Shown here: piece by piece, positions 1-64,000 of the stretch
How the letters are laid out: each line of letters starts with the position of its first letter
Numbering within the stretch: the first letter of the stretch is position 1
Source: Guillardia theta CCMP2712
Taxonomy: Eukaryota > Protista > Cryptophyta
NCBI RefSeq assembly: GCF_000315625.1
Contig: NW_005434619.1
Coordinates: forward strand, 351,357 to 415,356
Direction: 5' to 3'
Length of the DNA stretch: 64,000 bases
Position numbers and translations under genes: made by a program
Notes under the pieces: model-generated
The model's database searches: none
Told to the model about the DNA's origin: nothing
Seen by the model: the letters and a program-made list of their open reading frames with translations, nothing else

Positions 1-272
1 TACATGTGCCGGACAACCTGGTCCCGGCTATCCTTGGACGGGGAGGACAGATCATCAAGGAGATGATGGAAGTGAGCGGGGCAACGATCAAAGTGAGCCA
101 GAAAGGAGATTTTGTCCCAGGAACGAATAACAGGATCATATCTATCATAGGTGAATTAACTCCATGCCTCTGCACTAATGGAGCACGTTGCTGAGCGTGT
201 GCCTTGGCAGGGGACCAGAACGCTGCATCTTACGCCCATCAGCTGGTCAGTGCAAGAATCCCGCAGTTCTAG
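1..272 (+). CDS. KH-domain RNA-binding protein (NOVA/PCBP-like), 3' end only
   Basis: VPDNLVPAILGRGGQIIKEMMEVSGATIKVSQKGDFVPGTNNRIISIIG is a type I KH domain with the GxxG loop. A GT-AG intron at 151-210 is followed by DQNAASYAHQLVSARIPQF*, with TAG at 270-272. Confidence 0.85.
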
Positions 273-379
273 TGACAGAGAGGTATGAAATGTTGAGCAA
301 GGGTGAAGCTGGTGAGGTCTTGGAGACAAGATTTTGCCTTCGTCCCTCCTCGTCCAGCTCTTCTCCAGGAGATGGTTGA

Positions 380-2964
380 GTAAAAGCTGACTAATTGATA
401 ATCCCTTGCGGTGGACGCGCCCACGGCCGGTCGAGAGAGACAAAAGGCCGAGGACCTTGTATGGCGTCAAGACACTCAAATGATCGTCAGTGAGACCTTT
501 GGACGCAGACATGAGCATGTAAGCGAGGCCTGAGGAGACGGTGAGATCGCGTGAGGGGGGGGGAGAGGGACGGGGAGGAGCAGAGGAGCAGAGAAGAGGG
601 AAGGGGAGGAGCAGAGGAGCAGACAAGAGGGAAGGGGAGGAGCAGAGGAGCAGAGAGGAGGGAAGGGGAGAGCGGGGAGGGCAAAAGAGGAGACATGGGA
701 CATTGGATGGCAACTTACGAGAGATAGCAGAATCCAATCGTCCGATGAAGTAGTCGCACTGCAACTCACTCATTCTTGCTGCTCACATGATCTCTGGCGC
801 ACCTGAGACAAGGTGTCGATCTCTGCAATGGCGTGTAGGGCGGTAGCGCTGCCGTCAAGCTCTCCCCGCTCGATCCCTGCGCATGCGTCAGCGGAGGATT
901 GTGCAGAGTTTGTCTCGCACTTCTTTCCACCCACATGTCATACTGAGACTCGGCAGGATTGTGTTCAGGAGCCTGAGAAAGTGTCACCTAGCAACTAGAC
1001 CCGCATCGAACTTGACCTGCGATGCTCCGACGTCGTAAATTTTCCTGTCAATCTGCGACAAACATTGCTCATGCTCAAGTCAGTGTCAGGCAGGCAGGAG
1101 AACCGGCAGAGAGAAGCATTCAAAGTCTTGTAACGCATGGCACTTTTCCACCGTTTCGACATCATCAGTAGCAAGGAAGATGTTGGACACCTGGAAAACA
1201 CATTTGAAACGAGCAATCAACAAGATTTGCTTCTACCCCATACAACTCTTTCATCGCTCTCGCTTCCCTCAGGAAGTTCTCGAAATGCGGCATCCATCTG
1301 CAATGAAATGGTCACCAGGAGATTCTCACAGGCAAGCTCGCCTTGCTGCCATGAAGGAGTCGCCTCGCCGAACATGTATGCCGATGATCGGATGTTTCAT
1401 GTTCATTCCCGACCTGTCCGATCCTGTGATATGATTCCTCGTATGAGATCGGCTACCTTAGAGACTCTATGTACTGCCCTGTTCCAGAAAGTAGGGAAAT
1501 GAGGGATGTTCAGTGTAAAGCTCAGCAACGGAGAACAGGTACTGGTGCGGTCGTTGAAACGCCAGATGAAACTTAGAGCATGCGACTGAGAAACAACGTC
1601 TATGAAATCATGAACCTGATGCAAGAGACGTCACCTGGAGCCAGAATGATCCCTTGTGAGCGTATTTCGGTGTCGAGAAGTCATGCATAATTCCATCAAC
1701 ACCTGACCACGTGCCTTCACGCTCAGCCGCGAGCATTGCAGGCTTGTTCTGAACGAGGACGATGGTCAAAAATCGAAAGTCTGCGCGTTCATGGAGCTCA
1801 CATCGTCGTCAACAACTCTGAAGGAGACGTTTGTGACTCTGAGAAAGTAGCAGGACAAGCTCCTGTCATCTCCACAGAACTTGGAGGAAGTCCAAGTCGC
1901 CATGCTCCCGTTAGGTGCAGTGAAGATTCCTCCTGCACTCATTTCAGCATCAAGACTGACTTTTTCTCTTCAACAACAAGACAGGACCTGTCGCAAAGGC
2001 TTTCGCAAGATTGTGAGCTGCATACACCATCTAACTACTCGTCATGGTCGACATGAGCAACTCACGAGCAAGTGTACTCACGGTCACTCCGAAGCCTGAC
2101 ATCGGGGAAGCAGACGGTCGTACGTCCCACGGATCAGCATGCTGGGGGAATTGAGACTCAAACATGTCCTTGTAGACCTCAGCGGATTCCTCCTGCACTT
2201 TAGCTACACTCTGAGCCAGGACTTGCTCGTCAGGAAGGTATCTTGTATCTGTACAGAGATCTGTACACTGAATTTTGCCCTTGCCCTCCTCTCTCGTGGA
2301 ATAATGCCATACTCCACAGACCGAGGACGCATGGCACCCATCGACGCTCTCGACCTCCGACGGTGAAATTATGTGTCTGCACAGGAAGGTCAACCCGCCG
2401 CTTCTTCAGCACCCTGGACTACCTTGCTACATAATCCTGATACTCCAAGAGCTCGATCTGTGTCAACGGCACTGAAGTGCTCGTATCAACGTGAGAGAGG
2501 CTGTTGGCTGAGGCCTGTCGTCGACCGTCTAGAATCTCTAAGAGGTCAACGTCAACGTCAGAGTGCTTCACTATGAAGGCGCTTTCTCCGACGACCGGCC
2601 CGCAAGTTTCCTCTGCGCCACTGCACAGTGTGACGGTGATCTTGTGATGGCCGGCAGCGACATTCTCAATCGGAACGTCACACGGATAATCTTCACACAA
2701 GTGCAAACGAGCTCCGTCGAGATGGACTTGGACCCTTGTCTCTTGACTCCAGTGCATGTACCGGCGAATGGACGCTGTAAGATTCAACGCTGACGCATCC
2801 TGAGGTCGGATCACGAGCACGTCCCGAGATGCTTCAAAGAATGCATTCTTGGACAGGATGAGAACCTTGGCCTCGGAGTGCCCAGAGGGCGAGACTGGGT
2901 TCAGAACTTGAAGGAATATGCCGACTGCGAGGTAAACGAACACGGAGGGTCTACGCTGCATCAT
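380..2964 (-). CDS. Multi-exon secreted/Golgi alpha-1,6-fucosyltransferase-like glycosyltransferase (GT23/FUT8-like); 3' end approximate
   Basis: Hydrophobic N-terminus (MMQRRPSVFVYLAVGIFLQVL). The minus strand at ~1355-1400 reads KHPIIGIHVRRGDS (cf. FUT8 GVHVRRTDK). Spliced exons at ~500-850 give AIAEIDTLSQ|CDYFIGRLDSAISR|LAYMLM, matching the GT23 C-terminal motif (D..[23 protein letters not shown]). Confidence 0.7.
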
Positions 2965-3271
2965 GGAGGAAGAAGAGAGCTTCCACTAGACAAGAGCTCC
3001 TCAGCAACCTCCCTTACCTGCTTCTGTCCTCGCCTCCTCTTCACGCATGTTTCCCCCTTCCCCCCTCCCTCTCCCTCTTGCTCCTAGAGTATTTGCCATG
3101 ACGCAGCCATCTCAAGTTTGTGGTATCGCCTTGACCGTTTTAAACCGTTTCATGTACTCCGTGTCAAACATTCGGAACCAGGCAAGCACTTCATTGCTTT
3201 CTTTGCTCAGTAATACACTACTCTTTCAGTAAACAACACATCAGCAACCGCTTTCAGTACAGTTATCCTCT

Positions 3272-5143
3272 TCACAGATCCCGCACATTGAACGAGCTGT
3301 CGTCCATCTTATCTAGAGCTATCCTAACTGGCTCCAACCCTGGCTCGTTGAGAATACTCGCAAGCATGTGACTTGGATTTGATTTCTCCTTCTCCCCTGA
3401 CGCTGTCTCCTTCACCAGCTCTCCACTGAGTACAAACTTGAGAAGGGAAGGCGAGAAACCAGCTAGCAGGGTCACTCCGGGCGTGTCTGACTTCACTGGA
3501 AATCCGTCTGAGGATGAATTGACATTCCAGAAGATGATGTGGGGCGGCTCTATCGGCCGGCCATACAGGCGCATTCCCTCCTGCCTGAAGAGCTGCTTCA
3601 TGTTGTCGTGAGCTGTCTTGGGGTCCTGTCCCGCCGCTTCATCGAACTGCATGTCTGAGATGATGAGCAAGTTGGGGATCTCGTCGGGCTGGAGACCCTT
3701 GCTGCGGACCAGCTCCAGGATGAGTTTCATGGCCTTGTACACATCCGTGTTGCCACCCCAGTCTGCTCGCATCAGTGACTTCACTTTGTCGACTATGTTG
3801 GTGCAGCCTTGCAGCTTGTGCCATGAAGGCCTCTCAGAGAAGGTCAGGACGAGGTCCCTATACGCTGGGTGGGATACTTCGGAGCAGAGGATTCCAAGGG
3901 CGATAGAGACGAACATCGGGGTGCCGCTCATGGATCCAGACACGTCTGACATTGCGATCGTTTTCCCGAGATCCACAGGTCGTTTAGAATCCGATTCCAA
4001 TGCCTTTGCCTCGAGCACATCTTGGACGATGGAGAGCAGCTCGGATTTCTGTTCGGTGCTTTCATTCCCTGCCTTGACTGCAAGATGGTCGTCAAGGTCT
4101 TGGGACATCGCTGAGAGCTCTGCTTTCCTGTTTGAGATCATCTCCTCGACATTTTCCCGCACTTTTTCCCATAGAACCCCACAGATTTCTCGGACAGCCC
4201 CTGAGCAACGCTTCATGCCAAGGATCTTCTGTACAATCTCGTGAGGGAAAAGCTGCTTCCCATTCAGGGTCTTCTCGCGTGTCGCCTCAAGAAACGTTTC
4301 ACGGCACTTCATCCGACTCTCTTCCGAGGAACGCATTTCTTCACCTTTGACCTCCTCATTGAGGAAAGCTTTCATGTACCTCTGCACCGCCAGGGAAGGG
4401 ACAGTGTTGAATTGTATGGTATCCCACTGGTTCGAGCTCATCTTCACCTCGGGGACATCCAAGGCTCTCCTCAGCTCGGACAACATCCTGCGGTATTTGC
4501 TCTTGACGTACCGGCCGGCTCTGACGGGATCTTTTGTCGATGTCAGGACATCACCATAGAGCTTCTGACAGATGCTTCGGGTCGCTCCGAGCTCGCGTCC
4601 AAACGCATGACCCTCGGAGGGTGCGAACTTTGCGCACAGAGAGAGTTTGGGTACCAGCCCTTGCTCTTGAGCTTCCGTTAGCTCTCTGTAATCGGTTTTG
4701 AGCTGATCAGCAAACAAAGTCCAGACTCTGTCTGCGATAACATCATAGTCATCCTGCTGCATACCTGCACCTTTGCAATTTTGCAACAGGAGCAACAGGT
4801 CCTTCCAATATCCAAAGCTGGGAACAATGACGAGAAGCTCGAGCACCACTGAGGGGAAATATTTGTACAGAACTCGCATCATGATCAAGAAAAGTTTGCG
4901 CTCTCCCTTTCCTCCCCTGCACCAACGAGTCTGGAACGCCAGCACGAAAAGCGATTTGACGGTTTGGACGTCGCCGTGCTGTTGAGCCTCCACTAGCACG
5001 TCACGTACTGAGTCTTTGATCTGCTCCTCTTGCAAGCCTCGCACGAGCTTGGAGAGGAGCGCGAGGAGAGGTTCACCAAACGAAGCGGGGTCTAGTTCCC
5101 AATGACCATTGCACCCCTTGGTGTAGGCCACGGTGGAAGCCAT
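3272..5143 (-). CDS. DUF2828-family protein with C-terminal vWA domain (intronless, 623 aa)
   Basis: Motifs AFQTRWCRGGKGER, GYWKDLL, SLCAKFAPSE, VPEVKMS..WDTIQF..VPS, LFPHEIV, MIDAS-like DVSGSM, WGGNTD, IISDMQFD and PHIIFWNV are typical of DUF2828. ATG at 5141-5143. Confidence 0.85.
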   Translation of the reverse strand: MASTVAYTKGCNGHWELDPASFGEPLLALLSKLVRGLQEEQIKDSVRDVLVEAQQHGDVQTVKSLFVLAFQTRWCRGGKGERKLFLIMMRVLYKYFPSVVLELLVIVPSFGYWKDLLLLLQNCKGAGMQQDDYDVIADRVWTLFADQLKTDYRELTEAQEQGLVPKLSLCAKFAPSEGHAFGRELGATRSICQKLYGDVLTSTKDPVRAGRYVKSKYRRMLSELRRALDVPEVKMSSNQWDTIQFNTVPSLAVQRYMKAFLNEEVKGEEMRSSEESRMKCRETFLEATREKTLNGKQLFPHEIVQKILGMKRCSGAVREICGVLWEKVRENVEEMISNRKAELSAMSQDLDDHLAVKAGNESTEQKSELLSIVQDVLEAKALESDSKRPVDLGKTIAMSDVSGSMSGTPMFVSIALGILCSEVSHPAYRDLVLTFSERPSWHKLQGCTNIVDKVKSLMRADWGGNTDVYKAMKLILELVRSKGLQPDEIPNLLIISDMQFDEAAGQDPKTAHDNMKQLFRQEGMRLYGRPIEPPHIIFWNVNSSSDGFPVKSDTPGVTLLAGFSPSLLKFVLSGELVKETASGEKEKSNPSHMLASILNEPGLEPVRIALDKMDDSSFNVRDL

Positions 5144-5313
5144 GATCAGGAGGGCGGAGGACGGGCGGCTAGGTGAAGGGACGGAGGGCAAGCTCGAGAG
5201 AGAGGAGGGGAGAGGAGGGCGGGGGGATGGGAGGTCGAGAAGGAGGAGGTGTGAGGGAGGGAGGACGAGCAGGAGGAGGAGCCTCGGAGGAGAGCGGTAA
5301 GGTTTTATAGTCA

Positions 5314-5345
5314 TTTACTCAAAGTTAAGTTAAAATTAGTACGAG
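5314..5345 (+). repeat. Dispersed 33-bp intergenic element, copy 1
   Basis: TTTACTCAAAGTTAAGTTAAAATTAGTACGAG, near-identical to the copies at 20780, 20858, 27487 and 27833. Confidence 0.9.
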
Positions 5346-5834
5346 TCGGTTGGATTTTTCCTTGTTTGTGGTCGACAGCCTGTTGCAGTGGTAGGATTGC
5401 GATGCGACCCCCCGGACGGGCACCGGGGCCGGGCCGGGGAGTCTCCGAGTCGGATCCGGAGTCCCGGGCCGGCAGCCGGCCCGGACTCCGAGGGTTCAGG
5501 CGGGCCCGGGGCCAGCGCCGACCGTGTCCTGCACTGAGTCACGGCGGGTACCTGAATTTAAAATTTTATAGTTGAATTCACGTCATTTTTCTTTTCAAAT
5601 CTAGTAACGAGATTTCAATTCTAACACCGGATATAGAAAAACTGAGCCTTCCATGACAGCCAGGGGAAGCAGCAGGACGGAGGCGACGCGAGCGATGGCG
5701 AAGGAGTGAATATGAAGCATGCAGGTGGATGATAACAAGAGATGAATGCCGTTCAAGGCCATCGGAGTCCTCCAAGGTTGGTAGCAGCCCTCGTTCTCGG
5801 ATGCTAGGAGGAGGTGGGCCACGTTGAAGAAGCG

Positions 5835-8800
5835 ATGCTAAGCTCTTCATTCGATGCCGGCCATACGCCCATGAGGCGCGCAGATTTCGGTGACTATGAC
5901 GATGATGATAACAGACGTAGGGACAAGCTCAGAGAGCAGGAGAGCGGTGTCCTCTTCGCTGGGATGGAGGGAGACATGGTGCAAGATGATCGCAAGGCTG
6001 AGTCGAGGTGGGCCCGAGAGAAGAAGAGGATGGAGGCGGATTTGAGGAGGAAAGAGGCGGAGATCTCTCATCTAGAGCGGAGATTAAAGATGTCCAAGGA
6101 GAACATGCGGACGGTCTTGTCTGAGAACGAAAGCAGCCAGGACACGATGAAGGTTGAAATCAACGAGCTAAAGCAAATGTTAGCCAGAAAAGACGGAGAG
6201 ATTCTTGCTCTGCAGCACAAGTCAACAATAGCCCATCCAAGGCATCATGATCATCATCCAGGCTCGCACCACGAGGATTCAAGAAACTCTGACGCCAGCG
6301 ATGCTGCGAGAATTATGAAGGAGCTGCGGGAGGCTGCGGATCAGTTTTCCAAGGGAGCTGTCGGTTCAGACGCAGACGTGAAAGAGATCTTGCTGAAAGT
6401 CCTTCAAGACTCAGCGCAGAACAGGAAAGAGATTGAAAGACTGCAAGAGGAGAAACGTGAGCTTGAGGTGAAGGTTCATATTTTACGTGGTCCCCGGTGA
6501 CCTCGTATTTGACAGGCTGCCGTTGAAGAGATGAGGACGGTTTGCATCGACAAGATTGTCTCAAGGGCGGTAGAGGATGAAGAGCGTTCAAGTCAGAAGG
6601 AGAGACAGGATGCGGTTGCCTCGAACGAGAGTGAGAATGAGATCAGAGTTCAAGAGCTGCGCACGAGGGTTAAAGAGTTGAACGAGGAGATTCATGAGCG
6701 CGACCGTCAGATCTCAGAGGCGATGAGGAGAGTGGAAGAGGAGAAAGCAAGAGCAGACAAAGCAGGGCAGAAGATCGTCAAGAAGATGACTGCTCAGACG
6801 GAAGAGCACCTGCGGACCATCGCAGCGCAGGCCCGTCAGATCAATCAGATCGAATCCAACCTGAGGAAGGCCATTGAGAAGTACGAAGAAGCCAAGGAGC
6901 TTCAAACCTCGTGGTCTACCTCTGCAGAGTTGTGCACAAGAGATTTCGAAGCTCAAATGGCAAGGTTGGAAAAGACTCTCGATGATTCACACAAGTTCTC
7001 GTTGGAGCTTCTTGCCACTGTGGATCAACTGAACGCGCAGAATCGACAATTGGAGAACGCCTTGATGCAGGAAAGAAATGACGGCAAGCAGGCGGACGAT
7101 GTTCTCGAAGTTCTGATCTCTCAGCTTGCTGACTTGGAGTCGGACTTGTCATGCTTTCGGTCCTGCTGGAGTGGAGATTTTCCATCAAGCGAGGGGGGGG
7201 ACACTCAAAACCTCCTCCCCAACTTTGATGAGCTCAAGACGCGTCAAGGAATCGAGTTGTTTGAGAGCCTGAAAATCTTCTCTGGGACATTTGAGTTAGG
7301 GGGAACTTTGACGCGGGATGGTCAGTACGTCTCAACGCTCGAGGACAAGCTTCAAAAGGCGTACGAGAAGATTCATTGCCTCGAAGAGGAAGTGAGTTCT
7401 TAATCCTACCCAGCTGTTGTCAGGAGATCTTACTTGCGATGTGTTCCCCTTCAGGTGAAAGAGCTCAACGAGGACTGTCAGAAGATGCATGATTCATGGC
7501 AGAAGGAGTGTGAGGAGAGGATCAAACAAGTCGAAAACCTCACTGCCAAGAATGCTCGACAAGCGGACACTCTGTCACACCTCACTTCTGAGATCGCCAT
7601 CCTGAAGGCTTCTTGTGCCTGCCCACCTTCTCCCGGAAGGTGTCGCATCCTCCCTCCACCTCTCCCCCTCTCCCTCCCCCACCTCAATCCCACCTATCTT
7701 CCTGTGTCTCTCTCCCCTCCTCTCCGTGCCTCTTCCTCTTCCTCTACCTTTACCTCTTCCTCTTCCTCTGCTTCTACCCCTCTAGCAAGTGTCTGACGTC
7801 ATCGAGCAGCTTGAATGGATCGCTTGCCGTCCCCTCGTCGCCAGGGAAGCCTCAGACGCAGTACTCGAAGCGAGAGGAGGGAAACGCCATCGACGTGTCT
7901 CACGACGCAGACACCACCGAGGAGGATCTGTCGGAGGCCTGGAGCGTGTTGAGCTCCACGGGCGGGGCTCAGCGCTCGCAGGATTGGGAGCAGACCAACC
8001 CCGAGCAGCTGCAGGTGAACAAACTCAGGCAGGCGATCGACATGCTGCAGCGGCGCGTGCGCGACCAGGAGGCGAAGGCGAACAAGTTCCAGACTGAGAG
8101 CCAGCTGGAGCGATCGCGATCTGTGGCACAGAGAGCAGACATGCAGCGGCAGGTGATGCAGCAAGTGGACGAGCTGTCGCGGCAGCACAAGGTGGTTTCA
8201 GACCTCACCCAGGCTCTAGAGCAAATGCACCTCGAGCTGAAGGCCTCAAGGGAGCGAGAAGCGGAACTGACCACGAGGGTACAGCAGATGGAAGAGGAGG
8301 AGAAGCAGATCCACCGCGCGAGCAAGCAGAGCTGGACGAGCGAGGGATGCGAGTTCGAGAATTCGCACCTGAGGGCAGAGGTGGAAGACCTTCGGCTGTG
8401 CCTTCAAGCAGCTAAGGACAACACGTCACTAGTGAGGGAGGGGATGGCTCTGAAGCTTCTGCGGGTAAAGTGCTTCCTTGCCTCCCTTCCTCTCCTTCCA
8501 TTCTTGATGATGCTTCCATCGCTCTGATCCCTCACCTCCTTCCCTACTCATCTTCCTCCCCCAACTTCTTCCTCTCCCTCTCCTTTTCTCTTTCCCTCTC
8601 TCTCTCGCTCCCTTCTCCTCTTCCTCTTTGCTGCTCTCTTCTCCTCTCTTCTCCTCTCTTCTCCTCTCTCTTGTGCTCCTGCCCGATGACGCTGCCCATC
8701 GTTGTGCAGGTGGAGAGCAAGTTGAGAGACAAGGAGATCGAGTGCTTCCGGCTGCGGGAGCTCCTAGGCCTCTCCTCTTCCTCCTCGCCCGACCCACTGG

Positions 8801-11800
8801 AGGGAAGCGAGTCCCTGCGGGCCAAGTCAACCACAGACTTCCACGTGAACCCAGCCCAGGTGCTGCGAGAGTTTCTCTCCTCCCCTCGGGCTCCAGCAAG
8901 GAGCCAGAGGGAGCAGGAGAAGGAGGAAGGGAAGAGTGGAGGGCAGGACGGGGAGAGGGTTAAGGATCTAGAGGAAGAGCTTCAGAGGAAGGAGGAGGCG
9001 GCTAGAGAGTTGGTCAAGAGCCTCAAGGAGGAGCATGACCTGGTCAAACGGGAGCTACAAGGAAGGATCAATGAGCTGGAGGTGGGTTTCTTTCCGTCGA
9101 GCAGCCTGAAGGTGGACATGGGGTGAACGTTTGCGCAGGAGGAGCTGAAGCAGAAGACTGTGTTTGTGGAATCGCCGATCAGACCTGTAAGATGTTTTCT
9201 TCCGATCCCCCTTGTCGTTGGCATCACGAATCCTCACGGTTGGTCAAACTTGCAGAAATCCAGCTATCCCTCAGCAGAGCTGAATGGAGAAGCAGGGTTT
9301 TCCAACGACTCCTCACATGGCTCCAGTAAGATCTGACGCGGAGAGGGTTTGTGGATGACGTATACTTGTCAATAGAAACTTTCGGTAGCGAGAGAGCTCT
9401 GCATGCAAAGGAGCAGGTTGGCTGTCATGGAGTCTGGTTGTTAGACCTGACAAGAGGCTTCATAGGAGAAGATGAAACATTGGTTGAAGATTGCAGAGGT
9501 GTTTGTTGCTGCCCGTGGTTGCTGTTGTGTTCTGAGCCCTGCGGTGTGAAAACAGAAGAAGGGGCCAGTAGCCGACGATTCTGTTGACACTGAGATGGTG
9601 AAGAAGCTTGTCATCCAGCTGCTGGTTGTTGACGTTGATCCTGATTGAGGGGTTGTTGAGCTGAAGGTTGGCAGGCCGAGACTGAAGAGCTTCAGAGCTT
9701 CGTTGAGCTGCACAGTGACGTCATCATCGCCGATGACGGCAAGCTGTCCGATGACGAGGCAACAAGGTCTCGTTGCTCACAGGGTGCTGTGTTTGAGGAC
9801 TAATGGTGGGAGCAGCGAGCAAGGCAAGCTGCTGCCGTCCGGTGCCGAGGACCGAAGCGCGGAGTTGGCGGAGCTGCAACAAGCGATCAGCAGGAAAGAG
9901 CAGATGGTGGCATGGCTGCGCTCCAAGGTAAGGGAGGGATGATGAGGGAGGAGTTTGGGAGCTGACTGACGATGGTAGATCATGAGATTCGCAGACCTGC
10001 TGAAGGACTTGAGGGATGACAGCATAACGAGTCTGAGGCAGAAGGACAAGCTCATAGCCGAGCTGCAGCTGGAACTCACGAACGCCGCGGAGAAGGGACA
10101 GGACGAGCACGGTCACGTTGAGCTGCGGCAGGATGTCGCAAGGAAGGAGCTATGCTCTCAAGAGACGCAGACTGGGACCGTTGGAGTGGAAGAGAAACAG
10201 ACGGGGACAGGAGGGGAGGAGGAGGAGGACGTGAGGTTTTCGATCCTCAAGCCGGATGCTGTCGACAAGGACGCGACCATCTCTCAGCTCAACGATGAGA
10301 TCAAGAAACTTCGGTGACTGCTCTTGCCCTTCCTCCTCCTCCTCCTCCTCCTCCTCCTCCTCCTCCTCCTCCTCCTCCTCCTCCTCCTCCTCCTCCTCCT
10401 CCTCCTCCTCCTCCTCCTCCTCCTCCTCCTCCTCCTCCTCCTCCTTCCTCAGGACTCTGACCGCTTTTGTGAAACCTCAGCGAGCTGGTTCTGTCGCAGA
10501 GCGATCAGATTTCTGTCTTGCAAGACGAGGTGGGCTTGTTGTCTTTCGTTGTCAAGAGCTCATGGCATGTCAAGGCCCTCGCGTACCTGAAGAAGAACGC
10601 GTCTGTCGTCAAGAGCGGTCCCCTCACGCTCTGTTAAGACTCAGCGGTTGATGGTGTGGCCTTGTAGACGTGTCGTCAAGGCTGCAGGTGGAGGAAGCGT
10701 GCTCGCGGCAGGTGGACAAGCTGGTGCAAGAGATTGCTGGTAAAGCGCGTCAAGTGAGATGGTCGACCGTTGAGAGTTTGCGGCAGCTGCTGGTCGGGAG
10801 CTGAGGGAAGTCAGCGTTGAGGTGAGAGCCTCTGACAGGAAGCAGCGGCATGGCTGAGGGAGAGGCAGGTGGAGATGGGGCTGGAGCACATGAGGGCGAC
10901 GAGCGAAGAGGTGGAGGGACTGGGAATGAGGCAGGAGTGACGAGAATGGTCAGGATGAGGAGAGTTTGCTGCAGGAACGGCGGGCAAGGGACGCGCTAGA
11001 GGCGGGTGAGCTCGCCATCGACCTGCTGTGGTTGTCGCTGACGTGCTGCGTTGCCTTGCAGAGCTGGGGGTGCTGAGGGAGCGCGTGCAACGATATGAGG
11101 AAGAGCGGAAGGACGAGAGGGAGAAGGCGGGGGGAGAGGAGAAACGCGAGAAGAGAGAGTCGTACTTGAGCCTGAGCAACATGACAATGCCGGTGGAGGA
11201 GAAAACGCAAATGATCATCGAGCTGAAGGCCAAGGTGAGGAGGAGCAGGGGCAGGAGGAAGGAAGGAGGAGAGCGAAGGGAGGAGAGCGGGAGAGCGAGG
11301 GGAGGAGAGCGAAAGGGAGGAGGTTGAGAAGATCGGGAAGGAGTAGGGGAGGGAGGGGCATCAGTGGGAGGAGGCGAAGAGTGGGAGGGAGGAGGAAGAG
11401 TTGCTGGTCGTCTGCTGACATGCCAGCAGATCTCCCAGCTGTACAAGGAGCTGAAGGAAGGGGAGGAGAACATGCTGCTGCTCACCAAGAAGTACGACAT
11501 GATGAAGGTAGGGAGACAAGGACAAGGGCAGGAAGGGATCAGGAGGGGGAGTAGGAGGGGGAGGAGGAAGAGGAGGAAGCGGAATAGACGAGGACGATAG
11601 AAGCATGGGGGAGGGAGCAGCGAGGAGAGAGGAGGCAGGAGGAGGAGAGGGAGAGGGCACATAGTCTGCGCATTTTGATCATCATCACAGAGGAACATGA
11701 AGACGTACAAGCTGGACGTGGCGGGCAAGATCGGGCAGCTCCGTGAGCAGCTGCAGGACAAGGTTCCTTGCTGGAGGGCTGGGCTGCCTCGTCTGATCGC

Positions 11801-12811
11801 GGAGCAGGAGGAGGAACTGCGGGAGCTGGAGAAGAAGAGTGGAAAGACTTCGCACAAGAACTGAGAGAGGAGGAGGAGGANNNNNNNNNNNNNNNNNNNN
11901 NNNNNNNNNNNNNNNNNNNNNNNNNNNNNNNNNNNNNNNNNNNNNNNNNNNNNNNNNNNNNNNNNNNNNNNNNNNNNNNNNNNNNNNNNNNNNNNNNNNN
12001 NNNNNNNNNNNNNNNNNNNNNNNNNNNNNNNNNNNNNNNNNNNNNNNNNNNNNNNNNNNNNNNNNNNNNNNNNNNNNNNNNNNNNNNNNNNNNNNNNNNN
12101 NNNNNNNNNNNNNNNNNNNNNNNNNNNNNNNNNNNNNNNNNNNNNNNNNNNNNNNNNNNNNNNNNNNNNNNNNNNNNNNNNNNNNNNNNNNNNNNNNNNN
12201 NNNNNNNNNNNNNNNNNNNNNNNNNNNNNNNNNNNNNNNNNNNNNNNNNNNNNNNNNNNNNNNNNNNNNNNNNNNNNNNNNNNNNNNNNNNNNNNNNNNN
12301 NNNNNNNNNNNNNNNNNNNNNNNNNNNNNNNNNNNNNNNNNNNNNNNNNNNNNNNNNNNNNNNNNNNNNNNNNNNNNNNNNNNNNNNNNNNNNNNNNNNN
12401 NNNNNNNNNNNTTATAATTAAGATAATAAAATCAAACTTAATTCGAAGTTCATCTCCGGACCACGACAACCCCACAATCTCGGCGTCAAAGAACACCAAC
12501 TCGCAGACCCCCCACCCTCTTCGATGGGTTTCCCCACACCGTTTTCTTCCTTCACTTTCATCTTTCAGCCACTCCCCCTCCCCGGGGGGGGGGGGGGCCA
12601 CCACCCCTTCACCTCCACCTCCGCCTCCTCCTCCTCCTCCTCCTCCTCCCCTCCCCCCATCCTTCCCCCACCTCTCTCTTCCTCCCCTTCCCTTCTTCCT
12701 TGCTTCTCCTCCCTCCTCGCTTTGCTCACTTGCTCTCGCAGCTCACGCGAGGGGCTTCTCTTCTGGAGGCACAAGCTGCCGAGCGACTTGACAAGGAGCC
12801 TTCCGGCATGA
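5835..12811 (+). CDS. Large multi-exon coiled-coil protein (hypothetical); spans an assembly gap, 3' end uncertain
   Basis: Successive E/K/R/Q/L-rich heptad ORFs (5835-6470, 6531-7390, 7455-7610, ~7790-8465, ~8710-9080, ~9980-10315, ~11030-11235, ~11430-11870) separated by plausible introns. Confidence 0.6.
10331..10443 (+). repeat. (CCT)n microsatellite, intronic
   Basis: Uninterrupted trinucleotide run, representative of many such tracts in this window. Confidence 0.95.
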
Positions 12812-13249
12812 GGACGGAGAGAGCACCGGGAAGTAGCGAATGCAATGCGGGGAGGAGGAGGAGGAGGAGGAGGAGGAGGAGGCTACTGTGATGATGATGA
12901 GATGATGTATTGTTATGGACTGAGAGAGGATATGTACGAAAGTTGAAAGTGAAGGAAGAAAACAGCGTGAGGAAACTAATCGATGAGGATGGGAGCTTGA
13001 GAGATGCTGGACTTGACGACTGTCCTGCACTCGCTGGGGGAAGGAGGGAGGAAAGTCTTTGGGCTTCCAATCTTGTGACGCACTGCTGAGAGAAGTCAGA
13101 TTCATGGAAGGAATGAGAGAGGAGGAGCAAGAGCAGAAGCAGAGGTGATAGGAGGAGGAGGCACAGGAGGAGGAGAAATAGGGAGGAGGAGGAGGAGGAG
13201 GAGAAAAAGGAGGACGAGGAGGAGGAGGAGGAGGAGGAGGAGGAGAGTA

Positions 13250-18062
<4,813 letters not shown>

Positions 18063-18724
18063 TGCTGAGCTAGATAAAAGTTTGATTCGATTTTTGTGCG
18101 ATTAGCTCACTTATGACTGTTGTAAGGACTTGCAGTCACAAGAGCCGGCCAGCAAATTTTCACTTGATTGACATGGTGCAATTCATCGCGTGCAGCTTAC
18201 CAGAGTATTCTTGCTCTTGAAGCACTTCCTCTCTATCTACTACAATATCTTCTTCCTGCCTGCTACGCCATGACCTCCTGAGTTCTTCGCCGTGGTCTGC
18301 ATTCTCACGACACACCACGCTTGACTGCCATGGCGCCACAGCAGCAAGCAAGAGGGGCCAGCAGTTCAATGCTAGGGTACGGTAGTATAAATTATGGGGT
18401 AGTACAAATTGCTCTGAATATTTCGAGTGATTTATTTGCTATTATTACTTATAAATTCAAATACTTTTGACAAATTTCAACAAGTTTTCATAAAATTGAA
18501 CATACGTGAAATATTGGGGGTAGGGGTATCGAAGGGGTAGGGTAATCATCGGAAGGGTGGGAGGTAGGAGATGAACTGAGATGCTGCTGAGATGAACTCA
18601 TACAGCACCTATCTGAAAGGCCCGGTGGCGGTAGTGTCGGGTGCTCACCCTCAGCGGGGGGATGAGGGCGAGATACAGAGTGGTTGGAAGGGGCGATGGC
18701 GGGAGAAAGATAAGGGAAGCAGGC

Positions 18725-19968
18725 ATGGCGAGTGTGCATATCCTTGGTCACATCTATGGCGCGGTAAGTGAGACGATGTTGAGGTCCATGGCTCCATCCC
18801 TCGTCGGGCCATGTCCTCTCACCTGTTGTGTCGAAGGATGCTCCCTCTCACTCGTTGCAACAGAGAGGAGTTGGGTCGATTTGGACCAATTATCTGCTGA
18901 GAGCGGTAGGAGAAATGATTGCATGATGGCTCGAAACAGACCACTGACCTGATGAATCTGTTGTGTAGGGTGGAGGACAGGCTCTGTGGTGCCGATGGGA
19001 GATCGTGGTTGAGGACAACCTTCGATGGACCAAAGAGCATGGAACGATCTATGAAGATGGAGAGATGTTGAGAGACCAACATGGAAACGCGGTAGCTCTG
19101 GAAGACCATTTTGTCCGACATGCCCTTTTGCATGCTGATTCTTGTCAGGCTCTGAGCGAAGTCGGACAAACACAATGCTGTGAGTGCTCCCCTGGGGGAC
19201 TGGCTGTCTGGTCCCATCCTGTCGACGTGAAGTACCGAACGACATCTCTGACGGGTATGAATACTCCGCAAGCTCCTGCCTCATCGTAGAGGTTACATGA
19301 GAATATCTGAAACTCGTTGCTGCCAGGATGGCCATCGATGCTCTTCGAGGTATGGTCACAGGTAGATCTGTTCTTACATGGTTTCAGCTGGTTAAGGTTG
19401 CATGGTGACGAACAGGACGGCGGAGGAAGGAACGAGATAGTGGGATATGCTGTATGCCACATACCTGCAGCTCCTGGATTCCACGAGATAGAGGTCCGAT
19501 ACTGGCTCTTGTTTCCACTGCACAGGCTCGGGGTGATATGTACTCAGGTTCCTATCTGGAGACCCTTGGCGAGTCAAGGAGAGCGGGGCTGGTGGAGGCG
19601 GATGTAAAAGAACTGGCTGCCAGAATGCCTCTCATATCTACTTCAGGAGCAAATCGTTGAGCGGGTGGTTCCTGGGGATCTGGCCACGTCTCAACGACGA
19701 TGGTTCCTCTGCGACGCGTACCTTCACGACGGCAGCGAAGAATGTACTGTACAATCCTATCAACTTCACAAAGGTTTTGCTCTCGATCGTCAACTTAGTT
19801 CTTTCATGTGACGAGCGGGGCTGGCAGGAGCGGTCGGCAATCGAAACCGTAGGGACAGGCAGCCTGATGGTCAAGCTTTCTGTCATCACCAGAGGGTTCG
19901 ACAAGTACGGTCCTGGGACCAACCTCGCTGTGGAGGAAGCTTGGAGAAAGCAGCAGGGAGAGTTGTAG
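18725..19968 (+). CDS. B9D2: Ciliary transition-zone B9-domain protein (B9D2/MKSR2-like), many small exons
   Basis: MASVHILGHI, GQTQC, VWSHPVDVKY.T.SL.G|WPSMLFEVW, GRNEIVGYAVCHIPAAPG.HEI, IWRP, WFLG..PRL and T.GTGSLMVKLSVITRGFDKYG match B9D2. Confidence 0.85.
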
Positions 19969-20245
19969 AACGGCGTGGAACAGTATCGGAGCCGCAAGTT
20001 TCAAGTTTCGAAAGTTCACTGAGCCTCACGTCGCGTCACGGCGTGATGGTGACTCCGAGGGAGCTGATCGGACCACGGAGTCGGATTTCTGAGTCGGGCA
20101 GCCTGAGGATCCTCAGGCTAAGTCCGTGGTTCAAGTATTAAAAATGTTTCTTATGATCACCGTCAAGTCTGCGATTGGAAAATGACTCGCCGTTTGGCCA
20201 GTGCGACAGTGTCAGGGTCAAGCCTCCTCGACTATCCTGATTGTC

Positions 20246-20278
20246 CTCGTACTGATTTTTCACTTAACTTTGAGGAAA
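20246..20278 (-). repeat. Dispersed 33-bp element, copy 2 (reverse orientation)
   Basis: CTCGTACTGATTTTTCACTTAACTTTGAGGAAA is the reverse complement of the consensus with 2 mismatches. Confidence 0.9.
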
Positions 20279-20574
20279 ATGACTCTAAACCTCTTCATCA
20301 TCACCATCATGATCTCATGCATACATACATTCAATACTTGTTCAAAGGAATGATTGAACAATAACACATAGCAACAATCAATGAGTATATGCATGGAAAA
20401 GACGCAGAAGCCGATACAACTGGCAAAGCGTCCATAACGCCACCATCAGTGCGCCACACGTGACACTTAGAAATTTTTTCAAGTTTTTGAATTAAGGAAT
20501 TAAGTAAATCTTTACTCAAAAACCTAAGATATACCTATGTTCCAGGAGCTTCCTCCTATAGATAATTGTGAGTC

Positions 20575-20614
20575 CTCGTACTTCTAGTACTGATTTTTAA
20601 TTTAACTCTGAGAA
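20575..20614 (-). repeat. Dispersed 33-bp element, copy 3 (reverse, degenerate, 9-bp insertion)
   Basis: CTCGTAC[TTCTAGTAC]TGATTTTTAATTTAACTCTGAGAA. Confidence 0.8.
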
Positions 20615-20779
20615 TCCCTTCTACGGGGGCCCACTGTTCTGAATTGCAAGTGAACGGGCTGCGGCAGTGCCATTGATTGGGCCCGGCCCGGCCCGGGGGG
20701 GGGGCGGCGGGGGGGCCGCCCGGTACCAGTCACTGGCCCGGGTTAGTACTCGTACGCGGCACGTTCACTGGCATGTAAC

Positions 20780-20812
20780 TTTACTCAAAGTTAAGTTAAA
20801 AATCAGTACGAG
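20780..20812 (+). repeat. Dispersed 33-bp element, copy 4
   Basis: TTTACTCAAAGTTAAGTTAAAAATCAGTACGAG (consensus). Confidence 0.95.
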
Positions 20813-20857
20813 GTATCTAGTACATCGGCCCGACCGGTCATGACGGTCTGTGATGCT

Positions 20858-20890
20858 TTTACTCAAAGTTAAGTTAAAGATCAGTACGAG
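20858..20890 (+). repeat. Dispersed 33-bp element, copy 5
   Basis: TTTACTCAAAGTTAAGTTAAAGATCAGTACGAG, 1 mismatch, 45 bp after copy 4. Confidence 0.95.
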
Positions 20891-21728
20891 TGATGCCTGT
20901 GATGCGTTGAGACACAACTGAGAAAAAAAACACTAAAAATGCTAAAAATGAAGAGGCGAGTGACGACACTGTCAAGCATGACCCTGAGGGGGTGGCCTTT
21001 ATTTCATAGTCGGAGACATAGTAAATATTGCATGTAGGGTACCTCTCCTTGAGATCTAAGCCTTGACTTCTTACTACACCTCACTCCGAAAGCTTCGTCA
21101 CTTTTAACACCTATACCTCTGATTGGGTACCCCCTCTTATCCCTGATTGTACCCCTACCTTGCAGTGCTATCCTGACCTCCAATGGTACCCCTACCCTCT
21201 CCATGAAGAATGCAATCTCGAGACCCTTCTTGGCCTATGGATCTGATAACCCCTACCCCTCCAATTAAACCTTTTGGCAGCTATAAACCACCCGTACTCA
21301 TTGAATCTTTTCTGGACCCCCACCTCCCTGTAAACTCAAAGAACGCACATCCCCTCGTCTGAAAACCTCTCCGCGCCATGTGCTGCCGTTTCGCTTAGGT
21401 CTTTGCGCACTCGTTGCTCTCCCACTTGTTCTCGTCCCCTCCTCCTCTCCTCCCTCCTCCTCTCGCTTCAAGCTTCCACTCACTCCCCTCCTCCTTCTCA
21501 CCCATTCACGCTTCGAGCCAGGATCCGCCCGGGTGCTGGCCAGTCCCTACACCGCTAGATAGCCCTTTTACAGGATAGACTTATCTTCGTATTGGAAAGC
21601 TGCGTGAACGTTGGTTGAGCGAACCAAGAGCACTGGTCGTCAGAAGACGAACAGATACGCAGATCAGAACAAGCAGACGATTCAAATCATCTGCTTCTAT
21701 ATTGACAGGCACAAGTGTGGTAAACAAG

Positions 21729-22205
21729 ATGCTTGGCCCGAAGGTAGCCCGCGTCTTCCTCCGCAAGCGGAGAGATGAGACGGGTGAAGGTCAGCAACCC
21801 TCCCAGCGAGAGGTTCTCATCACCAACGAGACCATCGAGTCTCTCCTCCACCTCCGTCAGACCGACGCCGCCAACCAGCTCGGCATCTCCCTCACGGCCC
21901 TCAAGAACGCCTGCAAGTACCTTGGCTTCGACAACTGGCCGACGGCGAGGAGCAACCTCGTAGCAACTCAGCCAACAGCCTCAGTTGCACTCCCGTCCGT
22001 CACCTCGCCGGCTCCGGCTCAGACTCGGAACCCTCGGAATCGGTTGGTAGCCGAAGGAGAGGCCGGGCGATCAGGGTTAGTGGGAAGCAGGAAGGCAGGA
22101 CGGGGAGAGAAGAGGCAGAGGCTCGCAGAGAGTATCCCAGCATTGAAAAGCCACGGGCTTGAGGAGCTGATGCTTGACGCGCTGGAGCATGTGGCAGATC
22201 TATGA
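21729..22205 (+). CDS. RWP-RK-like domain transcription factor (intronless)
   Basis: ITNETIESLLHLRQTDAANQLGISLTALKNACKYLGFDNWP follows the RWP-RK pattern (L.L..AA..LG...T.LK..CR.LGI.RWP) with a divergent NWP. Confidence 0.8.
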   Translation: MLGPKVARVFLRKRRDETGEGQQPSQREVLITNETIESLLHLRQTDAANQLGISLTALKNACKYLGFDNWPTARSNLVATQPTASVALPSVTSPAPAQTRNPRNRLVAEGEAGRSGLVGSRKAGRGEKRQRLAESIPALKSHGLEELMLDALEHVADL

Positions 22206-22879
22206 GGGGTGGGGCTTGGCCCTCAGGTGATCAAACGTGCTGCAGTGCAGTTACTGTTGGTTGTTTTGCTGTCAAAAACAATACCTCCTTCAGGTTTGAC
22301 TGACCTGCGGAGGGAGCTTGTTGGCGGTCTGGTGGAAATCGGCCATGTGTACTATAGAGTTCGTTCCTAGTGCTTACATCGTGATTTGATGTTTTCAAAT
22401 AGAACGCTGTTTGTGACTTTGACTGTGATTTCTCGCAGTTTTTCCAGTAGATAAATCTATTTCACACGCTTGCCTCCACCCCTTTCGTCGTGCCATTCAA
22501 AACAACATTGCAGCTTTCTATGGTCGCATACCTTTGACATTGAATCGAGAGAATTGAATCGAGCAAATTATGGACGCCATGTGTGTCCCTGATCCTAAGT
22601 TTCCTCTTTTTTCTGCAACAGAGAATCTGTCAAAGTAACCTCTTCAAATTCTACGAAGGCGAATCTGTGAACAGTTATGAGCTGGTGGACGGGAGCAAGG
22701 GAAGGGAGGAGAGAAGAGGGGGAGTGTATAGGAAGGGGGTAGAAGCAAACGACAAGACTTTTATGTTCACTTGCACTTGTCCACTCAATTTCGCTCTCAA
22801 GACAGTAGCTCAAAGTTTCTTGAAGAACTCCTGCATCAAGGTTTCAGTCTCAAGACAGCAGCACAAGGATCCTGCTCCT

Positions 22880-25455
22880 ACCGGCCTGTTGCTCTTACTT
22901 GGGAACTGCTTGCTGTCATCCCCCTACAAAATAGTCAGTGCCTCCCAGCTCCTCTTCTCCTACAAACCGCCAGCGGGAGGACGGAACGGGCAAGGGTGAT
23001 CCATCCGTTGGGTCCTGAGAGGAACCCTGGGCCCCCGAGTCAGCTACCTGCCCGCCCTCCTCCTCCTCCTCCTCCTCCTCCTCTCCTCCTCCTCCTCCTC
23101 CTCCTCCTCCTCCTCTCTCCTCCTCCTCCTCCTCTCCTCCTCCTTCTCCTCTCCTCCTCCTCCTCCTCCTCCTCCTCCCCCTCACCCTTGAGTGCGAGCG
23201 AGCCCCGAACTCTCCATGACGTGTTTTCCCACACGCCGAGGCCAAAGATCTGGAGAGGAGGGTCAGCAGCTCCAGGGCACCCGGCAGGTCCTACCAGCCT
23301 CTCGTAGGGCTCCACCAGCCTGTGGGACAAGAAGCCTCCCCACTTGAGCAGCACAGCTTCAGTGAGGAATCGGAGAGCAGAAGGTGGAAGGGACGGGAGA
23401 GTGAAGGGGTGAGTGGAGGAAAGGAGAGTGAGGAAGAGGATGAGGATGAAGGGGGATGGGCGAAGAGGAGAGACACAAGGGGGAGGACGGGAGGGAGGGA
23501 GAGAAGAGAAGAGAGCAACTAGCAGGAAAGAAGATATGCAAGAAAAGATTGCCAAGGAAAAGATCTTGTGCAACCGCGGCCAGGCACGGGAGGGTGAGGA
23601 GGGAAGGGGCGGATGAGGGGACACCTGCTGGAAGGGAAGCACGAAGAAGGCTCCAAAGAACTCTCTCAGCTCCCCAAGGCCTGCCCAGCAGGATGAGCAA
23701 GCAAGAGCAGCCCCCTCCTCCCTCCTTCACCTATCGACTCAAGGTATTCCCCCCCGAAGTTAGCAAAGTCGCGCTGCCTCCTCGTCTTGTCGGTCCACAG
23801 CTGCTCCCACACGTGATGCGCCGCCGCCTCGGCATCCTGCAGCTCCGGTCAGGCCCTGCCCGTCCCATTCCTTCCCACAGAGCCTCTTCCCCCTGTCTCC
23901 GTGCTACCTTCCTCCATCTCCCTCTCCCTCTCTTCTCTTCTCTTCTCTTCCCCCTTCTTGCCGCTTTCTCCCACTGTTCTATTCGCTCTCCTCCCTTTGC
24001 TCTACCTCCTTCCTCTCATCTACACCGCTCCCTTCTCTCACACACCTCAGGGTTCTTCTTGAGAGCCTCCTCGATGGACTTGGCAGTGTCGGACGCCAAC
24101 GTCAACGTCCTTGACAGCATGTACCTATTCCCATCATCAATTCCTCTCCTCGTCCTCTCCCCCTGGGGGGACTTCGCAAGGGCCAACCCTGTGGCAGGAT
24201 GCACCAGACCGGCAGAACCTCCGAAACCAACAACTCTTTGCGGGGAAACGGGCCTGTCAGAACGTGTCAAGGTCAACAGACGCGTCTCAGTGTCGTACAT
24301 GGCTCCTCCCATTGGGATGTAGCAGAACTCCTCCTCGTGGACCTTGACAACTTTGGTCCCCCAGAGGTCAAGACGCCTGCAGGCCAGCGTTAGCAGGAAG
24401 AGGGGAGGGAGGGAGGGAGGGAGGGAGGGTGAGGAGGAGGAGGAGAGCGGCTCACTTGTACAATCTCCTCTTCAGGTCGTCGAAGGGCACAGCGGGGTTG
24501 GCGATGAGAGAAGTTTCTGCGCTCGGGACGTCAACTTCCACCAAAGTCTCCGCTCCCCTTCACCTTCAAAGAACACCCTCCCAGCATTCGTCGGCATGAC
24601 ATAGATGAAGGTCGGAACAGCCTCGGACTCCTGCCAGGCCTCTCACTCCCTCTCGCGTGCCCCCTCGCCTCCCACACTCACGGCCAACTCCCCTGAGGAG
24701 CTCTGCATGTGGACATCACGATAATCCATGAGCAGCATCTCATCTAGCGGGAAGGGATACGTCCCCGGCTCGATGTCGCACTCGATCCCGTACGCCGCCT
24801 GCACCCCTGGCTCGCGTCCCTGCTCGTACTCGACAAACGCCTTCGAGTGTCCCGTGCAGTCAACAACCAGCCGGGTCTTGAGCTCACTGCCGTCGTCCAG
24901 CTTCACCGAGGTCATGCTCTTCTCGTGCAACAGCGACTTCACCGCCACCTTCTCCATCCTTACCCCGTACTTGCTGCACCTGGACAGGAAGTGCTCCTTG
25001 ATCTTCTTGCGGTCAATCCTCCCGTAAGGACGGTTCAGCACGATCTTCTCGTCCCCTGAGCTTCCTCCCATGAAGACTGTCGCCGTCGGCCAGATCGTCA
25101 TGAGGCATTCCTTCAGGCCCAGCGGCTCAACTTCATCAACCCACACTCCATAGTTGGGGATCCACCCGACGTCTAGGTTGGGATCGACGCAGGAAACCTT
25201 CATGCCCTTCATCCCCAGCTCTGCCGTCAGCGCCAACCCTGCAGGCCCTGAGCCCACGACCACGACATCCATAACTTGCTCGTTGCTGCTCATCCTCAAA
25301 CCACCCAGTCGCGGTCCCCTGCTGACAACGGAGCCGGTGGAGGCCGAGCATACCTTGCCCTGCTGGCGGTTGAGAGAAGGGAGGATGCCTCCTCTGAGAA
25401 GAAAGGGACATGCGGCGGGCATCAGAGCCAACGACAGAAGAACTTGCTTGATCAT
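22880..25455 (-). CDS. LCYB: Lycopene beta-cyclase (CrtL/LCYB family), plastid-targeted, multi-exon; 3' end approximate
   Basis: Signal peptide plus Phe (MIKQVLLSLALMPAACPF), FAD-binding DVVVVGSGPAGL, WIPNYGVWVDE, RPYGRIDR, PGVQAAYGI, MLLMDYR, PTFIYVMP, EETSL, IPMGG, GGSAGLVHPATG, WGGFLSHRL. Confidence 0.9.
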
Positions 25456-26199
25456 CGTGCGGTTCTAGGACGGGAGAGGATCTTTGCTCAGAGTAACGTT
25501 AGGCGAGAGATCGAGTAAGAGCGGCAAGAGGAAGAGGCAGAGGAAGGAGAGGAGAAGGGATGAAGGGGAGGGGGAGGGAGGGAGAGCGGGAACGGAGGAG
25601 GGAGGGAGGAGGGGGAGATCGCCTCCACTTGCGCGACCCCCTTTACATGTCAAGTCCTAAAGGGGGTGGGGTGAAAATTTCGTAATACCCCCTATTTTTA
25701 TATGAAAATGATCCATAATTTGTGTGGTAGGGTACTTGTTTGTGGGTGGTGGGGTAAAGGGGGTAGTAGGAACGGCATCGTATCATGTCAGACTGCAAAT
25801 CTATTTGTGCAGACAAGACATGGTGGAAGGAGGAGAAGTTATGATGATAACAAGTTAGGAAAGAATCTCAAGAAGGAGGTTGAAGGGTAAGGAGGAGGAG
25901 GAGGAGGAGGAGGAGGAACGGGAGCAAGAGAAGATTGAATAACAGACAAGAAGGAGGAGGACGGGAAGGAGTTTGAAGAAGGAAGAAAGGGAAAAGGGAT
26001 CTCAAGATGAAAACCGAATGTGCATCAACTATTAAGTCGAGATGAATATAAACGAAGAAGATGAGTTCACGAGCAAGCAGACTCCCCGTGAGAACAAGGT
26101 TGAGAACTGGAAACCTTCTGATGAAGAACTGTCTTCAACGTTCGAAAATGGATGGATGTCGTTGTAGAGAAAAGGATGTCATGGAATCTATCTTGAGAG

Positions 26200-26944
26200 G
26201 AAAGAATACATTGAGAGGAGAACATCTCACACTAGTGTCATGCTTATCCTCGAAATTTCCCAACTCGGCAGATCAGCTCCTAGCGATGGCTCGAACTCGT
26301 CACTGGCGGAGGCATGCGGGCGACCTGCAAAAACTCTCCATCCCCGCAGAAAGTTTCGACACAGCTGGAACTGACGTCTCCTTCGAACGATGGACTCGCC
26401 AACGCAAAGGCTGTTGCGTCTGCGGAGAAGGTTGATCCAGCTTCGGCACACCTGGTGGAGAAGCAACCGCCTCCTAGAGAATGCAGACATTCTCAAAACT
26501 TTGTCGTAGAACGAGTCTTGCAGATGTTTCCCCTTGGATATCAAGTCCAGATGTTGCAAGTCGTTGTGCTCCCGTTGCGATTCCAACGCGCTCTGCACTT
26601 TCTTGCCTCTCTCCTCCGTTGCCGTCAAACACATCTGAGATGGCCGTCAGCAAACCAAGACCTCTAGAGTGTTCCAAGATCAACTGATGAACCTGTAACT
26701 TCTCGATGTCTTGCTGGGTAGCTGTGGTTTCCTTGACGATAAGATCCAACACATCCGAAGTTTGAGTGCAAAGATCCCACATCTCACTGTGGATGCTCTC
26801 ACTCTCTTTGTTGATCCTGCTTATCTGATGGGAGGCGTGTTTCCTAGCTGAGTTCCATTCATCCAGCAAAGTTGTCATCTGTTCAATCCTTCGCATGTTC
26901 GCTGATGCATCGTTCCTTGGCGTGCTCTTTGTACTGTTCGACAT
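26200..26944 (-). CDS. Hypothetical coiled-coil protein (boundaries uncertain)
   Basis: A 156-aa ATG ORF with heptad character and an adjoining ORF (26227-26634). No family recognised. Confidence 0.4.
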
Positions 26945-27486
26945 GTCGGCGTAGAGCGTTGATGCGATGATTTATGGGAACTGCTTCTTTCTCCGTCGTC
27001 CTTCGCTCCCGTCAAGAGAGCCCGTCTGCAAGAGCTACATCAGCATGCAAGTGACATCTGTCTATCCCGTATAAACTCACTCTCGATCTGAAGTCTGGCA
27101 TCACGACATGCTCGCAGGGAGTTTGTTGGGAGGATGCAACAATAATCATTATGCAGGGCGGCAGATTAAGACAACATCAGGATGGAGAGAGGGGCGCTGG
27201 TTGCGAGAATTACAAGAGGTGACAAATTGGACTCTGTGAAGAGAAACGGGAGGAATAGGTGAGGGGAGGTGCTGCTGGGTTGACAACGGAAGAAATTTTT
27301 GAATTCCATCGCATCGGGAGTGAAAGCATCTGCCGGGCCAGAGGAGAGGAAGGCTATGATGACTTCATGCTACATGCTGCGACTTGACTGAGTGACTCAT
27401 CTTCCCTCTCGCACTTGGCAGAGCCCGGGCCACATCAAGGTCTCCTCACCATGTTTGTGCAGTTGCATATCCCCTGATCGGCGCTG

Positions 27487-27519
27487 TTTACTCAAAGTTA
27501 AGTTAAAAATCAGTACGAG
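27487..27519 (+). repeat. Dispersed 33-bp element, copy 6
   Basis: Perfect consensus. Confidence 0.95.
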
Positions 27520-27832
27520 GACGCTAGTGAGGGACTGATTTAACCGGGATCGGATAGGTCCGGAGGCTTAAACCTGGGCCCCGGCGGCGGGGCGGGCCGG
27601 GCCCGGGGGACCGAGTCAGTCCGAGCCTCAGTCACGCTCCTACCGGGCCGGGCGGCCCCCGGGCCCGGGCGGGGCGGTGGCGGGAGTCTCGACTCGAAGC
27701 CAAAGCACTGACGGTCGCGCCGGGCGGCCGGGCCGCCGCCTGATCGGATGAGGAGTCCGGCCCGGGCTGTACACGGGCCGTCCGTGACGGTAGTCACTCA
27801 GCGGCTCGTGGTACTGGGCCTCAGTACAGTTG

Positions 27833-27865
27833 TTTACTCAAAGTTAAGTTAAAAATCAGTACGAG
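27833..27865 (+). repeat. Dispersed 33-bp element, copy 7
   Basis: Perfect consensus. It forms a direct repeat with copy 6 around a 313-bp GC-rich segment. Confidence 0.95.
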
Positions 27866-28628
27866 TACGGTACTAGACCGAGTCATGGCCGGAACTTTTA
27901 CTTTATAGTTGTCGTATTTTGATGTACGGAAGTGGTGGGTGATCTTGCAGTAATTGAGGGGGGTAGGGGTTGTTTTTTGGGATCAGTATTGAGAAGGTGC
28001 AATAATAGTATCTTTGTACCATGGTGGGTAGTATCACCCCACCACATATCTTTCCGCAAACAAGCAGATATGAACGGGGTACTATTCTAAAGAGGTGGGG
28101 TGATTCGGGTGAGGGTGGTGTTTGGTTTGTGGAGATGCAGCTTTTGGTGCAGTGGTGGACGAGCGGACAGAAGGAGGAGAAGGAGGAGGAGGAGGAGGAG
28201 AAGGAGGAGGAGGAGGAGAGAGGTTACGATGATGAAGAGAAGGAGAGACGGGAGAAGCGTCGTAAGGAGCAAGATCACGGATGAACTTTCTAGGAACAGA
28301 ACTAAGAGACGGTGATTGACTCCAGATCTGTAAATGCTAAAAGCTCATCATATGTGAGAGCATATGCCGTCCAGATGACAACCAGAAATGAAAATTTCAG
28401 CTGAATTCTTGAACTTCCATGAAAGGATAGATTGGTGGCCATTCATTTATCTTTTCATAAACCCTGGCCATTCAGATACCCATTTTTGATGACTGTGTTT
28501 TGAAAATGGTTGAAACTTCTTTACTTTATTCTCTGATGAACTGTATTGTAGAGGGAGCAGCTCAATCTTACTTGTCCATACCTTTCTTGTAAACTTTTAT
28601 TTCAATCCAGCCGCACTGAAGCGAGAAG

Positions 28629-30064
28629 ATGATGGAGTTCGAGAGAATAAAGGAAGAACAAGCCAAGGAATCTACGGAGGGATATGATGGACCAAGCAAC
28701 CAAACTGAGCATCATGAAAAGAGCTGCCGGTACATAAAGATCGTCATTATTTGTTGTATTGATCTGAACATGCACAGAATTTGCTTCGAAGCAGATTGCG
28801 ATTCATCGAACCAGCTAGTGTCGCCATGCAAATGCAAGGGGACTCAGCGATATGTGCATACCAAATGTCTTAGGAGATGGCAACGAACTGCACTCGCGCA
28901 GCCAAACTCCAAACGAGCGATGATCTGCTCTGTTTGCAATTCTTTCTATTCAATGCCACCCCCTGGTACTTTCTTCATTCTGGTTACTCGGTGCTGAAAG
29001 ATGTGATAAGTTTTAAGCCCAAGCTTGGAAGAAAGTTCATTTGTTGGAGGAATTTTACCTTCATGGTTGTCGGCGCTCAGTAGAAACATTTTCATCGCAT
29101 CGGTCAAACCAAATTAGATTATGAGCCTTTTAATTTCATTCTTTACAGGTGATTGCTACTCTACTACAGAATAGCAGGAATATCCCCTCACTCTTCCATC
29201 TACTGACTTTGTTAGTTGCATTCGCTTTCGCCTCAAGGTATTTCCTGCATTAGCTTGGCTTGCCTAACATGACTCCCGTAGGATCTCGTTTCTGGGGATG
29301 GCAGACGGGGATCCTATTGAGAGCTTGCAAGCAGGTGTCGCCGCACGATCCGGCTCCGCATGGCGCAAACTGAAGTTCTACCAGGGAAGCTGCTAGTGGC
29401 GAATGGAATCCCAGCGGGAAGCCTTTTCTATCGCTCCGTTGTGTTGCTACTTGAGCATGGACCTCGTGGATCACTTGTAAAGAATCTCAATGTTGAACCC
29501 ACAAAAGTTTTTCTCATCCAGATGTCCCTGGCAGGGTGTCATAATCAACAACAACCAAGAGGTCGGTGGGCCCGTGCACACGTTTCACCCAATACTTGTA
29601 TCCGACTTTCAGCAAGGGAGTGACAGCTACGACATTGCCGGGATCAATGTACTTTTCCAATTTCTCCATTGCCTGTCATGACAGGGTTCCAGGGCCTCTA
29701 CTGGAAGCGCCTTAGCTCTTCGAACGATGTTTTAGATTTAGCACGGTCCAGTGGGAGCACGCAACGGCTGAGGGTGAAAATCGATATGAGATTCTGCTGC
29801 GGAGATGAGAAGTACGCAGGTATTTCGTGGGGTGTCAGGATGGGCTCCACGACAGCTTGATGGAGAAATTCGTCGCGGAGGTTGGAAGATAGCAGGTGCC
29901 CGAACAGCAAAGTTTGGAATTCGCATGAGTCTTACATTCCATTTCTAGATGTCAGTCTTGATCAAATTTTTGATACAACCGGCCGAACCAATCTGTGGGA
30001 GACGCTGGATGCATCTCCAGATACCATGTTGAAGTTCTCTTCCTCACGAGATAGGTCTGACTGA
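28629..30064 (+). CDS. RING-CH (RINGv) E3-ligase domain protein fused to a DUF179 (YqgE/AlgH-like) domain, multi-exon
   Basis: CR|ICFE..LVSPCKCKGTQRYVHTKCLRRW..CSVC is a C4HC3 RINGv. PGKLLVA..FYRSVVLLLEHGPRGSL|GVIIN..GGPV and F.GVSGWAPRQLDGEI match DUF179. Confidence 0.75.
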
Positions 30065-30440
30065 CTTGGGTAGGGGTCTCGCTCAAATCTTGTCTACGGA
30101 ATTGAGTCACTAGGACACGGTTCAGAGTCATTTCGTACCCTGTAAGGAGAGCAGCTCGGTGTATTCCACCATCGAACATCACAACTCAGCGCACTGTGAT
30201 CGACTAAGACTTGGCAATGATTGGACTCGACAACCGCTCTTCAGTATACAATCAACGTTTGTGTTTCCTTCCAGATTCCCCCAATAGAAACAAAATCGTG
30301 TAAAGGAAGCTTTGCTTTGTGCGTGCTGAAGTTTCAAAAATCGCAGGATGGCAGTGCATAGAGTGTCGGCTGTAAATGAATACTGGTTTGTGCCGATGCT
30401 GCGTGTTTGATTTCTCTTTTATGTATCGAGGCAAACAGCA

Positions 30441-31106
30441 TCATCGCCAAGCTTTTGTGTTAGGATAGACTCCCACCCTCTGAACGCTGAAGTGATTCTG
30501 CACTCCCTGTTCGAACCCTTCACACTTCACACCCACTCGTCTCTGAAACCCCATGGCCTGTCGCAGAGCAGGCCCTGTCTCGGGGTTGTTCCAGTAGTTG
30601 GCGACCTCCAACGGGATCTCTCCGTCGTTGTTCCGTGCGTTGCAATCAGCTCCTGCTTCCGTCAAGATCCTGACCACAGAAGCTGTGCCGTTTGCTGCCG
30701 CCCAATGCAAGGGAGTCCGCAAGTCTTTGTTCCTCGCATTCACGTTCGCTCCCCTGGCTACCAGCACCTGAACTGCCTCCTTCCTCCCCTCTCTCGCTGC
30801 ATAGTGCAGAGCAGTCTGCTTGTACTCCGCGTCAGTGTGGTCGACGGGAACTCCCGCATCCAGCAGGGCTATGATCGTCTCAGCATCTCCCGCCTTTGCA
30901 GCCTCACGAAGCGCCTGGCCCATCTCACGGTCTCGCTTCCTCTGCATGTCCTTGCGCCATTGTTCATCGAGCATCCTTTTGATCTCCTTATTCTCGTTCC
31001 TGACCTCCTGCTCCCAACGGTAGATGGCCTGATAGCCTGCCCGACCGTCGCCATGTACAAGGGGCATCGGACAAGACTGATCCAGCAACCTGCATTTCAA
31101 TGTCAT
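30441..31106 (-). CDS. Ankyrin-repeat protein
   Basis: ALREAAKAGDAETIIALLDAG, QTALHYAAREGRKEAVQVLVARGANVN, RTPLHWAAANG..LTEAGADCN, EIPLEVA. Confidence 0.9.
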   Translation of the reverse strand: MTLKCRLLDQSCPMPLVHGDGRAGYQAIYRWEQEVRNENKEIKRMLDEQWRKDMQRKRDREMGQALREAAKAGDAETIIALLDAGVPVDHTDAEYKQTALHYAAREGRKEAVQVLVARGANVNARNKDLRTPLHWAAANGTASVVRILTEAGADCNARNNDGEIPLEVANYWNNPETGPALRQAMGFQRRVGVKCEGFEQGVQNHFSVQRVGVYPNTKAWR

Positions 31107-31596
31107 ACGATTTGTTTGCAGAGAAATATGTTGAGTGTTCCACTCTGACGGTTGTGCTTCAGATTTGCATCTGGACTCCTTTGATCCTCGTCTCTCCTAC
31201 ATCTCCTCATCTGTTCCCACTGCTTGTTGTCCTCGTCCTCGTCCTCTTCCTCGTCCTCTTCCTCTTCCTCGTCCTCTTCCTCTTCCTCTTCCTCGTCCTC
31301 GTCCTCTTCCTCTTCCTCGTCCTGGTCTCAATGCATTTTCTGCGCCTTTCAACGGCAGGTAACGTGACTCAAATTTCGGTTGAGTAAAACAAAACGAAAC
31401 GGAGACATGGTGCAGGTGCCATAGAGAGGAGAGGAGAGGAGAGGAGAGGAGAGGAGAGGAGAGGAAGAGGAAGAGGAAGAGGAGAGTAAACAGAAAACAG
31501 GAGGGAGGGACTGAAATTGCATTTGTGGCCCAATGTTTCTCTGGTTTGAATGCTTCGCAACTGTTCTCTTCGGCGTGTGAATCGGCACAAATCGGC

Positions 31597-34500
31597 ATGT
31601 TGAAGTCAGAACAAGAACCAAGGATCGCTCTGACCAGCGCAGTCTTCCAGTGGCTGTGCAGCATCAAGGTCCTGGCTGGAGAGCACGGACGAGGCAATGT
31701 AGGAGGAGGCTTCCAGGTAGAAGGCGTCCATGCGCAGACCCTCTTCGATGGTCAGTTGCTCGTGCGGAGGATAGCAGAGTTTCTTCCCAACACCATCCCC
31801 CTGCCTCCAGAGGCGCCCGAAGGCTCGAGGACGAGCGAGCTGCTGCTGCGGCTGCACAGCTGGCAGGCGATCCTGTCGTACCTGGCGCGGATGACGGGGG
31901 AGGAGGTGGACGACGATGAGAAGGCGCTGATCCTTGCCAAGGACAGTGCGGTGATGAGCAACGTGCTGCATCGTCTCGCTGCGTTCCTGGAGCTGCATGT
32001 TGTGATCCCTGGCAAGAGGACGCGGGGAGGCCCAGATGTGCACGACCATAAGGCGATCCACCTGATTGCCAGAGCAAGCACAAGGCTGCTGCGGTTGGGG
32101 TACGAGGAAACCCTCAGGCTCTTCACGGCTGAGCAGGAGAGGCTGGTGTACATGATCAGAACGCACATGTCCAAGGAGGCTGACGAGGCCTCGCTGGCAG
32201 CGTTGAGCCTCTGGCTGCGGGAGATACATGCCAGTCACTTTGAGATGATGGAGGCTTGCTCGAGAGACGAGACGAGCTCCTGGCTCCTCCTCTCCGTCTT
32301 GTCCACAACGCTCAGCTCTCCTCATAGGGTGCACGTCATCGCTACTGCCCGTTGCATCTGCGACATCTTCAGCGTGGAAGGAGCTGGAGGAGGAGCGGGA
32401 GGAGCGGGAGGAGGGGCGCAGCAGTGGTCTTGGCTACTGGCCCTGTTTCCTCATTCGAATGTGTCGGGGAAGGATGGGCTATCAGTGATCCTAGCAGCGT
32501 TGAGGAGACACGGGGAGGACGAGGAGGTCAAGGACGCGCTCGCTACGCTGCTGCTGGCCATGAGCGGCGTTGAGAAACTGCCCCACGTGCTCTGCGTTGA
32601 GATCCCGATCCGAGTGAAGCCAAGGATATACTGCTTCCTCCTCGCCGCCCTTCTGCCGCGCTTTGCTGGGGAGGAGGTGGTGGTGAAGGAGCTGGAGTGG
32701 TACGGCTTCGTCCCCTTCCTCCTCAACCTCGTCTTCCGGGACCTGCACCTGTGCTCGAGCTCATCCTCGAGCCTCCTCCTCCTCCTCGAAGGCTGGAGGA
32801 CCTTCTCGCAGACGATGGTGGCGAACCGGGAGTCGGTGGAGGAGCTGCTGGGGATGTTGAAGAGGAGTACATCGCCCTCGTTCGAGCCCGTGGAGCTCCG
32901 GCTCGCCTGCTTCTCCTGCTGCTGCGAGCTGACGGTTGAAATGATCCAAGACAAGTGCTCCCTTGCCAACGAGCTGTACCGCATCATCTTCCAGTCCCTC
33001 CATGAGAACTACCAGGACGCTGCGACAAGGCACAACATGCAGCGTGACGTCTGCAAGGTCGTCGCAGTGAGCCAGCACATTCCCCTCGGCCCTCTGGTCA
33101 ACCCCCTCCGGTCCCTTGCCGAGCGCCATGGCTGGGAGGACGAGGACTTGAGCTACTGGAACACCCTCCTCCACCATCCCCGAGCGGAGCCCATGCACAT
33201 CCTGTCGCTGCTGAGTCTGCTGGTCATGGCGATGACCTCCGGGCCCCGGGCCTCGGAGCTGTCCGGGTCGCTGCTGTCGGGCTTCTTCGAGGAGATCCGG
33301 GGGAGCAACCTGCTGAAGCATGCCGCCATGCGCTCCTTTGTCTTCGAGTCCTTCTTCGGGGTCGCCATGAAGTTTGCCGAGCTCAGGTCCAGCAGGGGGC
33401 TCAGCGGCGAGGAGGAGCAGCATGCCCGGAGGATCTTTCACTTCCTGAGGCGCTCCTGTTCCGATCGCTTCCTCTTCTCTCTCCCCCAAGACGCGGTCGT
33501 GCGGGTTGCCTCCTCCTGCCCCGGCCTCTCCCCTCAGGCAAGGGCAGAGCTGGAGAGTCTGCTGAGGACGGGGGAGGAGGCAGAGGAGGCGAACCTGCCA
33601 AGGATCCCGTCCCAGCCGGACAAAGTCACGAGCAGGCGGCAGGAGGGTGAAGGAAAGCAGCTCTCCTCTCCTTGTCCTCGTCCTCCTCCTCCTGACCGGG
33701 AGGAAAGGAAGGTGCAGTACGCTTCTCCCAAGGAGGAGGAGTTGAGCAGAGCGCCGAGAGCAGGGCGGGTGCTGGAGGCGAAACCTCCGAAGAAGGAGCC
33801 GGCAAAGATGGAGAGCGCGGTGGGAAGAGGAGAGGTGGAGAGGTTGGAAGTGAAGAGGAAGCAAGAAGAGGAGAAGGTATCAGTCAGCAAGGCTATGAAG
33901 AAGCCCCAGGTAGGAGAGGAGAAGAAGCAGGGAGTGGGGAGCACTGTCGGGAGGATCGAGGGGAGTGCAGGGGAGAGGAGGGAAGGAGACGTAGGAGGGA
34001 GGAAAGAAGCTGGTGCAGGAGGGAAGAGAGAGAAGAGCGGTGGAGAAAGGAGGGAGGTCAATGCAGGAGTGAAGAAGCCATCGAACTTTGTGGAGGGGAA
34101 AGGGATGCATGCAGTGGAGAGGAGGGAGGTGCACGCAGTGCAGAAGAGGGAGGAGGGAGGAGGGAGGCGGGAGGAAAGCAGAGGCGGGAGGAGAGTAGAG
34201 GAGAGTAGAGGAGAAAGGAGGGAAGAGAGTAGAGGAGAGAGCAAGGTTGAGAGCGCAGCAGAGAGGAGGGAGCAGAGTACGGGAGGGAGGGAGGAGAGTA
34301 GAGGCGGGAGGGAGGAAGAGAGCAGAGGAGGTAGCAGGCTAGGGGATCCTCAACCGACCCGGCCCACCCTTCTGGAGGGAACCATCCATGCCCTCCAGGT
34401 CAGAGGCTTCGTGGATGCAGTTCAAGTCTTCGTGTTCCTCGACAGGAAGAACGCGGGGAAGTTGGAGAGCGCGAGCGCAAGATCGCAGCTGAAGACGCTG

Positions 34501-36434
34501 AAGCTGCGAACGGAAGAGGAGGCTGATGTGATGCAGGCGGCAGGATGGGTGAGCAGGCCGAGCAGGGTGCTGGAGGCAGAGGACTGGTGGAAGGCGGTGG
34601 GTTGGAGGGCCTCGAAGACGCAGGTGCTGCTGGCGCTGTTCCACAAGTTCACGGAGGAGGGGAAGAAGTTGGAAGAGGAAGGGTTCATACAGGCAATGGT
34701 GAGCACTGGAATCGTTGAAGGAGAACGAGGAGGAGGAGGAGGAGGAGGAGGAGGAATCATCGGGCACGAGGAGGCTGGAAAAGCTTTCAAGGAAGCTGCG
34801 GGGGAGGGGGGGAAGGGGCTCTCCTTTGAGTCTTTTGCTTCCTTCGTGCAGAGGATGGTGGAGGAAGAGGAGCGGGGGAGCGAGATCGAGCGGAGGATCT
34901 TTCCACCTCCTTCCCCCCTCGAGGAGCTGCTCTCGTCAGCTACGAAGGGGAAGCAGAAGGTTGCTGCGCGGGTGAAGGCGAGGATCGCGCTAGCAGAGAG
35001 GATGGTGAAGGAGAAGCTCTTCAAGGATGTGCCGGAGGCGCTGGAGAACATCAAGCCTGGGGAGGAGCAGGAGGCGAAGAGGGCGGTGGCAGCGATGAAG
35101 CCTGCGGAGAAGGGAGGGAGGAAGCAGGGGAAGGACAAGAGGATGCGGGCGAGGAAGGAAGAGGGTAGGTTCAACGCTCCTTCCCCCTCCCCAGCAGCAG
35201 CAGAGTTCTCTCATGATCGCCAGCTCATGATCCTGGAGAGGACGGTGCTCGAGGCCTTTATCAAGTCCTCTCCTCTCGCTCTCGTCGAACCCGACGTGGA
35301 CGATGTATGGTTCCTGTGCGATCCCCGCCACTTCCTCCTCCTCCCCCGCCAGCTCCTCCGTCTCGGACAGCTCGACCGAGCATGCAAGCTCGTCTGCAAC
35401 CTCTACTGGCTGCAGCGCACGATGCAGGAGGCAGGCCCGTGCTGGGTGCTAGACGTGCTGCATGCTCTGTGGGAAGCCCTGCACAAGGGGCAGGGAAGGG
35501 ACGCGGTGGAGGACTACCTTGACTTCGTGGAGCTGCAGTCGGAGCAGCTGACGGAGGACCCGGCGAGCGTCTTCGAGCTGGCGCTTAAGGAGCACGAGAA
35601 CTCGAGGGTACAAGAGGATGCGGGGAGGGCGGTGGTGTCAGGAGAACAGGTCGTGCGCAGCGGAGCCGCGAGGGTTCAGAGGCTGCAGGGAGCGACGGTG
35701 CCGAGAATGAAGAAAGCGATCGGGTACGCGCGAGCTCAACGCTCCCTTCTCCGGCTGAAGGCTCGTGGGATCGTGCGCTGCTTCGGGACGAGGGAGCTGG
35801 AGAGGTACGAGAAGACGCTGGTGGAGGTAGGAGCGAGGCTGGATGAGGAGATTCGGGGGATCAAGGCCTTTCCCCTGGAGGAACACCTGGTAGACATCCA
35901 GGACGTGCTGGGGAGCTGGCAGCAGGACGACTTCGAGGCCTCCGTCTCGTCCTCGTCCTCCTCGTCCTCCTCACCCACCCCCGTCTCCTCCACCTCCGAG
36001 AGCTACGCCAGGGCCTTGTCCTTTTTCGACCTCATGGACGTCGTCCTTCAGGCTTACCCCCCCGGGTCGTCTCCTCCCTCCATCAACTTGGAGAAGGAGG
36101 ACGAGCGAGACGTGGAGGAGGAGGTGGAGATCGTCATGAAGAGGTGGCCGCAAGTTCGCCTGTTCCTCTCCGCCTCCTCTCTAGACCTCATCCGCCATCG
36201 CCTCTTCCTCCTCCACTTCGTCTTCCCCGCTCTACGGATGCACGCAGCCAGCCATGCCGTCCAATTTGTCTGGAGCGATGCGGGGACGTGGAGAAGGAAG
36301 ATCGGCGGGCAGGAGACGATGGAGGAGGCGTTCCGACGACTGAAGCTGATGAATCAGTCGAGGATCCGGGGCAGAGCCAGCGGAGGTAGAAAGAGAGGAT
36401 TCAACCTGATGGTGAGAAATGGAGGTGGAGGGAT

Positions 36435-36471
<37 letters not shown>

Positions 36472-39275
36472 CAGGAGCAGGAATGGCAGAGTGTAGGGGG
36501 GGCGAAGGGCAGCGGGGAAGGAGGAAGAGGAGAAGGAGTAGGGGGAAGAACTTCAGCGTGTGAACGTTGTGGCAGGTGTACGGGAGGAGGTGGGGAGAGC
36601 CGACGATCCGAGAGATCGACATGTTCAACTCACAGCGACAATCGAAGGTGCAGCAGGGGACGAAGAAGGAGGAGGAGGGGAGGGAGGACAAGGACGAGAA
36701 GAGGATCGGTATCAGCGAAGCAGAAGTCTCGAACGCGCTGATGAAGAAACAACGATGCCTCCTGGCCCTGGAGGAGGACGATCCTGAGGAGGAGGAGGCT
36801 CTGGCTGCTCTCCCCGCTGAGAAGAGCAAGGCTGTGCGCAGCGTGTTGGGGGTGCAGAAGAAGAAGTCGATCACGGACCTGCTGAGGAGTGCGAGGGGCA
36901 GCAGAGCGAAGAAGCAGGAGGACGAGGACATGGAGGTCATCAAGTTCAGGAGGGCAGCTGAGCTGGTCACGAAGCTGCTCAGGGAGGATATCGAGGACGA
37001 GCGGCAGATCAGGAAGGTGGTGAAAGGATGCAAGTCCGAGGGGGAGGTGGAGAGATTTGGGATCAATGTGTTCTGCTCGCTGTGGAAGCAGATGTCAACG
37101 GTGGGAAGCAGCAAGGAGTTCCTGTCAGCCTGGGAGATCGCCAGGAGGCAGCAGCTCTCTGCCCAGCAGATCCTGTCCGGCAGACGGGCCGCAAAGTTGG
37201 AGAGCCAGCAGAGCACGATCCTTCACCTCGTCTCCCTCCTCTTCACCTCCCTTGCCTCCTCCTTCGACAGCGAAACTCCCCACATCGTCCGCGTCCGCGG
37301 CCCCCATGGCTGCGGGGTCTCGGTGCTCCTTGCCCTGTTCGCTACACAGGCACCCAACCTCATCTCCTCCTCTCCCTCTCCTCCCCCCCCCTCCTCCCTC
37401 AAGATCGTCTACCTCCGCGTCGAGCCCTGGCACACGAGAAATTTCGTGCAATGGTACCTCTGCAGCGCCATGGCGGAGATCACTTGCCACAGCTACTCCT
37501 GGCGCAAGTTCTCAGAGCACTGCCAGTCCCGCGCGTCCTCGCAGAAGATCCTCGTCCTCGTCATCGACGGGATCTCAGCTGCTGACTACGTCGACTTCTG
37601 CTCCTGCATCAGCAACGTCAGGAAGAGCAGAGTCAGGATCTTTGCGCTCATCAGCCTGGCCGAGCGCCGAGCCAGCATGCCGCATGTTGGTGGAGTGACG
37701 GACGTTTCCCTTCCCCCGCTGTCGCTGCAGGAGGCGCAGCAGCTGGCAGCGCACGTGATCCAGGACCTTTCCAAGACCTTCATGTGGAGCTATGCGATCG
37801 ACAAGGCGCTGGTGACGGAGAGAATCTCCCGTATCGTCTCCTCCAGCTCCGAGCGAGCTGCCGCCATCTTCGGCAACCCGCTGTACATCGTGGGGATCAG
37901 CGTCATCATGGCGCATCAGCTGGAAGCCTCCTCGTTCCCTGGTGATCTGACGTCGCTCTGGATGGACGCCTTCTTCCCCCTCCTCGAGAAGATCTACGGG
38001 CAGCACTTCGTCTCCTCCCTCCTCCTCACCCTCCACTACGAGCCGATGGGCCTCACGCGCCATCAGTTCGGCATCGAGGAGAAGCTGCTGACGGAGGACA
38101 AGAGCGAAGGCAAGAAGGTCAAGGTCGACAACCCGAGGGACTACCTTGCCCACGGGGACGTGCTGTGCAACATAGGATACCGCTGCGAGACTGTCTACTC
38201 GTCTCTCTCCCGCCTCCTCGACGTCGTGATCAGCCCGGGGAGCTGCGGGTTCAACCTGCAGCACTACAGCATGAAGAAGGCGATAGAGATGAGGTACTAC
38301 GACAGCTGGAAGAAGAGCGAGGAGGAGGCGATCAAACCGGCTCTCGTCCCGCGCGACAGCAAGAACTCCAAGACCAAGACTTCCTCGGGGGCTGCTGGGA
38401 ACGGAGGGCGACGTCAGAGTCAGGTCGCCGAGAGCAGGGAGGACTCGTCCCGCCCTGTAACGGGGGAAGGCAGCGATGATTCACAGGCAGCCGAGGGAGC
38501 GGCAGAGGAGGAGAGGAAGAGCGACCAGTCTCAGGAAGGAGCCGTGCACGACCTTGATGGCGGAACTTTGCCTGACATTGCGATGAAGGGAGAGGACCAG
38601 GACCAGGACCAGGACCAGGACCAGGACCAGGACCAGGACCAGGACCAGGACCAGGACCAGGACCAGGACCAGGACCAGGATGAGCAGAAGGGGGCGGAGG
38701 AGGAGGAGGCTGCACAAGGGGTCGAGTCGAGAGAGGATGTTGCAGCAGAAGGGCAGGGCATCCAAGAGGAGGATGGAGAGCTGAACGATGGCGAGCCGGC
38801 AGAAGACACAGCGGAACTCAAGGAGCAGGAGACAGCAGAGGAAAGCGAAGAACAGGCAAGGGAGATGCCAGGAGACGCTGAGCCAACCAAGGAGGAGGAG
38901 GCAGGAGATGCTGAGCCAACCAAGGAGAAGGAGGAGGAGGCAGGAGACGCTGAGCCAACCAAGGAGAAGGAGGAGGAGGCAGGAGACGCTGAGCCAACCA
39001 AGGAGAAGGAGGAGGAGGCAGGAGACGCTGAACCAACCAAGGAGAAGGAGGAGGAGGCAGGAGATGCTGAGCCAACCAAGGAGAAGGAGGAGGCGGCAGG
39101 AGACGCTGAGCCAACCAAGGAGAAGGAGGAGGAGGCAGGAGATGCTGAGCCAACCAAGGAGGAGGCAGGAGGTGATGATCAAGAGAGAGCAACAGAGGGA
39201 GCCGAACAAGAGGTGGCGGCGGAGGGGAACGAGCCGGAGGAGAAGGAGGCAGGAGGAGATGAAGGAGCAGGGTAA
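31597..39275 (+). CDS. Giant (~2500 aa) mosaic protein: helical N-terminus, EF-hand/p25alpha-like segment, APAF1-like helical domain, DUF4062-like plus degenerate NACHT-like NTPase, acidic repeat tail
   Basis: Two long ORFs joined by a GT-AG intron at 36412-36575 (FNLM|VYGRRWG). VRLFLSASSLDL..HR.FL..FVFPAL and GISEAEV resemble DUF4062. Walker A-like GPHGCGVS, Walker B-like LVLVIDG, LPPLS..EA, GNPLY. Confidence 0.7.
38595..38678 (+). repeat. (GACCAG)14 coding hexanucleotide repeat (Asp-Gln)
   Basis: 14 perfect copies in frame. Confidence 0.95.
38871..39170 (+). repeat. 39-bp coding minisatellite, 8 copies (GDAEPTKEKEEEA)
   Basis: GGAGAYGCTGAGCCAACCAAGGAGAAGGAGGAGGAGGCA units; the first and last are shorter. 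Confidence 0.95.
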
Positions 39276-39535
39276 GGACATAGAAAGTTTTGCATGATGA
39301 AGAATATGAAAGTAGAAAATAAATACCTTGAATGTGATCTATGAACAACTCTCGATCCCTTCTCCTCTCCTCCTCTCTTCTGCTCCAGCTCGCAGCCAAT
39401 GCCTCCCGTCCCTCCTCTCCTCTCTTCTCCTCATCAAAAACCATTGGGTCTCCTCAAGAACGTTCCAGTTCACCTCAGTGAAACTCTACGGCTGCAGACA
39501 AGGAGGGAGCAAGGAGCAGGGAACCGATGGGGGCG

Positions 39536-41480
39536 TCAGACTCTGAGAGCGTTCAAAGACATCTCCCACTCCTCCTCAAAGGATCCTGCAGACTGTACAG
39601 AGCGCTTCTCCCGCATCAGCACCACCGTGTAGTGCTGGTGATCTCGTACACTGACAAACTCTAGCTTCACCCACGAACCTTGTTGACCTGCCTCTCGCTT
39701 CACTCCTTCACATCCCTCCCGCCTGTGTCTCACCTAGCACATGACTGCTCAGCTGCGAGAGCGACTTCCCCTGGATGTCGATGGAGTCGACCCGGACTAG
39801 CTCGTCTCCTACTCTGATCTTCTCGCACTCCGACGCTGGGCTGTCACTTGCGATCTCCCTTACCTTGATCCTTCCCCCGTGGCACTGGCAGCAGAGTCAT
39901 GTTGAGGAGAAACAGGCGAGCCTCCTCTCTCACGATCTGAAAGTAGCATCCGACCCCGACGGGAACGCGCGATGGCCGACGGAGGTTCTGCCTGCGGGAT
40001 AGCAGTGAGAAGGGAGTGAGGGAGGAGGTGGACGTACTGAACGATCCAGGGGTTCGGGCCGACGCGAGGAGGAGCAGAGGGCTGTTGGAACAGGTTCACA
40101 AGGAGAGCAAGTGAAGAAGAACGAGCGACCTTCTGGATGGAGGAGGTGGCAAGAGAGCTGTACAGAATGTCAGAGGTATAGACTGAGGGTGAAGTTTGAA
40201 GCTCCTTGCCTGTTGTGCTTCAAGGTTGTGGCGTCTTGGCGTCCAGGTCTCCGGGGGTCCTGGTCGCAGATTTGAAATCATTTCCGATTATTGACACGCG
40301 TGTATGTCGGAAACAAACATAGTGGAACATGGCAGAGGTACTGCAATCATGAAAGCACCCACATACATGCTCTCTTAAAACAAACTCTCTACCATCATCA
40401 CTGACGAGTGTCTCGTGCTATCATTTCGGCAAGCACGCATGTCACTTGCATGCTTCAACTCACCGTCCTGGTGTCCCAGCATGTCGCGGTACTCACCCCT
40501 CCCCCCATTCCAGGATGCGCGTCCTGGTGACGATGCTACGATGTGAAATGATCCAGTGATAGCAAATGGTCCAGTGATAGCAGCAAGAAACTAGCAGTCT
40601 GTCAAGACGCGGAGGACTGGCGGTCTGATCAGGAGAAAGATGCCACAACGAAAGGAGTGGTTGGAGGAAAGGAAGACGAGACAAAACGGCGGCGAGCAGC
40701 ACCAAAACTTGAGTAAGACTGCAGTGGAGGACGAGGACAGAGGGATAGATCAGCAGGAGGAGATGAGCTTCAGAAAGACTGTAAGGATGCAGATGAGGTA
40801 TGAGGACGGGGAGGAGGAGGAGGAGGAGGAGGAGGAGGAGGAGGAGGAGAGAGAGACAGAAGGGAGCATAGCGAGTACAGGCTGTCACTACCGCTTCCTA
40901 ACTCGGAAGGGACATTGATTATTGTTCGAACGATTAGTTACTGAGCTAGCTAGGGTAAAACAAGTCCGCGCCAGAGTTGCTTCTTCCGGTTTAGATTGGG
41001 TTTAGTTCTACTGCAATGGACGGATCGCATAGCGTCCTTGGAAGAGACTGAGAGAGAGAGAGAGGGAGGGAGGGAGAGAGAGAGACAGAGACAGAGACAG
41101 AGACAGAGACAGAGACAGACAGACAGAGAACAGGAGTCTGTCAAGAAGTTTTGGATCATCAAAATTTGACACAAAAATGATTCCTGGTTTTTTTCGCAAG
41201 ATGTCAAGAGAGTTTTATTCCTTCATGTCGCTTCCTACTACACATATGTGAATGTCAGCCAGCCTGGCCTTCCGCATCGAGATCTGCATTCTTGCATTTC
41301 TCTTTCAACCGCAGCATGTGAAACCTTTCATTGCTAGCGGGAGCGTGTGGGAGGTGAGGGATCAACGCGTGTTCTACCTTGCCGCTGATTTCAAGTCAGC
41401 TCAAGTACAATGGGAGCTCTGCTTCTGCCAACGCTTTCAGCATCGCCCCAGGCATTGCTTCCAATGCTGCAGTCAAAGGA
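39536..41480 (-). CDS. PDZ-domain protein, multi-exon; 5' end uncertain
   Basis: Minus-strand exons give VGVGCYFQI, GEIASDSPASECEKIRVGDELVRVDSIDIQGKSLSQ and GQQGSWVKLEFVSVRDHQHYTVVLMRE*, consistent with a PDZ fold. Confidence 0.6.
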
Positions 41481-41699
41481 GGTAGCTGAATCGTCTCGAT
41501 CGTCGTGCCACTGATCGGCACTACGACTGCAGATGAAGTCCCTGAGGGTGTGTCCCACGGCCATGTGAATATTTCTCGAGTGCTGTCAGTGAGATTGACA
41601 TGGATGTTGAAAGATCAACAGTGAGGATCTGTTCAACAAGCTTCTAAGTTCCAGGGGTATGAAAGCCGGAGAGAAGCTGTCGGGAGAAGGATCAAGTCA

Positions 41700-44375
41700 G
41701 GTTGACGTTTGTCTTTGTTGGGGCGCTGTGTGAGGCCATTACAGAGGATGATCATGATGTGCTTCGAAAAGAGGAATGAGCACGAGTACAAGATCTTGCG
41801 AAGGTTTTCTGTGGATGTAGATCGTCGGTCACCAAGATTGATCCCAAGTAACAGAAGCAAACAACTGGGGCTGCATGCGTTGGAGCTAAAGAGGCTCAAC
41901 AGAAGGGCAACCAAAAGGTTCCCTGCAGCCCTCACGCTCCCTTCCTGCTGACGGGCATGCGCAGGAAATACTTCTCTGCTGTACTAGTGGGAACAGGCCC
42001 TCTCCCTCACTTCCTTGTCTGCCCCGGAGCCGAGGTTCGTTCTCTCCTAGTCTTCCTCCCTCGCCACTGTGCTCTCCTCCCATCTCTCCTCCTGCTCCGC
42101 GTCCTGGTCCCATCTTGTCTTCTGATCTCCCCTCCTCTTGACGTCTGCTGGTTCCTTTTCATCTGCATGCTCACAAACTAGTCGCCGCTAGGAGTGCAAC
42201 GACGCTCTTCCCGACTCGAACGTTCTGATCACAATGCGGGTCGATCGGTGATCTGAAGGCTGAGAGATCTTACATGCCTGATGCCCTTGAAAGATCTCCT
42301 GCTGCCAGGATGAACGATTGGGTTATGCTGGTTGTCACGAAGAAAAGAGTCGTCGAGCTTCAGATTCATGTTACAAACAGCTCCGCGCATGTTGATCCTG
42401 TTGTGAGATTGCATGTTTGCGGGCTGAACGCTGCGAAACAGGTGGAGAACTGGATCAGAAAGAGAGTCTTCGATCGGAAGTGTAGCACTGTGGGGGTTGA
42501 CATGGAATGGAAGCCAGTCTTCTCAGCGGGACACTACTCCAAGGTGAGAGAAGAAGTCCATACGATAGTGCTGTGAGATGAAATTTGCTGATGCCGTGAT
42601 TGAATCTTGTTTTGTTCTCACTTTGGCGATGTTGTTGGAAATGTCACGTTCTTGTGAATAGAGTCTTGTCTTGTTCGCATGTTGAAACTTCTTCTCTTTC
42701 AGGTTTCTCTGATCCAGATCTCCACAAGGGATGATTGCATCTTGTACCATATCCATCACTCGGCTGGCTCGTCAGGCCAGCAAGTTCCCCCAGCCTTGCG
42801 CCTTCTCTTCCAGGATACTTCGATAAGAAAGGTGAGGAGATGGCAGAAACAGGATCAGTCACAGTAGAGAGCCAAGCTTGAAAGGGCGGAGACAAAGAGA
42901 GGTAGAGAGGTAGAGTCAGCAGCAGGTGCACGAGCACAAACACGAGCAAGAGGAGGAAAGGGGTAGGAAAAAGAGGAGAAGGAAAGTGGAAGAGGAGGAA
43001 GAGGAGGAGGAGGCGCGATTAAAATTCCTCTGAGTGACCACGAAAATGATCTTGACGTGCCTCAGGTTGGCGTGGGTATAGACGGTGATGCAAAGAAGTT
43101 CAAACGGGCAAGCCTCCCCTCCCCATTCCTCCTCCCCATTTCTCCCCTCCTCTTCCCTCCCCTCCTCTCCCCTCCTCTCCCCTCCCCTCCCCTCATCTCA
43201 ACTTCCCCCTCTTTTCCTTCCCTTCCCTTCCCCTCTCCTCACCTCATCTCTCCTGCCCTACCCAACGTCTCCACTCCTTCCCTCTCATCTGCTGCTGTAG
43301 GATTGGGGTTGCGACATCCTCGGGCGCGTTGACCTTGCTGAGTTTGCTGCTGCTCTGGGGCACATCGACTTGACGTCGCTCAAGAAGATCACTGAACATT
43401 TCCTCTCAGTCAAGATGTGCAAGGCCAAGTCTGTTGCTCCTCCTCCTCCTCCTCCTCCTCCTCCTCCTCCTCCTCCTCCTCCTCCTCCTCCTCCTCCTTT
43501 CTGCTGCTGGTGATTGAAACGCAGATGGCTGACCATGGGCAACTGGGAGAAGGAAGCGTTGAACCCTGAACAAGTTGCATACGCTTCGATGGACGTAAAA
43601 GGAGGAGGAAGCGAGAGAGAAGGAGCGAGGGACAGAAAGGGTGGAGGAGAGAAGGGAAGAGGGAAGGAGGGGAAGCAAGAGTAGCGGGAGGTTGAGTCTT
43701 CATTTGCTGACTCGCAGCAGGCGTGGGCTGCGGTGGAGGTGCTGCATGCGGTGGAGGAGGAGATCGTGTGGAGACCGTAAGTGAGAGGAAAGCGCTGCTG
43801 CTGCTCAAGTTGGCTCAGGTCTGTAGACGTTCAGTCCAGCACTTGCGAGCTGGGAAAGTTCTTCTCGGTGAGAGGCGGCAAACGCCCCGGTAAGGGGAGG
43901 GGAAGAGGGGGAGGGGGGGGGAGGGAGGAGAGTGGGAAGGAAAGGAGGAAAGGAGGCAGGCAGGCAGGCAGGCAGGCAGGGAGGGAGGAGGCAGCAAGGA
44001 GATGGGGAAGGCATAATCGGAGGAAGGGAAGGAGGGAGAAAACGGTAAAGGGGAGGAGGGGGAGCAGAGAGAGGAAGGGGAGGAGGAGGGGATGGATCAA
44101 AAGGCTGTTTGCATGACGGGAGGACAGGCGTGTACATGTCGAAGGAGGAAGCGAAGAAGCATGTGGAGGGAGGACAGATGATGAGATTCGGTCATGAGCT
44201 AGAAGCGAAACTTTTCGTGCTCACAGGAAGCAACGGGGGTTCAGTGACGGATGTTGTGGTGTATGCGATGCAGCGAGGGGAGGAGGAGAGCGCGGGACGG
44301 AGGGAGGAGACGAGTGAGAGCAAGAGGAGGACGAGAAAGAGGCCGAATGTTGGGAGGAGCTCCATGAAGGTGTAA
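41700..44375 (+). CDS. WRN/EXD2-like DEDDy 3'-5' exonuclease, multi-exon; start uncertain
   Basis: VGVDMEW (ExoI), VSLIQIST, VPPALRLLFQDTSIRK|VGVGIDGDAKK (ExoII), VDL, SLKKITEHFL, GNWEKEALNPEQVAYASMD|AW (ExoIII). Confidence 0.85.
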
Positions 44376-44467
44376 TGACATGGGAGAAAGAATAAAGGAA
44401 GAGATATAGTACAACAGAGGTGGAGGAGGCAGAAGGAGGAGGGGTCCTTGCGGAGAAAGATTGGAAA

Positions 44468-44505
<38 letters not shown>

Positions 44506-44549
44506 AGGGGATGGAGAAGGAAAGGAGAGGCACGAAAGGTACAGGTTCC

Positions 44550-45043
44550 TTCACACAGGGTAGCAGAACGGCGGGGGGACCTCCGAATTGAGAAGCAAGT
44601 ACCTCTGCGACATCAGTCAGAAGAGAGACGCGTTGCTTGCTGCCAGTCTTGACCTCGTCGTTGTCAAGACTCAACAAGACCCTGACGATGTTCGCATGTC
44701 ACTTGCACGAGGAGCGAACCCGCTCGCTCACCTGAGTGTGTCCTCCAGTACGTCCATGACGTTGTCTCCCTCCTCGTCGACCTCTTTCAACTTGTACCCC
44801 CTCTGCCTCCCCGTCAGCGCACGGCAGCAGCAACAGCGAGCGGACAAGGTGGAGGATGCCGGGCTGAAGGACAAGATGGAGAGCGCTGTCCTCAAGGAGC
44901 GACAGAATCTGCCCGATTTGTCAGCTGTTGGTATTGCTTGCTCCTGCTCCTAACAATGTCTTCTTGCGTACGAATCTTGACTGACATCTCTGAAAGGGTC
45001 TTTTCCGCCTGTCAAGAATCACTCCCATCATTTCCTCCTCCTC

Positions 45044-45079
<36 letters not shown>

Positions 45080-45201
45080 CCCCCCCTTCCTNNNNNNNNN
45101 NNNNNNNNNNNNNNNNNNNNNNNNNNNNNNNNNNNNNNNNNNNNNNNNNNNNNNNNNNNNNNNNNNNNNNNNNNNNNNNNNNNNNNNNNNNATCATCATC
45201 A

Positions 45202-45269
<68 letters not shown>

Positions 45270-48200
45270 TTCCCCATCCTCCTTCGTCCTTTTCCTCCTC
45301 CTCCTCCTCATCGTCGTCTTCGTCATCATCATCATCATCCCATCTCCGACTCTTTCTCTCCCTCCCCTTCCTATCACCACCATCGCCTCCTGCCGTCCCG
45401 TCCTCCTTCTTCATCCTCCTCGTTCTCACCGCATTCGAATTTCTCAGCTGCGCGATCTTGACCTTCCTCTCCTTGACGGGCGTCTGACATCAACTCAACA
45501 GACGAGGCAACAACAACAACAACAACATCAATCAGAGCAAAGTCGAAGAAATCTCCAAACTGTCTCTCAAGAGTGAGTTCCTCAACATCGCAGCACCTCC
45601 CACTTTCACCTCCTTGAAGTCAAGATTCCCATCTGTGAGGCACTGAAAGTTGAATCCAGTCAGTTCCCCCCTCGCAAGAGCATCCGATCCCACCATGTCT
45701 GCGCTTCTCATAATTGCCAGGAGCAGCATATCGTCCATGATCAAGTACGAATGCTCTGACTTCTTGTTCTCCTCATCGTTGCCGTAGCAGGTCCGACAAT
45801 TCCACTTGCAACACTCCGACTGAGAGCAGAGAAAATCTCACAAGTTTGAATCGCCGGCAATCTTTGCTTTCCCACCATCTCGCATCTCCATATCTCGTGT
45901 AAGTTCATCCTGTACAGCCCTGACATGTCGTGCAATCAGTCTCAACGACCAGCCATGTCATGTCTTCACCTCTCTTCAGCTCGACGAAAGAGACTTGATA
46001 CGATCCGTCCGCATCAAAGAAGACAAACGATTCTGCAGCCTGGTTGTGAACAAATTTACAATCAGGTTGTGATCGTCATTTTTTGTAGAAATTTTACGTT
46101 GACGAATATTCTGCTCAATGCTCTGTGAAGGAGGAAAACAGCCTCCTGCAAGAGTGTAGCGCATCATTGCATGAAAATTGAGTTCGAGTGTGAAGTCACC
46201 TCCAAGACATCATCGTCGACTTCGATCTTCTCATAGAATAAGTTGTCATTCTGCCAAATCATCACATTATCAACGAAAACAAAATAATACCAGTCATAAA
46301 CAACATCAAAATCAACAAGAAGTACAACAAGAAGAAGAACAAGAAGAACAAGATCGTTATCATCATCATCGTCGTCATCATCATCGTTGTTGATGTTGTC
46401 GTCGTCGACATCACCATCATCATCATCAAAAACTTTCGATCGCATCACCACTTTCCGCTTGTACGACGACACCCTGCAGAGCGTCTTCCACGACAAAAAG
46501 CATCTGTTCTGCAGCATTTCTTCAACAACCTCAAATTCATTCTCACTTGTCACCCACCAAAGACACGCCGAACTGTGAGAAGATTGCCTTGGACACGATC
46601 TTTGTCTTCTCCTTCCATGCCTGCCCCCCCACCCTCAGCAGCTCCTTTCTGGGTCTGAAGCTCACGGCCTCTGCATCAACATCAAGATGCGTCTGGGGGA
46701 GGCAGAGGAGGAGGACCGCATCTGAGGAGAGGAGACGAGAGTCTTGCTGGCTGCTCTTGCTCTGTGCTGTCCTTCCTCCCTCCCCGCGGCGAATCATCGC
46801 TGTCGTCGTCGCTTTCCGCGACCTTCTTGACGGCTGCGCATCGTCTTAGACGAGCATGTTTGCAACTGACAGAATCAGACCTGAAAGCTGCGGGGAGAGT
46901 GGAGCGAGCTCTGACCCTTCCCTGCCGTCAGTCAGACTGGTCTCCAGCAGCAGCTCCCTCGTGGATCTCGTCCTTGTAGCGCTGGATCTCAGCCTTGTGC
47001 CAGCGAAGTTCAACGCTGCTCGTCCTGCTCGACCCCATCAGCTCCACCCTCACTCGTCGGCCCCTCACCCCTCGCATGGAGAACTTGCGTGAGCTGCTCA
47101 TGCGCAAACACCGTCGAGCTCCTCTGTGGTATGATCGCACCGGTATGCCCTCCTTTCCTCTCCGCCGTCCTTGCCAACTTCGTCCTGCTGTTCAGGATGA
47201 TCCAAGTTTGAGGGGAATGAAGTTGAGGGTGCGGGAGAACCCTGTCTGGATCCTCCTGATCCCTCGCAGTCATGCCAGCGAACAGCAACAAACGTCACAG
47301 CACCTGTCTTGCTCTGATGCTTTTCTTCTGCATGAAATGCCAGACATCACTGACGGCCTGCCATGATCGCTGTCAGCAAGGAGGAGAGGAGAAGAAGAAC
47401 ATCAACATGTTACTGACTTGCTGCAGCTCAAGGAAGCAAGACTGTCTCGCTTCCTCGTATGAGAGCGCGTCCTCGCAATGAAAGTTCTGCAGCTTCAGGA
47501 AGCTCCTGAGGCTGCGGAAGAAGAGGGAGAGGGTATGTATTCCTTCGTCCTCCGTCAAGCTTATCCCCCTTGCATCGTCCAGGCTGCGATACGGAGGGTT
47601 GAAGAAGATGATCTTCCTTGCTGGGAGAGCCTTCCAGTCCACGTCGTCACCTACAAACACGTGAAACGAGCCTTTCATCCGCACAACAAACCTTTCCGAG
47701 GCGTTCGAAGCTCGAACAAGCAACTGTGTACTGAGCGTGCAGTTGCTGGAGCTGAAGAGTATCAATCACAAGAGATGAAGAGAGACGAGTGGAAGACCTT
47801 CATATCTCTCTCTGCGAGCTCGAGTTGTCTTGTCTTGTCGGAAGTGATCATCTTTCGATTGCCCGACAGCAGCACTTGGTTTGCTTTCCTGGTTCCTGTC
47901 GCTCCTGATCCCCAGCACCTCGCATCCTTCCTGCCAGAGCAGCTCGAAGGGGTAAGCCTGCTGCTTGTCTCGAGGGGTGACGGCGTCAGGGTATTGCGTT
48001 TTCAGCTTGCGAGTGAAGGACGGGTTGTACCCTTGGAGGTTGTCCTGCCAACAAGTCAAGCCTCGAAGCCTCGCAGTCTGAGCATGAGGTACCTTCTCTT
48101 TCCACAGCGAGCACGTGTACCTCAGCTCACCCACTGGCTTCCTGATGCAGAAGTCGCAGAACGCGAGACAGAACTTGATCTCCTCCGCCAGGAGTACATC

Positions 48201-48359
48201 TCTGGTCTCCGACAGCGCCCTGGTCAAGTGCTGGACAAATATGGCCGTGTGCTCATCTCTTGCTGCTCCTATCGGCGCTGAGCGAGTCACCTCCTCGGCT
48301 CTTCTCAGCTGGGAGAGAGGGAGGGTAGGAAGGCTCACCGCCTCCTTGCCTCCCTTCAT
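44550..48359 (-). CDS. Hypothetical multi-exon protein(s)
   Basis: A chain of non-repetitive minus-strand ORF segments (47766-48359, 47373-47765, 46928-47140, 46543-46700, 45560-45900, 44570-44830) with intron-like boundaries. No family recognised. Confidence 0.35.
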
Positions 48360-49072
48360 CCACCATAGACCCTTCCAACCGTCCGCGCCATCGCCGTCAA
48401 ACTTGCTTTTGATGTTTCAAGTCTTTTTACTAATAAGTTAGTTCGGAATGCCGATCGGAGTTTCGGCCCGGGCCCGCCGGGTCACAAGTTCCCACTGATG
48501 CCCACCATTCCGCCGGGGCAATTCTCCTGCCGCTGAGATGCCGTGAGTACGGTCTTCACTGATATACTCCCACACCGTACTTATCATCAGCAGCAGCTCC
48601 CGGCGATGTCACAAGTGACTGAGTCCTGTCACAGTACAACTTCCGGCACTAGCACAACACCATCCGATCCGATCGCCCCAGTGACAACCCGTTGAACCTG
48701 CCCGGCGGAGGCCCGGTCCGACGACGGACGCGGCCGCCCGGGCCCCGGCAACGGACTGGGATCATCACCGGGCGTCCCGGATTCACCACTTACCAAGTGA
48801 CGACAACCCGCCTCATTATTATATACTAGTAGAGTCAAAAGGCAGAATGTTTTTACGATTGCTCTGCTAGGCAGTGAAAGGAGCGAAGTAGAGGGGCAGC
48901 GGTTGTTCTACTCTATCAGGTTTCTTCCTCTGGTTCTTGGGAGGTCCGGCAGACACAGCGACCATGCACGCTGCAGGAGGAGAGGAGGGGGGAGGATTGC
49001 GAGCACGACCAGGTTATAGAGGAGGAGGAGGATGGCAAGGACGAGGAGAACTGAGAAGGATGGGGAGGAGAG

Positions 49073-51500
49073 ATGGAGGAGAGGCAGCATCGACAACAAG
49101 AACGACAGGGCAGGATACTGAAGGAGGACAAGGTGCGCTGCGAGGAGTAGGAGCGGGTGAAGCAGCCAGTGCAGAGGAAGGAAGAGGGAGCAGGAGATCA
49201 GCGACGAACGAGAGCGAGCCTGTGATCGCCTCCTCTTCGCTGTCTCCTATCAGCTTCACTGGGTTCGTCGCCCGCTCTCACTCCTCCCTGTCCCCTGCCG
49301 CCATCTCGCACATCTCACCGGAGCACAAGTCATTCAACGGACAGTCTCCAGGGCAGGACAACTCCAGCTCATCACCAGCTTCCGTGGGCTCCTCCTACGC
49401 CGAAGCTGTGCTCTCGAGCCGCCTGCCCTCGCTCTTCCGGAAGAAACTCTCGCCGTCCCACACTCCTCATTCCGACACCGAGGTACTTGTCGACGCACTG
49501 ACGGAGCGCTGATGTCAGACGCCGCAGGTGTCAGCGATGATGATGAATAGGAAGCTACTGAGAGACCTGAGACGAGAAATATCGCGATATGACGATGACA
49601 ACGACGAGTTGCTGCTGGCCAAGTCAACGCCCAACAACATGATCGGCAGCCATCGCTCCCCTCAGTCGGAAGGCGCGGGCAGTCTTGCAGCCTATCGCAA
49701 CCTCTTCAAGCAGCAGCCTGCCAGCGTCTCCGCTCTTAACTTTGACAAGCTGAGAAGCGTCGACCATGTGCACACGGCTAGAGTCAGCCCAGCGTGCAAG
49801 AGCGAAGTGACTCTGAGCTCTCCCCAGGAGACGGTTTCCTCCGTCTCCTCGCACCACGTCAAGCGGATGAACCTGACGCCTCGAGATCATATCGTCAAGT
49901 CCATCTTGCAAGATGACTCGGAAGAAGAGGTCAAGAACTTGTCAGGTCGCTTCATGACCTGAGGTGCCGTCGCAGGACTCCTCGGATGACTCCAACGAGC
50001 TCTTTCCCCGGTCAAGCACCTTCTCCAAGCGATCAGGTGGCCACCAGCTGGAGGAGAGCTGGCTGACGAGCTTCGCAGGCAAGGCATGGGAGCAACAGGC
50101 GCATGCGGCAGCAGGGCATCACTCGCAGTCATCGAGGAGCCCACGGAGACGTCAAGACTTGATCCCGCCTCATATGCGAAGTCGCTGGAGTGAACCACCC
50201 AACCCCAAGTCCGTCGGTCACTGGCATGCGGGGGAAGCGAACACCTCGATCAGTGTCGGTCACGCTGAGCAAGACGTCCTCTCCTCGCAAGCTTCTGCGG
50301 CAGGCTCTTCGAGGAATGAGATCGAGTTTGTTGGCAGCATGCGAGACTACGTCGAGAGCGAAGGTGAGGATGCGATGCCGGGGTTAGTGGTGACTTTCAC
50401 CACTAGCAGAGGAGGGGGAGATCCTGCAGACGAGTGCAAACACAGAGGACGAGGCGTGGAGGGAGGAGGAACATCGCTCTCCCGACTTATCAATGCAATC
50501 GTTGAGATCTCAGGAGGGGGTGCGCGCAAGACATGCTGTGTGCTCGACTGAACGACTGGGTGAGCAGACTCATCGAGCGGACGAGGAGCACGGGGAAGAG
50601 GAGAGGGAAGATCAGACGCCGAACAAGACAAGAACAAACTTCGAGTCCATAGAAGTCTCCTCCAAAGTTCCAACAGCAACCATCAGCAGAGATTCCATGA
50701 AGCTCTTGTACACGGGCATGAATCAAGACGTTGAGTTCCTCAAGGCGGAGCTGGTGGGCGCCAAGGTGCAGGAGCCGAAGAGTTGGGCTGCTGGGAAAGC
50801 AAAGGGAGCTGACGACGCCTCGGGATTCCCAGCGATGGAGGAGAAGAGCAGCAGCAACGCGATCGAGCACACAGACAGCCGACTGTGCAACACTCTCTCC
50901 CGCGGGCTGAACTCCGTCCTCAGCAGACGAGACGACAAGGTTCGTTCCTGACCCCACCTTCAAGGTAGATGACGTCACTCCTAGATGTCCCTTGGCGCCT
51001 CCGAGCTGCAAGCGCGATGCGCCAGCGCCTTGAACGAGGAGGGGATCCGAAGTGTCGAGGACTGGAAGGCCCTGGAGAAATGCCCTCTGATCGCAAGCAT
51101 GGCCCTGCTCGAGCTGCGGCAGGAGCACCTGACGTACGTCGAGATAGCGGAGATCTACTCCAGCTTCACATCGGCAGCGCAAGATGCTGCGCTGCTTGAG
51201 GAGGAGGGCGAGGGAGGGTGTCAGAGAGTGTGCTGCCCCAGAGCTGTCTGCCTGATCTGATGCTCGATACGTCGAACTCGCTAGAGCAGGAGGGGATTCC
51301 TTCAGGCCAACCAGATCTGATAGAGGAGGATGTCCTGGCCAGGCCCATACGAGGCCCCGTTGGAGAGGAGCAGTGGAGGCAACCTGGTCAGCGACTTTCA
51401 GTTTGAGACTGACAAGATGGGGATATGGAGAGGAAGAAATGATCAGGGGAAGGCAAAGGACTGCGGGAACAGAATCATTCACCTTTGATCTAACTTGACA
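49073..51500 (+). CDS. Hypothetical Ser-rich multi-exon protein
   Basis: Adjacent plus-strand ORFs (48937-49512, 49528-49962, 49964-50551, 50493-50951, 50985-51260) separated by short intron-sized gaps. Confidence 0.4.
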
Positions 51501-52400
51501 TGACAGCCACGAGCTTCGAAGGCATCTACCACCTGCAACGTTGGAGCTCCTAAGAAGGACAGCAACAGACAGAACTCAAACCATCTGCATGCCCGCAAAC
51601 GTCTTGGACTCCGTCACTGCTCGATCCCGGTAGCAACAGTAGCACCTGGGGCGATGCTTGCCTAAGGAACAAGTCAGTGAAGTAGCTAGACGACCTCCGG
51701 GCCTCCACCATTGAGGATCTTCATGACGGTGTCAACAAACGGCTCCACCAGCTCCTTCAACCACACGCACTCAGCTGCGAGCACTACCTCCGTCTCCTCC
51801 AGATCGATGCCCTGCCAAGACTTTCAGCTCCTGCCAGCCTCTGTGTGCATGCTCTTGCCGCCTCTGATGCTTGCTCCAACGTCGGCTTCGTCCAGTCCAG
51901 TGTCATGCAGGCTGCAGTCCCTTTCCCTACATGCCCAGCTCCAGGCCAGCAGGAAGCTGTCCGGCCTTGTGGCTCCTCCCAGTTCCTCTTGACGTTGGGC
52001 CTGAGGGAGCAGTCGGTCACCTGAGCAGAAATCTCTCACGACAGGCAGGGCATGACAAGCATGAACAGTCTTCAAGTCGGTCAGCAGGACATGCGCGCCC
52101 ATGGCTGCTGCGCACAGGCCAGCCAGACCTGCCCACAACTTCACTTGCTAGGAGCTCAGGGCTGGGGTGGAGGCACCTGTGCCCGAGCCAAGCTCCACCA
52201 CACGCTTGCCGACGATCTCTTGTCGGATGTTGTCTCTCATGATCTTGATCAACATCCTTGCTCCCTCCCAGATCTGCTCCTAGCAGTCACTTGGTGATAG
52301 CCTATCAAGGTCTGGTCTTGCCTGGAAACCCGTTGCTGCGGCCACAGTGTAATCTTCAGCGAAGAAATTTGGATCTACCTGAGTATCAGAGGAATGAGAA
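51500..52400 (-). CDS. METTL21/EEF1AKMT-like protein-lysine methyltransferase (Methyltransf_16 family), multi-exon; ends approximate
   Basis: TGFQ|IWEGA, GKRVVELGSGTG (SAM motif I), LAGLCAAAMGAHVLLTDL, LDW, AECVWLKELVEPFVDTV. Confidence 0.8.
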
Positions 52401-54010
52401 AACTTATGACCCAGGATAGCACGCAAGGACCCAGTCGCTCCCTTCCTGATCCAGATCCCGCCTTAGGACCCTGACCCGAAACCCTATGGAAAAGGGATTC
52501 AGCAACCCTTAAAGCTCATATACCCGCCCCAACTCTCATATCGTTCCATTATCCTTGTACCCCTCAACTCTTACATCCACCATATTCCTCCTCCTCCTCC
52601 TCCTCCTCCTCCTCCTCATCATCATCATCATCATCATCATCATCGTCCTCCTTCTCCCTTCAATTAAATATCCATCATCCCCCCCTCCCCCCGACCCCCC
52701 CTCCCCCTACCCTCCTGCTCTCTCCTCCTCCCTTGCATAATCCATCCATCACCCCCACTCCTTCTCCTCCTCTCTTACATCATCCATACATCAATTGCCN
52801 NNNNNNNNNNNNNNNNNNNNNNNNNNNNNNNNNNNNNNNNNNNNNNNNNNNNNNNNNNNNNNNNNNNNNNNNNNNNNNNNNNNNNNNNNNNNNNNNNNNT
52901 CCTCCTCCTCCTCCTCCTCCTCCTCCTCCTCCTCCTCCTCCTCCTCCTCCTCCTCCTCCTCCTCCTCTTCCCTTACCCTCCACATCCTCCTCCTCCTCCA
53001 CGAGCGCTGCCATCGATCCCAACAAGTGCTTGGAGGGACCACATCCCCTCATTGATCCGGGCCACCGGGCCGGTGCAGGGCCGGTGACGGCGGTGTCAGT
53101 GACACGGGTCCGCTCAGGCTCGGTGCACTGACTGAGTGACTCGCGGGCCCGGGGAGCAGAGTGATCACCCGGGGCCGTGACATGGTACTGAGGCGCACTT
53201 GGCGCCGGCCGCTATTTGGAGCCGTTTGAGAACGGGAATAGCTCATGCCATGATGAATGTAACGGTCATGTAACCGACATCATCATCTACTCTCAAGACT
53301 CTTTACCACACAGCTTCCGACCCTGCTAGCGTCGTTTGTCCTTGAAATGACGTGATTTCACTTCGACCCCCTAGAACGAATAAGCTTAAAGTTAGCTAAG
53401 AAGTTCTCCAAGATTACAACACGATTTAACCAACTTCTAAGTTAAATAAAAGCGAACTTTCATGGTCTCTTGTTTCAGTACCGGCGTTCTGAAGGGCCAA
53501 AGCCTCGTCAAGATGGGGTACTTGGAAATTGAACCATACCGTTTTTAGATAGCTTCTATGCAAATTTTGAGACCTCCCTGGCTGTTGAGATATTTTGTTA
53601 ACTCACTTTTGACTTAAACCGTGATTAATTAAAGAAGAAGTAACCTAAAAACAGATCGTTTGAAAAGAGACCTCAGGTGCCGGACCTATCCCTATAACTC
53701 CAAGTAGAATGTATCTCTCCGTCCTCCAGCTACTCTTTCCTTGTCCCCTCCTTCCCACCCCCCCGTCCTTCCCTCCTCTCACGGCCCCGCCCCCTCCGCC
53801 CCCTCCGCCCCCTCCGCCCCCTCCGCTCCCCAGGCTTTCTCAGCTCTCACTCTCCACTTCTAGCTCACTTGCTCAGAGTGCGCTGCGTCGTCTCCTCGTG
53901 GAGTTGGAGGCTTCTGTTGTCGATCGACCTCTTGAATCAGACTGTCCTTGAACGTCAAGTTTGTGCGTAGCTGAGGTTCTAGAAGATTGATTTCCAGCTT
54001 GAGATCAATC

Positions 54011-56161
54011 ATGGGCTGTTCTGCGAGTGTTCATGCTGAAGAACCAGGCAATGCTCTGATCGAACAATGTTCACTCGCTCTGAGAGGTCTCCAAACCCCT
54101 TCAAACGAGAGCTTCGTTACGGTTAGAAACCTTATTAACGCGGGTGAGAACAATGCTGCTTGGTTCGTCTCAAATGGCGCAATGATAGAATTGACGCACA
54201 TCCTGTTCAATCAACAGCTTCACACGTTGCATGCTGCAGCGGCTGAACTGCTCGCAGTGATGGTCCGATGGGCGGTCATCCTCATTCGAACAGAGAGCAA
54301 GAAGAACGTGCACTCAGCCACGAACGCGCTGGTGCAGCTGATAGAGGCCATGTACAGCCAGCCCAGGTCGAAGCCGCTCAAGAAGAGGATGCCGCAGACA
54401 ATGACTGACGATGACATCGAGCTGATCATAGAGTCGAAGCTTCCTTTCCGAATCATCGAGTGCAACAGCCGGTTTCTGGATGAGTTCGAGGCTTCAAAGG
54501 ACGTTCTGATTGGTCGTGCTCTTGGTATCATCTTTGGGCCAAGGACTGATGGGAAGAAGACCCAGCAGTTCATTGAGAATGTAGTGCTAGGAAAGCAGGT
54601 AGAAGCCTTCTTCAACACCTTCTACAACCTGCAGGGTAAGGAGGTTCTGGTCGACCTGGCCATTGCCAAGCGTAACGAAGAGTCTTGTTGCATTCGGATG
54701 CATGTGTCGAAAGCGATCTTCGAGGATCAGATCGATACCGTCATGGATGCTACTACCTCGGAAGAGGCGACCCTCGTCATTCACGCCGCCAACCAGGTGG
54801 TAGAGAAGATCAGCGAGCAATTCACCAAGGTGTATGGAGTCACTTCAAAACAGATTGTTGGAAGGGGTCTGAGAATTATCTACGGCCCCACCACGGACAT
54901 CAAGGCATGGGATGATATACTTACAAATGCGAGACAAGGTTTCGAGAAAGAGTCGCCCATAACTACGTACGATCTCATCAACGCTGCACAGATTGACACA
55001 GTCGTCAAAGCAATGCCTGTCATATCCACCAAAGGCCTTATTGACAAGATCATGCTCAAACTAGTCTTCAACACGACTGCTCAAGAGACTTATTGCAATG
55101 GCAACTGTCAAAATCAATTTGCTCTCATTTCGCAAACCGTCATTCAAGCGCTCGCTCAAGTCCTGGAGCGTGAGCTTGACGATAAAAGCTTACGAACAAA
55201 CACCTTGGAGGCCTTTCATGTTCTCAGCATGCATGAATCAGGTCTAGACAAGATAGCGCAGTGCCCTGAAGTTTTATCTGTCCTCACAAAGGTACGCATG
55301 ATCGATGCTTTGCTTGCAGCTCGATGATTGAAATTTGCATTTGCCAACGCAGATGTCGAAGCAAAAGAAGGGCTTTTTCTCCAAGAAGGACGAGAGCGCT
55401 CTCAAGGTAGTGGAGAACCTGGCAGCATACAGCCCCATCTCCTTGAAGGAGGAGGAGATCGACGGCATTATCGACATCGCATGTCAGCGCGACAACTTCG
55501 GCAACCAGAAGCACCTCATGGCGCTGCGAGCTCTGCTGTCGCTCACGTGGAACGAGGGATGCATCAGAACCCTGCTTCAATCCCCTCAGGACGTCCTCGG
55601 GACCCTGGACCTGATCAACCAGCAGATGGTGTACGACGAGAAGCCCGAGCACCAGCTGGCAGCGAGTCAGGCGGCGCTCAACATCCGCATGTCGAGGATC
55701 GGGCAGACGGAGAAGAGCTCTCATCGGAGAGCCTCGACCAACCTCATGAGCATCATCGATGACAACCACAAGTGGGGCGGGAACGACCCTGTCCTCTTGG
55801 CCGAGGTGAGACCATGACAGCGACGAGTTCGCTTGCCCTGTCGTGCTGATGCTGCCTACAGGCCTTCCGGGAGCTCAACAACTCCTCTAGATCCTCGGGT
55901 CATCGCGCGACTAGTCCTGTCGCTGTCAGGCCACGACGAATGTCCGAGAGCCAGCAAAGGAAGTCTCCAGAGCCGCGTCAGCGTCGCATGTCGCTAGAGG
56001 GAGGGGAGATGAAGAAAGATCTGCCTCACAGTCGTCGAACCCGCCTCATGTCCGACAGTGACATCGCTGCTACTACTCCTGCCAACATCGGGACTGCCAA
56101 CAATGTTGGCTGGGAGTCGGGGATGCGCCGGACGCTGCTATCTCCCGTCCCTTCGGCATGA
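54011..56161 (+). CDS. N-acylated protein with ARM-like repeats and two PAS (LOV-like, Cys-lacking) domains
   Basis: Starts MGCSAS. PAS-like repeats PFRIIECNSRF..LIGRALGIIFGPRTD and ISEQFTKVYG..IVGRGLRIIYGPTTD. Introns at ~55292-55352 and ~55806-55861. Confidence 0.7.
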
Positions 56162-57110
56162 TAGCCACATCATCGTGGCATGTACATTGAATGATTCGAT
56201 TCAATATGAAGTAATGATGTGTACAATAATAAAACTTGAATTTGATCTTCAATCAAAGACAGGAGCGCGAGTTAGTTCAACTTGTAAGCCTAACTCGCCG
56301 AAACCTCTCACTCTCACTGAGTCAACACAAGTCACTTCCGTCAGAACCCCCGGCTGAGTGGCGGGGGCCCTCGGACCGCCTGAGGCTGTGGCCCGTCCGA
56401 GGGAGCCTGGGGCTGGCCCGCGGACTCACTGGCACGCAAGATAAGCAGAAGTGCTAATGAATCTTGCTGCCCCCACTGACTTCAGTTCTGAGGCAGACTT
56501 TTCAGTCCTTCCGCACTTTCCCAAAAAGGAAGGCAAAACGCGCCTTGCCACCCCCACCCCCACCCCTCGGATATGTACCCCCTTCATCTAGTTGTAGTAC
56601 CCCCTATTATCCCTTCTGGTCCGTAACCCCTGGTGGTCTTTCCTGCCCTTCCTTGTCGCCCAGGCGCCGCCGCCAAACATGCTCCCTCCATGCTCTCTGC
56701 AGTGAAGGCCCTGCTCCTGCTTAGCCCTTCTCCTCCTCTTCTTCTGTAGATCTTCTGTCTCCCTCCTTCCTTCGCTCCTCTCTGCCTTCTCCACTGCACT
56801 TCCTCCCCTTGTTTGACTCTTCCTCCGGCTCGCCCTCCTTTGGTCTTGCCTTTATCCGCACGCTCACGTTTTTCTTCATCCCTCCATTTTCTTTTGAGTT
56901 TCAGCTATAAGACTAGCCTTCGTCAGTCGCTTGCTGCTCCTTCCATCTCGTCGTACTGCCTTCTCATCTTATCGTTGCCCTCACCTTGTCTCGTCCTCAG
57001 TTAGATCAAGGAGCGATCGTGTTTCTCCGGGGAAATGCGCACAGGCTGATGCTCTTGTCTCTTTCAGGTCACAACAACTTTGAAACCCCTTGTGACAGCG
57101 CAAAGATAAC

Positions 57111-60095
57111 ATGGCCAGTGCGTCGATGTTGCCTCCCAACGTCAGGGACCCAGTCAAGGTCATAAAGGGAGGAGGGGTAGTGCCTGCCGTGACATGGCAG
57201 CAGATGGAAGAGGAGAAAGAATTCGTCTCAAGCTCGTTCACCTCATTCCTCAACGGGTAAGGGAGGCTGGAGCGCCATAGAGGAAGGGACGGTTGACTTG
57301 AGGGCGCCAGGTATGTTGAAGCAGTAGAAGAGCCGACGACGAGCAGCGGATTCCAGACGAAGGAGTACGAAGAGATCGCCAAGGCTGTTGTTGCTAAGGA
57401 CAGGACAACCGTCGAGGTACAGAAAGATGTGACGAGAGGGTGATGGTGGTGGTGATGGTGATGGTGATGGTGATGATGGTGATGGTGATTCTGATTGTGA
57501 TGGTGGTGGTTGTGATGATGATCAACGTAACGAGAAGGTTTCTGACAAGTTTGCAGGTTGACTTCATGCACGTTAGCAATTTTGATCCAGAACTTGCGGA
57601 CAGAATCCGTTTGGAGTGAGAAACTTGAGGCAGTTGTGGTGGGACTGGCTGACTTGATTCGTCAGGTACTTTCAGCATGAAAAGACCCTCCGATCTTCTC
57701 TCAACACGTTCGTCAAGCGCGTCGTCGCCAACCCGGACACAGCAGCGCAGGAGGTGAGCGACGACTGCGTGAACTCATATTGAGCTGACATCTCCATTTC
57801 CTCCTCTCCTTTCCTCTCCCCTCTTCTCTTCTCTTCTCTTCGCTTCTCTTCTCTTCTCTTTGCTTCCCTCTTCATCTCTCCCTCTGCTCCTCTTTCTTTT
57901 TCCATCTTCTGCTCTGCCCTGCCTCCTTACCCAGTACAACCTCTCCTTCTACAACATCCCCGAGCAAGTGAAGCTAAGGGACCTGCGCACCGACCGTATC
58001 GGCTGCCTCTCCCGTATCACCGGCACTGTCACGAGGACGTCGGAAGTGCGTCCGGAACTTATGTCCGCCCACTTCCAGTGCCTCGAGTGCTACACTGAGC
58101 AGGACCCGACGGAGCAGCAGTTCAAGTACACGGAGCCGACGATCTGCAAGAACCCGACCTGCGCCAACAGGAAGCGCTGGTACCTCAACATTGACAAGTC
58201 AAAGTTCGCCGACTTCCAGAGGATCAGGATCCAGGAGAACAGCAACGAGATTCCTGCTGGCTCGATGCCGAGGAGCATGGACGTCATCGTGAGGAACGAG
58301 ATGGTGGATCGAGCGAAGCCCGGCGACCGCTGCTCCTTCACCGGCTGCCTCATCGTCGTCCCCGACGTGGCTCAGCTCAGGGCAGCAGGAGAGCGAGCGG
58401 AGGCTGTGAGGGAGACTGGGAACCGTTCCAACACGGCGTCGGAGGGCGTGACTGGCCTCAAGTCCCTGGGCGTGCGGGAGCTGACGTACAAGCTGTGCTT
58501 CCTGGCTTGCGCTGTGCACCTTGCGGAGAAGGACGGCTGGTCGCACTTCAGAGAGGAGGGGGAGGAAGCGGTGGAGGAGCTCGACGAGGAGACGCGAAAG
58601 AAGATCGCCATGATGAACAAGTCACCCCAGCTGTACCAGAGGATGGTCAGCAGCCTCTGCCCGACTGTCTTTGGGCACGACGAGGTGAAGAAGGGGATCC
58701 TGCTGATGCTGCTGGGGGGTGTCCACAAGACTACCAAGACGCAGACCAACCTCAGAGGTGACGTCAACGTCTGTATCGTCGGCGACCCCTCGACCGCTAA
58801 GTCGCAGTTCCTCAAGTTCGTCGCCGACTTCATGCCCCGCGCTGTCTACACGTCCGGCAAGGCTTCGTCTGCCGCCGGCCTCACCGCCTCCGTGGCCCGG
58901 GACTCGGAGACTGGGGAGTTCGGGATCGAGGCCGGGGCCCTGATGCTTGCGGACAACGGCATCTGCTGCATCGATGAGTTTGACAAGATGGACATCAAGG
59001 ACCAGGTGGCGATCCACGAGGCGATGGAGCAGCAGACGATCTCGATCGCCAAGGCCGGCATCCAGGCCACCCTCAACGCCAGGACCTCAATCCTCGCGGC
59101 TGCCAACCCGCGAGACGGGAGGTACGACAGGAGCAAGTCGCTCAAGGGCAACGTTGACATCTCTCCGCCCATCATGTCGCGCTTTGATCTCTTCTTCGTG
59201 ATCCTCGACGAGTGCGACGAGATCGCCGACTACAACATCGCCCGTCACATCATCCAAGTCCACCAGAAGGGCGCCAGGGAGGAGGAAGAGGGAGACAGCG
59301 GCGCTGAGTTCAGCAAGGAGGAGATGCAGCGGTACATCCGGTATGCGCGGAACCTCAAGCCCAAGATGACGGAGGAGGCGAAGAGGAAGCTGGTGGAGCA
59401 CTACCGAGAGCTGCGAGAGAACGACTGCCAGGGAGCGCAGAGGGCAGCGTACAGGATCACGGTAAGGCAGCTGGAGTCGATGATCCGACTTTCCGAGGCT
59501 CTGGCGAAGCTTCACTGTGACGAGGAGGTGAGCGGGAAGTACGTGGATGAAGCGAAGCGACTGCTCAAGATGTCAATCATCCACGTCGACAGCGGCGATG
59601 TCAACCTGGTCGACTTCGATGCCCCTCAGGAGGAGGAGACGGAGGAGACGGAGGACAGAGAGGAGGATGGAGATGATGGAGATGATGGCGGCAATGATGA
59701 AGACGGCGACGAGCAGGGTGGGGCTGGCGGGAGGTCCAAGGACAGCAAGGCTCGTTCTCCCTCCAAGTCGCCCAAGAAGCGCAAGGAGGAGGAAGCAGCG
59801 GAAGAGGAGGGCAAGAAGGCAGCGGATACAGCGACAGCGGCGAAGAAGCCCAAGCTTGAGATCTCGCAGACAGAATACGATCAGATCGCACTGCTCCTGG
59901 TACTGAGGAGGAAGGGGGAGGAGGGGGGGGGGGGGGGGGGGGAGGGGGAGGAGGGAGGAGGGAGGAGGGTAGGTTACGGTTCGGTACCGTCGNNNNNNNN
60001 NNNNNNNNNNNNNNNNNNNNNNNNNNNNNNNNNNNNNNNNNNNNNNNNNNNNNNNNNNNNNNNNNNNNNNNNNNNNNNNNNNNNNNNNNNNNCAA

Positions 60096-60127
<32 letters not shown>

Positions 60128-60503
60128 GTTTTGGGACCTTCGCAGCTGACATTTCTATTCAGATGGGACAGTTGAGACTAAGAGAAGAGCGAGAAGAAGA
60201 GGAATGGACCCAAAGCGAGCTGATCAACTGGTACGAAGGAGGAGGAGGAGGGGCAGGAGAGAGGAGATGGAGGGAGGAGGGAGGAGGGAGGAGGGTGGAG
60301 GGTGGAGAGGAGAGGGCAGGAGAGGAGGAGGGTTCAGGTATTGAGCATCACGGCAGGTATCTGGATCAGAGGGATGACATCGACAGCGAGGAAGGCCTCG
60401 CCCTCGCCAGCAGGATCGTCAGCAGCATCATCCAGAGACTCATCGTGACTGAGCACTGGATCGTTATCCTTAACGAGGACGAGGTAGGATGAAGTTGCTT
60501 GTT

Positions 60504-60543
<40 letters not shown>

Positions 60544-60671
60544 TCTCCCGCTCCTGCTCCTGCTCCTATCTTACGGGTCCTCAGGTTCGCGACATGGCTG
60601 GCTCCGCTGCTGACAGGAGAAACGCAAGAAAGCTGGCAGTGCATCCGAACTGGATCCCTCCCAACGCTTAA
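57111..60671 (+). CDS. MCM6: DNA replication licensing factor MCM6 (spans a gap)
   Basis: GTVTRTSEVRPEL, Zn finger, QENSNEIPAGSMPRS, GVTGLKSLGVRELTYKL, Walker A GDPSTAKSQ, YTSGKASSAAGLTA, IDEFDKM, SRFD, YRITVRQLESMIRLSEA and a C-terminal winged helix ending VHPNW. Confidence 0.97.
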
Positions 60672-60892
60672 GACAGTTAGGGGGAGAGGAGAAGGAGGAG
60701 GAGGAGGAGGAGGAGGAGGAGGAGTTGTGTGTAATATTTTATCTCGAGATTACAAACTGAAGACAAAAGGAACAGTTGAGGAATGAAAGTGAGAAAATCT
60801 CTTTTCCCCTCCCCCTCCTCCTTTCTCTCTGCCCCTCCCTCTCTTTTTCCATCAGCACCGCGCGTCTCAAGACGTCTCCCCTCCCCCTCCTC

Positions 60893-63241
<2,349 letters not shown>

Positions 63242-64000
63242 CGAGCAGAAAGATTGGACTAGAATCCAGCACCCTGCATCTCGTTTAGTTCCCGATCATG
63301 CGTTCCCCCCCAACCACCATTATCACCCTCCTCACTTCTTGTGTCTGTTTGTGCTCTTTTCTTGCTCCCTGCTTTCCATTCCCAGTCCCACTCTCGTTGA
63401 GCCCCCCCCCCGTCCTCGCCCGCTCTCACATCTGCTGCTCTTCATTCTTCACACATTTTGGCATCATCTTTCTCTTCTTTCATCTCTGTTCCTCTGCTCT
63501 GCTCTGCTCTGCTCTCCTTCCCTTCTCCTTTCTAGATTTCAGGTTTCTTTCTGACTCTGTCTCTCTGTCTCTGCCTCTGCCTCTGCCTCTGCCTCTGCCT
63601 CTGCCTCTGACTCTGACTCTGTCTCTGTCTCTGTCTCCCTCTTCCTCTTCCCCTTCCTCTTCCTCTTCCTCTTCCTCTTCCTCTTCCTCTCTTCCTCTTC
63701 CTCTTCCTCTTCCTCTTCCTCTTCCTCTTCCTCTTCCTCTTCCTCTTCCTCTTCCTCTTCCTCTTCCTCCTCCTACCCCTCACCTGTCATTCGCAGTGCA
63801 AATCCCATGATCATTCACACCCGTCGCTAAATCATCACCCTCATCACCCAATAGGCAATAATCATCCCCCTCATTACCAAGCAAGTCATCCCCCTCATTC
63901 TGACCCTCATTACAAAGCACTGAAATCATCCCCCTCATTCTGACCCTCATTACGTGCCCAGTTCAGTGCCCAGTTGCTGATCGCTAGCAGTCCGTCTTTG

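Follow-up and report, generated by a model that had tools for sequence, protein, structure and literature searches.

The window analysed here, a 64,000-nucleotide stretch of the Guillardia theta CCMP2712 genome, contains a 33-nucleotide motif that an initial annotation, made from the sequence alone, had reported at seven positions. Five of these, at 20246(-), 20780(+), 20858(+), 27487(+) and 27833(+), match the 33-mer with 0-2 mismatches, while shuffled sequence gave an expectation of 0.00 for matches at up to 3 mismatches. The copies at 5314(+) and 20575(-) were confirmed though degenerate, and three window copies are identical, as had been claimed. In reverse complement, the 33-mer forms the 3' end of the element described below, and strands given for individual copies from here on are those of the element. 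At the left, a truncated copy of about the last 33 nt of the 3'UTR was detected by BLAST at 5314..5345 on the minus strand; it differs by one deletion and one substitution, and its right end is 45 bp away from a GC-rich patch (5391-5551). The plus-strand copy at 20186..20278 retains the last 93 nt at 94.6% identity and ends in GAGGAAA rather than GAGTAAA. A direct repeat of 12 nt, GGAAAATGACTC (20177-20188 and 20274-20285), overlaps both of its ends and looks like a target-site duplication (TSD) that shares microhomology with the 3' end of the RNA. The terminal 10-mer TTTACTCAAA on its own, at 20511..20520 on the minus strand, is a possible ultra-short copy and an uncertain one, about 0.1 chance matches being expected in the window. 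It is followed by a degenerate truncated plus-strand copy of about 38 nt at 20575..20612, with an internal GTACT duplication and no terminal TAAA. The next two copies are on the minus strand: 20780..20813 (last 34 nt), which adjoins a second GC-rich patch at 20641-20761, and 20858..20890 (last 33 nt), which has a 9-bp TSD, CTGTGATGC, on both sides (20848-20856 and 20897-20905) and a 6-nt filler at its 5' junction. The last two, also on the minus strand, border the GC-rich stretch 27520-27832, the copy at 27487..27522 (last 36 nt) with its 5' junction and the copy at 27833..27865 (last 33 nt) with its 3' end. The GGCCCGG-type patch at 27551..27761 is single copy in the genome and lies outside the element, and the whole stretch 27520-27832, considered as a possible part of the repeat, was rejected as such since it is unique in the genome. 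Apart from a mechanical one ending at 5314, open reading frames of at least 90 aa do not overlap the copies, and with this exception their description as strictly intergenic stands. The window also contains an assembly gap (11881-12411); the distances to the nearest copies on its two sides are 6.5 kb and 7.8 kb, and the gap is irrelevant to the claims made here.

A search of the 87-Mb Guillardia theta CCMP2712 genome, as the initial annotation had proposed, took the motif far beyond the window. We found 1002 copies of the 33-mer at up to 3 mismatches, split about equally between the strands (525 vs 477), and 326 exact copies. The terminal 20-mer occurs 1063 times and the terminal 14-mer 1592 times, against a single occurrence of the reversed control. 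Every copy ends sharply in ...CTTTGAGTAAA-3' and is truncated on the other side at positions that differ between copies; in 30 loci out of 30 the TTTACTC boundary was sharp and the extension on the opposite side varied. The claim that the flanks do not align thus holds for the TTTACTC side, which never aligns, and fails for the other side, which in longer copies such as the 93 nt of 20186-20278 runs into a long repeat.

Long copies of this repeat are 98-100% identical and define a 4352-bp unit, for which we took L052:5149-9500 (G000:C22:193146-197497) as the full-length reference. The unit consists of a 5'UTR of about 140 nt, a single 1348-aa open reading frame on the strand ending in GAGTAAA and a 165-nt 3'UTR, without a poly(A) tail. 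A search for terminal repeats in L052:5100-9560 found neither a long terminal repeat (LTR) nor a terminal inverted repeat (TIR), and the two ends of full-length copies are unrelated to each other. We therefore conclude, with a probability of about 0.9, that this 4352-bp unit is a young non-LTR (LINE-type) retrotransposon, that the 33-mer is its final 33 nt (...CTCGTACTGATTTTTAACTTAACTTTGAGTAAA-3') in reverse complement, and that the window copies are its 5'-truncated tails. The idea that conservation amid unrelated flanks marks a mobile unit was borne out by an element encoding a reverse transcriptase (RT). The more specific suggestion of a transposon terminus was right in that the motif is the 3' end of an autonomous retrotransposon, and wrong in that it does not belong to a non-autonomous DNA transposon. 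A word-based homologue search returned only two near-identical matches, one of them a protein named as Guillardia theta CCMP2712, and a literature search for G. theta non-LTR elements and the Y-A-D-N RT motif found nothing relevant. In the RNA-like runs (n=3) the contigs over the reading frame were antisense and spliced rather than sense mRNA, a point against the retrotransposon reading; the antisense spliced transcript has no long open reading frame. Since 2 of 5 full-length copies have kept an uninterrupted reading frame, this LINE family may still be competent in the cryptophyte.

The encoded protein carries an RT at residues ~590-740 (Pfam RVT_1, E 6e-8). When a profile of the RT built from 15 relatives was compared with solved structures, the best matches were R2 proteins (9nl3, 3.5e-10; 9dou, 5.5e-10), followed by L1 ORF2p (1e-5) and then by group II and retron RTs (1e-4); a search of the ESM Atlas gave generic RVT_1 clusters only. 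Motif C of the RT reads Y-A-D-N rather than Y-A-D-D and is kept across the family, an unusual feature in an active RT and another point against the retrotransposon reading. Downstream of the RT lie a CX2C (residue 1110) and an HX3C (1125) motif, spanning 1110-1129, and then a series of GD (1183), LD (1202) and K (1230) at residues 1183-1230; the CCHC, GD, D and K motifs are conserved among relatives. In the order of its motifs, the GD...LD...K series is similar to the restriction-like endonuclease found in R2-group LINEs. Searched against the PDB, a profile made from the C-terminal region matched no R2 chain and nothing else of relevance, and the AlphaFold model of this domain (mean pLDDT 42) was too poor for a fold search. 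In residues 1-590, Pfam at E <=1 revealed no zinc-finger or Myb domain, only a chance-level DUF match.

How the tails arose can be approached from their ends. Among 87 copies sampled by an exact 33-mer match, a choice that hides lengths below 33 nt and biases the length distribution, the retained length was 33-231 nt with a median of ~43, plus one long copy of at least 1400 nt. The break points grade continuously (33, 34, 35 ... 65 nt) and the 5' junctions often show filler or microhomology. TSDs, a check that the initial annotation had suggested, are clear in a minority of copies, with many showing none; those seen in a subset are 7-12 bp long and all begin with G. Shared flank words of at least 7 nt were found in 16% of copies against 3.4% of mismatched pairs, and 8 words of at least 9 nt were seen against ~0.1 expected. 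G is the first flanking base in 62% of copies and the only base with a bias. These features show insertion by target-primed reverse transcription beginning at the RNA 3' end, which gives every copy the same sharp 3' end, at staggered cuts that the variable G-first duplications mark. Reverse transcription or RNA integrity would usually fail within a few dozen nucleotides, which would explain why most of the at least 1600 insertions appear to be tails between ten and a few hundred nucleotides long.

The copies are not scattered evenly. The initial annotation had placed them beside GC-rich patches, and indeed the three window patches with several GGCCCGG words sit 19-77 bp from a copy. Genome-wide, a 5-bp scan placed a patch within 150 bp of 36 of 86 sampled copies (~42%), compared with 1 of 56 positions 1 kb away and 4.6% of random window positions. 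In a 1-bp scan a patch lay upstream of 18 copies and downstream of 23, against the same 1/56 for controls 1 kb away, and many copies are at distance 0 from a patch, on either side. A further 29 copies lie in 124 kb of flanking DNA where 1.5-4.3 were expected, a 7-19-fold clustering that suggests a regional insertion preference; the patch at 27551..27761 is one such insertion-prone neighbourhood. Flanks of the copies are unrelated to one another, with no single multicopy target, and no tRNA or Rfam RNA genes were found near the window copies. Insertions cluster in intergenic DNA and favour GGCCCGG-type patches, where they lie inside or at the edge, on both sides and in both orientations. This may come about because the nuclease prefers such targets, or because the DNA there is open or fragile.

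The last possibility leads to an alternative for a sub-population of the ultra-short tails, namely that they are cDNA patches made by the RT and captured, independently of an endonuclease, when GC-rich palindromic patches that are fragile or prone to recombination break spontaneously and are repaired. The scarcity of clear TSDs, the abutment of copies on patches from either side, the strong clustering and the frequent filler or microhomology at 5' junctions are all in its favour. Against it, the duplications that are seen and the 62% G flank point to a nuclease that prefers certain cut sites, and TSD rates are similar in short and long copies. We regard this origin as a minority prospect, and some copies may have entered at pre-existing breaks. 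In the same tentative spirit, and with no better odds, we speculate that the LINE, or its RT acting at breaks, specifically marks GGCCCGG-type intergenic patches, possibly structured, break-prone or recombination-hotspot DNA, and that the conserved Y-A-D-N makes for an RT of low processivity and hence for the extreme truncation. If this were true, at least 1600 ultra-short tails would constitute a natural map of nicks and breaks in the genome.

Tail sharing between LINEs and SINEs is a known pattern, and many copies stop near 33-45 nt, as would be expected if the 33-mer were the 3' tail module of a separate SINE-like family borrowing the RT of the LINE, with the short copies as SINE ends. However, masking of element-derived sequence leaves nothing shared between the flanks (250 nt) of 86 copies, the break points have no common junction, and the GC-rich stretch beside the 27487 copy occurs nowhere else in the genome. 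The SINE origin is largely refuted and we consider it very improbable. Slightly less credible still is the proposal that the motif is a protein-recognised dyad for a boundary or promoter factor, a site-specific recombination site, or the TIR of a DNA transposon or MITE. The intergenic position of the copies and local inverted pairs such as 20246(-) with 20780(+) speak for it. However, the 9 of 13 pairing positions of the reported dyad are reached by 6% of composition-matched shuffles and are not significant; the dyad is at chance level and the motif is no dimeric factor binding site. RNA folding was likewise not significant for the tail (last 60 nt, z = +0.95, not better than shuffles) or the 3'UTR (z = -1.32). 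The spacing and orientation of the pairs are irregular, with both strands used about equally, the element lacks TIRs, and the motif is continuous with the RT-encoding element and always its 3' end; the motif is neither a recombination site nor a TIR. As an account of origin this proposal is refuted; some copies could have been co-opted secondarily for regulation.

A spliced-leader gene was also considered and rejected; it had been suggested because the reverse complement of the motif ends in a ...TTTGAG/GTAAA-like sequence. Such a gene would carry the published G. theta leader, CTCGGCGGCTGGTCAAG (PMC5619915), followed by GT, but that leader differs from the motif and has its own 21 loci in the genome.

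Returning to the truncated LINE tails, the motif copies belong to ordinary transposon biology, a few unusual details apart. A conspicuous conserved motif is explained as transposon debris, which averts its mis-annotation as a regulatory or recombination signal, and the tails need masking ahead of motif discovery or promoter analysis in G. theta. Of specialist interest are the extreme 5' truncation, the adjacency to GC-rich patches and the replacement of the second catalytic aspartate in Y-A-D-N.

Among known systems the closest parallel is the R2 group (R2, R4, CRE, NeSL, Hero), with which the element shares a single reading frame in which the RT precedes a C-terminal CCHC and GD/D/K series, a motif order that Yang, Malik and Eickbush reportedly described in 1999 for the R2 endonuclease. 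It also shares the lack of an N-terminal APE domain and of a poly(A) tail, the frequent 5' truncation, and an RT profile that matches R2 proteins best among solved structures; the nuclease likeness is one of motifs, which profile and fold comparison (pLDDT 42) did not confirm. R2, CRE and NeSL insert into a single multicopy RNA gene, whereas the G. theta insertions are dispersed over at least 1600 sites with a weak preference for G at the cut and a regional preference for GC-rich patches. Two further differences are that the N-terminal zinc-finger/Myb region of the R2 group was not detected in the G. theta element, and that motif C is YADN as against ADD in R2. The Dictyostelium TRE elements, which insert beside tRNA genes, offer another likeness in their clustered insertions confined to intergenic DNA of a gene-dense protist genome, but in G. 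theta the landmark is a GC-rich GGCCCGG-type patch and no tRNA or Rfam gene accompanies the window copies. Finally, the tails recall the "dead-on-arrival" insertions of L1 in their constant 3' end, variable 5' truncation, TSDs of variable length and head-to-head or tail-to-tail pairs. Unlike L1 the G. theta element has neither a poly(A) tail nor an APE nuclease, and its truncation is far more extreme, copies in which the 33-mer is preserved having a median length of ~43 nt.

The 33-mer TTTACTCAAAGTTAAGTTAAAAATCAGTACGAG matched five sites in the window at up to three mismatches (20246 on the minus strand; 20780, 20858, 27487 and 27833 on the plus strand), and dinucleotide shuffles of the window gave no match. 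Two degenerate copies listed in the initial annotation, at 5314 (+) and 20575 (-), were seen in the sequence as well as in BLAST and repeat output. An assembly gap at 11881-12411 (531 N), separated from the nearest motif copies by 6.5 kb and 7.8 kb on its two sides, is irrelevant to the finding because each window copy lies in contiguous sequence. A search of the whole Guillardia theta CCMP2712 assembly (87.1 Mb, 669 contigs) showed that copies abound outside the window, with 1002 matches at up to three mismatches (525 forward and 477 reverse; none for the reversed control) and 326 exact matches. The terminal 20-mer occurs 1063 times and the terminal 14-mer 1592 times, against a single occurrence for the control of the latter.

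When 30 loci were oriented on the motif, the alignment never extended before TTTACTC, whereas past ...GTACGAG the sequence ran on as GACAATCAGGAGAGTCGAGG... for a variable distance. The earlier statement that the flanks do not align therefore holds on the first side and fails on the second. Extension of the longest copies led to near-identical long copies (98-100%) on several contigs, whose common unit is 4352 bp (e.g. L052:5149-9500, our reference full-length element). It carries a single 1348-aa ORF (L052:5289-9335) on the strand with the end ...CTTTGAGTAAA-3', free of interruptions in two of the five full-length copies, and a 3'UTR of 165 nt; it has no poly(A) tail, and no terminal direct or inverted repeats were found on it. 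The limits of the unit, the strand of the ORF and the lack of terminal repeats together identify the 33-mer as the reverse complement of the final 33 nt of the 3'UTR.

A master element encoding a reverse transcriptase (RT) thus exists, with Pfam placing RVT_1 at residues 592-735 of the ORF (E 6e-8). An exhaustive HMMER search returned 712 relatives (E ≤1e-3), and a profile built from 15 of them ranked R2 proteins at the top of solved structures (9nl3, 3.5e-10; 9dou, 5.5e-10; 8gh6, 4e-6), followed by L1 ORF2p (~1e-5) and then by retron and group II RTs (~1e-4). C-terminal to the RT is a series conserved among relatives, CX2C (1110), HX3C (1125), AHE (1139), GD (1183), LD (1202) and K (1230), in an order that matches the restriction-like endonuclease of R2-group elements; a PDB profile search and an AlphaFold model (pLDDT 42) gave no confirmation of a nuclease fold. 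No APE domain was detected in the protein. The element shows all the general defining features of a non-LTR retrotransposon that were tested, and is one. Among such elements the R2 group is the most similar and would work alike, with a nuclease predicted from motifs. Unlike R2-group elements it shows no site-specific targeting, and no N-terminal DNA-binding domain was detected in its protein; because these two usual features fail and the nuclease is a motif-based prediction, we place it in no named clade. A literature search found nothing on its family, which may be a new one within the known class of non-LTR retrotransposons. RT motif C (residues 694-697 of the L052 ORF) reads Y-A-D-N, aligned with A-D-D of R2 proteins, and is [YFW]-x-D-N in 15 of 15 aligned relatives (24-43% identity); the second catalytic aspartate is replaced clade-wide.

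The short copies are retrotransposition products, with a constant 3' end and variable 5' truncation. The retained length is 33-231 nt (median ~43) in the 87 sampled copies, apart from one that keeps at least 1400 nt; since only copies with the 33-mer were sampled, shorter tails are hidden from this distribution. In stretches around sampled copies such as L011 and L018, however, tail pieces of 8-10 nt can be seen nested, bordered by duplications of their own. A subset of copies has target-site duplications, which statistics support: the 5' and 3' flanks have a longest common word of at least 7 nt in 16% of copies compared with 3.4% of mismatched pairs, and of at least 9 nt in 8 copies compared with ~0.1 expected. 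In the window, the 93-nt copy at 20186-20278 has the 12-nt direct repeat GGAAAATGACTC on both flanks and the 20858 copy is bracketed by a 9-bp duplication that also encloses a 6-nt filler; the remaining copies retain 33-36 nt each. G is the initial base of the listed duplications of at least 7 nt and directly follows the element in 62% of copies. A nuclease would nick the target beside a G and prime reverse transcription there, microhomology with the ...GUAAA end would help in some cases such as the 20186 copy, and cDNA synthesis would mostly stop very early, with GC-rich patches regionally preferred. A minority of insertions may have arisen by repair of pre-existing breaks. In L072 (G000:C10:1025343-1025458) two tails lie head-to-head at their truncated 5' ends, 3' ends outward, and a 4-bp duplication (GTCC) borders the pair, as though a single staggered break had primed reverse transcription from each of its strands.

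Insertions are dispersed yet clustered, 124 kb of sampled flanks holding 29 extra tails compared with 1.5-4.3 expected. Given this clustering, repeated independent hits explain the copies at 20186-20890 (the "nested inverted" group) and those at 27487 and 27833 (the "direct pair"). The proximity to GC-rich patches described initially is borne out in the window, where the three GGCCCGG-rich patches lie 19-77 bp from a copy. The association is real: among 86 sampled copies, 36 lie within 150 bp of a 100-bp window of at least 74% GC, on either side and often at distance 0. For comparison, the proportion is 4.6% for random positions in the window and 1 of 56 for positions 1 kb off at the same loci. 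Since the patch adjoining the 27487 copy is single-copy in the genome and the masked flanks of sampled copies have no sequence in common, the patches are neighbourhoods and part of neither the element nor a SINE. Their enrichment may be due in part merely to the intergenic restriction of insertions. In the insertion neighbourhoods (flanks in L001-L095, the stretches around sampled copies) GGCCCGG/CCGGGCC words are ~6-fold and CAGTGACT ~12-fold over the window average, the window patches concerned being 5391-5551, 20641-20761 and 27551-27761; these neighbourhoods seem to form a separate class of intergenic DNA.

The dyad symmetry first ascribed to the motif was dismissed as a meaningful feature, as 6% of composition-matched shuffles reach 9 of 13 positions and no folding of the tail RNA was found. 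A spliced-leader reading was dropped because the published G. theta leader, reported in 20 copies (Roy 2017, PMC5619915) and found by us 21 times when followed by GT, is unrelated in sequence to the 33-mer.

On the minus strand of the window, the start of a 680-aa mechanical ORF (3272-5314) coincides exactly with the edge of the 5314 copy; the initial ~60 codons of this ORF are CT-rich and of low complexity, so the gene probably begins further in. The public gene model GUITHDRAFT_110080 (P0002) matches part of the LINE ORF at 100% identity (45% of query). It also has an NXPE4_C-like stretch and is probably a chimera of transposon and host sequence. Metagenome runs from runoff, freshwater and lake water contain near-identical element copies (99% over 3.8 kb), as does an ENA metagenome contig (L097). 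G. theta is a marine alga, and these copies could come from a close relative or from culture carry-over.

Contigs from three RNA-like runs ("RNA" being a guessed label) and one DNA run were compared on the element; they give no direct evidence of strand or transcript ends. In the RNA-like runs seven segments of 48-63 nt are skipped within L052:5963-8939. Their sense-strand ends are CT..AC, they read as antisense GT..AG introns, and all seven are retained in the DNA run. Over 5963-7241 the spliced antisense form is the sole contig in each RNA-like run, and no long ORF was found in it. The main assembled transcript of the family thus looks antisense, multiply spliced and non-coding, and may be relevant to silencing.
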